This document shows positions 1 through 64,000 of a DNA stretch of 64,000 bases, in pieces. This DNA comes from an uncultured delta proteobacterium (GTDB lineage: Bacteria; Desulfobacterota; Binatia; UBA9968). Within the stretch, counting starts at the first letter, position 1, and every line of letters starts with the position of its first letter. Location: contig CAWFJP010000004.1 in assembly GCA_963816145.1 (NCBI GenBank), positions 384,001-448,000 on the forward strand, read 5' to 3'. The notes under the pieces were generated by a model, which did not search any database, had not been told where the DNA came from, and saw only the letters and a list, made by a program, of their open reading frames with translations. Made by a program: the position numbers and the translations under genes.

Positions 1-861
1 GAGGTCAAAGGTACGGTTACGATCAATAGCGCTGAGCCGCTACGCTCAGAGGATTTGATGCCGATATTCCACCAGCTTTTACGCATGAATGGCGCGGTGG
101 CGGTGCGCACCGGCAACCTTTATCACATCATGCCGATCAAAGACGGCAAGGGGTTAGCACGCCCGTTGGCGCAAGGGCGCGAAGATAGTTTTGCCTTGCA
201 GCTCATCCCGGTGCGATTTTTTACGGTCGCCGAAATGAAGCGGGTTTTGACGCCGTTTTTGCAGCCGGGCGCTGAGATCGTCGATAATCCGCGCGGCAAT
301 TTCTTGATCGTGATGGACACGCCGCTCAATATACAGCGTCTTGTGGAAATCGCCGATCTCATCGACGTTCAAGTGTTTGCCGGCACGCGCATGGAGATTT
401 ATCAGCCGAGAATTGCCAGCGCCGAGGAATTGTCGCAAGAGATGACTAAAGTCATGCAGTCGTTTTCCGCCTCCTCGCCCCAATCCGAAAACTTTGCCGC
501 GCAGTTCATCCCGCTGCCAAGAATCAACCAGCTACTGGTGATCGCCCACAGCGAAGCCGCCTGGACCTACGCTAAACGTTGGCTCGACCGCATCGACGTG
601 GTTGCCGAAGGCCCGGGTCGTAGGATATTTATCTATCCGGTGGAGAACGGTAAGGCGACGGAGCTAGCTGATGTGCTTAGTCAAGCGCTCGGTCTGCCTT
701 CGACGGGTTCAAAAGTAAGCACGCAAACTTTGCAGAGTATCCATCGCTCGTCATCAAGCAGCTCCAACCAATCTGGTAACTACGGCCAGTCAAGTGGCTC
801 GAGTCAGTTTGGTTCGGGTCAGTTTGGTTCGGGGAGTATGCAGCAGGGGCAAACACGATGA
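1..861 (+). CDS. gspD: Type II secretion secretin GspD, N-terminal part (N0-N1-N2 and first half of N3); 5' end lies outside the window
   Basis: Frame is open from base 1 (EVKGTVTINS...). N0 motif LLRMNGAVAV; N1 NPRGNFLIVMDTPLNIQRLVEIADLID; N2 PRINQLLVIA; N3 start IFIYPVENGKATELADVL, then a Ser/Gly-rich loop and TGA at 859-861. Confidence 0.85.
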   Translation, partial: EVKGTVTINSAEPLRSEDLMPIFHQLLRMNGAVAVRTGNLYHIMPIKDGKGLARPLAQGREDSFALQLIPVRFFTVAEMKRVLTPFLQPGAEIVDNPRGNFLIVMDTPLNIQRLVEIADLIDVQVFAGTRMEIYQPRIASAEELSQEMTKVMQSFSASSPQSENFAAQFIPLPRINQLLVIAHSEAAWTYAKRWLDRIDVVAEGPGRRIFIYPVENGKATELADVLSQALGLPSTGSKVSTQTLQSIHRSSSSSSNQSGNYGQSSGSSQFGSGQFGSGSMQQGQTR

Positions 862-2654
862 AAAAATTTATCGCCCTATGGCTCATCCTAATCGTCGCAA
901 ACTTTTCCGGTGCGCAGGCACAAAACCGTGCCGGAGCGTTCGCAGCGGCAGCCGCGCCCGGCCAAGTCCCAGTGCCGGCAGCGGCCACCCCCCAACTCAC
1001 CACACCGCCGGGACCTGGTAGCCCGAGACCAGCTACCCCGGGCCAACCTGGCCAGCAGCAGCAACAGGAGCAGTTGCGTGTCGTTGCCGACCCCGCGACC
1101 AACTCACTGATTATCTACGGAACGGTCCAGGAGTATCAAAACGTCAAGAACATCCTGAAAGAATTGGACGCGGTCCCACGGCAGGTGTTGATCGAAGCGA
1201 TGATATTGCAAATCGATCTAAAAGATGCCGAAGATTTCGGGGTTGACTATCAGCTGTTCACAAAATCGCGGCAGACTATCTTTGGAAAGACTTTTGGCTC
1301 GAATGCTGTGATCACGTCATTGGGGGCGAAACTGTCCCCCGCCGCACCATTTTTCGCAGGTGTAAATGGACTTACTGCAATCGTTGGCGATGATACAGTA
1401 TCCGCATTAATTCGTGCTGCGGCGACGGATTCTCGAATAAAGCTGATCTCATCTCCCAGCGTGATTGCCAGCGACAATAAGCCAGCGCGGATTCAAGTCG
1501 GCAGCGAGGAGCCAATCGCGACAGGTAGCGTCCAGGCGGCAACCGGTGCGGTTGCAAGTCTTTCAACCTCCACGACCATTCAGTACCGTAATACCGGCCG
1601 GATTTTGACAATCATCCCCCAGGTTAATTCGCAAGGCTTGGTCAATTTGCAGATCAAAGCTGAAGTTAGTGCGCGCGGTGACGATGTGACGGTTGGACAA
1701 GACAAATACCCCGCGTTCAATACCCAGGACGCGGAAACGACCGCTGTGGTTCAGGACGGTGACACGCTGGTCATCGGCGGACTTATCGGTGAGCTCAAAA
1801 GAAAGGCGCGGGTCGGCGTTCCCTACTTGATGGACATCCCGGTCATCGGCCGCTTCTTTGGCACTACCAGCGATGAATCCAGTCGCACCGAACTCATCAT
1901 GTTGATCACGCCGCGGGTCATTCGCAATCGGAGTGACTCTCGCGTGGTTACGGCAGAATTTAAAGCCGGTTTAGAGAAAGTCAGAACCGAGCTTGAACGT
2001 TATGAGAGGGACCGCGCGAAATTACTGCCGCCACCACCGCTGCCGCCACTGCCGGATCCAAACCAGTATTATCAATACGATCAGCAGCAGCCAGCACCGA
2101 CCAATCCGCCCGTTGGGCCGCGAACTTCGCTGCCGCCGGTGGTTGGCAACATCATGATCTTTTCGAATGATCCAATCACCGGTCGGATGATGCCGCCGAT
2201 GGCTGTACCGCAGGAGTCGGTTCCAGTTGCACTTGAGCAAACCCAACCTGTGGCTACAAAGCCCCTTGAGCAACTGAGTCGAAGCGCGGCCCCGGTGTTA
2301 CCAGCACCACCGGCCTATATGCTATCGTTTACGTCAGCGCCGCCGGTAGCCGCGCCTGCTGCTCCAGCGGTTCCAGTGATTCCGGCGCAGCAGCAAAAGC
2401 AAAAGTCTGCCGATCCCCGACGGATTTGGACCGTGCAAGTTGCTGCGATCGCGGAATCTAGCGCTGCCGAATCGTTGGCGCAGAAATTGCGCCGATTGGG
2501 ATACGACGCTTATATTCGCATCATCAAGAGCGAAACTAAGACCTGGCATCGGGTGCGGGTCGGGCAGCTGGAAAGCCAAAAAGATGCGGCTGACCTGCGC
2601 AACATCCTCAGCGCCAAGAAAGAACACAAAGACGCGTATATTGCTCTCTATTAG
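858..2654 (+). CDS. gspD: Secretin GspD C-terminal part: signal peptide, second half of N3, secretin core, Pro-rich linker, SPOR domain
   Basis: Signal-like MKKFIALWLILIVANFSGAQA; VVADPATNSLIIYG (N3); PRQVLIEAMI, DNKPARIQVGSEEP, VQDGDTLVIGGLI, VPYLMDIPVIGRFF, RTELIMLITPRVI (secretin); WTVQVAA...WHRVRVG (SPOR). Confidence 0.85.
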   Translation: MKKFIALWLILIVANFSGAQAQNRAGAFAAAAAPGQVPVPAAATPQLTTPPGPGSPRPATPGQPGQQQQQEQLRVVADPATNSLIIYGTVQEYQNVKNILKELDAVPRQVLIEAMILQIDLKDAEDFGVDYQLFTKSRQTIFGKTFGSNAVITSLGAKLSPAAPFFAGVNGLTAIVGDDTVSALIRAAATDSRIKLISSPSVIASDNKPARIQVGSEEPIATGSVQAATGAVASLSTSTTIQYRNTGRILTIIPQVNSQGLVNLQIKAEVSARGDDVTVGQDKYPAFNTQDAETTAVVQDGDTLVIGGLIGELKRKARVGVPYLMDIPVIGRFFGTTSDESSRTELIMLITPRVIRNRSDSRVVTAEFKAGLEKVRTELERYERDRAKLLPPPPLPPLPDPNQYYQYDQQQPAPTNPPVGPRTSLPPVVGNIMIFSNDPITGRMMPPMAVPQESVPVALEQTQPVATKPLEQLSRSAAPVLPAPPAYMLSFTSAPPVAAPAAPAVPVIPAQQQKQKSADPRRIWTVQVAAIAESSAAESLAQKLRRLGYDAYIRIIKSETKTWHRVRVGQLESQKDAADLRNILSAKKEHKDAYIALY

Positions 2655-2676
2655 TTTGCACCGAATTTTTTGATCC

Positions 2677-2713
2677 GCCGCCCATGAGTCGAACTCATCG
2701 GGCGGCTTTTTTT
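2677..2713 (+). terminator. Rho-independent terminator after gspD
   Basis: gccgcccatgagt-cga-actcatcgggcggc followed by T7. Confidence 0.75.
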
Positions 2714-2948
2714 GGCCGCGCGTTGGCGTTAGCGCGTGTAGGCCGATAGTCAAATTCGTGAGGAGCGCCGACCGGCGCCGATTTTGTTCGCGTTATTCGC
2801 TTTGTTATAATTTGCCTGAAACCCAAAGGGGTGAGTTCGACAGCTTTAAACCTTGCTGTGTTGATCCCCGCCAAGCGTCATTCCGGCCTAGAAATCCAAG
2901 CCGCTATGAGGATTGGCGACGTTGATCCAAGGGGTGAAAGAGAGTATG

Positions 2949-2976
2949 TTGACTCGATTTCCGACAAGGCTATAGC
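2949..2976 (+). promoter_or_regulatory. Candidate sigma70 promoter for the coxD-led operon
   Basis: TTGACT-16 bp-TATAGC about 105 bp upstream of the GTG at 3080. Confidence 0.4.
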
Positions 2977-3079
2977 CATTGGCGGAGGGGTTCTGGGGGC
3001 GATATTGCATTCGTATCCAAGCCTTACGATTCCCGCCGAACTGGTGCTGGAAAAATTAACTGCAAAGGATGAAGCGCGC

Positions 3080-4000
3080 GTGGATCCGAAACAGCTGACC
3101 ATCGAGCAAGTTCAAGAAATTCTTCTCAAAGAAAAATATGTCTGCGACCGTTCTCTGGCGACCGTAGTTTATTTGTCGTTGGTGATGGGCAAACCGCTTC
3201 TTCTAGAGGGCGAAGCGGGGGTCGGCAAGACCGAGATCGCCAAGGTGTTGTCCAAGGTCTTGGGCGCGCGGCTGATCCGTTTGCAGTGCTACGAAGGGCT
3301 CGATGCCAGTACCGCGCTCTACGAGTGGAACTACCCTAAGCAGATGCTCCATATCAAGCTCGAAGAGATCGAGCGCGGCGATAAGAAGCAGGTTGAGACC
3401 GAGATCTTTACTCAAGACTACCTGGTTAAACGGCCGTTGCTCGACGCGATCCAGAGCGAGGATACCATCCCGCCGGTGCTGTTGATCGACGAGATCGACC
3501 GCGCCGATATGGAGTTCGAGGCGTTTCTACTCGAAGTCTTGTCCGATTTTCAGATCACTATTCCCGAGTTGGGCACGGTGACGGCAAAGCATCGGCCCTA
3601 TGTGTTTCTCACCTCCAACCGCACGCGGGAAATCCACGACGCTTTGAAGCGGCGCTGTTTGTATCACTGGATCGAGTATCCGACCTTCGACAAGGAATAC
3701 GAGATCATCACGACCAAGTTTCCCGAGGTCGAAACCAAAATGGCGCAGCAAATCTGCGCGTTCATGCAAAAAGTGCGCGAGATGAATTTCTACAAGCGTC
3801 CCGGTGTCGCCGAAACTTTGGATTGGGCCACGGCACTGATCGCGCTCAATCGCAAACAGTTGGATGACAAGTCGGTGATCGAGACCATGGGCTGCGTGTT
3901 CAAGTACCGGGAAGATTTGAGCCATCTGCGCGAGCAAGTGGAAAACCGCCAATTCAGTCTCGATGCGCTGCTGCGCACCTCGCCGGAGCTCGTGAGTTAG
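3080..4000 (+). CDS. coxD: MoxR-type AAA+ ATPase, CoxD family
   Basis: Walker A LLLEGEAGVGKT, RLQCYEGLD, Walker B VLLIDEIDRAD, LTSNRTREIHDALKRRC. Start placed at GTG 3080 (AAGGA upstream) rather than 2831. Confidence 0.88.
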   Translation: MDPKQLTIEQVQEILLKEKYVCDRSLATVVYLSLVMGKPLLLEGEAGVGKTEIAKVLSKVLGARLIRLQCYEGLDASTALYEWNYPKQMLHIKLEEIERGDKKQVETEIFTQDYLVKRPLLDAIQSEDTIPPVLLIDEIDRADMEFEAFLLEVLSDFQITIPELGTVTAKHRPYVFLTSNRTREIHDALKRRCLYHWIEYPTFDKEYEIITTKFPEVETKMAQQICAFMQKVREMNFYKRPGVAETLDWATALIALNRKQLDDKSVIETMGCVFKYREDLSHLREQVENRQFSLDALLRTSPELVS

Positions 4001-4006
4001 GGATCG

Positions 4007-5221
4007 ATGGATATCACTCCCGAAACAGTCGCGGAGGCGGTCAACAAAGTCGCCTCGGCACGCGGCAAAGGCACTTTGCCGAACATCATGGCGTTTGGCC
4101 GCGCCTTGAAACAGCTCGGCGTCAAGGTCAGCTTGAGCCAGCTACTCGATGCCTCGCGTTCGGCGGATCTGGTCGACATTTCCGAGCGTGGCGATTTCCG
4201 CGCGCTGTTACGCGCCAACTTGATTTCGCAAAAGGAAGACTTTCCGGTCTTCGATATGCTATTCGATTGTTTCTGGCGCGAGCAGAGCTATGAGCGCGTG
4301 CCGATGGAAACCATGGATATTCAAGGCACGCCCACCGAGTCTCAAGCCCCGGAGGGCGGCGATGAGGAAGGCGGCATGGAAGAGGCTGCCACCGAGGCGA
4401 TCGCCAATGAGAATTTGCCGCTGGAGAATCTCGACGAGTTCGCGGTGCCGACCTATAGCGCGCAGGAGCTGATGAACCGCAAGGACTTCAGCGAGATGGG
4501 CACCGAGGAAAGCCGCGCCATCGCCCGAGCGATTCTGCTCATCGCTACCAAGATCGCCACCCAGATCAGCCGGCGCAAGAAGATCGGTCGCAAAGGTCCG
4601 GTGATCGACCCGCGTACGACCATGCGGCGAAGCATGAAGTTTGGCGGCGAAGTGATCGAGATGTCGCACCGCAAACGGCGCATCAAGAAAACCAAAGTCG
4701 TGCTCTTGTGCGATGTTAGCGGCTCGATGGACTGTTACAGCCGGTTTCTGATTCAGTTCATGTACGGTCTTCAGAATGAGCTGTGGGGCGTCGAGACTTT
4801 CGTTTTTAGCACATCGCTCAGCCGGATCACCCATCTGATCCGCACCAAGAATATCGTCGATGCGTTGGATAAGATTTCCGGCACGATCCTCGGCTGGTCC
4901 GGCGGCACCAACATCGGCCGCTCGTTGCACACTTTTAACCGCAACTTCGCGCCGAGCATGGTGACCCACCGCACGGTAGTGGTGATCATCAGCGACGGTT
5001 GGGACCGCGGCGACGTCAGTTTGCTCGAAAAGGAAATGCAGGATATCAAGCGGCGCGCCAAGAAAATCATTTGGCTCAATCCCTTGCTGGCGAGCGAGAA
5101 CTACGAACCGCTGTGCAAAGGCATGCAGGCGGCGTTGCCGTATTTGGATATGTTTTTGTCGGTGCACAATGTCAACAGTTTGGTTGCGTTAGGGCGGACC
5201 TTGCAGAAGATGGTGGCGTGA
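4007..5221 (+). CDS. coxE: vWA-domain protein, CoxE family
   Basis: MIDAS motif LCDVSGSM; WSGGTNIG; IISDGWDRGD; IWLNPL; adjacent to a MoxR ATPase. Confidence 0.88.
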   Translation: MDITPETVAEAVNKVASARGKGTLPNIMAFGRALKQLGVKVSLSQLLDASRSADLVDISERGDFRALLRANLISQKEDFPVFDMLFDCFWREQSYERVPMETMDIQGTPTESQAPEGGDEEGGMEEAATEAIANENLPLENLDEFAVPTYSAQELMNRKDFSEMGTEESRAIARAILLIATKIATQISRRKKIGRKGPVIDPRTTMRRSMKFGGEVIEMSHRKRRIKKTKVVLLCDVSGSMDCYSRFLIQFMYGLQNELWGVETFVFSTSLSRITHLIRTKNIVDALDKISGTILGWSGGTNIGRSLHTFNRNFAPSMVTHRTVVVIISDGWDRGDVSLLEKEMQDIKRRAKKIIWLNPLLASENYEPLCKGMQAALPYLDMFLSVHNVNSLVALGRTLQKMVA

Positions 5222-5224
5222 TTA

Positions 5225-5320
5225 GAATTGATAATGGATAATTGAGCATGGAAAATGACGGACTGGGAGTGGTGCGGTTATCGCGCCCTTTTCTATCCTC
5301 AATCTTCTATCCTCGATTCT
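5225..5320. repeat. Heptamer-period inverted repeat (GATAATG/GAAAATG-type units and reverse-complement-like units)
   Basis: gaattgataatggataattgagcatggaaaatg ... ttttctatcctcaatcttctatcctcgattct; related blocks at about 35035 and 47650. Confidence 0.6.
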
Positions 5321-5337
5321 AAACAGGAGGTCTGAAC

Positions 5338-5733
5338 ATGGCTGGACCCGGCGCTTGTTACACGGATGCGGACTTAGAAGCGAAGAAGAAAGACTCGATC
5401 TATCATCAGGTCAACGAGTTTCTCGCCAAGGGCGAGACCGTCGCGGTGGCGACCATCGTCTCGACCAAGGGCTCGACGCCGCGGGAAGTCGGCGCCAAAA
5501 TGGTGGTGACCGCTTGGGGTGAAATTTTGGGCACCATCGGCGGCGGCTGTGGCGAGGCCGACGTCAAGCGTGAAGCCGTCGAAGTGATCCGCTCGCGCAA
5601 GCCGCGCACCGTGCGCGTCGATTTGCTCGACGATATTTCCTCGGACAGTCCGGCGGTGTGCGGCGGCATCATGAATGTCTTTATCGATCCCTGGTGGCAG
5701 GAACGCGACGAGGAGGCGGCAAGCGGCAAATGA
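5338..5733 (+). CDS. XdhC/CoxI family protein, N-terminal domain only
   Basis: ATIVSTKGSTPREVGAKM, GTIGGGCGE, VCGGIMNVFIDP; strong AGGAGG RBS. Confidence 0.88.
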   Translation: MAGPGACYTDADLEAKKKDSIYHQVNEFLAKGETVAVATIVSTKGSTPREVGAKMVVTAWGEILGTIGGGCGEADVKREAVEVIRSRKPRTVRVDLLDDISSDSPAVCGGIMNVFIDPWWQERDEEAASGK

Positions 5734-6503
5734 GTTCGCTGTCCGAAGAATTAGTCAAAATCGCCGAGCAGGGCGAGGCGGCGGTCCTGGTGACCGTCGT
5801 TGAAGTGCAGGGCGATGGGCGGACCCAGCCCGGCGCCAAGTGTCTGATCCGCGACGGCAGGGCGCAGGTTGAAACCATCGGCGATGCCAAAGTGGTCGCC
5901 GTCCTGGAGCGTGAGAGCGAAACCCATGCGCGGGCGGAAAAATCTCAACTGGTTTCGCTGGCGATTCCCGACAGCACGATCAAGCTCGAAGCGTTCTTCG
6001 AAGTCATGCCGTCGCCGCCCAAGCTGATCGTCGTTGGCGCCGGTCATATCGCCGTGCCGCTGGTGAAGATCGCCAAGGTGCTCGATTTTCACGTCACGGT
6101 GATCGATGACCGTTTGCTCTTCGCCAATCGCGAGCGCTTCCCCGACGCCGATGAAGTTTTGACCGGCGACATGGCGCAGATGCTCAAGGAAATGACCATC
6201 ACGCCGTCATGCTATATTGTTTTGATTACCCGCGGCCATGCTTACGACGAGCCCTGTTTGCGCAACATCATTCACAGCAAGGCGAAATACATCGGCATGA
6301 TCGGTAGCCGGCGGCGCATCAAAGCGTGCTTTCAGCGTTTCCGAGATGAAGAGAAAATCACTGAGGAAGCGATCCAACGCATTTACGCGCCCATCGGCCT
6401 CGATATCGCCACGGAGACGCCGGCGGAAATCGCTTTGTCGATTCTCGGCGAGGTGATCAAGATCCGGCGCGGCGGCAAAGCCGCATCGCTGTCAGGCCAT
6501 TGA
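5730..6503 (+). CDS. XdhC family protein (second domain plus Rossmann C-domain)
   Basis: LIVVGAGHIA, VIDDR, LITRGHAYD, YIGMIGSRRR, APIGLDIATETPAEIALSI. ATGA overlap with the upstream gene; start at ATG 5730. Confidence 0.88.
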   Translation: MSSLSEELVKIAEQGEAAVLVTVVEVQGDGRTQPGAKCLIRDGRAQVETIGDAKVVAVLERESETHARAEKSQLVSLAIPDSTIKLEAFFEVMPSPPKLIVVGAGHIAVPLVKIAKVLDFHVTVIDDRLLFANRERFPDADEVLTGDMAQMLKEMTITPSCYIVLITRGHAYDEPCLRNIIHSKAKYIGMIGSRRRIKACFQRFRDEEKITEEAIQRIYAPIGLDIATETPAEIALSILGEVIKIRRGGKAASLSGH

Positions 6504-6931
6504 TCGCGACCGCCGTGGCGAGTTTTGCACGCATGACCGGTACGATTTTCTCCGACCTGGGACAGGCGTCGCGGTTTATGGCGTTGGACTGGGTACAGGA
6601 GTTGTTCCATCAGTGTCTTGGGTACCATCCTTATCCGGCGACCCTGAATTTGCGGCCGGTGACGCCAGACGATTCGCAAGTGTGGCAACGGGTGCAATGC
6701 GAATTGGACGGGATCGCGCTGGCGACCGCAGCGGGCGGCCACTGTGCCGCCAAGCTGTACCGCGTCGAGATTGAAGCGTCCGCGAATTCGGCTCGAGTTG
6801 CTGGCGCGGTGGTGTTGCCCGAAGTAAAAGATTATCCGAGTGACAAAATCGAAGTGGTTGCGCCGTTGCGCTTGAAAGCACATCTGGGCGTTAAGGACGG
6901 CGATCGACTGATAGTGGAGTTTCTCAGGTGA
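6500..6931 (+). CDS. ribK: CTP-dependent (archaeal-type) riboflavin kinase, DUF120 family
   Basis: GTIFSDLGQASRFM, LGYHPYPATLNL and IEVVAPLRLKAHLGVKDGD resemble archaeal RibK motifs (GxVxSGLGEG / YPGTLN / EIIAPxxLR..LKDGD). An alternative start is ATG 6533. Confidence 0.75.
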   Translation: MIATAVASFARMTGTIFSDLGQASRFMALDWVQELFHQCLGYHPYPATLNLRPVTPDDSQVWQRVQCELDGIALATAAGGHCAAKLYRVEIEASANSARVAGAVVLPEVKDYPSDKIEVVAPLRLKAHLGVKDGDRLIVEFLR

Positions 6932-7587
6932 ACAACAAGAAGCGGCTTATTATCGGTGTTTCCGGCGCCACCGGCGCAATCTATGGCGTGCGCATGCTCG
7001 AGATCCTCGGCAAGATGGATGAGATCGAAACCCATCTGGTGCTCAGCAAAGCCGGCAAGATGACCATCCAAGTGGAGACGCCGTACTCGGTTAAAGAAGT
7101 CGAAGCGATGGCTGACGTGGTGCACGACATCAACAACGTCGGCGCGAGCATCTCCAGCGGCTCGTTTCGCACCGCCGGCATGGTGATCGTCCCCTGTTCG
7201 ATGAAATCCATGGGCGCAATAGCCCACTCGCTGGGCGGCGATCTGTTGGTGCGAGCCGCCGACGTAGTTTTGAAAGAACGAAAGAAACTTGTGGTGGTGG
7301 TGCGCGAGACACCGCTCCATCTGGGCCATCTCGAAGCAATGGCATCGCTCACCCGCATGGGTGCGATCATCTTCCCGCCGGTGCCGGCGTTTTACCATCG
7401 GCCGAAGACTTTGGACGACGTCATCAACCAGACGGTGACGCGGATACTCGATCAGTTCGACATCGATGTTAAATTGTTTCACCGCTGGGATGACGAGGGC
7501 ATGAGCCGTCATCCCGATGCCGCCAAGCCCAAACCGACGCCGATCAGCGCGGCCAAAGAGCGTAAGGAAGCGAAGAAGCTGCGCTAG
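6928..7587 (+). CDS. ubiX: Flavin prenyltransferase UbiX
   Basis: IIGVSGATGAIYG, ASISSGSF, PCSMKS, RAADVVLKERKKLVVVVRETPL, PPVPAFYHRP. Confidence 0.95.
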   Translation: MNNKKRLIIGVSGATGAIYGVRMLEILGKMDEIETHLVLSKAGKMTIQVETPYSVKEVEAMADVVHDINNVGASISSGSFRTAGMVIVPCSMKSMGAIAHSLGGDLLVRAADVVLKERKKLVVVVRETPLHLGHLEAMASLTRMGAIIFPPVPAFYHRPKTLDDVINQTVTRILDQFDIDVKLFHRWDDEGMSRHPDAAKPKPTPISAAKERKEAKKLR

Positions 7588-7607
7588 CCTCGACGGCTCT
7601 CCGGACC

Positions 7608-8657
7608 ATGCCACGCTCCCGGGGTAATAAAGCCCTCACCAAAACCCAAGCGCGCAAAAAAGAGCATCTGGAAATTTGTCTCGACACCGAGAATGTCAGC
7701 AGCCATTCCAGCACCGGGCTCGATCGCTATCGTTTCATCCACAACGCTCTGCCCGAACTGGATCTCGACGAGATCGATGTCGGCACGACGTTTCTCGGCA
7801 AGAAGCTCCGGGCGCCGATCTTGATTTCTTCGATGACCGGCGGTTTCGATCTGGCGCGCAAGGTCAATCGCAATCTCGCCGCGGCGGCGCAAGAGTTGGG
7901 CATCGCCATGGGTGTCGGTTCCCAGAGGGTTGCCATCGAAGAGCCGGCCGCCGTCGATTCGTTTCAAGTGCGCGACGTCGCGCCGGACATTCTTTTGCTC
8001 GGCAATCTCGGCGCGGTGCAGCTCAACTTTGGTTACTCCATCGATCAATGCCGGCGCGCCGTCGAGATGATCGGCGCCGATGCTTTGATCCTGCATTTGA
8101 ATGTTTTGCAGGAAGCGCTTCAGCCCGAAGGCAACCGCAATTTCAAGGGATTGACGGAAAAAATCGCCACGGTTTGCCGCGAGCTGAAAGTTCCCGTCGT
8201 CGTCAAGGAAGTCGGCAACGGCATTTCTGTCGAGGTCGCCAAGCGCTTGCATGGCGCCGGTGTCGCCGCCATCGATATCGCCGGCAAAGGTGGCACCGCC
8301 TGGTCCGCCGTCGAAGCGCAGCGCGCAACGCAGCAAGGCAAGCCGTACAGTAGAACATTTACCGACTGGGGGATCCCCACCGAGGAAGCGCTGGTTGGCG
8401 TGCGCGCTGCCTTGCCGCAGATCCAGTTGGTCGCCTCGGGAGGCATTCGCAGCGGACTGGACATCGCCAAGAGCGTCGCCCTGGGGGCTGACCTGGCGGC
8501 TTTCGGCCAGCCGCTGCTTGCGGCAGCTTTGGAGTCGCCCCGGGAGGTGGTAAAATTCATCGATGGGATTATTCATGAGCTCAAGGTCGCCATGCTCTGC
8601 GTGGGCGCGGCAAACCTGCAGTCATTGCGTCAGACTACCTTGGTCCGTTGTGCGTGA
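7608..8657 (+). CDS. fni: Type 2 isopentenyl-diphosphate delta-isomerase (FMN-dependent)
   Basis: RKKEHL, HNALPE, ISSMTGG, MGVGSQR, NLGAVQL, HLNVLQEALQPEG, VKEVGNG, ASGGIRSG. Confidence 0.95.
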   Translation: MPRSRGNKALTKTQARKKEHLEICLDTENVSSHSSTGLDRYRFIHNALPELDLDEIDVGTTFLGKKLRAPILISSMTGGFDLARKVNRNLAAAAQELGIAMGVGSQRVAIEEPAAVDSFQVRDVAPDILLLGNLGAVQLNFGYSIDQCRRAVEMIGADALILHLNVLQEALQPEGNRNFKGLTEKIATVCRELKVPVVVKEVGNGISVEVAKRLHGAGVAAIDIAGKGGTAWSAVEAQRATQQGKPYSRTFTDWGIPTEEALVGVRAALPQIQLVASGGIRSGLDIAKSVALGADLAAFGQPLLAAALESPREVVKFIDGIIHELKVAMLCVGAANLQSLRQTTLVRCA

Positions 8658-8716
8658 TGTCTGCGTCGCCGCCTTAGCTAACGTCAATCCCCACCCTCTT
8701 AATTGCGACTACGCCC

Positions 8717-9184
8717 ATGGCTGAAGATCTTAGACAGCAGGTTCTCGACTATCTCAAGAACCACAACACCATGACCCTGGCCACCTGTAGTGGTGAATCG
8801 CCTTGGGCGGCCACGGTTTTCTTTGCAAGCGACGGCTTGAGTCTGTATTTTTTCTCCGCGCCGGAGTCGCGCCATTGCCAAAACCTCGGTGCCAACTCGC
8901 GTGTCGCTGTGACGGTTCAGGAAGACTATAAGGACTGGCGCAAGATCAAAGGCGTTCAACTCGAAGGCCGAGTCGAACTGGTCGATGGGGTAGGGGCAAA
9001 GGCCAAAGCGATGACCGTTTACGCCCTCAAATTCCCAGAAGTCATCAAGCTATTTACCGACCCGACCAATGGGGTGTTTCACAGGGCATTCCTGAAGGTG
9101 AAGTTCTATTGCGTGGTGCCGGAGAAACTGTTCTTTATCGACAACGAGCAAGGGTTTGGCAAGCGCCAGGAGTTGCTCCTTTGA
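8717..9184 (+). CDS. Pyridoxamine 5'-phosphate oxidase-like FMN-binding split-barrel protein
   Basis: TMTLAT, PWAATVFF, SRHCQNL, VAVTV, KGVQLEG. Confidence 0.8.
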   Translation: MAEDLRQQVLDYLKNHNTMTLATCSGESPWAATVFFASDGLSLYFFSAPESRHCQNLGANSRVAVTVQEDYKDWRKIKGVQLEGRVELVDGVGAKAKAMTVYALKFPEVIKLFTDPTNGVFHRAFLKVKFYCVVPEKLFFIDNEQGFGKRQELLL

Positions 9185-9232
9185 TCGATAGACTGAACCC
9201 GGCACGTAAGCGTCTAAAGGAATGAAAGCAGC

Positions 9233-9709
9233 ATGTCACAGCTTCTAGGCAAAGAATTACCCGCGGCTTTACAGCAGCGGCTTAGCGGCGGCGAGGTCGA
9301 AGACCATGAGGGCAAGATCATCCCGATCTTTACCATCGACGACGCAGGTTGGGCTCATCCAGCGCTGCTTTCGTACTACGAGATCGTTGCCAAGAACGCG
9401 TTTACTTTGGATATGGCGCTGTGGAAAGACAGCTCGACTTCGAACAACTTGCGCCATACCGGCAAGGTGACGCTGATGATCAGCGACAAGGGCGTCAATT
9501 ATTATCTCAAGGGCAGCGTCCGCGAATTGCATTACGAAATGGCTGGGGCGGCGGCGGTGTCGCGCTTCCGCGTCACCCTGGAGCAGGTTATCGAGGACCA
9601 AGAACCCAATGCTGAGATTACTACCGGGTTAACTTATCGGCGTATGACCAAGCGCGATCCCAACGATTTTGCAGCGAAGGTATTTCGCTTACTGCGCGAG
9701 GAGTCATGA
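9233..9709 (+). CDS. PNPOx-like split-barrel protein; candidate prFMN maturase/chaperone (PhdC-like)
   Basis: FTIDDAGWAHPALLSYYEIVA, ALWKDSSTSNNLRHTGKVTL; I recall this family beside ubiD/ubiX genes. The function is inferred from context. Confidence 0.65.
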   Translation: MSQLLGKELPAALQQRLSGGEVEDHEGKIIPIFTIDDAGWAHPALLSYYEIVAKNAFTLDMALWKDSSTSNNLRHTGKVTLMISDKGVNYYLKGSVRELHYEMAGAAAVSRFRVTLEQVIEDQEPNAEITTGLTYRRMTKRDPNDFAAKVFRLLREES

Positions 9710-11004
9710 AGTATAAGAAATCGACTATCGCCTTGGTTTTACTCTTGGCAGCCGGCGGTGCTGGTTACGCCTACTGGCAAATGGAGGGCGCGCCCAAAGA
9801 GCCGCCCTATTTGACCGCTCCGGTCAACAAAGCCAACATTCGCCAAGTGGTCGCGTCCACTGGCACCTTGCAAGCGGTGACTACGGTCCTGGTCGGCAGC
9901 CAGGTTTCGGGCACCATCGCCAAGCTTAATGTCGACTACAACAGCAAAGTTTCCAAAGGGCAGATCGTCGCCCAACTCGATCAGGCGCGCTTTGCCGCGC
10001 GCGTGGAAGAGACCCGCGCCAATGTGTTGGCCGCCCAAGCCAGCCTGGCGAAGGCGAAAGTCGCGCTAGAGGATGTCGAAAGAACTTTGAAACGGACCAA
10101 AGAACTCAAGCAGCGAGAACTGGTGTCCCAGAGCGAACTGGACGCGGCGCAGACTGCCTATGATTCGGCGCGTGCCCAGGTCAACGTGACTCAATCTCAA
10201 GTCGGCCAAGCTCAGGCGTCGATGAATCAGGCGCAGATCGATCTCGGCTACACGATCATTCGCTCCCCGGTGGATGGCATTGTGATCTCGCGCAGCGTCG
10301 ATGTCGGCCAGACCGTGGCGGCGTCGCTGTCCGCGCCCACACTATTCACCATCGCCAACGATCTGACCAAGATGGAAGTGCACACCAACGTCGACGAAGC
10401 TGATATCGGCAATATTTCCGAAGGCCAGGATGTTAGTTTCACCGTCGATGCCCATGCGCAGCGGCGCTTCCGCGGCAAGGTGCATCAGGTGCGCAACGCG
10501 CCACAAGTGATCCAAAACGTCGTGACCTACGACTCGGTAGTGCGTATCAACAATAAGGATCTCCTGCTCAAGCCCGGCATGACCGCTAACGTGCAGTTTC
10601 TGGTCGCGCAGAAAGAAGACGCCTTGTCGATTCCCAATATCGCCCTGCGATTCCGTCTGCCCGAGGAAAAGAATGAAGCCGAGGTGTTATTGACCAAGGC
10701 ACAGGGACAGACCGCGCCGCGAGTCGGTCAAAGACAAACCCGCCGCGTTGGCAACGCTGGGGGCGGTGGGGCCGAAGCACGCCGAGTGCGGCAAGTGAAA
10801 GTTTATACGCTAAAAGACGGCAAGGCTCAGGCGGTGGACGTAAAAGTCGGCATTACCGACGGCTCGCGGACCGAGATTGTCGCCGGTCTCAATGAAAACG
10901 ATCCGGTGATCATCGGCATGTCGAGCGGTGCCAGCGCGCAAGCCCAGAGCGGTGTGGTCAGTCCATTCCAACCTCAAGTGCCAGGCGGGTTCAGAGGACG
11001 ATGA
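9706..11004 (+). CDS. MacA-type periplasmic adaptor (membrane fusion protein)
   Basis: N-terminal TM anchor; VGSQVSGTI; IRSPVDGIVISRSVDVGQTVAASLSAPTLF; LKPGMTA. Confidence 0.9.
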   Translation: MKYKKSTIALVLLLAAGGAGYAYWQMEGAPKEPPYLTAPVNKANIRQVVASTGTLQAVTTVLVGSQVSGTIAKLNVDYNSKVSKGQIVAQLDQARFAARVEETRANVLAAQASLAKAKVALEDVERTLKRTKELKQRELVSQSELDAAQTAYDSARAQVNVTQSQVGQAQASMNQAQIDLGYTIIRSPVDGIVISRSVDVGQTVAASLSAPTLFTIANDLTKMEVHTNVDEADIGNISEGQDVSFTVDAHAQRRFRGKVHQVRNAPQVIQNVVTYDSVVRINNKDLLLKPGMTANVQFLVAQKEDALSIPNIALRFRLPEEKNEAEVLLTKAQGQTAPRVGQRQTRRVGNAGGGGAEARRVRQVKVYTLKDGKAQAVDVKVGITDGSRTEIVAGLNENDPVIIGMSSGASAQAQSGVVSPFQPQVPGGFRGR

Positions 11005-11714
11005 GCGAAGTCATTCGCGTCCAAGGTTTGCAAAAGGTCTACCGCATGGGCGATGTCGAAGTGCCCGCCCTGCGCGGCATTAATTTATCCATCGAGCACG
11101 GCGAATTCGTCGCGGTGATGGGCTCCTCAGGTTCGGGCAAATCAACTTTTATGAATATTCTCGGCTGCCTCGACCGTCCCACTATCGGCAATTACTGGCT
11201 GGAGGGTGAAGAAGTCAGCTCGCTCAGCGCCGACGATTGGGCGCATATCCGCAATAAGCGCATCGGCTTTGTTTTCCAAGGCTTCAATCTGCTGTCGCGC
11301 ACCACGGCGCTGGAGAACGTCGAGCTGCCGATGATGTACAACGGTTTTGCCGGTAACGAGCGTCATCGGCGGGCTGTGGAAGTTTTGAATTTGGTTGGTT
11401 TGGGCCAGCGTCAAGATCACACGCCCAATCGGCTTTCGGGCGGCCAGCAGCAGCGGGTCGCCATCGCCCGGGCGCTGGTGAATAAGCCGTCGTTGATTCT
11501 CGCCGACGAACCGACCGGAAACCTCGATTCCGCGACCAGCAACGAGATCATGGGCTTGTTCCAGCACTTGAACAGTGATCAAGGAATCACGATTATTCTA
11601 GTTACGCATGAGCCCGACATCGCCGAGCATGCCAAGCGGCAGATCGTTTTCCGCGATGGCGCGGTGATTTCCGACAAGCCGAATACCCAGGTGTTGGTCA
11701 AACTGGAGTCGTAA
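11001..11714 (+). CDS. MacB-type ABC transporter ATP-binding subunit
   Basis: [39 protein letters not shown]. Confidence 0.93.
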
Positions 11715-12932
11715 ATGCGCTGGTTAATGACATTCAGAATCGCTCTGCGCGCCTTGGCGCGCAACAAACTGCGCGCCTTTCTTACCATGTTGGGCATCAT
11801 CATTGGCGTTGGCGCGGTGATCGCAATGGTCGCCATCGGCGAGGGAGCCAAGTCGACGATTCGCTCGCAGATCTCCGCTCTGGGCACCAATGTCTTGATC
11901 GTCTTGCCCGGCAGCAACGTTCAGGGCGGCGTGCGCGCCGGCACCGGCAACGTCAATACCCTGGTCGATTCCGATGCCCGCGCCATGACCCGCGAACTGC
12001 GTTCGGTCGCCTATGCTTCACCGGTGCTGCGCCGACAGGAACAACTCGTCGCCGGCAATCTCAACTGGGGTTCACTGACTCAGGGCGTGGCGCCGGAGTT
12101 CGAGCAGATCCGCGACTGGCAGATCGAGTCCGGGCGCTTTCTTCACGAAGGCGATATGGATTCCGCCGCCAAAGTTGCCGTCATCGGCCAGACGGTGGCG
12201 CGGCAATTATTCGCCAACGACGATCCCATCGATGCCGTTATCCGCATTCGCAATATTCCATTTCGCATCGTCGGCGTTTTAGTCGGCAAGGGTCAGACGG
12301 GCCAGGGCCAGGACCAAGACGACACCGTGATGATCCCCTACACGACCATGCAAAAACGGCTCATGCGCATCACCTTCGTGCAAAGCATCGTGGTGCGCGC
12401 CGTCAGCGCCGAGAAAGTTGCCGAGGCCCAGGAGCAGATCACGTTATTACTGCGCCAGCGCCACCGCATCGCCGAAGGTCGCGACGATGACTTCACGGTG
12501 CGCAATTTGTCGGACATCGCCGAAGCGGCGCAGAGCACGGCGCGGGTGATGGCGGTCCTGCTCGGCAGTGTCGCCGGGATCTCGCTGCTCGTCGGCGGCA
12601 TCGGCATTATGAACATTATGCTCGTGTCGGTCACCGAACGCACCCGCGAGATCGGCATCCGCATGGCCGTCGGCGCCCGCAGTAAGGACATCATGCTGCA
12701 ATTTCTCGTCGAGGCTGTTGTCATGGCCGCCACCGGCGGCATTATCGGCATCCTCTTGGGCATTGGTAGCTCCGAACTCCTAAAAACCTGGGCTCAATGG
12801 CCGACCCTGATCAACCCCGGCATCATCTTCATCGCCTTCGGCTTCTCCGCCGCCGTCGGCATCTTCTTCGGTTTTTATCCCGCTAGAAAAGCGGCGGGTT
12901 TAGATCCAATCGATGCGCTCAGATATGAGTAG
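11715..12932 (+). CDS. MacB/FtsX-type ABC permease
   Basis: LRAFLTMLGIIIGV, GGIGIMNIMLVSVTERTREIGIRMAVGA, YPARKAAGLDPIDALRYE. Confidence 0.93.
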   Translation: MRWLMTFRIALRALARNKLRAFLTMLGIIIGVGAVIAMVAIGEGAKSTIRSQISALGTNVLIVLPGSNVQGGVRAGTGNVNTLVDSDARAMTRELRSVAYASPVLRRQEQLVAGNLNWGSLTQGVAPEFEQIRDWQIESGRFLHEGDMDSAAKVAVIGQTVARQLFANDDPIDAVIRIRNIPFRIVGVLVGKGQTGQGQDQDDTVMIPYTTMQKRLMRITFVQSIVVRAVSAEKVAEAQEQITLLLRQRHRIAEGRDDDFTVRNLSDIAEAAQSTARVMAVLLGSVAGISLLVGGIGIMNIMLVSVTERTREIGIRMAVGARSKDIMLQFLVEAVVMAATGGIIGILLGIGSSELLKTWAQWPTLINPGIIFIAFGFSAAVGIFFGFYPARKAAGLDPIDALRYE

Positions 12933-13401
12933 CGATCACTTTCGGCGCAAAGGGCACTATCGACTTTTCTTCCCGCTGTTTGTTGCCACTACTGTCGCCG
13001 CGTAGAGCGAGAAATCGACGAAATTGGTTTGTGACGGTATCTGTTGCAGGCTGTCAAGCCAGCGGGAACTCATTCAAGCGTTTCACGCGCCGGCTAATCT
13101 CGAAAGGTCGATTGAGTTGAAACAACGGAGCTGTGCTCCTTGAACTGACTAATTCCGGACATTCGCCAGCGTCCCGGCGGTGAGCCTGCTGCGACCGCAG
13201 TATTCATCGTTCGGAAAACTATTCTCGGTCTAACAAATCCTCGATCGTGATGTTTAAGGTTTAGTGAATTGGTGAGTTTGGAGGAAGGCCGGTCAGGTTG
13301 ATCCGCCGAGCGGCAAAAAGACACGGCGGCTCCAAGTTATCCTCGATGCCGCCGCGATTAGATTCAGCTCGCTGAAAGCGTTGTGATTTTGCTTTGCGTC
13401 G

Positions 13402-13863
13402 CTATTGATGATCGTGGTTATCGTTACCCCGATGCTCCCGATCATCTCGATGTGCCGGCACATTCCGATGTTCCGGAACTTCCCGATGTTCGCCATACCG
13501 GTAGTCCCATCGATGTTCCGGGCGATTGTCGGTGTACTCACGCCGGTCGTCGATATAGTAGCGACCGAACACGCGCCTTGGATTCTGCGCGATCTCGTCT
13601 CGGACCGTCGGATGTTTTCGCAGGAAGTCTCTTACTTCGTCGTGTTTATCGAGATATTTGCGGTCGTAAACTAGCCGGGGATTTGCCTGCAAATCTGTGG
13701 AAACGCTAGGATGGTTCCGCATGAAGGCGTGGAATTGAGCCACTTCGTTAGTCATTTGCCGATAGTCAGCCCAGGCCGGGCTCACCAAGCCGAGCAGCGA
13801 TAGCGTCAGCACTAGCGCGCAGGCAGCCAGCGCGGCAAAGTTTTGGTTTTTGATAGTTTTCAT
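13402..13863 (-). CDS. Secreted hypothetical protein with two FxRxHP..D...NP repeats and a His/Arg-rich tail
   Basis: Signal peptide ending PAWA; repeats FMRNHPSVSTDLQANPRLV and FLRKHPTVRDEIAQNPRRV; C-terminal xxxEHR units. Confidence 0.65.
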   Translation of the reverse strand: MKTIKNQNFAALAACALVLTLSLLGLVSPAWADYRQMTNEVAQFHAFMRNHPSVSTDLQANPRLVYDRKYLDKHDEVRDFLRKHPTVRDEIAQNPRRVFGRYYIDDRREYTDNRPEHRWDYRYGEHREVPEHRNVPAHRDDREHRGNDNHDHQ

Positions 13864-14124
13864 ATGAGTTCCCCCTGCACCGTTAGACGCCGCAGATCGA
13901 ATTACGTTTAGCCATCTGAACTAACCGGACGGATTTTATCGAAGTCTAGGAGATTTATCGCTCTCCACCGAGTGCTGCGCTCATCTTAAAGTCAAAATCC
14001 ATCCGAAATGGTTAATTTGGCGCGCTCTGGCAGTCGACAAATTCGACTTCCCCTCGGCCGTGTTTATTGGGGGCTTTAGCTTGAAAATGGACGCTCTGAC
14101 GGCCGATATTTCGCCCGATTTGGC

Positions 14125-14505
14125 TTACTTGGAGACCGCAGTGATTGCGAGTGAATTACCAAAGCCAAAGTGAAGATCACGTGCCGCTAGCGAGAGCAGT
14201 TTCGCGGCTAATCCGCCAAACACGCGGAATATCAGCGCGTCAACCCATGTATAAAACACCACCAACTCCATCGAGATAGGCGCCGCCGCCGGATCAGGGA
14301 TGGATCTGGAGAGAGACAGCGCGGCGCCCAAAACGTTGGGCGTATAAAAAGGTCTGCCGTTATAGAGATCGACAACAAAAAACCTTATGGCGATTGTTGC
14401 CGCGCCAATCATACCGCCGACAACTCCTTCGACGTATACGCCCGAAAATTCTGATGTTTCAGAAACGCCGGTAGGTTTGCTCGTGGTGTGAGATTGAATG
14501 GCCAT
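14125..14505 (-). CDS. Hypothetical membrane protein, possibly truncated
   Basis: AAGGAG RBS; hydrophobic segments; GRPFYTPNVLG. Confidence 0.5.
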   Translation of the reverse strand: MAIQSHTTSKPTGVSETSEFSGVYVEGVVGGMIGAATIAIRFFVVDLYNGRPFYTPNVLGAALSLSRSIPDPAAAPISMELVVFYTWVDALIFRVFGGLAAKLLSLAARDLHFGFGNSLAITAVSK

Positions 14506-14713
14506 ACTTGCTCCTTAGTGGCCTGATAATTGGCCCCTGCACAACTCCGCAGCCGCCAATCCTCTACCTCGGAATACGCCAACACCTACTTTGCCGCTGT
14601 CAATATATAAATTTCATCAAATCGGGGTCTGTGCATAACCTGGTGGACTGACCTATCTAACCTGGCCGACTCCCCTTGAAACATGATGGCAATACTTCTA
14701 AAGGAAAACTTGT

Positions 14714-16075
14714 ATGACCCATGTTTTAGTGATCGCGAAAGACGCGGCTATCGCCAATTCGCTGGCGACTCGACTGCCCAACCAGGTGACGGCCGAGGCG
14801 GTGTCTTCACCAGACGAAGCGAAGGAGAGATTCCACTGTCAACACTTCGATTTGGTCATCTATGATGCCGAATCTCTGCCGTCGCATCGGGCAAAAACTT
14901 TACAGCTCTTAGCAAAGCGGGCTCATAAACACCTTGGGGTTAGAGTCATCGTCGTTGCAGACAACCAGCCACTCCACGCACCGGGTTTAGGCATGAAGGA
15001 ATTCGAATGGATCGAACGGCCGCTGGACGAAGCCCATATGTTGGCGATCGTCAGCGCCGGATTACCTGGAATGTCGCAATTGGAAACGTCGAAAGGTGAC
15101 CTATCCACTTTACTTCCGCCGACGGATTTTGAAGGCATCATGGCGATCAGCTTGCCGATGCGTATTGTCTTCCAGCAAGTGATTGAAACAGCGGCTGTGG
15201 ACGGTTCGGTACTCATCACCGGGGAAACCGGCACCGGCAAGGACATGGTGGCGGCGGCGATTCACAAACGCAGCAAGCGGCAGCACCGTCCCTACGTACC
15301 GGTGAACATGGGAGCGATCTCCCACGAGCTTATCGCTAGCGAACTTTTCGGCCATGAGAAAGGCGCGTTCACCGGCGCCGCCGATGCTCACCTGGGAGTC
15401 TTTGAGCAGGCCCAAGGGGGTAGTATTTTTCTCGACGAAATTACCAGTATGGATGAAAAAACCCAGGTCAGCCTGCTGAGAATCTTGGAAACCAAAACCA
15501 TGCGCAGGGTCGGTGGCACCAGGGATATCGATGTGGATGCGCGAGTGATCGCGGCGACCAACGAAAATATCGAGGAAACCGTAAAAGCGCGGCGCTTCCG
15601 GGAGGATCTATATTATCGTCTCGATGTTTTCCGTATCCATCTGCCGCCGTTGCGAGAACGTCCCGGCGACGTGACTTTTCTGACCAATCATTTCATCGCG
15701 CATTATGGCGCGATGTACCACAAGAGCATTCGGCGCGCTCCTGGGGAAATCTACCAGATCCTTAGGGCCTACCCTTGGCCAGGAAACGTCCGTGAGCTCA
15801 AGAACGTCATCCAGCGCGCGGTGGTCATGGCAAGAGGAGCCGAACTCATCCCCGAATTACTTCCGTCCAGAGTCAGAGACGCCAGCGGTTCCGGATCGGG
15901 GCCAACCAAGGCACAGCCACCGATTCATATCGGTATGAGCCTCGAAGATGTCGAGCGGGAGTTTATCACCATGACCCTCGACTCCGTGGTCGGCAACAAA
16001 GCAAAAGCTGCGGCGATTCTCAAGATTAGCCGCCATACCTTATACGACAAGCTAAAAAGATATGGCGTTCTTTAG
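14714..16075 (+). CDS. Sigma54-dependent enhancer-binding regulator (degenerate receiver, AAA+, Fis-type HTH)
   Basis: GETGTGKD, SELFGHEKGAFTGA, FLDEI, FREDLYYRL, WPGNVRELKN, C-terminal HTH ISRHTLYDKL. Confidence 0.92.
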   Translation: MTHVLVIAKDAAIANSLATRLPNQVTAEAVSSPDEAKERFHCQHFDLVIYDAESLPSHRAKTLQLLAKRAHKHLGVRVIVVADNQPLHAPGLGMKEFEWIERPLDEAHMLAIVSAGLPGMSQLETSKGDLSTLLPPTDFEGIMAISLPMRIVFQQVIETAAVDGSVLITGETGTGKDMVAAAIHKRSKRQHRPYVPVNMGAISHELIASELFGHEKGAFTGAADAHLGVFEQAQGGSIFLDEITSMDEKTQVSLLRILETKTMRRVGGTRDIDVDARVIAATNENIEETVKARRFREDLYYRLDVFRIHLPPLRERPGDVTFLTNHFIAHYGAMYHKSIRRAPGEIYQILRAYPWPGNVRELKNVIQRAVVMARGAELIPELLPSRVRDASGSGSGPTKAQPPIHIGMSLEDVEREFITMTLDSVVGNKAKAAAILKISRHTLYDKLKRYGVL

Positions 16076-16173
16076 AGCGCCGCTCAGTGTGCAATAACGG
16101 AACATCGGCTGCTTGATCCGCCCTGACAATTCCGGCTCTTAAGCGCCACTTGCCAACGAATCTCGGTTTCTCC

Positions 16174-16231
16174 GTGTAAAATTTTCACACCCATAAGCAA
16201 TTTCCAAAGCCCTGTGTGAATGATTCACACA
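16174..16231. promoter_or_regulatory. Two palindromic candidate enhancer (UAS) sites
   Basis: GTGTAAAATTTTCACAC (16174-16190) and TGTGTGAATGATTCACACA (16213-16231), centres 40 bp apart, upstream of a sigma54 promoter. Confidence 0.6.
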
Positions 16232-16303
16232 CCACGCTTTCTGTTCGCCTCCTGCCAATTGGCGACAACCGCTAAGTCGTTGTTTTCAAACGCTAGACTC
16301 GCC

Positions 16304-16318
16304 TGGCTGAGCAATTGC
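16304..16318 (+). promoter_or_regulatory. Sigma54 -24/-12 promoter
   Basis: TGGC-TGAGCAA-TTGC with exact GG-N10-GC spacing; IHF-like TAAGTCGTTGTTT at about 16273-16285. Confidence 0.65.
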
Positions 16319-16491
16319 ACTACCCTTTGACGAAAACTCGCGGATCGAATCGCACATTGTATCCAGCCAGGCAAACCCGAGGGCTTGGCTGGCTCGGCTG
16401 GGGGCTGCGTGATGGGATTCGTTCGCGATTGTGAAGCGCCTAAATGAGTCATTGAGTGAACTCCATTCCTGCTGGCAAAGGAGCAAGGCAA

Positions 16492-16842
16492 ATGAATCCT
16501 GCATTCGGTACTCACCTCCGACAAGAACTTTTATCGCGCCGAGATAGGATCGCATCGATCCTCGAGAACCTCGAATTCCGGGAGGTGGAAATGCGCTTCA
16601 GAACGCTAGGGCAAGCGGAGAAACTCGAACTCAACCGATTAGGCATGCTCGATTGCCTCGACGACTGGTACCGTAGAGAACTGATCGAGGTGGATAACGC
16701 TTTGGCGCGTATAGACAAAGGTGATTTTGGCATGTGCTTGGGTTGTGGCTCGCAGATTGATCCCAATTGGATCGTGGCGTTCCCAGAGGGAGAGTTTTGT
16801 CGCAACTGCGAAGACATGAAAAAGTGGATGGAGATTGGCTGA
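16492..16842 (+). CDS. TraR/DksA-like C4 zinc-finger protein
   Basis: EVDNALARIDKGDFGMCLGCG...CRNC; AAGGAG RBS before ATG 16492. Confidence 0.8.
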   Translation: MNPAFGTHLRQELLSRRDRIASILENLEFREVEMRFRTLGQAEKLELNRLGMLDCLDDWYRRELIEVDNALARIDKGDFGMCLGCGSQIDPNWIVAFPEGEFCRNCEDMKKWMEIG

Positions 16843-16876
16843 GCCGTCTGGCGTGGCCCGTTACCTGAGGTGATTT

Positions 16877-17356
16877 ATGGAATTGGTGCGTGAAAGTAGG
16901 GCCAATGGCAGTGCCGCGTCGACGACGAGCGGCCAAGTTATCGACGAGATCGCTTCCAATGCAAGAGCGAAACCGAACGAAATCAGGGAAATTGATTCCG
17001 ACCCAACTGGATGGCATATGCACCACCGACTCGATGACTATCAAGCAAATCTTTATCACCAGCCGGAGAAGATGTTGATGTTCGCCATTCTTGTGGACGC
17101 GATTTCTTGCTTTGACAAATTGTCCGATGCGGCGGAAATGGAGCGAAGTAGGAAATGGCTCGAGGCTAAGAATTGGCTCTGGAGTAACCGGCAAGACTGG
17201 CCGTTCTCGTATCGTAACGTTTGCGAGGCCTTAGGTTTCGACCCGGATTATTTGCGCCGCGGGCTGCTCGGCCGGATAAACATGGCCGGACCGGATAGTT
17301 GCGGCGGAGAAAGAAACGGTTTCAGGATTAAGAAAACTTATCATAGCGGCCACTAG
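16877..17356 (+). CDS. Conserved hypothetical protein
   Basis: GAGG RBS; PEKMLMFAILVDAI...WPFSYRNVCEALGFDPDYLRRGL; lies within an operon. Confidence 0.65.
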   Translation: MELVRESRANGSAASTTSGQVIDEIASNARAKPNEIREIDSDPTGWHMHHRLDDYQANLYHQPEKMLMFAILVDAISCFDKLSDAAEMERSRKWLEAKNWLWSNRQDWPFSYRNVCEALGFDPDYLRRGLLGRINMAGPDSCGGERNGFRIKKTYHSGH

Positions 17357-17365
17357 AGGTTTATT

Positions 17366-17770
17366 GTGAAACGCAAAACGCGAAAAATCTTGTTCGTCTG
17401 TTCAAGTGTCGGCGACGCTCTAGAGGCACAGCTGGATTGCGGCGGTTGGCACGCAATCTGGGCGCCCGACGCGAAGACCGCGATCGCCAGAGCGCGCAGG
17501 GAGCGCTTCGATCTCGCAGTGCTCATCTCCACCGGACAAGAAATGGACATCACGGAAACATTTTTCAATCTGCGCGACATCCGCCAGTCACTGCCCATCG
17601 CCGTCGTTCAGACCACCAGCGATCCTAACGATGCCCCGTCAAGTGCGGCGTATCTGCCGACGGATAACAACTTGATCGCAGTACAAGACTTGGATGACTT
17701 GGTGCGCTTGCTGCAACCGCATGACCGTTCAGTTGTAAGCCAGCCATCACGAGATCGTCCGCAACCCTAG
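17366..17770 (+). CDS. Hypothetical protein with a degenerate receiver (CheY-like) fold
   Basis: KILFV...AIARARRERFDLAVL...LPIAVV pattern; no phospho-acceptor Asp visible. Confidence 0.5.
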   Translation: MKRKTRKILFVCSSVGDALEAQLDCGGWHAIWAPDAKTAIARARRERFDLAVLISTGQEMDITETFFNLRDIRQSLPIAVVQTTSDPNDAPSSAAYLPTDNNLIAVQDLDDLVRLLQPHDRSVVSQPSRDRPQP

Positions 17771-17782
17771 GGAGGCGACGCC

Positions 17783-18139
17783 ATGAATGAAGAGAAGGAT
17801 CGCGTTGGCGATTTTTTCAGCCTAGTCGAACGCGCCCGTGAAGACGTTTACTTCGCGGAAAGGGACCGCAGACTGCTCGAGAAGCAGAAACTCCGCTTGG
17901 AGAAAGCGCACCAAGACCAATTGGAAGGTCACGCCAGGAACTGTCCGCAATGCGGTGTCGCGCTGCATCAATCGAGCTTGCTGGACTTTGCGGTGAGCCG
18001 ATGTTCTGGGTGCGGCGGCATATGGGTTGAGCGCGCTGAATTGCAGCGATTGATGAACATGAAAAAGATCGAGCCGGACGCCGCCTATTCATGGTCCAAG
18101 CACTCACTGAGATACCTATGGCCGGACGACCGACGCTAA
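17783..18139 (+). CDS. zf-TFIIB-like zinc-ribbon protein
   Basis: AREDVYFAERDR, CPQCG...CSGCGGIWVERAEL; GGAGG RBS. Confidence 0.75.
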   Translation: MNEEKDRVGDFFSLVERAREDVYFAERDRRLLEKQKLRLEKAHQDQLEGHARNCPQCGVALHQSSLLDFAVSRCSGCGGIWVERAELQRLMNMKKIEPDAAYSWSKHSLRYLWPDDRR

Positions 18140-18287
18140 GTCATAGAGTAAGCGGGTAGACGTTGCATCCTACAAGCATTCGATAAAATTTTCTCAACCG
18201 GAAGCGATTCAAAGTCAGGAGCTCTCGTCAAGCGCAAGATGATAAAATCAAAGAGTTAATCACACTGGCGAGCAAGGAGGAGCATCG

Positions 18288-18580
18288 ATGATTACTCAAA
18301 TGATTCTGGGGAAGGTGCCAGCCGATAAGTCCGCGGAAGCTGAACGGCCGTGGCGGGAAGACTGCGGCGCGCTATTGATCGAGCAGTCAGGCGGCAAGAG
18401 CGAGCGGTTCCTGCGGAGCCGAGAAAACCAGGGTGAATTCATTTCACTGAGCGCCTGGGATAACCAAGACGCCATCGATCGCTATCGCGCTAGCGACGCC
18501 CATCGGACCATCCAACAACACTCACGCGCGCTGACGAACGTCGCAAAAGTAGAGGGAAAACTTATGAGGTTGCCGGATAG
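18288..18580 (+). pseudogene. Antibiotic biosynthesis monooxygenase (ABM) family protein, frameshifted near the C-terminus
   Basis: EFISLSAWDNQDAIDRYRASDAH. The expected ending KTYEVAG* lies in another frame (TAG 18578-18580). Confidence 0.6.
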
Positions 18581-18729
18581 CCGGAAGCGCTCACGGCCGA
18601 AAATCGAGAGTAACAGAGAGAGACTTCCGTTGTCGTCATGTCGCGTAGCTAATTACGATGGTGTGCTCGGGAGTACAGGAGCGCGAGGTCATGGCTCCAA
18701 GAGGCTGGGCTCTATTTCAATCAGTTAGC

Positions 18730-19445
18730 GGGTCGTAAGGAAGTGCAATTCGACTGGGCGAAGTTCAATTGGATCGGCAGCCCCGACTGGTCGGATCATG
18801 TTATGTATATCCGCTCCGATACGCCCTACAAGACGATTCATGACGTGCGCGGCGCTTCCACGCCGCCCAAATGCACGGCTACGGCGACCGGCACGACCGG
18901 CCACTATCTCCCGAAGCTCCTCGAAGAAACCATCGGCACGAAATTTCAAATCATCTTGGGATATCCGGGCGGGCCGGAAATGGATCTGGCGGTGGAGCGC
19001 AACGAAGCGCAATGCCGGGCGTTCACGATCACCGCCTGGTACAGCGGCGAGCCCGATCAGAGCTGGCGCAAGAATGGCTTCGCGCACTTGCTGCTCCAAA
19101 CCGGACGTAAGCGTGACGAGCGCTTGCCCCAGCTGCCGGCACTTTATGAACTCATGGACCCATACAAGACCGCGGAGACTGAACGACGCCTGGCCGAAGT
19201 TGTCCTAGCTTCCAATATTTTCGGCCGCCCGTACGTGGTCCCGCCGGGAATTCTTCAGAGCGGCTTAGAATGATCCGCGACGCGTTCGGCAGAACCACCG
19301 CCGACCGGGGATTTTTGGCGGAGGCAAAAAATGCAATCTGGAAATAAAACCGACCACTGGCGAGGAGCTGGAGAAACTAGCGAAACATATCGTCGTCCAG
19401 CCGCTGGAGGTTGTTGAACGGATGAAGAAGCTATTGGGCAAATAG
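18730..19445 (+). pseudogene. Tripartite tricarboxylate transporter substrate-binding protein (TctC/Bug-like) remnant
   Basis: ILGYPGGPEMDLAVERNE, FGRPYVVPPG. The N-terminus is missing; the C-terminus LEIKPTTGEELEKL...KKLLGK* continues in other frames. Confidence 0.7.
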
Positions 19446-19461
19446 ACTTGGTTAGGAGATC

Positions 19462-20289
19462 ATGATCATGCAAATTATCACGATCTATCAGGGCGCATCC
19501 GGCAGTGGTGAAGAGATCGGCGGCGCGGTGGCGGAGGCCTTGGGCTACGCAACGGTCGACCGCGAAGTAGTGGTCGAGGCAAGTCGGCAGTATGGCATTC
19601 CCGAGGCGAAACTTGCCGAAATCGTCGACAGAGAACCGACCTGGTGGGCTAGCTTTACGCGCAATCTGGAGCCCTATCGGATCGCCTTGCAGGCAGCGTT
19701 TTGCCAACTCGCCGGTGATCGCGGCATTGTTTATCACGGCCATATCGGCCACGAGCTGATACCCAAGTTTCAGCATGTTCTGAAGGCCCTGCTCACCGCG
19801 CCTATAGAAATGCGCATCGCGCAGGTGCGCGCGCACCAACAGCTCACTGAGATCGCGGCGCGTCGTTATGTCGAGGAAGTCGATCGGGCGCGTACACGCC
19901 GACTCAAAGTCATGTTCGGCGCCGATTGGTGCGATCCGAGCCGATACGACTTGGTCGTCAATCTTGGTCACATGAGTCTAGAAACCGCGAAACAACTGAT
20001 CGTTGGGACGGCGCGTGCAACCGATTACCAGATGACCCCCGCCTCCAAGCAGACCTTTGAAGACTTCGCTCTGGTGTCGCGGGTTCATGCGACGCTGGCT
20101 TTGGCTAACGATTTGTCGCATGCGAAGGTCGACATCAAAGCCCAACAAGGCGAGATTTCCGTATCAGGAACGATCCCCCATTGGGGTTCAGAAAATCACA
20201 TCGTTAGCCAGATCAGAAATATTCCCGGAGTAAGAAATGTCCGCACAGATCTAACCAAGCTCCCGCCCGACCTCGGATTCGACATGTAG
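19462..20289 (+). CDS. Cytidylate kinase-like family protein with a C-terminal BON domain
   Basis: IITIYQGASGSGEEIG, DPSRYDLVVN, C-terminal ISVSG...IPGVRNV. Confidence 0.8.
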   Translation: MIMQIITIYQGASGSGEEIGGAVAEALGYATVDREVVVEASRQYGIPEAKLAEIVDREPTWWASFTRNLEPYRIALQAAFCQLAGDRGIVYHGHIGHELIPKFQHVLKALLTAPIEMRIAQVRAHQQLTEIAARRYVEEVDRARTRRLKVMFGADWCDPSRYDLVVNLGHMSLETAKQLIVGTARATDYQMTPASKQTFEDFALVSRVHATLALANDLSHAKVDIKAQQGEISVSGTIPHWGSENHIVSQIRNIPGVRNVRTDLTKLPPDLGFDM

Positions 20290-20342
20290 GTCGCGGTTGG
20301 AACAAGAGCCGTTGGGCGCCCGAGGCGCCTCGGAGGTGATGC

Positions 20343-21203
20343 ATGTTAACTAACAAAGTCAGTGAGATTATGACGACCGAGCTCATATCGGCTCCGGCGT
20401 CAAGCACCGTTCATGATGTCATCCAGCAGATGGTTGCACGCGACGTAGGACGGGTCATCATCTGCCGCGACGATCTCCCTGTGGGAATTTTTACCGAACG
20501 ACATGTGCTCAAACATGTTGCAAACAACAAATTGGATCCGCAACAAACCCTGGTGGAAACGGTCATGACCTCACCGTTTCGCGCGGTCGATAAAGATAGC
20601 CATATCGTCGACGCATTGGGCGATATGATCCAAGGGAAGTTTCGCCATCTGCAAGTTCTTGGGACGAGGAATGACATCGTCGGTATCGTTTCCATGCGCC
20701 GCATATTGGAAATCGCAGTGGAGCTCGGCCATGGTCTGAGTGAAAACAAGACGATCGGCAGCATTATTTCCCAAGCGCCATTGTCGATGGACGAGTGCGA
20801 AACAGTCTGGAATGCCGTGGAGCTAATGAATGAAATACAGGCGGGTGCCGTTGTCGTCATCTCGGCGCACAAGCCGGTCGGGATCTTTACTGAACGCGAC
20901 GTTTTGAATCGGATTGTCGCAAAGCAACTTGACGGCAGAAAGATATCGCTTAAGGATGTCATGACCTCGCCCGTGATTACCATGCCAATCACGGCTCTGA
21001 TCGGACAAGTCCTCGAGCAAATGTCACGTCGAGATATCCGCAACATGCCGATCGTCGGCGACTGGGGTCAACTCGCTGGATTAGTCTCGATGCCAGACGT
21101 CCTACAGTACGCCCGGGCCTTCGATTTCGACGAAGAAGTCCGGCGCACATGGAAGGGAATTCAAAACTTCTACGATTCGCAGTATGACTACACGCCAGGA
21201 TAG
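20343..21203 (+). CDS. CBS-domain protein (two CBS pairs)
   Basis: Duplicated PVGIFTER motif; VMTSP twice; RHLQV/RNMPIV. Confidence 0.88.
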   Translation: MLTNKVSEIMTTELISAPASSTVHDVIQQMVARDVGRVIICRDDLPVGIFTERHVLKHVANNKLDPQQTLVETVMTSPFRAVDKDSHIVDALGDMIQGKFRHLQVLGTRNDIVGIVSMRRILEIAVELGHGLSENKTIGSIISQAPLSMDECETVWNAVELMNEIQAGAVVVISAHKPVGIFTERDVLNRIVAKQLDGRKISLKDVMTSPVITMPITALIGQVLEQMSRRDIRNMPIVGDWGQLAGLVSMPDVLQYARAFDFDEEVRRTWKGIQNFYDSQYDYTPG

Positions 21204-21334
21204 GAGGGCCAAGTAAGCGCTATACCCGTGCACCCGTCGTGAGCGGGACTGCTATTTCGTTTGCGCATCAGAGCTGAGAGCCCTTGGGTCTGATCCCGGC
21301 GCGGTTGAGAATCTATTCATGTCGTTAGAATTAC

Positions 21335-21370
21335 AAAAGGGCATCTCTCGCGTGCGGGAGATGCCCTTTT
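21335..21370. terminator. Bidirectional intrinsic terminator
   Basis: AAAAGGGCATCTC-tcgcgtgcgg-GAGATGCCCTTTT. Confidence 0.8.
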
Positions 21371-21763
21371 GTTGCGCGTTCTGCGCCTGATTCTTTTCTT
21401 GATTGTAAAACTTGTTAGTCCCGCGTGTCAGCCCTTTGCGTCACGTCGTTTCAACCGCATACCCGCGACACCTTCCCGGCGTCTCATGCCATCTACGACC
21501 TTCCTTTTATCGTCGCCGCAGCGACTGTTTGCCTACAGGCAATTCAAGTTGAGGTCTAGAGGGAGCAACCCCTGGATGTGTCGTGGGACATCGATCGTGC
21601 TACGTGCCAGCCCACTGACTGCGGGCGCTGCTGGTCCGGTGGAGCACCGTTCATCATACAACCCTCCTCATATAACGAACCTCCTTTCGAACCGTTGGGG
21701 CCCTCTCTATACTGCCCGATCCATCCGGCCCCGCGCCTGGCGGCGTTCAATGGATCTGTCAAA

Positions 21764-21792
21764 ACGCTAGAGCGCGATGGGTATTTTGTCAA
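21764..21792 (-). promoter_or_regulatory. Sigma70 promoter pointing toward the 21335 terminator
   Basis: Minus strand TTGACA-17 bp-TAGCGT; the -35 is overlapped by the palindrome TTTTGTC-AATA-GACAAAA (21784-21801). Confidence 0.6.
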
Positions 21793-22038
21793 TAGACAAA
21801 ATTTCTTGGCGAAAAAACTATCTTCGAAGACGAAACTTCGATCAAGCTCGTCGCAATCCTGGTTGACAGATTGCTTTCGCCAGCGATATTGCTTGCAAAG
21901 TCTGTGGTGCGCAGAACTGCTGATCGGTTCGGATCTTATAAAGTTTGAGCACGGTCAACTGTCATCGACTTCCAGCCGTTAAACGAGCGTTCCGTGACAA
22001 GTTCGGTTGGTCGGCAATCCGATTAACGAGGTGGGCAA

Positions 22039-22956
22039 ATGGAAACAGTAGGCTTTGTCGGTTTGGGAACTATTGGCGGAGTGGTGGCCGGGAATATTCA
22101 GAAGGCCGGCTATTCGATGGTGGTGTACGACATCGTGCCAGCGGCGACGCGACCGTTGGTCGAATCTGGCGCGCGGGTCGCGCGATCGGCCGCGGAAGTT
22201 GCGCAGGATTGCCGTATCGTATTTACGTCGCTGCCGGGGCCGCGGCAGGTTGAAGCAGTCGCGCTCGGCGCCGACGGCCTTGTCCATGGCATTCGCGACG
22301 GCAGTATCTATGTCGATCTCTCAAGCAGCAGTGCTGATCTCATTCGCCACATTGCTGCTGAATTTACTCCGCGCGGCGGCCGGGTGATGGATGCGCCGTT
22401 GATCGTTGGTAGACGGGGCATCGCCCAGCGCAGCGTTCAGGTGCTGGCGTCGGGGGGTGCCGAAACCTACAGCGAAGTGAAGCCCTTATTCGATGCCTTC
22501 AGCGATACGGTGGTCTATACCGGCGAGTTGGGAACCGGCACCGTGATCAAGCTGGCGCACAACTTGGTGCGCCGCGGCATCGGCCTGGCGATCGGCGAGG
22601 GACTGGTGCTGGGCGCGAAGGCGGGTGTCGACCCCGAGCTTCTCTGGGACTGCATGCATTGGGGCTTGGATGTCCAGCTCAACCAATTGAAAAAGCATTT
22701 TGCCGATACCGTCTTTACAGGAAACTACGACGTGCCGGCGAGCTTCGGTATTGGACTATCGAGAAAGGATGTCGGCCTGGCCACCGATTTGGGCCGTCAA
22801 CTCGATGTGCCGATGCCGATTGCCGCGTTAGTCGAACAGATAATGATTCACGCCGTCAGCCGCGGCTGGTCGGCGCAAAGCACGGCGTCTTTGTTTCGCT
22901 TGCAAGAGGAGGCGGCGGGTGTCGAAGTGCGGAAAGCGAGCGCGCCTGAGTGTTGA
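22039..22956 (+). CDS. NAD(P)-dependent oxidoreductase, 3-hydroxyisobutyrate dehydrogenase family
   Basis: VGFVGLGTIG, FTSLPGP, DAP, IKLAHN, KDVGLA. Confidence 0.88.
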   Translation: METVGFVGLGTIGGVVAGNIQKAGYSMVVYDIVPAATRPLVESGARVARSAAEVAQDCRIVFTSLPGPRQVEAVALGADGLVHGIRDGSIYVDLSSSSADLIRHIAAEFTPRGGRVMDAPLIVGRRGIAQRSVQVLASGGAETYSEVKPLFDAFSDTVVYTGELGTGTVIKLAHNLVRRGIGLAIGEGLVLGAKAGVDPELLWDCMHWGLDVQLNQLKKHFADTVFTGNYDVPASFGIGLSRKDVGLATDLGRQLDVPMPIAALVEQIMIHAVSRGWSAQSTASLFRLQEEAAGVEVRKASAPEC

Positions 22957-22970
22957 AGCCCCAGTGTGGC

Positions 22971-23579
22971 TTAGACGAAGAAAAATCGGGTAACTAACTC
23001 AAACCCGGGTAACACCTGAGATCGCAGCGTTTGGTTCGATTGGTAGCGGCGGCCGCTATCGTATTTCCCTGCGGCGAGATGGAATATTGTTATTTCTCTC
23101 CGGAGTGTATCGACGAGCCAATATTCGTTGACCCCATTGGTTTCGTAGATCTTTTTCTTTTCGATGCGATCCCGCTGGGCTGTGGCGGGGGATAAAATCT
23201 CCACCGTCAAACTCGGCACCAGCCTAAGAAACTGGCCTCGTCGCGGTTGCGGCCCCTTGGTCCAGCGCTCGCGCGATACAAAGGACGCATCGGGTTCTAA
23301 GGTATCTCCCGACGGGAGCTGGTATCCTGCGCTGGAGCCAAAGAACTTTCCCAGGCGATGAGTCAATACGAATTCTCCTAGGATTCGAATTATTCTGGCT
23401 TCGATCTCCGCGTGCTCCCAACTTGCTGGAGGGGTCATGACGATTCTCCCGCTCGCAAGCTCATACCGATTGATGTCTCCGACCGGGCGGCTTTCAACCC
23501 AGCGTTTGAATTCTATTGGTGTAAAGGTCTTGAGCGAGATAAATGCCGTCTCCGCAGACCTGATTGCCCCTGATTTCAT
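22971..23579 (-). CDS. Uma2 family putative restriction endonuclease
   Basis: RYELASG, LEPDASF, VEILSP, KKKIYETNGVNEYWLVD. Confidence 0.88.
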   Translation of the reverse strand: MKSGAIRSAETAFISLKTFTPIEFKRWVESRPVGDINRYELASGRIVMTPPASWEHAEIEARIIRILGEFVLTHRLGKFFGSSAGYQLPSGDTLEPDASFVSRERWTKGPQPRRGQFLRLVPSLTVEILSPATAQRDRIEKKKIYETNGVNEYWLVDTLRREITIFHLAAGKYDSGRRYQSNQTLRSQVLPGFELVTRFFFV

Positions 23580-23709
23580 CGCCTAAACCCCAAGTGTCCT
23601 GCCACGCCTCGAACTTTAATCTTTGGCATATTTACCATTTTGCTAGGTTGTCTGGCAAATCCACTCGGAAAAGTCGCTGACTCGAAGTTTGGCAGGTCCC
23701 CACTTAAGT

Positions 23710-25821
23710 TCACACCAGTTCAAAATCGATCTCGCTTCTAAACGCGTTGATCTTCGCCACTCTTACCCGGACGTTGTCGCCCAGGCGAAAGCGCTTGCCG
23801 TGGCGGCGGCCTTTGATCAGGTATTCTTTTTCATAATAGTCGTAGTCGTCGTCGGTGAGCGACGACAACTTCACCAAGCCTTCGATGAAATAATCGTCGA
23901 GTTCGACGAAGAAGCCGAAGTTGGCCAGGCTGTTAACGAAGCCGGAGAACTCTTCGCCCATTTTGGTCATCATGAACTGGGCCTTCTTCAAGTCGACCAT
24001 CTCGCGTTCGGCGTCCATGGCGTGGCGCTCGCGTTCGGAGGTGTGCTTGCCCCACTCTTGCAAGGTGCGCAGGAGATCGGCGCGTTCGTTGGGTTTGAGC
24101 TTGTCGCCGCCCATGACGCGGTCGAGCATGCGATGAACGATCAAATCGGGATAGCGGCGGATCGGCGAGGTGAAGTGGGTGTAGCAGGTCGATGCCAGAC
24201 CGAAGTGGCCAATGTTTTCCGGTTGATAGACCGCTTGTTTCATCGAGCGCAGCAGCACGCGGTTGATCACCCGCTCTTCCGGCTTGCCGCGGGCCGATTC
24301 CAACAACCGCTGGATCTCCAGCGGCGGGAGATTTTCTTTTTTCTGCGGCAGGCGGTAGCCCAGACTCAAAAGAAATGACTCCAACGCTTGCAGGGCGTCT
24401 TCGTCCGGGCCGGCATGGACGCGGTAGAGTGTCGGGACGTCTTTCGCGGTGAGTTCGCGCGCCACCGCTTCGTTGGCGGCGATCATATACTCTTCGATGA
24501 TGCGATGGGCGATATTACGCTCGGCGCGGATGATGTTTTCCGGCAGCCCTTGCAGGTCGAGGACGATTTCCGCTTCGGGCAGATCGAAGTCGAGATTGCC
24601 GCGGGCTTTGCGGTTGGCGTAGATTAAGAGCGCCAGCTCTTCCATGAGCTTGAAACCATCGACTAAGTTTTTATAGTGCTCCAAACATTCCGGATCACTA
24701 TCGACCAGAATTTTCCGCACGTTGGTGTAGGTCATGCGCGCGTGGCTGCGGATCACCGAGTCGAAGAAGCGGCTATGGATCGCTTCGCCTTTACTGTTGA
24801 ACTCGATCCAAGCGGTTTTGGTCAAGCGCTCTTCGTTTGGATTCAAGCTACAGATGCCGTTGGACAGCGCTTCGGGCAGCATCGGGATCGCCCGGTCGGG
24901 AAAGTAGACGCTGGTGGCGCGGGCGTAGGCCTCTTGGTCCAGTGCCGTGTCCGGGCGAACGTAATGGGCGACGTCGGCGATGGAGACGAATAGCTCGTAG
25001 CCGCGAGCCTTGCGCCGTACGTAGACCGCGTCGTCGAAATCGCGGGCGTTCTCGCCGTCGATGGTAACGATGGGCAGATCGCGCAGGTCTTCGCGCCGGG
25101 CGATTTCTCCTGCACTGATTTCGAAGGCGGCGCTCGTCACTTCGCGGTGCACTTCCGGTGGAAAGCTCGGCGACAGATCGAAACGGAAGATGATCGATTG
25201 CGCCTGGACCTCGGGATCGTTAGGGTCGCCCATCACTTGCACCAGGGTGGCTTCGGGCGGCGACATGGCGGTGCCGAAGCGGCTGATCTCGGCGGCGATG
25301 ACTTTGCCTTGGGTTAGTTTCGCGCCGCTGTTCTGGAGCGGCATGGCGCCAATGCGCGCGTCCATCGGGATCAAGAAAGCTCTGCCGTCGATTTCCTCGT
25401 AGGTGCCTAGCAGCCGCTTTTGGCCGCGTTCGATGATCTGGACGATATGAGCTTCGCTGCCGCCGCGCTGTTTGCGATCGATGCGCACCATCACTTGATC
25501 GCCATGCATGACCCGGCGCATCTCGCGACGGTTCAAATAAACGTCTTCGGCGTCTTTGTCTTCGAGAATGAGAAAGCCGTAGCCGTCGGGGTGGGCGTGG
25601 ACGCGGCCGCGCAGGAGATTCTGCCGGTCGGGCAGGGCGTAGTGATTTTTCTTGAGCCGCACGAGGCGGCCGTCGCGGCAGAGCTGGCGCAAGCCGTCGA
25701 TGACCGATTGTAAATCGCTGCGCTCGAAGCCGGCGCGGCGCTGCAGCTCCGCCGGGGTGAAGCGGGCGCGCGGCTGTTTGTTGAACAGCGCGAGGATCTT
25801 CTCCTGTGCGTTGCCGGCCAT
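23710..25821 (-). CDS. rnr: Ribonuclease R
   Basis: HPDGYGF cold-shock domain, TIDGENARDFDDA, IADVAHYV, HFTSPIRRYPDLIVHR, C-terminal S1 domain. Confidence 0.95.
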   Translation of the reverse strand: MAGNAQEKILALFNKQPRARFTPAELQRRAGFERSDLQSVIDGLRQLCRDGRLVRLKKNHYALPDRQNLLRGRVHAHPDGYGFLILEDKDAEDVYLNRREMRRVMHGDQVMVRIDRKQRGGSEAHIVQIIERGQKRLLGTYEEIDGRAFLIPMDARIGAMPLQNSGAKLTQGKVIAAEISRFGTAMSPPEATLVQVMGDPNDPEVQAQSIIFRFDLSPSFPPEVHREVTSAAFEISAGEIARREDLRDLPIVTIDGENARDFDDAVYVRRKARGYELFVSIADVAHYVRPDTALDQEAYARATSVYFPDRAIPMLPEALSNGICSLNPNEERLTKTAWIEFNSKGEAIHSRFFDSVIRSHARMTYTNVRKILVDSDPECLEHYKNLVDGFKLMEELALLIYANRKARGNLDFDLPEAEIVLDLQGLPENIIRAERNIAHRIIEEYMIAANEAVARELTAKDVPTLYRVHAGPDEDALQALESFLLSLGYRLPQKKENLPPLEIQRLLESARGKPEERVINRVLLRSMKQAVYQPENIGHFGLASTCYTHFTSPIRRYPDLIVHRMLDRVMGGDKLKPNERADLLRTLQEWGKHTSERERHAMDAEREMVDLKKAQFMMTKMGEEFSGFVNSLANFGFFVELDDYFIEGLVKLSSLTDDDYDYYEKEYLIKGRRHGKRFRLGDNVRVRVAKINAFRSEIDFELV

Positions 25822-25916
25822 GGATGTTGGGTGAGCTTCTACTGGAATCGGCGCGAATTCAATCGATGGCAAGTAAACTTTTCTCAGCGGCGCCTCGAAA
25901 CGTTAGCCGGCGGAAG

Positions 25917-26210
25917 CTACTTTTGCCCTGACGACATTGACTCAGCCAACTCCAGCATGAACCAATCGTCGGTCATGTCGGCGGGCCTGGCGATTTCCGC
26001 AAGCGGAATATCTTGTTTGAGCGAGTCGATGATTTTATGCGCGGTGTCGACAAAGTCGGTCATCGCCAATAAGACGATGATCGCCTTCTTGCGATCGACC
26101 GTGCGGATGATGCCGATTTCCTCGTAGGACTCGAAGATGAATTTAACATAGGCGATATGCTCAGGAGCGATCTCTAAATAGATTTCTTGAAGGTCCATGG
26201 CCATTTCCAC
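25917..26210 (-). CDS. DUF4911-like small protein
   Basis: IAYVKFIFESYEEIGIIRTVD. Confidence 0.7.
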   Translation of the reverse strand: MEMAMDLQEIYLEIAPEHIAYVKFIFESYEEIGIIRTVDRKKAIIVLLAMTDFVDTAHKIIDSLKQDIPLAEIARPADMTDDWFMLELAESMSSGQK

Positions 26211-28879
26211 TAGCGGTTGAGGAAGCGATCGAGGGTGTCGGGAAGCCAGCCCTTTTCTTCCTGGGGTGGGCGGTCGTCGTTACTATCGCGATCTCGATCG
26301 CGCGGCTCCGAGCCGCGAAACGCCTGGCTCAAATTGCGGTTATCGATGCGGATCTTTACGTCGGGGATATTGCCCTCGATGCGAAAGGGTATCGCCAGTC
26401 GGCCGCGCCGGTCCAGGAGATGGCGAATCCAGCGGAAGTCACGCTGGATTTCCTGGGTCAAACGCGGTGACAGCACCAACAGGCCATTCCATCGAGTGCT
26501 CCGGTCCAAGGCGAACCAGCCGGCACCGGTCACGGTGTAATCCGGTGTCGAAACGATCAAGTTGTCGGTGCTGAAGCGACCTTTGTCGGCGGTGAAATTA
26601 GCCTTGAGCGTATCGAAGTGGGTGTCGTTGGCTTTGGCGAGTTCGATCAGGGCGGTGGGCAGGCGCGCCTTGGCGGCCGCGGAAACGTTGGAGCCGCTGC
26701 CGCGCAGCAGCAGTTGCGACAGCATATTGAAGTCCTTGATGACGCCGCGCTGGATCGTGGTTTCGCCGTTTGCCTTGAGTGTTTGCGCAACGGTTTCGCC
26801 TTCGGTGAGCGTCACATCGTAGCGCACTTGTCCGCTGAGGCTGCCGTCGAGACGGTCTTTGAGCAGCGGCAAGAAATTGGTGAGCAACGGCTCCAAGTCG
26901 GCGCTCTTGATCTCCGATACACCTTTCAAGTGGCCGATGTTTTTCGGCGCGGCCGGGGCATGGAAGCCATCCGAGCGAAACCAGCCTTGGGCGGCGCGAA
27001 AGGTCAGATCCTTAAAGCTCAGGCCGGCGGCCGACCATGAGAAAGCCGAGCGCATATCGCTCACGGCAAAGTCGTTGAAGTTTCCTTGCGGCGCCGCCAC
27101 ATCGCCGGAAACGCCCAGCGTATCGTTTTGCATTTGCACTAGGCCCTTAACGCTTAACTGCTTCAACCGCGCCGGCTGGGAGATCGCCAAAGCTGACATG
27201 TCGGCCAAGTCGATCTCCGAGGCGATGAGTTGGAAGTTGAGCTTCGGTTCGGCGAGGTTCGGCACGATACCGGTGAGCGCAAGTTGCGCGGCGCCGAGGC
27301 GGAAATCGGCGCGCTCGATGCGCGCTTGCTGGCCTAAGAACGTGATCTGGGCATTGAGTTGTTCCAGTTTGCCGTGGTTGTCTCTGCCGTAGATTTCGCC
27401 GTCGGTGATGGCCAGCTGGCCTTCGATGTTCCAGTCGGTCGGCGCGGCCGCGGGCATGCGTTCGATGGCGAGATGCCAACTGACGTTGCCGGATTTCGCC
27501 GTGACGGCGCCGTTACTGAGCGGCGTCCAGACCGCCAGAGGGGCGTCGTCGGCTTGCAATTTGACATAAAGCCGGGGCGCGTCGATGTCCTGAACCGCGC
27601 CGGAAAATACCGTTTTGGCCGCCCCCAGAGTCAGTTCCGATTCGTGAATCGTCAGGCGCTGATTACGCCGTGACAGGCGCGCTTTGATCTCTGCTGGACT
27701 TTTCGCCGGTTTGCGCAGCCAGTCGCCATAGCGGATTTCGCTATTTTCGGCGCGCACGAGGGCGCCGATCCGCAAATGATTCCAGGTCCCCTCGAAGCGG
27801 CTGTAAAGGCTAACATTGCCTTCGGTGACTAGCTCTTCGGGTAAGTGGTTGCGAAATACTGGCAGTAGGCGCGCCCGGCTGAGCGCCAACGGATCGATTT
27901 TCAATCGGCCGGTGAGATTGGCTTCGCTCCAGCTGCGCTGTTCGGTGAACTCTACTTTGCCGCTGACGACTGCGTTATAGTCGGAGGAGCCGAACAGCGG
28001 GATTTTTAATGTAAAGTCGTCTAGTTGAGGCTTCAGCAGGCTGCCGCTCGCATGGGCTTGGAATGACATCGGGCCGGTGACATCGAGCTCCCGCGGCATT
28101 CCTTCGCGCAACCCGTCGAAGGCGCTCAGAACCGTCGGCGCATACAACGAATCGAATTGAATCTTTAGATCCAAACCGCGCTGGTACCAGCTCTGATCGG
28201 ATTTGGCGCTCTGCAGCAGTCCCTCGATGTGCATGTCTTGACCTAAGCCCTCGGTGAGCGAGGCCGCGGCGCGAACCCGTGTGGGCCTCACCAGATCGAG
28301 ACTGTTTAACGTTAAATCGACATCGCGCAATTGCAACTCCGCCGGCTCCTTGACCGTGCGATCGAGGTAAATGACGCGTCCGTCCTCGACGCTAATCTTA
28401 TCGATGGCAAAGCGGACGGAGCTTTGACGCCGCTCGCCCGAAGCGTCGGACCCGGGCCGGGGCATCGTGCCGAGTTCTTTTCTGCGGCTGGCGAGCGCAC
28501 TGAGATTGAGCAGACCGGTTTCGTCGTTGATAATTTGAATTTCTGGTTCGATGAATCCGAGCGAATCGATAACGATGCGGCCGGTGAAGAGCGGGAGCAG
28601 GCTGATGCCGAGAACGAGTTCGCGCGCTTTGACAATCGGTGTGGCGGCAAAGCGACTGTCGTCGGCAACGCGAAACTCGTGCAAGACGAATCCTGGTAGC
28701 CAAAATAGCCGGAACTCGAGGTCGTCGAACCGGGCGCTATCGCCAAGCATGCGGCGCAGTTCCTGCTGCACCTGTTCGCGGTGCTTATCGGCGAGGGTTT
28801 TGAAATGGTTGCCGAGGCCGACTGCTGTGGCAGTCAAGACGATAGCGACGGCGAGAGTGATTTTACGCAATTTGGTCAT
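26210..28879 (-). CDS. AsmA family (lipid-transfer-like, repeating beta-groove) protein
   Basis: N-terminal TM helix, long beta-rich body, AsmA-like C-terminus (FDTLKANF...IPFRIEG). Confidence 0.75.
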   Translation of the reverse strand: MTKLRKITLAVAIVLTATAVGLGNHFKTLADKHREQVQQELRRMLGDSARFDDLEFRLFWLPGFVLHEFRVADDSRFAATPIVKARELVLGISLLPLFTGRIVIDSLGFIEPEIQIINDETGLLNLSALASRRKELGTMPRPGSDASGERRQSSVRFAIDKISVEDGRVIYLDRTVKEPAELQLRDVDLTLNSLDLVRPTRVRAAASLTEGLGQDMHIEGLLQSAKSDQSWYQRGLDLKIQFDSLYAPTVLSAFDGLREGMPRELDVTGPMSFQAHASGSLLKPQLDDFTLKIPLFGSSDYNAVVSGKVEFTEQRSWSEANLTGRLKIDPLALSRARLLPVFRNHLPEELVTEGNVSLYSRFEGTWNHLRIGALVRAENSEIRYGDWLRKPAKSPAEIKARLSRRNQRLTIHESELTLGAAKTVFSGAVQDIDAPRLYVKLQADDAPLAVWTPLSNGAVTAKSGNVSWHLAIERMPAAAPTDWNIEGQLAITDGEIYGRDNHGKLEQLNAQITFLGQQARIERADFRLGAAQLALTGIVPNLAEPKLNFQLIASEIDLADMSALAISQPARLKQLSVKGLVQMQNDTLGVSGDVAAPQGNFNDFAVSDMRSAFSWSAAGLSFKDLTFRAAQGWFRSDGFHAPAAPKNIGHLKGVSEIKSADLEPLLTNFLPLLKDRLDGSLSGQVRYDVTLTEGETVAQTLKANGETTIQRGVIKDFNMLSQLLLRGSGSNVSAAAKARLPTALIELAKANDTHFDTLKANFTADKGRFSTDNLIVSTPDYTVTGAGWFALDRSTRWNGLLVLSPRLTQEIQRDFRWIRHLLDRRGRLAIPFRIEGNIPDVKIRIDNRNLSQAFRGSEPRDRDRDSNDDRPPQEEKGWLPDTLDRFLNR

Positions 28880-29024
28880 GGCGCCGGAGTGAGCGGGCCA
28901 CAGGCGGGCGGTCGATCGGTTAGAAAAGCTGTCTGCAAAAAATGCCGGCCTACCGATGTCACACCGGCCAATGACGGCCGAAGGCCATTTATGCCGGCGA
29001 TATCTGCGGAGCGCGTGGGTCGGT

Positions 29025-30227
29025 TCAATTCACTCGTTCGACGATGGTGGCAATGCCCTGGCCGACGCCAATGCACATGGTTGCCAAGCCATACCGGCTG
29101 CCGCGTTTTTGCATTTCATGCACCAGGGTCGTCATCATGCGCGCGCCGCTGCAGCCGAGTGGATGACCCAGGGCGATGGCACCGCCGTTGACGTTGAGTT
29201 TGTTCAAGTCGATGCCCAACTCGCGGCAGCAAGCCAACACCTGGGAGGCGAACGCTTCGTTCAATTCGACCAGATCGATCTGATCGATGGTCAGGCCGGC
29301 GCGCTTCAAGGCTTTCTGCGTCGCCGGAATCGGCCCGATGCCCATGTAGTTGGGATGCACGCCCGCGGCCGCCGAGGCGACGATGCGCGCCAGCGGTTTG
29401 AGTTTCAACTGTTCGGCTTTTTGCGGCGTCGTGATCAGCAGGGCAGCGGCGCCGTCGGAGAGCGGCGATGAATTCCCCGCGGTGACGCTACCGCCTTTCT
29501 TGAATGCCGGCTGCAGACCGGCGAGAATTTCCAACGTCGTGTCCGAGCGTGGCCCTTCATCTTTGTCATGCACCAGCGGCGCGCCTTTGCGCTGGGGAAT
29601 CTCGAAGGGGATGATTTCGTCTTTCAGCCGGCCGTCTTTTTGCGCCTGGATCGCTTTCTGATGGCTTGCCAGAGCGAGCTTGTCCTGGTCTTCCCGGCTG
29701 ATGTTATGTTTCTCGGCGACATTTTCCGCTGTCTCGCCGTTGTTGATCAGCGAATAGAGCTCGCCCATGCGTTTGTTGGGAAAGCGCCAGCCGAGCGAGC
29801 TGTCGTACATTTGAATATCGCCGCGCTGAAATGGATTCGCCGGTTTGCCCATGACCCAGGGACCGCGGGTCATGCTTTCGACGCCGCCGGCGACGAAGAG
29901 GTCGCCGTGATCGGTCTCGATGGCGCGGGCCGCTTGATTGATCGCTTCGAGCCCGGAACCGCATAGGCGATTGACCGTGGCGCCTGGAACGGTGTAGGGC
30001 AGGCCTGCAAGTAAGGACGCGTTGCGCGCGACATTGCGCGAATCCTCGCCGGCCTGGTTGGTGCAGCCGAAGTAGACATCTTCGATCTCGTCTTTGCTAA
30101 TGCCGGTTTTGTCGACCATCTTGCCGATGATGTAGGCGGCGAGATCGTCGGTGCGGATGTCTTTTAGAATCCCGCTATGGCGCCCCGTGGGCGTGCGCGC
30201 GGCGGCGACGATGACGGCTTCTTTCAT
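29025..30227 (-). CDS. paaJ: Acetyl-CoA C-acyltransferase (PaaJ/PcaF-like thiolase)
   Basis: [47 protein letters not shown]. Confidence 0.88.
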
Positions 30228-30970
30228 GATTTCACCTGACCTTCGTTATGGGAATAAAATCCTCTGCCGCTGATTTCGCCGAGATAGCCGGCGGTGACCA
30301 GTTTCTTGAGCAGCGGCGCCGGCCGGTAGCGATCGTCGCCGGTTTCCCGTCGCAGTCCTTCGAGGACGGCGAGGACTTCGTCGAGACCGATCTGATCGGC
30401 CCAGCGCAGCGGCCCCTGGGGATAGTTCACGCCGAGGCGCATGGCGATGTCGATCTCCTCGGCAGCGGCGACACCTTCTTCCAGGCTGCGCGCTGCTTCG
30501 TTGATGATCAAACTCAAGATCCGCGGAAAGGTCAGCCCGGCGGTGTCCTTGACGCGCACGGTCTCCTTGCCGAGGTTTTTGAATAGCTGCTCGGTTTGCT
30601 CGACGGACTTGTCGAGAGTGCGTAAGCCGGGCGCGAGCTCGATGAGTTTGCGATCGTTTACCGGATAAAAGGTCGCAAAGCCGACGACGCGCTCGGGTTT
30701 CTTCACCCAGGAGGCCATCAAAGTGGTCGAGAAGCGCAGACAGGAGCTGACGATGATACCGCTTGCCGATAGCGAGGCGTCGAGCCGCTGCAAGACCGCG
30801 CGCTTTTTGTCATCGTTGCCGTTCTCGGTGTCGATGACGAATTGGCTGGTCGGTGCGATCGCCGTGGCGTCGTGCAGCTGCGCGACGTCGAGCCCCTTTT
30901 CCCGGCCCAATGCGACGAATTCATCGGCCAACCGGCCTTTGCCGATGACTGCGAGACTACTTTTTGCCAT
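30224..30970 (-). CDS. 3-hydroxyacyl-CoA dehydrogenase, PaaH C-terminal-half-like
   Basis: Degenerate Rossmann motif; IINEAA, IDIAMRLGVNYPQGPL, YRPAPLL, GRGFY. Confidence 0.8.
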   Translation of the reverse strand: MAKSSLAVIGKGRLADEFVALGREKGLDVAQLHDATAIAPTSQFVIDTENGNDDKKRAVLQRLDASLSASGIIVSSCLRFSTTLMASWVKKPERVVGFATFYPVNDRKLIELAPGLRTLDKSVEQTEQLFKNLGKETVRVKDTAGLTFPRILSLIINEAARSLEEGVAAAEEIDIAMRLGVNYPQGPLRWADQIGLDEVLAVLEGLRRETGDDRYRPAPLLKKLVTAGYLGEISGRGFYSHNEGQVKS

Positions 30971-31823
30971 AGCTATAAAAACCCCGTCCGGTCTTGCGCC
31001 CGAGGTTGCCGCCGGCGACCATGCGCTGCTGAATCGGGCTCGGGCGAAAACGCGGATCTTCGAAAAACGAGCGATAGAGCGATTCGGTGGCGGCGAAGTT
31101 GATGTCGTTGCCGATCAAGTCCATCAACTCGAACGGCCCCATGCGGAAGTTGCCGGCTTCTTTCATGATGCGGTCGATGGTCTCCACCGCGGCGTTGCCG
31201 TCGCCGAGCACGCGCAGCCCTTCGTTGTAGAACGGCCGGGCGATCCGGTTGACGATGAAGCCCGGGGTGTCTTTGGCGCGCGCCGGGGTTTTGCCCATGG
31301 CCTTCATCAGCGCGGTGGCTTTTTCAATGGTCGCGCTGCTGGTGCGGTCACCCTGGATCACCTCGACCAAAGCCATGAGCGGCGGTGGGTTGAAGAAATG
31401 CAGCCCGAGCACGCGTTCCTGATGCTGCGTGGCGGCAGCGATGGCGGTGACATTGAACGACGAAGTGTTGGTCGCCAGTAAAGTCTCCGGGCCGCAGATG
31501 GCATCCAACTGCTTGAAGATATCGCGCTTGAGTTCAAGCTTTTCCGGCGCCGCCTCGATGACCAGCGTGCTGCCCTGGGCATCGTCGAGGCTCGTACTGG
31601 TGTGAAAACGGCCGAGGATTTCTTGTTCCTGTTCGGCACTGATCTTGCCGCGCTCCCGGCTGCCTTGGAGAAAGTTTTTGATTTTTCCCAAGCCTATGTC
31701 GATGAATTCTTGCTTGATGTCATAGACGAGGGTCTGGAAGCCGGCTTGAGCGGCGACCTGAGCGATCCCCGCGCCCATGGTGCCGGCGCCGAGGACGGCG
31801 ATTTTTTCACTTGGATTGGCCAT
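30957..31823 (-). CDS. paaH: 3-hydroxyacyl-CoA dehydrogenase, PaaH N-terminal-half-like
   Basis: GAGTMGAGIA, ATNTSS, GLHFFNP, PGFIVNRIARPFYNE, FRMGPFELMD. Confidence 0.88.
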   Translation of the reverse strand: MANPSEKIAVLGAGTMGAGIAQVAAQAGFQTLVYDIKQEFIDIGLGKIKNFLQGSRERGKISAEQEQEILGRFHTSTSLDDAQGSTLVIEAAPEKLELKRDIFKQLDAICGPETLLATNTSSFNVTAIAAATQHQERVLGLHFFNPPPLMALVEVIQGDRTSSATIEKATALMKAMGKTPARAKDTPGFIVNRIARPFYNEGLRVLGDGNAAVETIDRIMKEAGNFRMGPFELMDLIGNDINFAATESLYRSFFEDPRFRPSPIQQRMVAGGNLGRKTGRGFYSYGKK

Positions 31824-31898
31824 ATTTTCTAATCGATTTGGGTTTCGGCTTGTTTGATCTTCAGGTTTGCGATTGAGCTATATCTGACGCTTCCTATT

Positions 31899-31993
31899 TT
31901 ACCACGAAAAGCACGAAGGAGACGAAGGTTTGATTGGCGGCTGGGTTTAAAACCCCGCCCCCTACTTCGTTATCTTCGTGTCCTTCGTGGTGA
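31899..31993. repeat. 9-bp-period palindromic element (CACCACGAAG...CTTCGTGGTG family)
   Basis: accacgaaaagcacgaaggagacgaagg ... cttcgttatcttcgtgtccttcgtggtga. Confidence 0.75.
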
Positions 31994-32022
31994 GCATTCG
32001 TTTTCAATCCACCCGCAATCAT

Positions 32023-32802
32023 CTACTTGCCGGTAAATACCGGCGTGCGTTTTTCCAAGAAAGCTTTCACGCCCTCGTCGTAGTCACTGCTGCGACCGGC
32101 GATTTCTTGCAAATTTGCTTCGTATTCCAAGTCAGCTTCAATGTTGGGCAGATTGGCGTGATTGACGGCGCGTTTGATCAGACCGATGCCGCGCGGAGCT
32201 TTGGCGACGCGTTCGGCGATTTCGCGCGCCGAGGCGGCGAATTCGGCGGCTGGGAAGACCCGCGCCACCAGGCCGATGCGCTGGGCTTCTTTGGCGTCGA
32301 CGGTATCGCCGAGCAACAAAAGCTCCATCGCCTTGCTGACACCGACGAGCCGGGTCAGGATAAAACTGCCGCCGGAGTCGGGCGCCAAGCCGACGCGCAC
32401 GAACGATTGAATAAATTTGGCTTCCTCCGAGGCGACGCGCAGATCGCAGGCCAGGGCGAAATTGCAGCCGGCGCCGGCGGCCACGCCATTGACGGCGGCG
32501 ATGACGATCTTCTCCATGCCGCGGATCTGGCGGATCATCGGATTGTACTTTTCCCGCAGCGACGCGCCCAAGGAACCTTTTTGATCGGGTGTGCGGCCCT
32601 TCAAATCCTGGCCGGCGCAAAATGCCCGGCCGGCGCCGGTGATCATGAAACAGCGAACTTCTGTGTCCCGTTCGCCGTCGCGCAACGCTTCGAGCACTTC
32701 CTTGTTCATCTGCGGCACGAAGGCGTTTAACGCCTGGGGCCGATTGAGCGTGACCGTCGCTACGCCGTTTTGCTTCTCGTAATCAATGGTTTCGTAGGCC
32801 AC
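32023..32802 (-). CDS. paaG: Enoyl-CoA hydratase/isomerase, PaaG-like
   Basis: AFCAGQDL, YNPMI, VNGVAAGAG, GLAPDSGGS. Confidence 0.82.
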   Translation of the reverse strand: MAYETIDYEKQNGVATVTLNRPQALNAFVPQMNKEVLEALRDGERDTEVRCFMITGAGRAFCAGQDLKGRTPDQKGSLGASLREKYNPMIRQIRGMEKIVIAAVNGVAAGAGCNFALACDLRVASEEAKFIQSFVRVGLAPDSGGSFILTRLVGVSKAMELLLLGDTVDAKEAQRIGLVARVFPAAEFAASAREIAERVAKAPRGIGLIKRAVNHANLPNIEADLEYEANLQEIAGRSSDYDEGVKAFLEKRTPVFTGK

Positions 32803-32808
32803 GGGAGT

Positions 32809-33603
32809 TTACTTACCTTTAAATTCCGCTTTGCGCTTTTCGAGAAACGCCTTCATTCCTTCGCTGCGGTCTTCCGAGGCGAACAGAAGATAAAATGCTT
32901 TCCGTTCGAACTCCAGGCCTTCGTCGAGGCCGGTGTTGGCCGATTTGAGCACCGCCTCTTTGGCGGCCTTGATCGCGAGTTGGGGTTTCGCGGCGATCTT
33001 CTTGGCGATGTTCTTGGCTTCTTCGAGACAAAGCTCGACGGGCACGACGCGGTTGACCAGACCGAAGCGCTCGGCGTCGCTGGCGCTCAGCATGTCGCCG
33101 GTGAGCACCAGCTCCATGGCGCGATGTTTACCTAGCAGGTGCGTCAGCCGCTGGGTGCCGCCACTACCGGGGATGATGCCCAGGTTGACCTCGGGTTGGC
33201 CGAAGCGGGCATTCTCGGCAGCGACGATAATGTCGCAGCTCATTGCCAGCTCACAGCCGCCGCCCAGGGCGAAGCCAATCACAGCGGCGATCACCGGCTT
33301 GGAGATCTTGTTGATCTTGTCGCGATAGGCGAGGCGCTCATGGACCATGGCGTCGAAGGGGCCTTTGTCGGCCATCTCCTTGATGTCGGCGCCGGCGGCG
33401 AAGACTTTGTCTCCGCCAGTGACGACGATCACGCGCACTTCGGGATCCTGGTCGAGCTCCTGCATGGCCAACGAAAGGTCTTTGACCAGACCATACGACA
33501 GAGCGTTGAGAGCTTGCGGCCGGTTCAGGGTCACGACAGCGATGGCGCCGTCACGGCCGACTATAACGTTGTCGTAGTTCATCGGATTTGAGCTTAAAGA
33601 CAT
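32809..33603 (-). CDS. paaF: Enoyl-CoA hydratase, PaaF-like
   Basis: [39 protein letters not shown]. Confidence 0.85.
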
Positions 33604-33737
33604 ACACCATGGTTAGCGGCGATTCAAGAAACAGTTCGCTTAGCGGCTACTCCGAATTGATTGCAAAAACTGACACTTACACTCAGTGCAAGGTTTGATT
33701 GACACCCCAGATGCGATTTGCCAAGATCGGCTAATCC

Positions 33738-34421
33738 ATGTCCAACCGCGTTGAACCCGCAACTCGTCACTACGACGAAAAACTGCAACTGATTCTCAAA
33801 ACCTCGGCGAAAATCTTTGCCGAGAAGGGATTTCATCACACGTCGGTGCGCGACATATCGCGCGCCACCAAGATGAGTTTGTCGGGGCTCTACTATTATT
33901 TCACGACCAAGGAAGAGCTGCTCTATCTGATCCAGGAGCGCTGTTTCATTACTTTGCTCGGCCACTGGGAGCAGATCGACATGCCGGAGTCCGACGTGCG
34001 CGGACGGATACGGGCGTTTGCCGAGAATCATCTCGGCTTCTTTCTCCACAATATGCATGAAATGAAAGTCATGGCCCATGAGGACGAGTCGCTGACCGGC
34101 GACTTCGACGAAAAGATCCTTGTGCTCAAGCGCCGCTACGTCAAAGTGATCGTGGATTTATTGGCGGAGCTGCCGGAAAAAGCCGGCGGCAAAGCCATCG
34201 ACCTGCGGGTGGCGACTTTCACGCTCTTCGGCATGATGAACTGGATCTACACCTGGTATCAGCCCAAGCGCGACTTGCCGTTCCCGCAATTGATCGAGCA
34301 GATGCTGCGCATCTATTTTTTCGGTTTGGTCAAAGCTGGCAGCGAAGCAGAGCCCTGGTTCACTGCGCCGGCGTCGGCGAGCGCCAAGGATGCGTTTTCG
34401 CTCTGGCACAACATTCCTTAG
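33738..34421 (+). CDS. TetR/AcrR family regulator (KstR2-like C-domain), divergent from the acyl-CoA operon
   Basis: FAEKGFHHTSVRDI...GLYYYFTTKEELL; GMMNWIYTWY. Confidence 0.9.
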   Translation: MSNRVEPATRHYDEKLQLILKTSAKIFAEKGFHHTSVRDISRATKMSLSGLYYYFTTKEELLYLIQERCFITLLGHWEQIDMPESDVRGRIRAFAENHLGFFLHNMHEMKVMAHEDESLTGDFDEKILVLKRRYVKVIVDLLAELPEKAGGKAIDLRVATFTLFGMMNWIYTWYQPKRDLPFPQLIEQMLRIYFFGLVKAGSEAEPWFTAPASASAKDAFSLWHNIP

Positions 34422-34498
34422 ATGGCAAGGCAAAAGTTAAAAGGTAAAAGTAAAAAATCGGCCGGCCGCAGGACAGATTGAATTGGTTTGGAGTCGTT

Positions 34499-35034
34499 AT
34501 GAATTTGTTGCGCATCGGCGATCACGCGCCGGATTTTAAAGTTAGAGGAATTTTGCACGCGCAGGTCGGCGAGTATTCTCTCGGCGCCGGCAAAGGCAAA
34601 TGGCTTGTGCTGTTTTTCTATCCGGCCGACTTTACCTTTATCTGTCCCGACGGAAGTCTACCGGTTTTAGCAAGGCGAGAAGGATTTTGCCGCCGAGGAT
34701 GCGCTGGTTTGGGGTGTTAGCGTCGATTCCGTCGACAGCCACCGCTCATGGTCCGCGGAGTTGGGCGGTTTGGACTGTCCGCTGCTGAGCGATGACAACG
34801 AAGAGTCTGAGCAGCGCCTACGGTGTGCTCGACGAGAAAGACGGCGTCGCGTTGCGCGCGACATTTATCGTCAATCCTGCTGGCGTCATCTGCTACCAAG
34901 TCGTCAGCCACGTCAACGTCGGCCGCAGCGTCGAAGAAACCTTGCGCGTGCTCAAAGCGCTGCGCACGGAGCGGTTGTGCCCCTCCGATTGGAAGCCGGG
35001 CGAGGCGACCGGCGATTTGGCGCTGAAATATTAG
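34499..35034 (+). pseudogene. ahpC: Peroxiredoxin (AhpC/Prx1 type) broken by several single-base indels
   Basis: FFYPADFTFICP in one frame; GVSVDS and PLLSD in another; ALRATFIVNP...GRSVEETLRVL...CPSDWKPG in a third. Confidence 0.85.
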
Positions 35035-35132
35035 AATAATGGATAATTGATAATTGAGAATGGATCATTTCGGAAATCGGGGGCGCCGTGCCTGGTCTTT
35101 AATTTTCAATTATCCATTTTCCATTATCAATT
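35035..35132. repeat. Heptamer-period inverted repeat
   Basis: aataatggataattgataattgagaatgg ... aattttcaattatccattttccattatcaatt. Confidence 0.7.
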
Positions 35133-35137
35133 GATCT

Positions 35138-35869
35138 ATGTCGCTCGATGCCATTCAGCAAAAGAAGCAGGTTATCGAAAGCCGCTCGCGGATTCGCGAG
35201 TTTGTTTTCGGCATTCAAGACGGTTTGATCAGCACGGTCGGCCTGCTCGCCGGCGTTCAGAGTGCAACCGAAAGTAACGTTGTCGTCATCGTCACGGGGC
35301 TGACCGCAATGTTTTCCGGGGCGATCTCCATGGCCACCGGTTCCTATCTCTCGTCCGGCGCGCAGAAGGATATTTTCGACAAAGAGCTTGCCGATGCCGA
35401 AAAGCTTGCCGCCAGCGAGCCGTATATCGCCGCGGAGGGCTTGTTGAAAGCCCTCGGCGAAGAGGGGCTGAGCAAAGAGCAAAGTTACCGCATGGTGAAG
35501 GTGCTGCTGGCCGAGCGCAAAGTCTTCATGCGCACCTTCCAAGAAAAAGTGTTCGGCCTGGGCAGCGCGGAAATCAATCAGCCGTTCAAGGCGGCCCTGG
35601 TGATGGGGATGTCCTTCATTATCGGCGCCATCGTTCCGATCCTTCCGTTTATCGCGATGGGTGGGGTCGCAGCGCTTTATCTGTCGGTTTGCTTGAGCGC
35701 GGCTACACTGTTTATCGTCGGCGCGTTCAAAGGCCGTCTCGCCGACCAGTCCATCCTGGTCTCCGGCGCCAAGTTTTTTGTCGTTGCCGTGAGTGCTGCT
35801 GGCGTGGGTTATCTCATCGGTCTTGGCGTGCAGTGGTTTTTCCCGGGAATCACGATTCCGGCGGGGTAG
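35138..35869 (+). CDS. VIT1/CCC1 family iron/manganese transporter
   Basis: REFVFGIQDGLIS, GAISMATGSYLS, GAIVPILPF. Confidence 0.9.
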   Translation: MSLDAIQQKKQVIESRSRIREFVFGIQDGLISTVGLLAGVQSATESNVVVIVTGLTAMFSGAISMATGSYLSSGAQKDIFDKELADAEKLAASEPYIAAEGLLKALGEEGLSKEQSYRMVKVLLAERKVFMRTFQEKVFGLGSAEINQPFKAALVMGMSFIIGAIVPILPFIAMGGVAALYLSVCLSAATLFIVGAFKGRLADQSILVSGAKFFVVAVSAAGVGYLIGLGVQWFFPGITIPAG

Positions 35870-37238
35870 AAGAATCAGCGTCTTCGCCTTGAAATCCATA
35901 TTTTTTGAGCTTGTAGCGAAGGGCACGCTCGGTGACGCCGAGTAATTCCGCGGCGCGCGTCTGCACGCCGTTGGCGCGTTTGAGCGCCTCTCTGATCATG
36001 CGCCGTTCCAGGCCTTCGACAGCGGCGGTGAGTTGAGTCTGCGCCTCGCTGAGAGCGTCCGGGTCATCGAGTATCAGCGGCAAATCGCCGCGATCGATCA
36101 CGTCGCCGCGGCAGAGAACCACGGCGCGCTCGAGCAAATTTTCCAACTCACGCACATTGCCCGGATAATCGTAGCGCAACAGCGCATCGCGCGCTGCGCG
36201 GCTAAAACCGCGCAGACTTTTGCCGTTCTTAGCGGCAAATAGCTTGAGAAAATGATCCATGAGAGGCGGCAAATCCTGGCGCCGTTCGCGCAGCGGCGGC
36301 AGCAGAATGGTTACGACGTTGAGACGATAATACAGATCATCGCGAAACTGTCCCGCTCGCATCAAAGACTCGAGGTCGCGATGGGTCGCCGAGAGAATCC
36401 TGACATTGACCTTGATCGGCTGGCTGGAGCCGACCCGTTCGAACTCGCGTTCCTGGAGGACGCGAAGAAGTTTCGCCTGAAGGTGGAGCGGCAGGTCGCC
36501 GATCTCATCGAGAAACAAAGTGCCTGTGTCTGCCAGCTCAAATCGTCCTTTGCGAGTCGAGATGGCACCGGTGAAGGAACCCTTCTCGTGGCCGAACAGT
36601 TCTGACTCCAGCAAATTCTCGGGCAGGGCGGCGCAGTTGACGCGCACCAGCGGCCGGGCCGCCCGCGGGCTGGCGTAATGGATCGCTTTGGCGATCAGCT
36701 CTTTGCCCGTGCCGCTTTCACCGCGAATCAAGACCGTCGCTTCGCTGGCCGCGACGCGCTGTACGAGTGAAATGACTTCGACCATCTGGCCGCTTTCGCC
36801 GATAATTCCCTCGATGCGGTGGCGCGATTTGAGTTCCTCGCGCAGGGCGCGATTTTCTGCGTAGAGCCGGTGCTGTTCGACAATTCGCTGAATTTTTTGC
36901 CGGAGCTCATCCAGATTGAGGGGTTTGGCTACATAATCTGCGGCGCCGTCCCTCATCGCTTCCACGGCGGTTTCAACGCTGCCGTAGGCGGTCATGACGA
37001 TCACCTGGGTTTCTGGATTGATTTCCCGAGCGGCCTTGAGCAGATCGAGGCCGGAAAGGCCGGGCATCCGCTGATCGGTCAAGATCAGCTCCATCGGCGC
37101 CTGTCGAAACAGTTCCAGCGCCGACTCGCCGCCGGCGGCGGTGAAAACTTCAAATCCCTGCTTCTTGAGGTAGCCGCTGACCAGCTCGCGCTGGCTCGCT
37201 TCGTCATCGACCACCAGGATGCGGATGGAATCGTTCAT
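35850..37238 (-). CDS. Sigma54-dependent response regulator (ZraR/AtoC-like)
   Basis: LVVDDE, TDQRMP, GESGTGKE, ESELFGHEKGSFTGA, YPGNVRELEN, C-terminal HTH. Confidence 0.93.
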   Translation of the reverse strand: MNDSIRILVVDDEASQRELVSGYLKKQGFEVFTAAGGESALELFRQAPMELILTDQRMPGLSGLDLLKAAREINPETQVIVMTAYGSVETAVEAMRDGAADYVAKPLNLDELRQKIQRIVEQHRLYAENRALREELKSRHRIEGIIGESGQMVEVISLVQRVAASEATVLIRGESGTGKELIAKAIHYASPRAARPLVRVNCAALPENLLESELFGHEKGSFTGAISTRKGRFELADTGTLFLDEIGDLPLHLQAKLLRVLQEREFERVGSSQPIKVNVRILSATHRDLESLMRAGQFRDDLYYRLNVVTILLPPLRERRQDLPPLMDHFLKLFAAKNGKSLRGFSRAARDALLRYDYPGNVRELENLLERAVVLCRGDVIDRGDLPLILDDPDALSEAQTQLTAAVEGLERRMIREALKRANGVQTRAAELLGVTERALRYKLKKYGFQGEDADSSTPPES

Positions 37239-37244
37239 TTAGGT

Positions 37245-38978
37245 TCAAGCGCCGGCGCTAGGCAGCGATACCCGAAAGCAGGAGCCCTGTCCCGGCCAAC
37301 TCTCCACGGCTATCTTACCACCATGGGCCTCCGCGATTCGACGGGCAATGGCCAGCCCCAAACCGGAGCCGTTGGTTTTGGTGGTGAAATAGGGCTCGAA
37401 GATCTTGCTCAAATTCTCCGCCTCGATGCCGATGCCTTGATCGCGGATGTTCAGGCGCAAAAATTCTTTTTCCGCGACGGCTTGCACCGACAGCTTGCCT
37501 CCGCCCGGCATGGCTTGCACGGCGTTCAGCATGAGATTGAGCAGGAGCTGTTTGAAATAATTTCGGTCCGCCCGCAGCGGCGGCAGATTCGGCGCGACCT
37601 TTAGCTCGATGTCCACCTTCGATGCGTGGGCGTCGGCAGCCAGGAGTGTCGTGATCTCGTCGAGAAATTCATCGATCCGGATCTGTTCTTGGTTCAGTTT
37701 TAGCGGCCGGGCCAAGGAGAGAAATTGTTCGACGGTGCTATTGAGCCGACGAACTTCGTCCTGCATCAGATTCAAAAAATGGGCGTACTCCTCGGAATCT
37801 CCGGTCGGTGTGAACTCGGCCTTGAGACGCTGCAGGCCCATGGACACGGAGTTGAGCGGGTTGCGTATTTCATGGGCCACTGTGGCCGCCATGTTGCCGA
37901 GCTCTGAAAGCCGCTCTTTGCGGTTGATTTCTTGTTCCAGCGATCGGACTTTCTGCAAGTGCCCCCTTTGATTATAGAAGATGGCGCCGATGCCCAGGAT
38001 GCCCACCGTGAGGATGCCGAGGCCGAAGACGGCCATCGAGCGCAGACTGCGCTGCCAAGCCGCTTCCGTGGACTTCAACGAGAGCCCGATCTCGAGAAAT
38101 CCCAGCGTCGCGCCATTGACCCTCACCGCCTTGACGACATCAAAGTGGCGGCTGCCGTCAGGCTGTTCGACGATCTTGCGGCCAATTCCTTGGTTCGATT
38201 TCGCCTCGATTAGAAGCGGGTTGTCTTGTCGACGATTGACGGTTTGCGGGTCGGTATGGGCCAGGACTTTGAAGTCGTTGTCGACCAACGCGATATGCTC
38301 GATATCAGACTGCCGGCCCAGTTCTTCGATGTGTTTTTGCACAGCGATCTGTTTGCGAAAATTGACGATGTAATCGGCATTGGCGTGGACGGCGATAATG
38401 CCGGGAAAGCTCCGGGCGCCGATGGCGACACCGAATACGCTGCCCTCCCAAAATTTCTTTGCTGCGACTTTCGGCGGCGGCGGGGCTGCATCTTGCGCCA
38501 GACGCCAGCGCCTGCCCCACATGAAGGTCATCATGGTCCGGCGCTGCTCATCGGACTCCGCCGGCGGCAGTTTCCCCATGCGAGCCATCATCTCTTGCAT
38601 GCGCCGGGGGGCCGGCGTGGGAGGGGTCTGCAGCGGCTGCCCCTTGGAATCGAGCAGTTCAATTTTGCTAAGTCGATTGGCAGCGGCGATCTGCTGGAGC
38701 ATTTTCTCGTCTGTCCGGGGAAATTGCAGCAGCTCATCGATGAGCCGCGCGTTGTCAAACAGTCGCTGGCTGATGAGCTCCTCCAATAATGAATTCGCCA
38801 GCACGGAGGCACGGACATTGGCTTCGATAGCGTCGGCCAAAGCCAGTCCCTTGGCTTCGGTCTGGCGCAACAACTCGTCTTGAAAACGACGCGCCTCAAA
38901 GAAAATATAAACCGAAACAAGCGCGAGAAGCAGCAGGACGGAGAGAATGAAGTGACGCGGTAATATGCTTCGTCCCAT
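37245..38978 (-). CDS. Membrane sensor histidine kinase (ZraS-like)
   Basis: Two TM helices; VAHEIRNPLN; NLMLNA; DQGIGI; FEPYFTTK; GSGLGLA. Confidence 0.92.
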   Translation of the reverse strand: MGRSILPRHFILSVLLLLALVSVYIFFEARRFQDELLRQTEAKGLALADAIEANVRASVLANSLLEELISQRLFDNARLIDELLQFPRTDEKMLQQIAAANRLSKIELLDSKGQPLQTPPTPAPRRMQEMMARMGKLPPAESDEQRRTMMTFMWGRRWRLAQDAAPPPPKVAAKKFWEGSVFGVAIGARSFPGIIAVHANADYIVNFRKQIAVQKHIEELGRQSDIEHIALVDNDFKVLAHTDPQTVNRRQDNPLLIEAKSNQGIGRKIVEQPDGSRHFDVVKAVRVNGATLGFLEIGLSLKSTEAAWQRSLRSMAVFGLGILTVGILGIGAIFYNQRGHLQKVRSLEQEINRKERLSELGNMAATVAHEIRNPLNSVSMGLQRLKAEFTPTGDSEEYAHFLNLMQDEVRRLNSTVEQFLSLARPLKLNQEQIRIDEFLDEITTLLAADAHASKVDIELKVAPNLPPLRADRNYFKQLLLNLMLNAVQAMPGGGKLSVQAVAEKEFLRLNIRDQGIGIEAENLSKIFEPYFTTKTNGSGLGLAIARRIAEAHGGKIAVESWPGQGSCFRVSLPSAGA

Positions 38979-39175
38979 GGTCGGCGGCCATTATAGTCGG
39001 CGGCGTCGCCGTAAACAAAGTATCGATCCGAAGTTTAATTCTAAAATCCGCTGCCTGATTTTGAGCGAACTGGAGTGGTAGCGATGCGTTACACGACTCC
39101 ACGGCTCCCGACATCGGCGGTCCGCGTTAAGCGAGAGGCCCCATCGCGGGGCCTCTCCTGGCTTCAGATTGACCG

Positions 39176-39577
39176 TTAGGACCCTCGGCCCCATGGCCCG
39201 CCAAAGGGCATAATGTTACCCCAGGGGTTCACGCGCAGGGTCCGAAGTTCGCCGGCTTCGTTCTTTAGTTCCACCGAATACATGGTGTGGACTCTGCCGG
39301 TGAACGGCAGCACGCGCTCAACGGTGAATCCTTTGAGGTACTGTCCCGCGTACGCCGTGGCCAGTTCCTTGGCTTTCGCTTCGTCGATCGCGCTGGCCGG
39401 CGCCGTGGCGCCCGCGCAAGGCGCGCCGCCGGCCATCCAGCCTCGCCCTCCGCCCATCATTCCCGGACCCATGCCGCCGAAGCGGCCGCCGGGTCCGCCG
39501 CCCCACTGTGCCGATGCCACGCCGGTTAGTAGTGCCAACCCTCCTGCTACTGCGATAGCGCTTAAGACCTTTTTCAT
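39176..39577 (-). CDS. Small exported Gly/Met-rich protein with a PepSY-like domain (ZraP/Spy-type accessory position)
   Basis: Signal peptide ending ASA; GMGPGMMGG; LRVNPWG; AAGGAGG RBS. Confidence 0.7.
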   Translation of the reverse strand: MKKVLSAIAVAGGLALLTGVASAQWGGGPGGRFGGMGPGMMGGGRGWMAGGAPCAGATAPASAIDEAKAKELATAYAGQYLKGFTVERVLPFTGRVHTMYSVELKNEAGELRTLRVNPWGNIMPFGGPWGRGS

Positions 39578-39621
39578 AACCTGTCCCTCCTTTTGGGTTT
39601 CGTCTTTGACTTTTTGTTAGC

Positions 39622-39636
39622 GCAAGCTGAGTGCCA
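39622..39636 (-). promoter_or_regulatory. Sigma54 -24/-12 promoter
   Basis: Minus strand TGGCAC-TCAGC-TTGC, the full consensus, 45 bp upstream of the 39577 start. Confidence 0.85.
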
Positions 39637-39717
39637 ACAACGGCGACGAAGGAACCGGTTAATTTTAATAGTGTTTTTCTCTTTCGCGATTGGGCTGCGG
39701 CGAATAATAATCGCCGC

Positions 39718-39756
39718 AATGGTCGAGGTTTCGACCATTTGGTCGAATTGCCCCAA
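39718..39756. promoter_or_regulatory. Candidate enhancer for the ZraR-like regulator
   Basis: Palindrome AATGGTCGA-GGTT-TCGACCATT, followed by a second degenerate copy TGGTCGAATTGCCCCAA. Confidence 0.6.
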
Positions 39757-39781
39757 TCTTCGAAAGAAATGAATCTCCGTG

Positions 39782-40660
39782 CTAAGCGATGAGACTGCGC
39801 AACAGGGTCAGATTCTCGCGGTCTTCTTTCAAGTCCGGTCCCTTGGGCGTTTCCAAACACATCGGCAAACCCCAGAAGCGTCGGTCGTTCATTAACAATC
39901 GAAACGCTTCGACGCCGATGAAGCCTTGGCCGATATGTTCGTGGCGATCGACGCGGGAGTGAAATTCCTTCTTTGAATCGTTGAGATGAAAGGCGGCGAG
40001 CAGTTTGATGCCAATGGTTTTGTCGAATTCGGCGAAAGTGCGCTCGTAGCCTTCCTTGGTTCGAATGTCGTAGCCGGCGGCAAAGGCATGTTCTGTGTCG
40101 AAGCAGACGCGCAGCCGGTCGCATTCTTTGGTCGCGTCGATGATGTCGCCGATCTGTTCGAAGCGGTAGCCCAAGTTCGATCCCTGGCCGGCGGTGATTT
40201 CCAACGTCACTTTGACCTTGAAGCCGGGGCAGGCTTTGTGGACTTCGTCCAGCGACTTGGCAATCGTCTTGATGCCTTCCACTTCGCCGGCGCCGACGTG
40301 GGCGCCGGGGTGGGCGATCAAGTTCGACACGCCGAGCACCTCGCAGCGTTCCATCTCGTCGATGAACGCGCCGATGGAACGCTTGCGCAGAGCCGGGTCG
40401 GGCGAGCCTAAGTTGAGCAGGTAGGAGTCGTGGGCGACCACCGATGCGATGCCGGTCTCTTTCCGATTAGCGTGGAACTGGGCGATCTCGTCTTTGTCCA
40501 AAGGCTTGGACGCCCATTGGCGCGACGACTTGGTAAAAATTTGAATCGCTTCGCAGTCGACCTTCCGGCCTTCGAGAAAAGCGTTGCCGACGCCGCCGGC
40601 GATGGACATGTGGGCGCCCAAGAGCGGGCCGCGGCGTTTTTCTTTGGTTTTTTTAACCAT
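39782..40660 (-). CDS. nfo: Endonuclease IV (deoxyribonuclease IV)
   Basis: GAHMSIAGG, HDSYLLNL, HPG, LEITAGQG, CFDTEH, HLNDSK, DRHEHIG, LETP. Confidence 0.95.
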   Translation of the reverse strand: MVKKTKEKRRGPLLGAHMSIAGGVGNAFLEGRKVDCEAIQIFTKSSRQWASKPLDKDEIAQFHANRKETGIASVVAHDSYLLNLGSPDPALRKRSIGAFIDEMERCEVLGVSNLIAHPGAHVGAGEVEGIKTIAKSLDEVHKACPGFKVKVTLEITAGQGSNLGYRFEQIGDIIDATKECDRLRVCFDTEHAFAAGYDIRTKEGYERTFAEFDKTIGIKLLAAFHLNDSKKEFHSRVDRHEHIGQGFIGVEAFRLLMNDRRFWGLPMCLETPKGPDLKEDRENLTLLRSLIA

Positions 40661-40743
40661 TGGAACTCCTGGAACGATTGGAACCTTTGGAACGATTTCA
40701 TCGCGGCCGGTTCCAGCCGTTCCAATCGTTCCAAGGGTTCCAG
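40661..40743. repeat. 9-bp-period palindromic element (TGGAAC units)
   Basis: Four (tggaacNNN) units, a spacer, then four (gttccaNNN) units. Confidence 0.8.
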
Positions 40744-40753
40744 GTGAGTCGGA

Positions 40754-42364
40754 TCATTGGGTGAAGTATCGCTTCTCGACCAGCGGTAAAGAAATGCTGC
40801 CGGCGCTGAGAAGCTTGTCGTGGAATGCGCATAGATTGAATTTATTGCCGAGCCGTTTTTGTTCCTGGTCGCGCAGGCGGTTGATGATCGACCAGCCCAA
40901 GGCGTAGCCCATCGGCCCCGACGGGGATTGGCTGTACCAGTTCAAATCGCCGCAGGCCTGTTCGCGCGGGAAGTGGAGTTCGCGCACCATCAAGTCCGCC
41001 GCTTCGTCGTAGGTGAGCTTTCCGGTCTGAGTTTTGACGTCGATGATGATTCGCAGCGCGCGCCACAGCCGGTCCTTGAGCATGACGAAGCGGTGTTCTG
41101 GCGATTTCAGAAATCCCTGCTCCTGCATCAATTGCTCGCAATAAAGCGCCCAGCCTTCGTAGAACACCGACGACTCGTTCATCAAGCGCGGCAAGGTCGC
41201 GGCGGCAGGCGTGCAGTTGGCGATGGAAAATTGCAGGTGATGTCCGGGATAGCTCTCGTGCACCGAGGTATTTTCCAGCCCGACGTAGTTGTGCTCGCGC
41301 AGCAAATCGTCGCTGGTCACCGGCGTGACATAGTAGTAGCCCATTTGATTGGGATCTTTGGGCGAGGGCGAGAGATACGCGGCAAAGGGAATCTCATGGC
41401 GGCGGAATACCGGTGTGTATACGACGTGGAGCTCTTCCTTGGCGGGAAAGGTGACGAGCTTTTTCTCGCGGACGAAGTCCCGCGCCGCGCTCATCGCTTT
41501 CTCATAGACCGATAGGATCTGTTCGCTACTTGGATGGTTTTCCTGGATCGCTCTGGCCGCCGCTTCGACGCCTTTGCCCGGCGCCAACTCTTCGGCTAGG
41601 GCTTCGAGTTCAAGTTTGGTCTTGGCGAAAAGACTCTCACCCAAGGCGAGCAGAGTTTGCGCGTCGTGATCGAGGAAGTGCTTTTTTCTCAAGAGCAGGT
41701 TGAAATGCTCTTCGCCCACCGCGTAGCTGGCATTGCTGCGGGGTAAGAGATGGCTTTCGAGAAAGCTGGCGAAGTCATGCATCGCTGTCTTGGCTTTGGC
41801 GATGGCGCTGTGCAGAGCGGCGCTGTCTTTAACTTCGCTTTGCACTTTTGGATGTTGGGGCAGGCTGTCGAGAAAGGCGATGCCGCCTTTAGCGCCCTCA
41901 ATGGCGTTTTCGGTCCAGAGTTTGGGCGGATTGGCAGCCCTGCGGCCGAGGTTGGTGATGCCCTGCCGAATCAGCGCCGGGGTACGATCGAGCCGGCTGA
42001 GTAAGTTCCCGGCGAGATCGCTGGTCGCCCGCACGGTGAGAATATAAATCGCCTCGATGGGGGAATAGGTGTCTGGTTGTTTGAGGCGATAGTCTTCCTT
42101 GGCCTGCTCGTAGCTTTGGATCAAGAGGCGGCCTTCGAGAAGCGCGTAGTCGATGGCTTCGTCGGCAGTCAAATCCGCCGGCGAAATCCCGCGCAGCTTG
42201 CGCAGCGATTCCTTGACAAAAATTGTTTCCGCTTTGTAGCTCTTGTCCGAGTAATCGTTGAGCAGGTGATCGTAGCCTTCGATGCCGTAATAGATGGCGT
42301 CCGTCGGGTGAAGCTCGAAGTGTTGTTTGAAATAGCGGGTGCAGAAATCAGCGAACTTTGACAT
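40754..42364 (-). CDS. DUF885 family protein (zincin-like metallopeptidase fold)
   Basis: HESYPGHHLQ, FYEGWALYCE, RALRIIID, YALG, FHDKLL. Confidence 0.88.
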   Translation of the reverse strand: MSKFADFCTRYFKQHFELHPTDAIYYGIEGYDHLLNDYSDKSYKAETIFVKESLRKLRGISPADLTADEAIDYALLEGRLLIQSYEQAKEDYRLKQPDTYSPIEAIYILTVRATSDLAGNLLSRLDRTPALIRQGITNLGRRAANPPKLWTENAIEGAKGGIAFLDSLPQHPKVQSEVKDSAALHSAIAKAKTAMHDFASFLESHLLPRSNASYAVGEEHFNLLLRKKHFLDHDAQTLLALGESLFAKTKLELEALAEELAPGKGVEAAARAIQENHPSSEQILSVYEKAMSAARDFVREKKLVTFPAKEELHVVYTPVFRRHEIPFAAYLSPSPKDPNQMGYYYVTPVTSDDLLREHNYVGLENTSVHESYPGHHLQFSIANCTPAAATLPRLMNESSVFYEGWALYCEQLMQEQGFLKSPEHRFVMLKDRLWRALRIIIDVKTQTGKLTYDEAADLMVRELHFPREQACGDLNWYSQSPSGPMGYALGWSIINRLRDQEQKRLGNKFNLCAFHDKLLSAGSISLPLVEKRYFTQ

Positions 42365-42491
42365 GCAGGTGAAATATCATCGAATCGGCGCCGGCGCAAT
42401 TTTCGTCGGCGCACGACGAATCTTAGCATCGAGCGATGGCAAAGATTGGACATCTTCGGCGCCGCCGATCCGAGCAAGCGATCGGTATTGG

Positions 42492-43280
42492 CTAGCGCGC
42501 CGATGCGGCTGGGCGATCCAAGACGACGTTGGTGACCGCTGGTGAGCGTTCCAAGATTTTTAGTGCGTCTAGTCCAACTCGAAGGGCGATGCCGGGAATT
42601 TTTCGATAGATCCGGGTGACCCGGTAGCGGGTGCCGACCAGTTCAGCCAACACGTAGCTTTGCACGTCATGGATGGCGGCTCTTTGTAGAGCGAGCAAAT
42701 TCTCATCGAGCAACTCTTCGCGCTGCCATGGTGTTCGCAGGCCTGCCAGCACGAGCACCGTGCCGTCGGCTGCCACGCGCTTGAAGATCTGCGGCGGCAC
42801 CTTTTCCGCTATCGCGCTTGCGGTGAACGATACCGTTGAGCCGGCCTGGGCCGTATCGGTGCTCGCTTCATCAGGTTTTTTTATCGCCGGCCGATCGAGC
42901 AGTACGTTGGTAACAATCGGTAGGCGCGCCAACTCGGCCAACGCATCGGCGCCGACTTCCAACGCGATGCCGGGGATTTCTTGGTAGCGGCGCACAACCG
43001 TGAACGTGCGGCCTGCTAGGTGTTCCAATAGATCGTCTTGTCTTGCCGCAATGGCGCTGCGCTGGGCACGCAAGTCATCTGGGTTCAGGCTCGATTCCAT
43101 TTGCCAGGGCAAAGCCAAGCCCACCAGAACCCAGGCGCTGCCGTGAGCGGCGGTGTGGTCGATGACGTCACGGGGAATTTTATCGGAGGATTGGCCCTGG
43201 GCGGCTGCCAAGAAGAAAAAAAGTAGTGCCGCGCAGCAACCTAGTTTCAACATTCCTTTGTTCCGAAGATTTCGACTCAT
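42492..43280 (-). CDS. Exported protein with two tandem subtilase-propeptide (inhibitor I9-like) domains
   Basis: Signal peptide; two copies of VLxGL..PWQ.E..L...L.AQR.AI...Q..L..L.G....V.R.Y..IPGIAL.VG.DAL..L...P.VTNV.LDRPA. Confidence 0.65.
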   Translation of the reverse strand: MSRNLRNKGMLKLGCCAALLFFFLAAAQGQSSDKIPRDVIDHTAAHGSAWVLVGLALPWQMESSLNPDDLRAQRSAIAARQDDLLEHLAGRTFTVVRRYQEIPGIALEVGADALAELARLPIVTNVLLDRPAIKKPDEASTDTAQAGSTVSFTASAIAEKVPPQIFKRVAADGTVLVLAGLRTPWQREELLDENLLALQRAAIHDVQSYVLAELVGTRYRVTRIYRKIPGIALRVGLDALKILERSPAVTNVVLDRPAASAR

Positions 43281-43483
43281 GGCAAATCTCCTTCGGCTTT
43301 TCGGTTAGGCTGAGGATGTGCAGCGGGGCGATTTCAATCCACAGCAAGATTCTACACTCGTTGTGTAGCGTCTGTCGAGGGGCCGTTTAAACATTGCCAT
43401 TGCACTCTGCCGGCACCCAGGAAAACCAGCTACTCAATTAGCATAAGATAATTGAAATTGACGATCGGTCCAGCTGGGGTATA

Positions 43484-44638
43484 GTGCAGGCATTGCTTTG
43501 GTGGCGGAGGTTTTGTGTGCAGAGATTGATCGGCCTGGGTTTAACGCACAGTATAGCGCTGGCCTTCGGCATTTTCCTGTCTGCCGCAAATGCGCTATGC
43601 GCGGATGCGCCGCGGCCATCCCGGTGGGAGACCACGGTCGAAGCGGCCAAGAAGGAAGGCCAGGTCAACATCTATCTTTACCGCTACGGGCGGGTGCTCG
43701 ATGTCTTTCGCAGTGACTACCCGGAGATCCGGCCGTATTTGCTTACCGGCACCGGCGCGCAGATCACGACGAAGATTTTGACCGAGCGCAGAGCCGGGCG
43801 CTACCTTGCCGACGTGGTCGGCTTGGGTTCGTCGAATTACCGGATACTGCATCAGCAGGCAAAGATTCTCGACCCTATTCAGCCGGCGTTGATGCTTCCC
43901 GAAGTGCTCGATGGCGCGCGCTGGTACGGCGGCAAGCATCGCTATCTCGATGCCGAGAACAAGTATGTCTTTGCCTATCTCGCCAACGCCAGTTCGGGAC
44001 AGCTCTATTACAACACCGCGCAGGTCAATCCCAAAGAGTTCACCTCCTATTACGATCTGTTCAAGCCCAAGTGGAAGGGTAAGATCGTTATGCTCGATCC
44101 GCGGCCGCGCACCGAGATCGGCACCACCATGCAGTTTTTTTATTACAATCCGGAACTCGGGCCGGGATTTATTCGGCAGTTGTTCGGCGCCAAGGAGATT
44201 ACTTTTAGCCGCGACAGCCGGCAGATGATCGACTGGCTGGGACAAGGGAGATTCTCGATCTGCTTCGGTTGCTCCGGCGCGCTCAAGGCCAAGAATCAGG
44301 GACTGCCCATCGAGATCTTCGACACCAGCCTGTGGAAAGAGGGCGCCAGTTTTTCGGTCGGCGGCGGCACGCTATCGACACCGAGCCAGGGATCCCATCC
44401 CAACGCCGCCAAGGTTTTCACCAATTGGTATCTGTCGCGCCGCGGTCAAATAGCGCTGCAAAAACTTGGCGACCCCGACGAACCGCCCAACTCGGCGCGC
44501 ATCGATATTCCCAAGGACGAGATTCAAGTGCACAACAAACTGATCGACGGCCGTAAATATTTCGACGCCAGCCGACCGGAGTTCGAAGATATCGATGGCG
44601 CGTTCAAGACCGCGGTTCAGGCGATGGATGGACGCTGA
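43484..44638 (+). CDS. ABC transporter extracellular solute-binding protein (AfuA/thiamine-like class)
   Basis: AAKKEGQVNIY, YNT, LFKPKWKGKI, HPNAAKVFTNWYLSRRGQ. Confidence 0.82.
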   Translation: MQALLWWRRFCVQRLIGLGLTHSIALAFGIFLSAANALCADAPRPSRWETTVEAAKKEGQVNIYLYRYGRVLDVFRSDYPEIRPYLLTGTGAQITTKILTERRAGRYLADVVGLGSSNYRILHQQAKILDPIQPALMLPEVLDGARWYGGKHRYLDAENKYVFAYLANASSGQLYYNTAQVNPKEFTSYYDLFKPKWKGKIVMLDPRPRTEIGTTMQFFYYNPELGPGFIRQLFGAKEITFSRDSRQMIDWLGQGRFSICFGCSGALKAKNQGLPIEIFDTSLWKEGASFSVGGGTLSTPSQGSHPNAAKVFTNWYLSRRGQIALQKLGDPDEPPNSARIDIPKDEIQVHNKLIDGRKYFDASRPEFEDIDGAFKTAVQAMDGR

Positions 44639-44697
44639 CAGTTTTCGACCGCGGCAAGCTGTTTGAATTGAAATTAACCAGGGAGAACGATTAACCC

Positions 44698-45985
44698 ATG
44701 GAACTGTCACTGCTCGATTACTCGATCGACCAACTGGAGTGGGGCGCGCGCAGCGCGCTGACCGGTCGATCGCTGACCGTCTCGCAGGCCGACATTCGTG
44801 CACTTGCTCGGTGATTTAAGCCACGGCATTCGCGTCGACTTGGAGCTCGCCCGTCCCGGCGAGTCGAAGCGCATCGTCCATGTGCTCGATACGGTACTGC
44901 CGATTGCTAAGCTTGCCGGTGCCGGCACGGCCTTTCCAGGCTTCCATGAATCGGCAAAACTCGTCGGCACTGGGAAAACCGCGCGCCTCAATAATCTTCT
45001 GGTCACCGTGGCCGGGCGCTTCCCGCAGTTCGAATCGTTGTCGCCGATCGAAAAGCCGCGCGAGGGGATCATCGATATGGCCGGTGTCGGCGCACCCTAC
45101 GCTTACGGTTCGGATCGATTTCATGTCGTGCTGTCGCTCACACCCGACCCGTCGGTCTCCAACGCCGGCTTTGATCAGGCGCTGAGAAACATGGCGCTGC
45201 GCTGCGCGAGCTTTCTGGCGCGGGTGGACAAAAACAACTGCGAGCCGGCGGAGCAGCGGATTGCTTTGCCGCCGGTCGATCAACGTTTGCCCAAAGTGGT
45301 GCTGATCTACCAGGTGCAGAGCCAGCTGTGCTGCGCGCGCACATTTTATTACGGCGAAGAAATTTCCAAAACCTTGCCCACCTTCGTTCATCCCAGCGAA
45401 TTTTTCGACGGCGCGGTGGTCAGCGGCAATTATAAAAGCGAGCGCAAGGTGCCGACATCTTTGCACTGCGATAATCCGTTCATCGCCGACTTGCTCGCGC
45501 GCCACGGCAAAACCCTGAACTTCCTGGGCGTGATTCTGTCGCGCGGTTACAACGATAGTTTTGAGCAGAAAAAAAAGCTCGGGCTTTGGGTGGCGCGCCT
45601 GGCGCGAAATCTTGGAGCCGACGGAGCGGTCGCCTTCATGGAGGGCACCGGCAACGGCACGGTGGACTTCATGCAAACCGTCAAGGCTTGCGAGGACGAG
45701 GGTGTTAAAACCGCCGCCGTCTTGCATGAATCGAACGGTCCCAAGGGTTACGAGCGGCCTTTGGTCGACCATCCCAAGGAGGCCGATGGGATGATCAGCC
45801 GCGGCAATGTTTCGGAAAAAATCTATATCCCGCCGCTCGACTCGGTAATCGGCGCCACGACGCTCGATCTCCACTTGAAGGCGAGCCACGATGCGCGCTT
45901 GCCGTTTCTTTTCGACCCAACGATCTTTTTCGCTTCCTACAGCAAGATGGGTAGCAGCGGCTTTCGCGCGGAATATGAGAACTGA
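44698..45985 (+). CDS. Glycine/sarcosine/betaine reductase component B proprotein-like subunit (GrdE/GrdG/GrdI family); one +1 frameshift near 44803
   Basis: MELSLLDY... from ATG 44698 (GGGAG RBS) joins LARPGESKRIVHVLD, IIDMAG, LPKVVLIYQVQSQ, PTFVHPSEFFDGAVVSGN, LGADGA. Confidence 0.8.
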
Positions 45986-46066
45986 CGTACCGCAATCGAA
46001 GATGAACAGAGATTAACCGTAAAGCGCCTAGCGCGGCAGATCCGTAACCCAATAAGAAGTAAGATG

Positions 46067-46150
46067 TTCACCACGAAGGACACGAAGATCACGAAGTTCG
46101 GAGTTCAAACTATCCGAAACCTTCGTGGCCTTCGTGCCTTCGTGGTGAGA
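46067..46150. repeat. 9-bp-period palindromic element (CACCACGAAG family)
   Basis: ttcaccacgaaggacacgaagatcacgaagttcgga ... tccgaaaccttcgtggccttcgtgccttcgtggtgaga. Confidence 0.8.
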
Positions 46151-46352
46151 TCGCATTTTGCGTTTAGCAGAGCAATTTAGGAGCCTTGGCGCGGGAAAAT
46201 TGCGCCAGCCGCGAAAATTTCAAAATATAATAATACAATTTCACATCGAAATAAGATTCTGATTCGGAAGGTTGGCCGCAAAGAACGGAAAAAGGAATTG
46301 AAATTGTTGGGGGCAACCCGCCGTGGTTGCCGATCCATTACGGAGGCGCGCG

Positions 46353-47651
46353 ATGATCAAAGTGCTGCACTATTTGAACCAGTTTTTCGCCGGCATCGGC
46401 GGCGAAGAGAAGGCCGGGCAGGAAGCGCTCTTGCTGCCCCATGCGGTGGGCGTCGGTAGCGTGATCGAAACTGCATTGAAAGCGCACGGCGTGGAATACG
46501 CAACGATCGTTTGCGGCGACAACTATTTTCACGAGGCGGAACCCGAAGCGTTGCGCACGATCGGCTCGGCGATCGATGAGTTTCACCCGGATCTCTTCCT
46601 GGCCGGTCCTGCGTTCAACGCCGGCCGCTATGGCCTCGCCTGCGCCAAGCTGTGCAGTTGGGTGCGCGACAATTGGCGCATTCCGGCGATTACCGGCATG
46701 GACGAAAATAATCCGGGAACCCAGGAGATCGGCCGCCATGTTTTCGTTGTGCAAACCGGCGCTTCGACGGCGTCGATGGCGGAGACTTTGAAGCGGTATT
46801 CCCAGCTGATCGAAAAATTGCTGGCGCAAGATGCCGCCGCGGTGGAAAATTTCCGCGCCGAGCACTGTCTGCCGATCCCGCGCCGGTTCACGGTAAAAAC
46901 CGGCAAGCCGGATTATGTCCGCGCCACGGATCTGTTGCTGTCCAAGCTCAACGGCCAAGCCTATACAAGTGAAATTCCGCGCATCGAAACCGAAGCGCAC
47001 ACGATTCCAAATTTGGCCGGTATTTTGAGCGAGGCCACCGTGGCGCTGGTTACCGAAGGCGGCTTGGTGCCAACGGGAAATCCGGATCGTTTGGAAAGTT
47101 CGCGCGGCTCGAAATATTTCAAGTATTCGCTCGCCGGGCGCGACGATCTCAAGCGCGGCGAGTTCGCGGCGATGCATACCGGTTACGACACCTCCACGGT
47201 CGATCAAGATCCCGATCGCATCGTTCCGGTCGACGCCATGCGCGCGCTGGAGAAGGCGCAAAGGATCAAAAAACTCTACGATCATTATTTCGTCACCACC
47301 GGCACCGGCGCCATGCCGAGCAAGATGGCTGAGCTCGGCGCCGGCATCGCCGACGAGCTGGTGACCGCCGGCGTCAACGCGGTCATTTTGACCGCCACGT
47401 GAGGAACCGGCACTCGTAGCGGCGCTACGATCAGCAAAGAAATTGAGAAGAAAGGAATCCCCGTCGTCCTGATCACCTGTCTTGCCAACGTCGCGCAGCA
47501 AGTCGGCGTCGGCAGGATTCTCGCCGGCAGCAAATTTCATTACCCGGTCGGACAACCCGAACTGCCGCCGCAGGAAGAACTGCGCTGGCGCGTCGCGCTC
47601 CTCGAGAAAGCGCTCGCTTCCCTGGAAACTAGGCAGGAGGCGAAGAATTGA
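46353..47651 (+). CDS. grdB: Glycine/betaine/sarcosine reductase selenoprotein B family (GrdB-like), Sec at TGA 47400-47402, 432 aa
   Basis: HYLNQFFAGIGGEE, CGDNYF, AGPAFNAGRYG, ALVTEGGLVP, HTGYD, DPDRIVP, VILTAT-U-GTGTRSGATISKEIE...YPVG. The frame continues 82 codons past the TGA with family-like sequence. Confidence 0.9.
47403..47430 (+). promoter_or_regulatory. Candidate bacterial SECIS element of the grdB-like gene
   Basis: 11 nt after UGA: TCGTAGC-GGC-GCTACGA, a 7-bp stem with a G-led loop. Confidence 0.7.
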
Positions 47652-47742
47652 AAAAATGGAGAATGGAAAATTGATAATGGAGAATGACGGGGAGGCGAGG
47701 GGGAATTGAGAATGGATAATGGAGAATTGATAATTGAAAATG
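47646..47742. repeat. Heptamer tandem repeat (GAGAATG/GATAATG/GAAAATT)
   Basis: aatggagaatggaaaattgataatggagaatg ... gaattgagaatggataatggagaattgataattgaaaatg. Confidence 0.7.
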
Positions 47743-47772
47743 CGGGGGAAGGGGGATGGGTTATTCGACTCT

Positions 47773-47847
47773 TTCCGTCATACCGTTGAAGAACGGTATC
47801 CAGGTGCATGATGGGCCTGGATTCCCGCGTGCGCGGGAATGACGGAA
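47773..47847. repeat. CGTCA-type REP-like palindrome (inverted dimer)
   Basis: ccgtcataccgttgaagaacggtatccag ... ctggattcccgcgtgcgcgggaatgacgg. Confidence 0.75.
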
Positions 47848-47880
47848 TGATCAGTTCACTTCTCGTTGGAGCAATTTTCG

Positions 47881-48744
47881 CTAACTTCTTCCCGTGAGCT
47901 TCCGTCCTTGGTCCAAGACTCCGAACGTGCGCGGCGATGAGGGCATGAGGAAACGGTAGCCGTCTTTCACCAACCGCTCGATGTTTTTGCCGTCCGGATG
48001 CGGATGGCCGCAGGGGACGTTGTGTTCTTTGCAGATTTTCAAAATGCTGTTGATTGCGTCGGCGACCACCGGGTGGTCGTAGTCGCGCGGATGGCCGAGC
48101 TCCTGGCTCAGATCGCCTTCGCCGATCAGGACCACGCCGATACCGGGCACTTCTTTTAAAATCTTCGGCAGGTTTTCGATGGCGCGCATCTCTTCGCATT
48201 GGATGACCACCAGGACTTCGCCATCCGGCGCCAGCGGCCAGACATCGGCGCGCTTGTAATATTCCTGTTGCGGCAGCCCCCAGTAGCGCGCGGCGCGGGC
48301 CGGCGCGTCGCCGCGGATGCCGGGCGGATGGTAGCGCGGCGCGCTCTTGAGGCGCGGATAGCGGCAGGCGCCGACGGCGTTGGCCGCCTCTTCGACCGAG
48401 CTGACATGGGGGAAGATGATGCCCATGACGCCGATATCGAGCACCTGCTTGGCGATCCAGCTGTTCATTTCGATGCCGTTGGGCGGTACGCGCACCATCG
48501 GCGTGACCGCGGGCGCGAGGGTGCCGCCGGCGACGATCTGGCCGCGGTCGAGCATGAATTGCAGGGCATTGCGCAGGCCGGGAAAATCCAGCGGCGCATG
48601 TTCCATTTCAAAAGCGACGCCGTCCAGCTTGGTGCCGGCCATGGCGACGGCATTCTCGATGTCGACGGGAGTGAAGGCGACGAAGGCGGTCTGGCCTTGT
48701 TCGAGGGCTTTGATAACGCCGTTGAGGCGAGGTATGTCTGGCAT
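47881..48744 (-). CDS. HpcH/HpaI aldolase family protein
   Basis: FEMEHAP, PMVRVP, KQVLDIGVMGIIFPHV, IQCEE, LIGEGDLS. Start placed at MPDIPRLN (AGGAG RBS). Confidence 0.85.
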   Translation of the reverse strand: MPDIPRLNGVIKALEQGQTAFVAFTPVDIENAVAMAGTKLDGVAFEMEHAPLDFPGLRNALQFMLDRGQIVAGGTLAPAVTPMVRVPPNGIEMNSWIAKQVLDIGVMGIIFPHVSSVEEAANAVGACRYPRLKSAPRYHPPGIRGDAPARAARYWGLPQQEYYKRADVWPLAPDGEVLVVIQCEEMRAIENLPKILKEVPGIGVVLIGEGDLSQELGHPRDYDHPVVADAINSILKICKEHNVPCGHPHPDGKNIERLVKDGYRFLMPSSPRTFGVLDQGRKLTGRS

Positions 48745-48833
48745 TTGAAACTCTCCTGAATGTTTGAAAGTAAATGTGCGACCTATAAACATTGCGCGGG
48801 ACGGCTCGACAAATGGCAGCAGAAAAGTTGTTG

Positions 48834-48943
48834 ACACCACGAAGACGCGAAGGAACGCAGCTTGCGGACAATCGCTGCAAATTTTGTCTGGTACAAGTCC
48901 TTCGCAGGACAAAGAGCTTCTGGGTGCTTTCTCCGTGGTGAGA
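48834..48943. repeat. Degenerate CACCACGAAG-family palindromic element
   Basis: caccacgaagacgcgaaggaacgcag ... ctttctccgtggtgaga. Confidence 0.55.
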
Positions 48944-48993
48944 ACGAATTTTAATGATCAATGTCTTATCGACCGAACACGGGAGGATTGACA

Positions 48994-49995
48994 ATGATCA
49001 TCGACGCACATAATCACTTCACCACTGCGCCGGCGCAGCTGCAGGCCTACCGCGGGCAACAGATCACCAATATGGCAAAACCGATACGCGCCAAACTTGT
49101 CATCAGCGACGAGGAACTGGCGCGGTCGATGCAGGGCCAGCTCAAGCGCATGGCCGAGAACGGCATCGACCGCTTGCTGTTTTCGCCGCAGGCGGGGGCG
49201 ATGGGGCATCACTTCGGTTCCCCGCTGGTGAGCCGCTATTGGACCGAAGCGTGCAATGATTTGATTGGACGCGTCGCGAAAATGTTCCCGGACAAGATCT
49301 CGCCGGTCTGCCAGTTGCCCCAGTCGCCCGGGGTCGGTCCCAAGGAATGGGTCGACGAGCTCGGTCGCTGCGTGAAGGAAATGGGCTTTGTCGGCTGCAA
49401 CGTCAACCCCGACCCCGCCGGCGGGCGCGAGCCGTTGACACCGTCGATGGCCAGCGAGTGGTGGTATCCGCTCTGGGAGAAGCTCGTCGAGCTCGACGTG
49501 CCGTGCACGGTGCATGCCAGCGCGTCGCTCAACCCGGCGATGCACCTGACCAATGCCTACTATATCGGTCAGCATAACTCGGCCGCCGTGGAGCTGTTGC
49601 GCTCGCGCGTGTTCAAGGATTTTCCCAAGTTGAAAATTATCATCCCCCATGGCGGCGGAGCGATTCCGTTTCAGTGGAACCGTCAGCGCGGCATGCATGT
49701 GAAGGAAGGGCTCGAACCGTTCGAAGAAGCGGCGCGCTGGGTCTATTGGGACATGGCGATCTATGACAAGGAATCGATGGAACTCTTGATCAAGCGCGTC
49801 GGCGCCGACCGTGTATTGTTCGCAACCGAGATGTTTGGCGCGGTCAACGCCATCGATCCCAAGACCGGGCGCAACTTTGAAGATCTGGTGCCGATTTTCC
49901 AGTCCATCGATTGGCTAAGCGATGAGGAGCGTTACAATATCTCCGAAGGGAACGCGCGCCGGGTATTTTCCAAGATGTTCGCCGAGAAAAAGTAA
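48994..49995 (+). CDS. Amidohydrolase-2 family hydratase, LigJ (4-oxalomesaconate hydratase)-like
   Basis: MIIDAHNHFTTAP, MGHHFG, VCQLPQSPG, NVNPDP, WYPLWEKLVELDVP, IPHGGGAIP, LFATEMFGAV. Confidence 0.82.
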   Translation: MIIDAHNHFTTAPAQLQAYRGQQITNMAKPIRAKLVISDEELARSMQGQLKRMAENGIDRLLFSPQAGAMGHHFGSPLVSRYWTEACNDLIGRVAKMFPDKISPVCQLPQSPGVGPKEWVDELGRCVKEMGFVGCNVNPDPAGGREPLTPSMASEWWYPLWEKLVELDVPCTVHASASLNPAMHLTNAYYIGQHNSAAVELLRSRVFKDFPKLKIIIPHGGGAIPFQWNRQRGMHVKEGLEPFEEAARWVYWDMAIYDKESMELLIKRVGADRVLFATEMFGAVNAIDPKTGRNFEDLVPIFQSIDWLSDEERYNISEGNARRVFSKMFAEKK

Positions 49996-50100
49996 GCGCG
50001 GCAAGGTTGGCTTTCGGTGCGCAGGGCACCAGGGTAAGGCAGCAAGCGAGACTCGGGTTGTGTCTGGCAAAGTCGCAAGGAGTGCAGTCCAGGGTCCGCT

Positions 50101-50383
50101 TTCACCACGAAGTACACGAAGGTCGCGAAGTTCGGAATTAAATAGTCCGAAGCCTTCGTACGCTTCAAGCCTCCTTAGAAAATGCATGTGCAGTTACGAT
50201 CTGGGCGACGAATTGGCATGAGGCTTCCGTCATGCCGGCGAAGGCCGGCATCCAGGGGAGGGAGGGGATGGATACCGGCTTTCGCCGGTATGACGAATCA
50301 AGGGAGCAACCATGTGGCGCTGGGAGGGCTGCAAGTTCATATTCTGTAGACGAGCGTAAGCTCATGGTCACTTCGTGGTGAGA
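50101..50383. repeat. Composite repeat: a CACCACGAAG-family element enclosing a CGTCA-type REP dimer (50227-50295)
   Basis: ttcaccacgaagtacacgaaggtcgcgaag ... ccgtcatgccggcgaaggccggcatcca ... ggataccggctttcgccggtatgacg ... cttcgtggtgaga. Confidence 0.7.
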
Positions 50384-50453
50384 TTGAAGGAAAAACGACT
50401 TTCGTCAAGCGTAAAACTTTGAGCCCCACCAGTTGGGTATCGATAACCCGATT

Positions 50454-50885
50454 ATGACGACGCAATCAAATCCATTCCTCGCACTAATATTATCGGCGAT
50501 CCTTCCCGGCCTCGGGCAAATCTACAATCACGAGCGCAAAAAAGGCTGGGTGATTCTCACCTGCTCCGCCGTTTTGGCCATAGCCACTTATTGGCTCGGC
50601 GATTTCAACGCAATTACTACCGCGCTCGCGTTTTTGCTCCTGTGGTCGAGCGCGATTATCGACGCCTACAAAGTCGCCAAGTCGGCCGGCCAGGCGGCGG
50701 AATTCTATTACGCCAGAGCTTACGTGGTCGCGATGTTGCTGCTGGTCGGACCGCTGGCTTTGCCGCTGCTCTGGCAGAGCCCGAACTTTTCAAACCCGGC
50801 TCGCTGGGTGTGGACGGTGATCGTTACTGGTGCGGCGCTGATGTTTATCGCGACGCCGTATTTGCTCAAGTGGGTGATCGGTTAG
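50454..50885 (+). CDS. Hypothetical membrane protein (TM2/DUF5683-like N-terminus)
   Basis: ILSAILPGLGQIYN; LLVGPLALPLLWQSP. Confidence 0.7.
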   Translation: MTTQSNPFLALILSAILPGLGQIYNHERKKGWVILTCSAVLAIATYWLGDFNAITTALAFLLLWSSAIIDAYKVAKSAGQAAEFYYARAYVVAMLLLVGPLALPLLWQSPNFSNPARWVWTVIVTGAALMFIATPYLLKWVIG

Positions 50886-50951
50886 AAGGCTGCGGCTTGT
50901 ATTCCATTCCCCGTAGCTCGCGTGGTTTATTTCATTGTCTTTCTCCGAGGA

Positions 50952-51030
50952 CCGTCATTCCCGCATGCTTTAAGCGGGAATCCAGGCGAGTCCGGATCTG
51001 GACCGCCGATAAAAACATTCGGGGGTGCCC
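50952..51030. repeat. CGTCA-type REP-like palindrome
   Basis: ccgtcattcccgcatgctttaagcgggaatccag ... ctggaccgccgataaaaacattcggggg. Confidence 0.65.
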
Positions 51031-51096
51031 CCTACTAGATAACTCGCTCTTCCACACTCGGATATTCATAGCAGACCGTCCGCGGTAAACCTCGTC

Positions 51097-51465
51097 TCAG
51101 TGCGGCCAGCCATGCTGGGATAGATCGACAGGGTTGCCGTCGGGGTCGAGGACGCGGTATTCGGCTTCGCGATTGGGCGGTCGCTTTCTTACATCGGTTG
51201 CCGCGCCGAGTCCGTTACACGCTTCGCGCACCGCGGCGACATCTTCGACTTCGAAGCCGAAGTGGTTGATGCCGGTCTGAAGCTGCGGCCCTTCGATCTC
51301 GCGTTCCGGACCGATCGGGATAATCGCCAGATTGATATGACCGTCGGTGAGATAGGTCGCCGTGCCGACGCCGTGGACGATCTTCAGGCCGAAGCCCTCG
51401 GTGTAAAACTTAACCAACTTGTCGACGTCTTCGGTGAGAATTGCAAGATGACGGATGCGTGCCAT
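51097..51465 (-). CDS. VOC (glyoxalase/bleomycin resistance) family protein
   Basis: IRHLAI, GINHFGFEVED, DPDGNPVD. Confidence 0.88.
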   Translation of the reverse strand: MARIRHLAILTEDVDKLVKFYTEGFGLKIVHGVGTATYLTDGHINLAIIPIGPEREIEGPQLQTGINHFGFEVEDVAAVREACNGLGAATDVRKRPPNREAEYRVLDPDGNPVDLSQHGWPH

Positions 51466-51567
51466 CGCTGCCTCCTTTGCGAACGACCGCAGGGTAGCAT
51501 GGATTGTTCATGCTTGACTATCGTCGATGATCTTTCCAAGACACTAGGAAGCTGTTAACATTTTTAC

Positions 51568-51849
51568 GTGGAATTCGAGTGGGACCCGAGGAAGGCGGCT
51601 CAGAATTTACGTAAACACGGGGTTTCATTTCATGAAGCCGCGACGGTTTTTGGTGATCTGTTGAGCACCACGGTCGCCGATCCAGATCACTCTGTAAACG
51701 AGGAGCGATATATTACTGTTGGCATGTCCGATCGGCGGCGGCTCGTGATCGTCGCTCATACTGCGAGGGGCGAGCGAATCCGTATCATCAGCGCGCGCGA
51801 ACTGACCCGAACTGAAAGAGAAGTATATGAAGAAGAAACAAAAAAATAG
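51568..51849 (+). CDS. BrnT family ribonuclease toxin
   Basis: MEFEWDPRKAAQNLRKHGVSF...EERY...IRIISAR. Confidence 0.92.
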   Translation: MEFEWDPRKAAQNLRKHGVSFHEAATVFGDLLSTTVADPDHSVNEERYITVGMSDRRRLVIVAHTARGERIRIISARELTRTEREVYEEETKK

Positions 51850-52078
51850 CATGGCGGACGAGCTGCGGCCTGAATATGACCTTCGCAGTTTGCTGAAGCA
51901 CGGTGTCAGAGGAAAATACGCGGAACGTTATCGCGCTGGGACTAATTTAGTCCTGTTAGCTCCGGACGTCGCTAAGGCGTTCGCGAACAATACGGAAGCA
52001 GTCAACGAAGCGCTGCGATTAGTGATTCAGTTGACCAAGGTTCCATTGGGGAAAAAAACACAGGCCGCCAAGTCTTAA
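51827..52078 (+). CDS. Cognate antitoxin of BrnT (BrnA-like)
   Basis: DELRPEYD...GVRGKYA...LAPDVAKAF...AVNEALR; overlaps the toxin gene. Confidence 0.75.
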   Translation: MKKKQKNSMADELRPEYDLRSLLKHGVRGKYAERYRAGTNLVLLAPDVAKAFANNTEAVNEALRLVIQLTKVPLGKKTQAAKS

Positions 52079-52144
52079 TCGTTTGTTAAAACCCGTGCAG
52101 ATTCCCTCCCTGAATTTCCGCGGAAACTGGAATCGCCGGGCTGT

Positions 52145-53131
52145 TCAGAACTTCAACCCTTCGGCAAACTTCTCTTGTTTCAATCGCTCGATGATCGAGC
52201 CATCGACGAACTCCTTGGGGTCGCGTTTGGGGGCGTCGGGGTATTCTTTGCCGAAGTTTTCCAGGATGACTTTGATGCCGTCGAGCGTCGGCGCCATGTA
52301 GTCGGGCATCAGCGAGGCGACGAAGTCGAACTCGGTCGCCATCAGTTTGGGATCGCTGATCTTCATGTACTTGCCGATGGTGCGCTCGCTTTCGGCACGG
52401 TTGCGCTTCATGGTGACGATCGCTTCGGTGGCGCATTTCATGTAGCGGTAGGCAAGCTCGCGGTTTTTCACTAGCCAGCTTTCTTCGACTACCACTGAAG
52501 TCCAAGGAAATGGGATCGCCATCTGCTGGGCGGTGGCCAGCACGCGGAAGCCGAGCGCGCGGGCATTGTCGGTGGCGGCGGCGCCGAGGAAGGTGTATTG
52601 GACGGTGCCGGCTTTCAAGGCGGCGACGCGGCTGGAGTCGCCGCCCATCTGGAGCATCTTCAAATCGCGGTCGACGTTCAGGCCATTCTTGCGGAACAGA
52701 TAGCGGAATCCCTGGTCGGTGGAGGAGCCGAAGCGCGAGATGCCGGCAAACTTTCCGGCCAACTCGGGGATGCTTTTGATGTCGGGATGGACGATCAGAT
52801 TCGACGCCAGCCAGGGCAGCGGATTGCCCAAGATCGTCAACTTGATGCCGCGCAGGCGGGCTTCGATGGACACCGGCCCGCCGCCGGCGATCTGCACGCT
52901 GCCGCCGAGCAGGGCGGCGATATTCATGGTGCCGCTGTTGATGTAGAGCAGCTCGCCTTCGAGGCCATGTTTGGCGAAGATGCCGCGGTCCAGGGCGACC
53001 CACAAGAAAGCCTGCGTAGCGTTGATTGCCGAATAGGAGATACGTAGTTTGTCGGCGCCGGCGGCGTAGGGAGTCGGCGCAACGAGTGCGAATAATACCA
53101 GCAGAGCGAAGTAAAATTTGCGATTGATCAT
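52145..53131 (-). CDS. ABC transporter substrate-binding protein (SsuA/NMT1-THI5-like)
   Basis: Signal peptide; GIFAKHGLE; GISRFGSSTD; RVAALKAG; FVDGSII. Confidence 0.85.
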   Translation of the reverse strand: MINRKFYFALLVLFALVAPTPYAAGADKLRISYSAINATQAFLWVALDRGIFAKHGLEGELLYINSGTMNIAALLGGSVQIAGGGPVSIEARLRGIKLTILGNPLPWLASNLIVHPDIKSIPELAGKFAGISRFGSSTDQGFRYLFRKNGLNVDRDLKMLQMGGDSSRVAALKAGTVQYTFLGAAATDNARALGFRVLATAQQMAIPFPWTSVVVEESWLVKNRELAYRYMKCATEAIVTMKRNRAESERTIGKYMKISDPKLMATEFDFVASLMPDYMAPTLDGIKVILENFGKEYPDAPKRDPKEFVDGSIIERLKQEKFAEGLKF

Positions 53132-53187
53132 GACCGATTGGATACAGTGCTTCCGGCATTGAGGTCAAGGGATTGAGTTCACCGACG

Positions 53188-53265
53188 GCAGAGATCCCTC
53201 CCTTCGTTCGGGATGACATCAACGCAAGAACTGTCATTTCGAGCGCAGCGAGAAATCTCTTCTGC
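53188..53265. repeat. TGTCA-type REP-like palindrome
   Basis: agatccctcccttcgttcgggatgaca ... tgtcatttcgagcgcagcgagaaatct. Confidence 0.7.
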
Positions 53266-53349
53266 GCGGCGCATCCCTGGGTAAAGGCACTGTACTGGGG
53301 ATTGTATTGGGGCCGGATGCTGATTTATAAACTACATGGAGGATATTTC

Positions 53350-53760
53350 ATGGCAACCCGTTGGTTATTCAAGACCGAACCGAGCGTGTATTCGTATCAG
53401 CAGCTGGTCAAAGACAAATCGACCAGGTGGGACGGCGTGGCGAACAACCTCGCGCTGATGCATTTGAAGGACATCAAAAAAGGCGATCAGATCTTCATCT
53501 ATCACACCGGCGACGAGCGCCAGGCGGTGGGCATCGCCCGGGCTCTGGGCGGCGCCTACTCCGATCCGGAAAAGGACAATCCGCGCATGCTGGTGGTCGA
53601 CATCGAGCCGGTGAAAGCCCTGGCCAAGCCGGTGACCTTGGCTGAAGTCAAAGCCGACAAGAAGCTGGCCAAATTCGATCTCGTGCGCAATTCGCGCTTG
53701 TCGATCATGAAGCTCACCGAAGAGCAGTGGGATGCGATGATGGAGATGGCGAAGAAGTGA
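53350..53760 (+). CDS. EVE domain protein
   Basis: WLFKTEP, WDGVAN, GDQIFIYHTG, PVTLAEVK, SRLSI; GGAGG RBS before ATG 53350. Confidence 0.92.
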   Translation: MATRWLFKTEPSVYSYQQLVKDKSTRWDGVANNLALMHLKDIKKGDQIFIYHTGDERQAVGIARALGGAYSDPEKDNPRMLVVDIEPVKALAKPVTLAEVKADKKLAKFDLVRNSRLSIMKLTEEQWDAMMEMAKK

Positions 53761-53822
53761 AAAAATAGGCGCGAGGCATGAGGCTTGAGGCGCGAGTAAG
53801 ACAAAAGAAAGAGGATTTATTC

Positions 53823-54794
53823 ATGGCAGAAGAACATAAGCACGAGCATACGGGCGATCATTCGCACGGGCACGACCATCATGACGACAAGCATGGCCAG
53901 GAACACGGTCACGATCACGATCATGCGGCGCATGAACACGCGCATGCCGACGACCACGGGCATTCCCACGATCACGATCACGGTCATTCCCATGGACACG
54001 ACCATACATCGCGCTTCAAAGACCCGGCCCACGCGGCGGAGTTCGACCAACGCGGCTTGTCGGACATGCGCAGCCAGCTGACGGTCAAGTTGATCGAGGC
54101 GTTGACGCTCAAGGGCGGCGAAGCGATTTTGGATTTGGCCACCGGCACAGGGCGCGTCGCCCGGCCGCTGTCGAAGCAGATGCAGTCCGGGCGCATCGTC
54201 GGCGTCGACGAGGCGCTGGCGATGCTCGATATCGGCCATCATCACAAAGATCCGATCGAGCGTTATGAATTGAGCGCCGGCGAGGCGGATAAGCTGCCGT
54301 TCAAGTCCGGCACCTTCGACCGCGCCTTCGTGTCGTTCAGCCTGCATCATTTCGGCAATCCCGCCGGCGTGGTCGGTGAAGTCCAGCGCGTGCTCAAACC
54401 GAGCGGCCGCTTCGTCGTCCTCGATCCGGTTATCGAGGAGTCGAAAGATGCCATCGACGTGGCGCTGGAGGCCAAGATCAATCAGGTCTTTCGCCGCACC
54501 CATGGCGAGGGCTTTCGCTTTCACACCGTCAGCAGCATCGAACGTTTGCTGACCAAGGCGGGTTACCGGGTGCCGCGCAAGAGCGTGATTTCCTACCCGT
54601 TCAACCAAGAAGGCATGGACGGCATTCCCACCGGCCGCCATTGGCTCGAAGCGGCGCTGGAGTTGGAAAAGGAAGCGCCGGAGCTGGCCGAGCGCATGAA
54701 GAAAAACTATTTCACCTGGCACACCCACGGCGATCATTCCCATGTGAAGGGAAGTTTTTCCTACGCGCTGATCACCGGGGTGAAACCGGCGTGA
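53823..54794 (+). CDS. Class I SAM methyltransferase with a roughly 60-aa His-rich N-terminus
   Basis: About 25 His in the first 60 residues; ILDLATGTG; GVD; LPFKSGTFD; LHHF; VLKPSG. Confidence 0.85.
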   Translation: MAEEHKHEHTGDHSHGHDHHDDKHGQEHGHDHDHAAHEHAHADDHGHSHDHDHGHSHGHDHTSRFKDPAHAAEFDQRGLSDMRSQLTVKLIEALTLKGGEAILDLATGTGRVARPLSKQMQSGRIVGVDEALAMLDIGHHHKDPIERYELSAGEADKLPFKSGTFDRAFVSFSLHHFGNPAGVVGEVQRVLKPSGRFVVLDPVIEESKDAIDVALEAKINQVFRRTHGEGFRFHTVSSIERLLTKAGYRVPRKSVISYPFNQEGMDGIPTGRHWLEAALELEKEAPELAERMKKNYFTWHTHGDHSHVKGSFSYALITGVKPA

Positions 54795-54796
54795 AG

Positions 54797-54900
54797 TGAG
54801 AGTAGCCAGAAGTCAGTAGTCAGAAATCAGTACTCGGACGTCCGATCCCGAACTTCTGGCTTCTGAATTCTGGCTCCTGACTTCCAGTGTTAGTTCTGAA
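54797..54900. repeat. Heptamer-period inverted repeat (AGTCAGA/TCTGACT type)
   Basis: agtagccagaagtcagtagtcagaaatcag ... ttctggcttctgaattctggctcctgacttc. Confidence 0.65.
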
Positions 54901-54915
54901 TTTCAAGGAGCGACA

Positions 54916-55176
54916 ATGAAGAAAGCCGACTTCCGAACATTCTACAAAGACGCCCATGCCGTCGAGTGTCTGACCGAGCGCGAGAAGATGCTGATGGGGC
55001 TCGCGGTCGCGATGATGCGGCTGTGCGATCCGTGAGTGGAGCGGCGCCTTGCGGACGCAAGGAAAGCGGGGATGACGGAGGAAGAGTTGGACGCTGCGGT
55101 GGATGTGATCGCGGCGGTGGACGCGGGGGTTTTGCAGTCGCTCAATCAGCGGATGAAGGCGCGGAACAAGAATTAG
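54916..55176 (+). CDS. AhpD/carboxymuconolactone-decarboxylase-like selenoprotein with a CxxU motif, 86 aa; absent from the ORF track
   Basis: AAGGAG RBS; MKKADFRTFYKDAHAVECLTEREKMLMGLAVAMMRLCDP-U(TGA 55033)-VERRLADARKAGMTEEELDAAVDVIAAV...KN*. It fits the CMD pattern L..REK.L..LAVA....CxxC...A...G.TEEE. Confidence 0.82.
55036..55062 (+). promoter_or_regulatory. Candidate SECIS element of the CMD-like selenoprotein
   Basis: 11 nt after UGA: CCTTGC-GGAC-GCAAGG hairpin, the same geometry as the grdB SECIS. Confidence 0.7.
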
Positions 55177-55304
55177 CGGTGTGCAACTAGGCTTTGCGAG
55201 AACGGAAATTGCGGCGTTCGGATTTATCATCAGTGTGAATTGCTCAAATAGTCACAAAAGCCAATCCTGACACCTGTCACAAAGCTATAGCGAAAGGAGT
55301 AACC

Positions 55305-56195
55305 GTGACTCTTTGGAAAGTTTACTGCATGGAAGGTCACTATCCCGGTCTGTGGCACCGGCTTTATCGCCACCAATGCGTCGCGATTGGATGGCCGCCT
55401 CCGCGTAACAAGCTCAACGAGAAGGCGAAAGAGCGCGGATTCGCGAAAGCTTGCAAAGCTCTGTCTCGAATGGCTGTAGGGGATTACGTAATCGCCGCGT
55501 TAAAAAATCATCGTGTCGCGCGGCTGGGGCAGTTTACGGCCCTAGCAGTTGATGACGATGAGTGGGACCCGCTCGTGCCGAAGAGCAAGAACCGTCCGGT
55601 CGGACAGATGGGTCGACGGATTCAAGTGCGATGGGATCTAGCCTGCGGACCTACCGATCAGGATCTCGTGGTTTCGCTTCCTGAAGGTTCGCGGTTAGCA
55701 GTAAGCGAGCTTCTTCCAACAATCGCGTTGATAAAATCAATAACACTTACGAAACTGCGAAGGGCAATGAACGACCCGGCAAACTGGATTGGTTTGTTGG
55801 CGCATTTCGATCGCGAACGCGCGTTATCCGATTACATTGCTGGCCACCCGGATCATCTTGAAGACGGTTTGGTACCGCACCCTGACTCCAAGGTTCGCGA
55901 GAAAGTGTTTGCTGATCGGAAGCGGTCCGATGTACTGCTCTTAGATCGGGAGGAGCGGCCGGTAGTCGTTGAGTGCAAGCAAGGCGCGCCAACTGTTAAG
56001 CATCTGGAGCAACTGCGCCATTACATGAAGTTGGTTCAAAAGGAGACACGAAACAACAAGGTTCGGGGGATCTTGGTGCATGGCGGGTCCCTTAATCTCC
56101 GCCAAGAAGTGATTAAGGCGGCAAAGCGCGCTCCTGTGGTGGAGATCGTGCAGCACCACTTACACGTTGACTTCAATCGTGGCTATGCTGGGTAA
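55305..56195 (+). CDS. PD-(D/E)XK nuclease (NucS-like C-domain) with an N-terminal PUA/EVE-like domain
   Basis: N-terminal CVAIGW...MAVGDYVIA...RIQVRW; C-terminal ERALSDYI...SDVLLLD...VVVECK...QLRHYM...VRGILV; AAGGAG RBS. Confidence 0.72.
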   Translation: MTLWKVYCMEGHYPGLWHRLYRHQCVAIGWPPPRNKLNEKAKERGFAKACKALSRMAVGDYVIAALKNHRVARLGQFTALAVDDDEWDPLVPKSKNRPVGQMGRRIQVRWDLACGPTDQDLVVSLPEGSRLAVSELLPTIALIKSITLTKLRRAMNDPANWIGLLAHFDRERALSDYIAGHPDHLEDGLVPHPDSKVREKVFADRKRSDVLLLDREERPVVVECKQGAPTVKHLEQLRHYMKLVQKETRNNKVRGILVHGGSLNLRQEVIKAAKRAPVVEIVQHHLHVDFNRGYAG

Positions 56196-56263
56196 CATTC
56201 GGCCGAGGCCGCGCCTAAATTGCAGCTCCAGCATTTGGCATTTCACGAACAACGGGGAAGGCT

Positions 56264-56944
56264 ATGAGCCAGCTTAATACGCATCGGAGTAAAGCAGAGT
56301 GGCCTGATCCGTGCCGTCGGGGCTTTCGCGGGACTCGAAGGCTGCAATCCCTTTCCGCGATCGTTAGCGATTATGCTAAACACCACGGTCAGAAGGCCAA
56401 AAAAGAGCTTCGCTACCTCCGAGCAATTCCCACCTTCGAAGATGCGGTCACCCAAGCGGGACTCGCACTTCGACCCGAACGCGATAGTAAAAAGAGATCG
56501 TCGCATCAGCGGCGCATTTCCAGAGCCGTCCTTGAACAAGCAACGCGGAGGTTGCGTCGGGCCAAGCTCAAAAGTGCAGCCTCGTTTGATGACTTAATCA
56601 AGCGGGTACGCATGGCAACCAAAGTCGTTGACGGCATCGGCGAGCTCTACGTCTATGATACCTCGCTTCGCATCGGCGCGTGGCTCCGCCTGCTACCCCG
56701 CAAAGTTTATCTGCATGCTGGTACAAGGCTTGGGGCGCAGGCACTCCATTTGGACCACCACGCGAAATCGCTTGCACCCAAAGATCTACCGTCCACGTTG
56801 CGACGTCTGCGACCTTATGAGATCGAGGATGTGCTATGTATCTACAAGGAGTGGCTTGGCAAGGCGAAATACGTAGGGCGACCCAATAGACGAAAGACAG
56901 CTATGAGAAGTTCGAACGGGGTCCACTCTGGGCCAAGACTATAG
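56264..56944 (+). CDS. Hypothetical protein with an HhH-glycosylase-like fold
   Basis: SHQRRI, SFDDL, GIGELYVYDTSLRIG (HhH-like), VYLHAGT, YEIEDVLCIYK. Confidence 0.55.
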   Translation: MSQLNTHRSKAEWPDPCRRGFRGTRRLQSLSAIVSDYAKHHGQKAKKELRYLRAIPTFEDAVTQAGLALRPERDSKKRSSHQRRISRAVLEQATRRLRRAKLKSAASFDDLIKRVRMATKVVDGIGELYVYDTSLRIGAWLRLLPRKVYLHAGTRLGAQALHLDHHAKSLAPKDLPSTLRRLRPYEIEDVLCIYKEWLGKAKYVGRPNRRKTAMRSSNGVHSGPRL

Positions 56945-56990
56945 CAGGTCGGTGAGCCGAGGAGCCGCTCGTGTGAGGAGCGATAAACAA

Positions 56991-57521
56991 CTACTTGAGC
57001 CCCGCCAGATAAAGCAGCTCTTGGCACACGGTCCGGAAGTCATCAGCAATTTTTTCAATGTCTTCCCGGTGCGAGTTGTATCGGCGACTGTGGGCCGATT
57101 GATCTCCGACGTTCTTGAGTTTCGGCAAAGCCTGTTTCGCATTCCTTCCGATATTCCACGACGGCTCTTGGATGAGCCTATCGATCAAATCCCGCAGAAA
57201 TAAGAAGTCGCCGGTTGAAGGATTTTTGATGCTGCCTGCTATTTGGTGCCTCTCAAAGCACTCGATGATTAGCGTTTCGATCAGTCGGCGCATCATCACC
57301 GCGCAACCGTCGAACCAGCCCTTCTCGTAGCAACCGTTAATCTGAAAGACCACGCGCTCGATGTAGCCGCGAGTGCCCTTCACCATCGCGTGCGGCAACA
57401 CGAACTCGTTAAGCGGTCGAGTCCCTTCCGACGGAGGAACAAAGTTTTTCGGAGCTTCTGCACGAAGTTTTTTGACTAGATCGACAACCGCTTTAACGTC
57501 GGGGGGAAGTGGATTAGACAC
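56991..57521 (-). CDS. DUF4145 (HEPN-like) domain protein
   Basis: QINGCYE...DGCAVMMRRLIETLII...LKNVGDQSAHSRRY. A GTG start at 57521 overlaps the upstream stop by 8 nt. Confidence 0.7.
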   Translation of the reverse strand: MSNPLPPDVKAVVDLVKKLRAEAPKNFVPPSEGTRPLNEFVLPHAMVKGTRGYIERVVFQINGCYEKGWFDGCAVMMRRLIETLIIECFERHQIAGSIKNPSTGDFLFLRDLIDRLIQEPSWNIGRNAKQALPKLKNVGDQSAHSRRYNSHREDIEKIADDFRTVCQELLYLAGLK

Positions 57522-58182
57522 GTCTGTATATGTGTTTCGCCATGCTTGCAAAGATTAACTCGATTTGATCCGCTGAAGCGTCGGCAGAAATATGAATTTC
57601 AAGATTGATGTGAACTCCCGGTGCAGCAGGAGGATTTGAAAGTGCCGGATTAAAATCCGGGTTAGCAGGTGGATCGACAGCCAGTCGCTGTTTGGCTTGT
57701 TTCGCTTTTGGTCGTGTCGATTTGACCGCTTTCGCAGGCGTCTCTTTATCTGGCTGTTTCGACGCGTCAGCCTCTACAAGCACGGTGTACAGCGCGGCCA
57801 TCCGTCGTGCCGCGTTCTCCCCAGCACCTGATTGGCGGGCAAACCATCTTTCGGCTGCACCCCGATTCTCTGTCGGTTTTGAGACCGCATCTAGCAATTC
57901 CTTGGGAAACACGTCGTTTAAAATATCACGGCACACTTCCGGATAGTGATGGTCGTCGCGCCACAGTTTGGCGCGCTCGGTGGTCTTGCCTTCTTCGTCA
58001 ATGATCCCCAACACTTTGAGAAACGGTAAAACATTGGCGTTGGCGGAATTCTCCGCCATGTTCAAAACGGTTGCCAAGTACGAACCCGTAACCACACCTG
58101 GTAAGCTCTGCTTGAACTTCTTTCGCAGATTCCACCAGTGAGCGATCGGCAACATCGGGAAGCTCCTCTTCGGTTCGGCCAT
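57514..58182 (-). CDS. DUF5343-like protein (winged-helix-like N-domain, C-terminal beta-alpha tail)
   Basis: LPFLKVLGIIDEEGKTT; VHINLEIHISADASADQIELIFASMAKHIY; AGGAGG RBS. Confidence 0.65.
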   Translation of the reverse strand: MAEPKRSFPMLPIAHWWNLRKKFKQSLPGVVTGSYLATVLNMAENSANANVLPFLKVLGIIDEEGKTTERAKLWRDDHHYPEVCRDILNDVFPKELLDAVSKPTENRGAAERWFARQSGAGENAARRMAALYTVLVEADASKQPDKETPAKAVKSTRPKAKQAKQRLAVDPPANPDFNPALSNPPAAPGVHINLEIHISADASADQIELIFASMAKHIYRRV

Positions 58183-58321
58183 CTACTATCCTCCTAATCG
58201 CTTTTGTCGAAAGTACCAGGCTTCGTTAATTTGATTTTTGTCCAATGTCTAATAAGTCAAAGTCAAACATTCAAAAGAATTCGAGGCAAACGCGGCGAGA
58301 GATTCTGGTCGAAAAGGAGCT

Positions 58322-58546
58322 TCATCCCGGAAGAGTTGCGAGCTTGCGCTCGCGGTCGGCAGCGAAAGCGAGGCACGCGCGGATATCTTCAGCGGTAAGA
58401 TCGGGAAATTCAGCCAGCAATTCTTCCTGCGTCATGCCTCCTGCAAGGTATTCCAGCACGTCGGTCACCGTCATTCTCGTACCGCGAATGCAGGGCTTGC
58501 CGCTTCGCTTATCCGGCTCAATGGTAATGATTCTCTGATAATCCAT
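58322..58546 (-). CDS. DUF433 family protein (orphan antitoxin-like)
   Basis: SGKPCIRGTRMTV...LAGGMT.EELLAEFPDLT.EDIRACL.FAA. Confidence 0.9.
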   Translation of the reverse strand: MDYQRIITIEPDKRSGKPCIRGTRMTVTDVLEYLAGGMTQEELLAEFPDLTAEDIRACLAFAADRERKLATLPG

Positions 58547-59089
58547 AACCAGATAATACCACAACCCAGGGTCTCCGGAGAAGGCTCGCTTTCTCGCTTG
58601 CTAGACTGATATGAAATGGGTAGTTCAGCGGTCTGTTTTCCTCCATTCTCCCCTCGTCGCAGTCGTGTGCAGATAGTCTCCGACGCGTTGTTGGTATGAA
58701 TCAGCTAACATAAGCAATTAACCAAACAATGCCTGTCCTACTCGAACACTGACACCTGCTCACCCGTGTTTTTCGTTGCCATGTTTCTTGTTCTCCTTGC
58801 CCAACAAAGTCTTCAAGCGAAGTACCAACGATGATCGGCCGGTTGTATTGAGTCTATGAGGAAAAGCGCGCTCAAGAATGGGAAAGGATAGTGGCAGCGG
58901 CTTTGAACCGCACAATCCAGACTCAGGCCTACCCGTAAGCGCTTTAAGTTGTTTCTATCCAAGAGAACAAACGTTCTCTAGCCCTTATGCTTGTTTTGCG
59001 GCAGTATATTTAGCTAGAAGGTCTAATGAGGATAGCGCAGCACGACAGGGCAAGAATCATATCCCCACGCGTGTAGCTAGGAGAGCAGC

Positions 59090-61057
59090 TTGAAGTTACC
59101 GCTCGAGCAGCAGGCGATTTGGCATAACTGCCTTCATCCGTCGGGAACGTTTGTTGAGTTCCCCGAAGAGGATGTCGAGAGGTCGATCCCGGCGTTGTTC
59201 GAACAAATCGCGCTAAGTTATCACGACCGATTGGCCGTCAAATCCGGCGACCGCTCCATGACCTACGGTGAGTTGAACCGAAGCTCGAATCGGATCGCAA
59301 CTGCGATTTTCAACACCTTGGGTCATGGCCAAGAACCCGTAGGCGTATTGTGCCGCCACGACGCGCCTGTGGTCGCGGCGATCTTAGGAATCCTTAAGGC
59401 GGGTAAATTTTATTTGCCGATGGATGCCAATTGGCCGCGGCACCGAGCATCCACCATACTGGAAACCTCGCAAACCCGTCTCGTCGTAACCGACGACTTT
59501 CACTCTGATATCGCGGCTACCATGGTGCAGACTCAGGCAGATATCTTGAATATCGACACCCTTAATCAGGACACCGGTACCGATAATCTGGAATTGTCGC
59601 TGCCACCACAGTCCTGCGCCTATGTCATTTACACTTCCGGATCTACAGGAGAGCCAAAGGGAGTCCTGCAAAACCACCGAAACGTGATCCACTCGGTCAT
59701 GGCCAACACGAATAGTCTTCGCATTTGCCGGGAAGATCGTCTCACTGGTGTTTATCAGTATTACGCAAATGGTGGAGCTCATGATATTTTCACGGCCTTG
59801 CTGAACGGCGCGTCGCTGTTTCCCTTCGATGTCAGATGCTGGGGTCCGTCGTCGATTCCCGGATGGCTCAGCCGCGAAGCCATAACTATTTATCACTCGG
59901 TGCGAAGCGTGTTCCGCGAATTTGCGTTATCTCTGCGCGGGGATGAATCCTTTCCATCGCTGCGCGCGATCAGCCTGGGCGGAGAGAACGTGACAAAATT
60001 CGATGTCGACCTGTTCCAAAGATGTTTTTCCGACAGAGTCATCTTCGTGAACCGATTGGGCAGCACAGAATGCGGCCGAATCAGTCGATACTTTATCGAC
60101 AAAGAGACCATCATCGACACTCCGAACGTTCCGGTAGGCTACCCGAGTCCGGGCTACCAGATCGAAATTGTCGATGAGTTGGGAACAGCTCTGGCGAAGA
60201 ACATGGTCGGCGAAATTGTCGTAAAAAGTGAATTTTTATCCCCTGGCTACTGGCGCCGACCGGATCTGACAGAGGATAAATTCTCTCAGGAACCTAGGGG
60301 CGGTCCACAGCGACTGTACCGAACCGGGGATCTGGGCCGATTTTTGCCCGACGGTGGTCTCGAATATATCGGCCGCAAGGATTTTGAGGTTAAAATCGGC
60401 GGCAACCGCATTCAGATTGCTGAAATCGAATTGGCGCTGGCCGCGTTTCCATCAATAAAAGAAGTGCACGTTCTCGCACGGCAGGGAACACAGAGTGAGC
60501 CTCAATTAGTCGCGTACTACCGGGTCGAGGGGGCCGCGGACCCCAAACATTTCGAATTGAGGCGCTTTTTGCGCAATAGATTGCCCGGCATCATGATTCC
60601 ATCGGTGTTCATGAAGATCGAGAATTTTCCGCTCAGCGGTAGCAGCAAATTGGACCGCAACTCTCTGCCAATGCCGTCGAGGGGTAGACCGGATTTAGAA
60701 GCGAAGTTTGTGGCGCCTGAAACTGTCGTTGAAAAACTGCTCGCCAAGATCTGGACTGAGGTGCTTTCCATCGACCAGGTCGGCGTTAACGATAATTTTT
60801 TTGACCTTGGCGGCCACTCCCTTACGGCGACACGGGTGATCTCCCAGGTCATTACGCAATTTCGCTTGGTGCTGCCACTTCAATCTTTGTTTCAGTCGCC
60901 AACAGTCGCCGAGATGGCGGCCATCATCACACAGAACCAAGCGAAGCAAGCAAGCGACGCCGAGCTAGCTCGGATGCTGCGCGAGGTGGAGGCGATGACG
61001 GAGGACGAAGCGCAGCGGCGCGTGGACGAAATCAATTCGATAGTCTCAAATAAGTAG
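59090..61057 (+). CDS. Stand-alone NRPS-like adenylation + PCP didomain protein
   Basis: A3 YVIYTSGSTGEPKGV, A7 YRTGDLGR, A8 GRKDFEVKIGGNRI, A10-like SKLDR, PCP FFDLGGHSL, C-terminal docking-like helix. Confidence 0.9.
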   Translation: MKLPLEQQAIWHNCLHPSGTFVEFPEEDVERSIPALFEQIALSYHDRLAVKSGDRSMTYGELNRSSNRIATAIFNTLGHGQEPVGVLCRHDAPVVAAILGILKAGKFYLPMDANWPRHRASTILETSQTRLVVTDDFHSDIAATMVQTQADILNIDTLNQDTGTDNLELSLPPQSCAYVIYTSGSTGEPKGVLQNHRNVIHSVMANTNSLRICREDRLTGVYQYYANGGAHDIFTALLNGASLFPFDVRCWGPSSIPGWLSREAITIYHSVRSVFREFALSLRGDESFPSLRAISLGGENVTKFDVDLFQRCFSDRVIFVNRLGSTECGRISRYFIDKETIIDTPNVPVGYPSPGYQIEIVDELGTALAKNMVGEIVVKSEFLSPGYWRRPDLTEDKFSQEPRGGPQRLYRTGDLGRFLPDGGLEYIGRKDFEVKIGGNRIQIAEIELALAAFPSIKEVHVLARQGTQSEPQLVAYYRVEGAADPKHFELRRFLRNRLPGIMIPSVFMKIENFPLSGSSKLDRNSLPMPSRGRPDLEAKFVAPETVVEKLLAKIWTEVLSIDQVGVNDNFFDLGGHSLTATRVISQVITQFRLVLPLQSLFQSPTVAEMAAIITQNQAKQASDAELARMLREVEAMTEDEAQRRVDEINSIVSNK

Positions 61058-61573
61058 CTTGCGGTTTTTAGCCATTCGTCCGTGTACGATGTTCCGAGAG
61101 AATCGAGGAAAAGTCGCGCCACGGAAAAAGCTGGATGGGCATCGGTTATCAGTGTCCTCGATCCGTAGGCTTACACGAGTCGCTATGGGTGTCTGTCACT
61201 ATGCACATAGTGATGGTGTCAGACATGGATTATTTGATATTCGCCTTTCTCTCCTTGTCGCAGTCGTTGGCACATAGTCTCCAACTGCTTGCTGGCATGA
61301 ATCACAGCACGGGGGGGGCAGCACAGCACGATGGTAGACCCTCAACGCCGACAGAAGAATTTCACAGATCCTCGTAGGAACCGGCATTCGTCTGGCTGGT
61401 GGCCTTTGTGACATTGATATCGGCGAACGTCGGTCTATATTATTGGGTAGGTCTCTGAATTATGGACGATTGCTGTATCGATAAGAGTTGCGCTATCGAC
61501 GTGGTGAGCGTGGGGGACTGGCCTGAGTATTGACTAATGCTCGGCGAGTACAGGGTGACCCAAGTGATTATGC

Positions 61574-62173
61574 TCAATCGATCTTCCACCATTCCTGCCA
61601 TGCCTCCATATCGCGGAATAAGGGCAGGGAATCCGTCATCGCATCGCTCCGCACTAGCTGGAAGCGTTTCTTGAAAAGCTGCTCGGCTTCGGGCTCTGTC
61701 AGAGGAAACGGCGGCCCCGACGGCGACCTTTGCCCATATAAAAAGACGCCAATCAATCTGCCTCCGGCTGACAAGAGTTCTGCCATTCTGTTCACGTACT
61801 CAGGCCAGCGGGACGGAGTCATCGAACAAAGAAATGTTCGTTCGTAAATCAAGTCGAAGCGGCGTTGGCCGAAGTCGTATGTGAAGAAGTCTCCCAGAAC
61901 AACCCGTTCAGCCAAAAACCCTAGCGCATGTTTGGCTTGGTCAACGGCAGCAGGCGAAAAATCGATTGCCGAAACTTCGTACCCGGCCGCATGGAACGCC
62001 TGAATCTCGTAGCCGGAGCCACATCCCGGAATGAGCACTTTGCCCCGAACAGAAGATCTTTCAAGAAATGATTTCAACGCAGATGGAACACCGCCGAAGT
62101 CCCATGGCGTCTTACCTGCGGTGTAACGGACGGTCCAGAAATCCGGCTGGTTACTATCAGAAGAATTGTCCAT
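61574..62173 (-). CDS. Thiopurine S-methyltransferase / thiol-halide methyltransferase family
   Basis: FWTVRY..GKTPWD, VLIPGCGSGYE, GDFF, YERTFLC, GPPF. Confidence 0.88.
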   Translation of the reverse strand: MDNSSDSNQPDFWTVRYTAGKTPWDFGGVPSALKSFLERSSVRGKVLIPGCGSGYEIQAFHAAGYEVSAIDFSPAAVDQAKHALGFLAERVVLGDFFTYDFGQRRFDLIYERTFLCSMTPSRWPEYVNRMAELLSAGGRLIGVFLYGQRSPSGPPFPLTEPEAEQLFKKRFQLVRSDAMTDSLPLFRDMEAWQEWWKID

Positions 62174-62527
62174 AGCACGCCTTTAACCCTAAGCGATGCG
62201 CTTCCTGAAGACAACGAGTAGCAGCATCATGTTCTTTATTCCTGAGAACAAGGGCGTGGGGGTCCGACTTTGACTTCATAACATTCCAGAGAAAAGTTGA
62301 AACCGCCGTCCTTGTAACGTTCATCAATCCGACGGTCAGCCAATCCCCGTAAGAATTCACGCCGCCATTCGCCTTGGAATCACTGGGCCTTCTACTTTTC
62401 GATTGACTCGTCCTGCCAATTTCGTTTGACGCGGGTTGGGGTTCTATGGAACTAATTCGGACCAGCAACTAGCGTGACGCGGCGAGCTAGGGAGAATCGC
62501 CTCGCAGCGACTCAAGTGAGGAATAAA

Positions 62528-63964
62528 ATGATTGTTAAGCACTGCATCGCTCGATGGGTATTTTTGTTCTTTTGCGTAATGCTCGCCGGTTGTTCGGCGA
62601 TGTCGCCGAGCCGACCGATTGTCATTCAAGGAGCTACCCTGATCGACGGCACGGGGCGGGCGGCGCTGGCCGACTCGGTGGTGGTGCTGCAAGGCGGACG
62701 ATTCCAAGCCGTCGGCAAGCGCGGTGACGTGGCGATTCCCCAGGGCGCCGAAGTGATCGACGCCAAGGGTAAAACGCTTTTGCCGGGATTCATCGACGGT
62801 CATTGCCATTACCGCGACTGGATGGGCGAGCTGTATCTTGCCTACGGCGTGGTGACTTGTCCGAACATTTCCAACAATCCGGTTGAATGGATCACGGCGC
62901 AACGCGAAGGCGTGAAGAACGGCACCATACGCGGGCCGCGGGTGTGGGCGTCGGCCAATATCATCGACGGGCCGCCGCCGGGCGGGACCGGCACACTGCG
63001 ACGCCAGCGCACCAGCATCATTGTCGACAATGACGACGAAGCGCGCCAAGCCGTGCGGGATTTAGTTGGTAAAGGCGTTGACGGCATCAAGCTGTTCGAG
63101 CGGCTGAAACCCAACGTCGCCAAGGCGGCGGTGGACGAGGCTCACAAGCTCGGCCGGCCGGTGTTCGGCCACTCGCTGGATATTTTCACCGCGGCGGCAA
63201 ACGGCTATCAGTCGGTGGAGCATTCCTGGTCGGTGGTCTACACCTCGATTCAAGATCCCAAGAAGAAAGAGGCCCTCGACATCGGCCGCATGCGCGGCAA
63301 GATCGACACCGCCGAGGTGCACGCCGAGATGGAACCGGCGATGTTCGATAAGATCATTCGCGCCATGATCGACAAGAATCTCCACTGGAGCACCACTTGG
63401 GCGACCTGGTTCCGGCCGCTATCGAGCTACGCCCCGGAGATGAAGCAGCGCGAGTTAACGCTGTTGCGCAATCCGCAATTGAAATATCTGCCGCCGTATA
63501 TTCTCAAAGACACCGAGAGCTTCTTCGCCAAGTACGAAAAGATGGCGCCGGACAAACGCCAGCAAGTTGTGGGCGGCTTTAAAATGCTCCAGGAGTTCGT
63601 GCGCAAGTTCGCCGCCGCCGGCGGCAAGATCCACTCAGGTTCCGATCCCAACCACGTCGTGCCGGGTTATGCCATTCATGCCGAGTTGCAGATGTTGATC
63701 GAGGCCGGACTGAAGCCGGAGCAAGCGATTCGCACGGCGTCGCTCAATGTCGCCGAGGCCTGGGGCAAAGAGAAGGATTTCGGCAGCGTCGAGAAGGGCA
63801 AGGTGGCGGATCTGATTCTCATTAACGGCGATCCGCTGAAGAATATTTCCGACACGCAAAGGATCGAGATGGTATTCAGCGAAGGAATCAAGGTCGACAC
63901 TGCGTATCACGCCGACTACAAAAATCCGCTGCCGCGGCCGATCGAAGACCGGCCGGAGCAATGA
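62528..63964 (+). CDS. Amidohydrolase family lipoprotein
   Basis: Lipobox MLAGC; LIDGTG; LPGFIDGHCH; VEHS; GSD; GSVEKGKVADLILINGDPL. Confidence 0.88.
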   Translation: MIVKHCIARWVFLFFCVMLAGCSAMSPSRPIVIQGATLIDGTGRAALADSVVVLQGGRFQAVGKRGDVAIPQGAEVIDAKGKTLLPGFIDGHCHYRDWMGELYLAYGVVTCPNISNNPVEWITAQREGVKNGTIRGPRVWASANIIDGPPPGGTGTLRRQRTSIIVDNDDEARQAVRDLVGKGVDGIKLFERLKPNVAKAAVDEAHKLGRPVFGHSLDIFTAAANGYQSVEHSWSVVYTSIQDPKKKEALDIGRMRGKIDTAEVHAEMEPAMFDKIIRAMIDKNLHWSTTWATWFRPLSSYAPEMKQRELTLLRNPQLKYLPPYILKDTESFFAKYEKMAPDKRQQVVGGFKMLQEFVRKFAAAGGKIHSGSDPNHVVPGYAIHAELQMLIEAGLKPEQAIRTASLNVAEAWGKEKDFGSVEKGKVADLILINGDPLKNISDTQRIEMVFSEGIKVDTAYHADYKNPLPRPIEDRPEQ

Positions 63965-64000
63965 GGCGATCCATTGAATAGAGTTTTTCAGGTTCTTGTG

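What the first reader, a model, noticed from the sequence alone, without database searches (positions are those of the whole stretch)
600..1200. Split secretin: GspD divided inside the N3 loop, with a new signal peptide on the second half
Seen: the N0-N1-N2 domains and the first beta-alpha unit of N3 end in a Ser/Gly-rich loop and stop at TGA 859. An ATGA-overlapping ORF (AGGGG about 8 nt upstream) begins with a textbook Sec signal (MKK-FIALWLILIVA-NFSGAQA|Q). It supplies the rest of N3 (VVADPATNSLIIYG) and the secretin barrel. Known: secretins are normally single chains, and the N3 loop is disordered and tolerates insertions. Inference: this is a two-chain secretin in which N3 re-forms by fragment complementation in the periplasm. 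The upstream frame past the stop reads KNLSPYGSS*SSQTF, which is still Ser-rich. Ser codons (TCN) read in the shifted frame give I/L/V, so the signal peptide may have been overprinted on the old linker. Rejoining the halves needs either that hydrophobic stretch inside the loop or three repairs (TGA 859, TAA 889 and an indel), which is hard to attribute to one sequencing slip.
Basis: partly seen in the sequence, partly recalled or inferred. Interest (0 to 1): 0.85.

Follow-up and report, generated by a model that had tools for sequence, protein, structure and literature searches.

The report
Two-gene type II secretin
The outer-membrane pore protein of a type II secretion system is encoded here as two adjacent genes, cut inside one small domain, with the second half carrying its own export signal; related soil bacteria keep the same arrangement under selection.

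Summary
ORF A ends at TGA 859-861. It carries N0, N1, N2 and the first strand-helix of N3. ORF B (858-2654) overlaps it by ATGA. It starts with a Sec-type signal peptide and carries the rest of N3, the secretin domain and a C-terminal SPOR domain.

It is not an assembly error. Contigs from three other studies cross the junction without an indel. The split was read in 14 of the 49 genomes of the same family whose junction could be read.

It is not a pseudogene. dN/dS is 0.008-0.042 for the N half and 0.04-0.09 for the pore half.

Four junction layouts occur. Each has its own start codon and hydrophobic leader, which argues against recoding.

The signal peptide lies in a net insertion of about 56-122 nt relative to fused relatives. 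The overprinting idea is therefore not supported.

Re-formation of N3 from the two chains is inferred, not shown.

A "split secretin" is already in print for rhizobial type III systems. There the pore half is described as acquired from a Tad locus, so it is not a fission in place.

Verdict: a real feature and a new variant of a known kind.

The parts
1..861 (+). 3' part of ORF A (gspD N half). The gene starts about 494 nt before the window, with its own signal peptide and a Pro-rich linker. It then carries N0, N1, N2, the first strand-helix of N3 and a Ser/Gly-rich tail. The stop is TGA 859-861.
   Evidence: The exact 451-aa product is on record in public collections as a separate gene call.
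616..690 (+). N3a: the first strand and helix of the N3 domain, the last folded element of ORF A.
   Evidence: aligned to the N3 start of 5zdh. (in a fused homologue, strand 103-108 and helix 114-124 precede a low-confidence loop). (nine invariant columns here across 46 split and fused sequences).
691..858 (+). Ser/Gly/Gln-rich C-terminal tail of ORF A. It is the upstream part of the former N3 loop.
   Evidence: dN/dS is 0.08-0.35 among type-I genomes.
845..849 (+). Shine-Dalgarno-like AGGGG, 8 nt before the ORF B start.
   Evidence: A purine-rich equivalent is present in the other six type-I junctions. It also encodes part of ORF A, so its conservation is not independent evidence.
858..861 (+). 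ATGA overlap: the ORF B start codon and the ORF A stop codon. ORF B is in the -1 frame relative to ORF A.
   Evidence: The same overlap is found in seven genomes.
858..920 (+). Signal peptide of ORF B (about 21 residues): two Lys, a hydrophobic core and an Ala-x-Ala site.
   Evidence: The sequence diverges among relatives but keeps its character. Cleavage was not tested.
921..1073 (+). Ala/Pro/Gln-rich linker of mature ORF B. It is the downstream part of the former N3 loop.
   Evidence: It aligns in frame with the loop of fused relatives.
1074..1184 (+). N3b: the remaining strand-strand-helix of N3.
   Evidence: Secretin_N profile positions 30-69 only. (aligned to 5wq7 from residue 278). (invariant columns).
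1419..1925 (+). Secretin pore domain.
   Evidence: (PF00263, E 1.5e-44).
1935..2417 (+). Pro-rich linker between the pore and the SPOR domain.
   Evidence: dN/dS is 0.2-0.46.
2424..2642 (+). C-terminal SPOR (peptidoglycan-binding) domain.
   Evidence: PF05036, E 2e-15.

Best explanation
This is a working type II secretion secretin (GspD) whose gene underwent fission in place, inside the long disordered loop of the N3 domain.

Shown:
- The upstream gene encodes a leader, N0, N1, N2, the first strand-helix of N3 and a Ser/Gly tail.
- The downstream gene overlaps its stop by ATGA. It encodes a new leader, the rest of the loop, the remaining strand-strand-helix of N3, the pore domain and a SPOR domain.
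- Both genes are kept under purifying selection in a set of related species.

Inferred:
- Each chain is exported separately through Sec.
- The second leader is cut off by signal peptidase I.
- The two chains then associate in the periplasm by rebuilding one N3 domain from its two pieces. The N0-N2 module, which in known systems contacts the inner-membrane platform, would stay attached to the pore ring in this way.
- The ATGA overlap suggests translational coupling and roughly equal amounts of the two chains.
- The fission was probably tolerated because the cut lies in a loop of about 100 residues that already separated the two pieces of N3. Whether it brings an advantage is open.
For: - Domain content and cut point.
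- Operon: Pfam matches to the T2SS families E, F, G, J, K, L and M, plus two further pseudopilin-like genes (N_methyl motif only), lie directly upstream.
- Not an error: contigs of three other studies (X2, X4, X8) cross 850-910 with no indel. The two substitutions near it (902, 932) are synonymous in the ORF B frame by my reading of the codons. Both products are on record as separate gene calls of 598-600 and 450-451 aa from several sources.
- Conservation: the split was read in 14 of 49 family genomes with a readable junction.
- Selection among five type-I genomes: dN/dS is 0.008-0.042 for N0-N3a (10 of 10 pairs). It is 0.038-0.089 for N3b plus pore (6 pairs; the other 4 have saturated dS).
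- The N3 pieces keep the same invariant residues in split and fused forms.
- Leader: 11 of 12 pass my leader test, against 0.9% of random ATGs.
- AlphaFold2 model of a natural fused homologue: N3 is strand-helix, then a low-confidence loop (residues 131-222 nearly all with pLDDT under 50), then strand-strand-helix.
- A contig from an RNA library bridges the junction at 788-1157. DNA carry-over cannot be excluded.
Against: - No experiment or model shows that the two chains bind.
- Cleavage of the leader is untested, and SignalP was not available.
- One of the 12 leaders (G011) fails my cleavage-site rule, and one (G021) has an atypical site.
- Foldseek matches of the N2-N3 model to secretin N domains are weak. 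The best E-value is 5.5e-3 and none is at or below 0.001.
- Two assemblies counted as split (G003, G019) are full of frame hops at this locus, so their state rests on recognisable pieces and not on clean ORFs.
- All genomes are uncultured metagenome bins, and contamination of this one is 6.7%.
Confidence: 0.75

Rival explanations
1. The two chains are both functional but do not rebuild N3. The N half works as a free or differently docked periplasmic adaptor between the platform and the pore. Alternatively, the hydrophobic start of ORF B is an uncleaved anchor.
For: Binding is not shown. In the rhizobial type III case the N-terminal protein is proposed to act as a linker to a pore of foreign origin (passages of PMC3459982). 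The N-half and pore-half trees disagree for G067, so the halves can be recombined.
Against: The two N3 pieces keep the same invariant residues as in fused forms, and the N half has a dN/dS of 0.008-0.042. Unchanged constraint on a half-domain is hard to explain if it no longer pairs with its other half. An Ala-x-Ala-type site follows the hydrophobic core in most leaders. An outer-membrane pore cannot stay anchored in the inner membrane.
Confidence: 0.17
2. One chain is still made, by programmed frameshifting or stop read-through across the junction.
For: In type I, ORF B is in the -1 frame and overlaps the stop, next to a run of six A.
Against: - I saw no slippery heptamer before the stop in the seven type-I junctions.
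- Other genomes have an in-frame stop with a 27-nt spacer, a 2-nt spacer or a 113-nt spacer, each with its own ATG. No single recoding mechanism fits all of these.
- A joined product would carry a hydrophobic leader inside a periplasmic loop.
Confidence: 0.03
3. The split is an assembly or sequencing error, or a recently broken gene on its way to loss.
For: Metagenome bins do carry frameshift errors. G003, G019 and G066 show frame hops in this very locus.
Against: Independent contigs agree. The split is conserved in 14 genomes with four layouts. Purifying selection is strong on both halves while dS is 0.3 to saturated. The leader is a conserved insertion that fused relatives lack.
Confidence: 0.02

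Closest known systems
Single-chain GspD secretins of type II secretion systems (solved examples 5wq7, 5zdh, 5wq8, 6i1x)
   Same: The same domains in the same order (N0, N1, N2, N3, secretin domain), and the same operon context.
   Different: Here there are two polypeptides, cut between helix 1 and strand 2 of N3. There is a second signal peptide, an N3 loop of about 100 residues, and a C-terminal SPOR domain.
Fused GspD-SPOR orthologues in the same bacterial family (for example G006, the closest fused relative on the pore-half tree)
   Same: 59% identity to ORF B over residues 19-598. The same N-half sequence, the same loop and the same SPOR domain.
   Different: One open frame of about 980-1060 aa in nine of the ten fused genomes of the genus; the tenth, G066, has a frame hop. 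They lack the stop, the start codon and the hydrophobic leader. Over this stretch the five fused forms aligned are 56-122 nt shorter than the six split forms aligned.
rhcC1 / rhcC2 'split secretin' of rhizobial-type type III secretion systems
   Same: The secretin function is spread over two genes, an N-terminal-domain protein and a pore protein (passages of PMC3574062 and PMC3973906).
   Different: - By PMC3459982 (passages), RhcC2 was acquired from a Tad locus, has a BON domain and replaced the original C-terminal part. That is a partial gene replacement, not a fission in place.
- The two rhizobial genes lie apart in the cluster.
- Here the pore half is the orthologue of the pore part of fused relatives, the genes are adjacent or overlapping, the system is type II, and the cut lies inside a folded domain.

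Membership tests
GspD-type secretin (type II secretion) | N0 domain followed by repeated Secretin_N (N1, N2, N3) domains | tested here: met
   (PF21305, PF03958). N3 is present only as two pieces, on two chains.
GspD-type secretin (type II secretion) | C-terminal secretin pore domain | tested here: met
   (PF00263, E 1.5e-44). (5wq7, E 2.3e-36).
GspD-type secretin (type II secretion) | Encoded in a T2SS gene cluster | tested here: met
   Pfam matches to T2SS E, F, G, J, K, L and M, with two N_methyl-only pseudopilin-like genes between G and J. All lie directly upstream on the same strand.
GspD-type secretin (type II secretion) | A single polypeptide holds the N domains and the pore | tested here: not met
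   there is a stop and a new start inside the N3 loop.
GspD-type secretin (type II secretion) | Forms a roughly 15-fold multimeric outer-membrane channel | not testable with these tools
   Needs expression and electron microscopy.
Rhizobial-type split T3SS secretin (RhcC1/RhcC2) | Lies in a type III secretion cluster | tested here: not met
   the neighbours are type II genes.
Rhizobial-type split T3SS secretin (RhcC1/RhcC2) | Pore half of Tad (RcpA/CpaC) origin, with a BON domain | tested here: not met
   One search finds no BON domain. The pore half groups with the pore parts of fused GspD of the same family. The best PDB matches are GspD, while RcpA scores far lower.
Sec signal peptide cleaved by signal peptidase I (ORF B N-terminus) | Positive n-region, uncharged hydrophobic core, small residues at -3 and -1, and no lipobox Cys | tested here: met
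   a crude rule of my own: 11 of 12 leaders pass, against 0.9% of random ATGs. I saw no conserved lipobox. SignalP was not available.
Sec signal peptide cleaved by signal peptidase I (ORF B N-terminus) | Actually cleaved on export | not testable with these tools
   Needs N-terminal sequencing or proteomics.

The most novel reading that the evidence does not exclude
The N module and the pore module of this secretin have become separable subunits, and evolution reshuffles them.

The split state needs at least six changes on the pore-half tree. The AU test rejects one clade of split forms (p 0.002). The N-half tree does not rule out one origin, and it places G067 with this genome's clade although G067's pore half groups with a fused form.

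Either the same loop has been cut several times, each time gaining a leader. Or one fission allele, with a leader born from an insertion in a disordered linker, has spread by recombination between lineages.

Either way this would be a natural case of periplasmic fragment complementation of a folded domain, and of the birth of a signal peptide inside a gene.
Probability: 0.3. Interest if true: 0.7.

Novelty: new variant of a known kind. Interest (0 to 1): 0.55.

Why it matters
Secretins are treated as single-chain building blocks of type II and type III secretion, type IV pili and phage export.

A natural form cut inside N3 and kept by selection says three things, if the mechanism holds:
- The N0-N2 module need not be covalently joined to the pore.
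- A ring-building domain can be assembled from two separately exported pieces.
- A Sec leader can arise within a disordered linker.

It offers a natural test case for how secretin N domains dock and gate, and a design hint for splitting secretins experimentally.

It also matters for annotation. Gene callers list the two halves as separate proteins, four of them labelled as general secretion pathway protein D. Such halves could be taken for broken genes.

Tried and rejected
- Complex prediction of N2+N3a (138 aa) with N3b (60 aa), each with a 46-row alignment: score 0.24, below the mark of 0.32. No verdict, and controls were not run. This counts neither for nor against binding.
- Donor of the leader: blastn-short and tblastn of the junction and leader against the whole own genome gave only chance-level matches. 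The origin of the inserted DNA stays unknown.
- Overprinting: the Ser-rich reading of the ORF A frame past the stop resembles the upstream linker only in G000 and G002. It does not in G022, G004, G009 or G021. I did not run a permutation test.
- Independent split outside the family: P0024 (446 aa, 42% identity) starts with a hydrophobic segment followed by a Gly-rich linker and N3b. A class-wide search (401 genomes) found that its nearest relatives (62-69% identity) have open frames of 823-1386 aa in 10 of the 12 loci returned; the other two start at contig ends. Five short-frame candidates were fetched. Four end at contig ends, and one has withheld bases in the loop. Unresolved.
- Foldseek of the N2-N3 model: the top matches are secretin N domains, but none has E at or below 0.001.
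- AU test with the mixture model was killed for memory. It was repeated with LG+G4 on 49 of the 60 rows. The group was named after the tree had been seen, so the p-value is generous.
- Literature: searches for 'split secretin', 'two-component secretin', 'secretin split', 'bipartite secretin'; 'secretin gene is split', 'secretin is split', 'secretin encoded by two', 'two secretin genes', 'split gspD', 'split pilQ'; and secretin + GspD + 'split into two' + 'N3 domain' (listing only). These found only the rhizobial and Pseudomonas syringae type III case. I found no split GspD in this library. Subscription journals and supplements are not covered.
Full report
**What is there.**
- The window begins inside a gene. 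In the genome (G000, contig C4) that gene starts about 494 nt upstream, with its own signal peptide and a Pro-rich linker.
- Its frame ends at TGA 859-861. ATG 858-860 overlaps the stop and opens a 598-aa ORF that ends at 2654.
- Pfam puts N0 and Secretin_N on the first product. On the second it puts the last 40 positions of a Secretin_N, the Secretin pore domain and a SPOR domain.
- Against solved structures, the first product aligns with GspD from N0 to the first strand-helix of N3 (5zdh residues 35-279). The second aligns from the next strand of N3 through the pore (5wq7 residues 278-624).
- Directly upstream, on the same strand, lie genes with Pfam matches to the type II secretion families E, F, G, J, K, L and M. 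There are also two further pseudopilin-like genes (N_methyl motif only) and one 219-aa protein without a family.

**Is it an artefact?**
- Twenty public runs in 17 studies hold the stretch or a part of it. I laid four of them.
- Contigs of X2 and X4 cover 400-1400 with 3 and 4 substitutions and no gap. A contig of X8 covers 400-1150 with one in-frame 6-nt insertion at 1058, in the Gln run.
- None has an indel near 850-910. The substitutions at 902 and 932 are third-position and synonymous in the ORF B frame, by my reading of the codons.
- One of these runs may be the source of the assembly. Three studies cannot all be.
- A contig from an RNA library (X15) covers 788-1157 and so bridges the junction. 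DNA carry-over cannot be excluded.
- The exact 598-aa and 451-aa products are on record as separate gene calls, in clusters of 11 and 36 members from several sources.

**Relatives.**
- I searched 41 relatives and then the 90 genomes held for the family. I fetched 20 further loci and read the junction in each locus.
- Record titles of close relatives name Candidatus Binatia and 'Deltaproteobacteria' metagenome bins.
- The junction could be read in 49 family genomes: 14 are split and 35 are fused. G020, G023 and G069 end at contig ends and were not counted. Four of the fused genomes (G005, G059, G062, G076) are unpublished.
- All 10 loci from the two other families of the order are fused.
- The split comes in four layouts:
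  - Type I: ATGA overlap in G000, G002, G022, G004, G009, G021 and G067. The same pieces are recognisable in G003 and G019, whose loci are full of frame hops.
  - Type II: an in-frame stop, a 27-nt spacer with a GGAG before the ATG, in G011, G064 and G065.
  - Type III: a 113-nt spacer, in G063.
  - Type IV: a stop, 2 nt and then ATG, in G073.
- Every layout has a Met followed by a hydrophobic segment that fused relatives lack.
- Among the 150 best of 40,134 matches in the representative library, I fetched 30. Six of them (P0001, P0002, P0004, P0007, P0008, P0020; 50-67% identical) start with such a leader followed by the linker and the second part of N3.

**Selection.**
- I computed Nei-Gojobori dN/dS among the five clean type-I genomes.
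- For N0 to N3a it is 0.008-0.042 in all 10 pairs.
- For N3b plus pore it is 0.038-0.089 in the 6 pairs whose dS is not saturated.
- Linkers give 0.06-0.35, the SPOR domain 0.10-0.28, and the leader 0.19-0.55, with one pair at 1.5 on 15 synonymous sites.
- Both halves are thus conserved long after the split.
- The two pieces of N3 keep the same invariant residues in split and fused forms.

**The leader.**
- My crude test passes 11 of 12 leaders and 37 of 4007 random ATGs.
- The leaders differ greatly in sequence but keep a positive start, an uncharged core and a small-x-small site.
- I saw no conserved lipobox.

**Where the leader came from.**
- A DNA alignment of six split and five fused forms shows 56-122 extra nucleotides in the split forms. 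These cover the end of ORF A, the start codon and the hydrophobic core.
- The C-terminal part of the leader and the residues after it align in frame with the old linker of fused forms.
- The leader is therefore mostly a net insertion, not an overprint.
- No donor was found in the genome.

**Structure.** An AlphaFold2 model of the N2-N3 stretch of a natural fused homologue (G006, 36-row alignment) gives N3 as follows:
- strand 103-108 and helix 114-124;
- a stretch, residues 131-222, with pLDDT under 50 nearly throughout;
- strands 226-230 and 235-240, and helix 242-257.

The cut falls in that stretch. Foldseek ranks secretin N domains first, but weakly.

**History.**
- On a quick tree of the pore half (60 rows) the split state needs six changes. 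Left out were L001, a duplicate of the window's own locus, L007, L017 and L021 for frame problems, L019, L020 and L032 for contig ends, and L052 for length.
- On a careful tree of 25 rows it needs two.
- Holding all 15 split rows together costs 273 log-likelihood units, with AU p 0.002 (49 rows, LG+G4).
- A tree of the N half (39 rows) is poorly resolved and does not rule out one origin. It places G067 with this genome's clade (support 96), although G067's pore half sits beside the fused G014 (support 100).
- Repeated fission, re-fusion, or recombination between the halves could each explain this. I cannot tell which.

**Mechanism.** Shown: there are two genes, both are conserved, the second has a Sec-type leader, and the cut is in the N3 loop. 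Inferred: separate export, cleavage of the leader, and re-formation of N3 from the two chains. The inference rests on the unchanged constraint on both N3 pieces. My one complex prediction gave no verdict and is listed only under Tried and rejected.

**What is known.**
- A 'split secretin' is described for rhizobial-type type III systems as rhcC1 and rhcC2 (PMC3574062: passages and the section of that name; PMC3973906: passages).
- Abby and Rocha conclude that RhcC2 came from a Tad locus and replaced the C-terminal part of the original secretin (PMC3459982, passages).
- That case is a replacement, with the two genes lying apart. This one is a fission in place, within a folded domain of a type II secretin, with a new leader.
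- My searches found no split GspD in print.

**Verdict.** The feature is real. It is a new variant of a known kind and of moderate interest. The open questions are how the halves bind and how often the split arose.

Noticed in passing
window 2424-2642 (and the Pro-rich linker 1935-2417): The secretin ends in a SPOR (peptidoglycan-binding) domain, after a Pro-rich linker of about 160 residues. Fused relatives of the family that I looked at (for example P0003 and P0005) have a matching C-terminal stretch too. One literature search (SPOR domain + secretin + type II secretion) listed 7 papers, which I did not read.
   Followed up: partly
L033 (G067) compared with L018 (G014) and L006 (G009): The N-half and pore-half trees disagree for G067. 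Its N half and junction are of this genome's type. Its pore half groups with a fused form from another genome. This suggests recombination between the two halves.
   Followed up: partly
L017 (G003), L021 (G019), L034 (G066), L007 (G021): These assemblies hop between frames several times within this locus. G066 even does so inside the first N3 strand-helix, and G021 near the 3' end. They are either error-prone assemblies or decaying copies.
   Followed up: no
window 1058: One independent contig (run X8) carries an in-frame 6-nt insertion in the Gln run of the ORF B linker. The loop varies in length within the population.
   Followed up: no
G000:C12:12917-13747: A second secretin gene lies in the same genome. 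It is 29% identical to ORF B and sits in an open frame of 689 aa. A similar copy of about 670-760 aa is seen in many relatives. It is presumably the secretin of another system, and it is not split.
   Followed up: no
about 514-1173 nt before the window start (L073:12827-13483): A 219-aa ORF between the gspM-like gene and the secretin N half has no Pfam match. By position it could be a GspC- or GspN-like partner of the N0 domain.
   Followed up: no
window 2831-6503: Downstream on the same strand lie an AAA (AAA_5) ATPase, a CoxE-like VWA protein and two XdhC-family genes. The first of the XdhC genes is a short gene with the XdhC_CoxI domain only. This looks like a molybdoenzyme maturation cluster, unrelated to the secretin.
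   Followed up: partly
P0024 (446 aa, from the representative library): A more distant secretin (42% identity) that also starts with a hydrophobic segment followed by a Gly-rich linker and the second part of N3. It may be an independent split in another family. Its context could not be read.
   Followed up: partly
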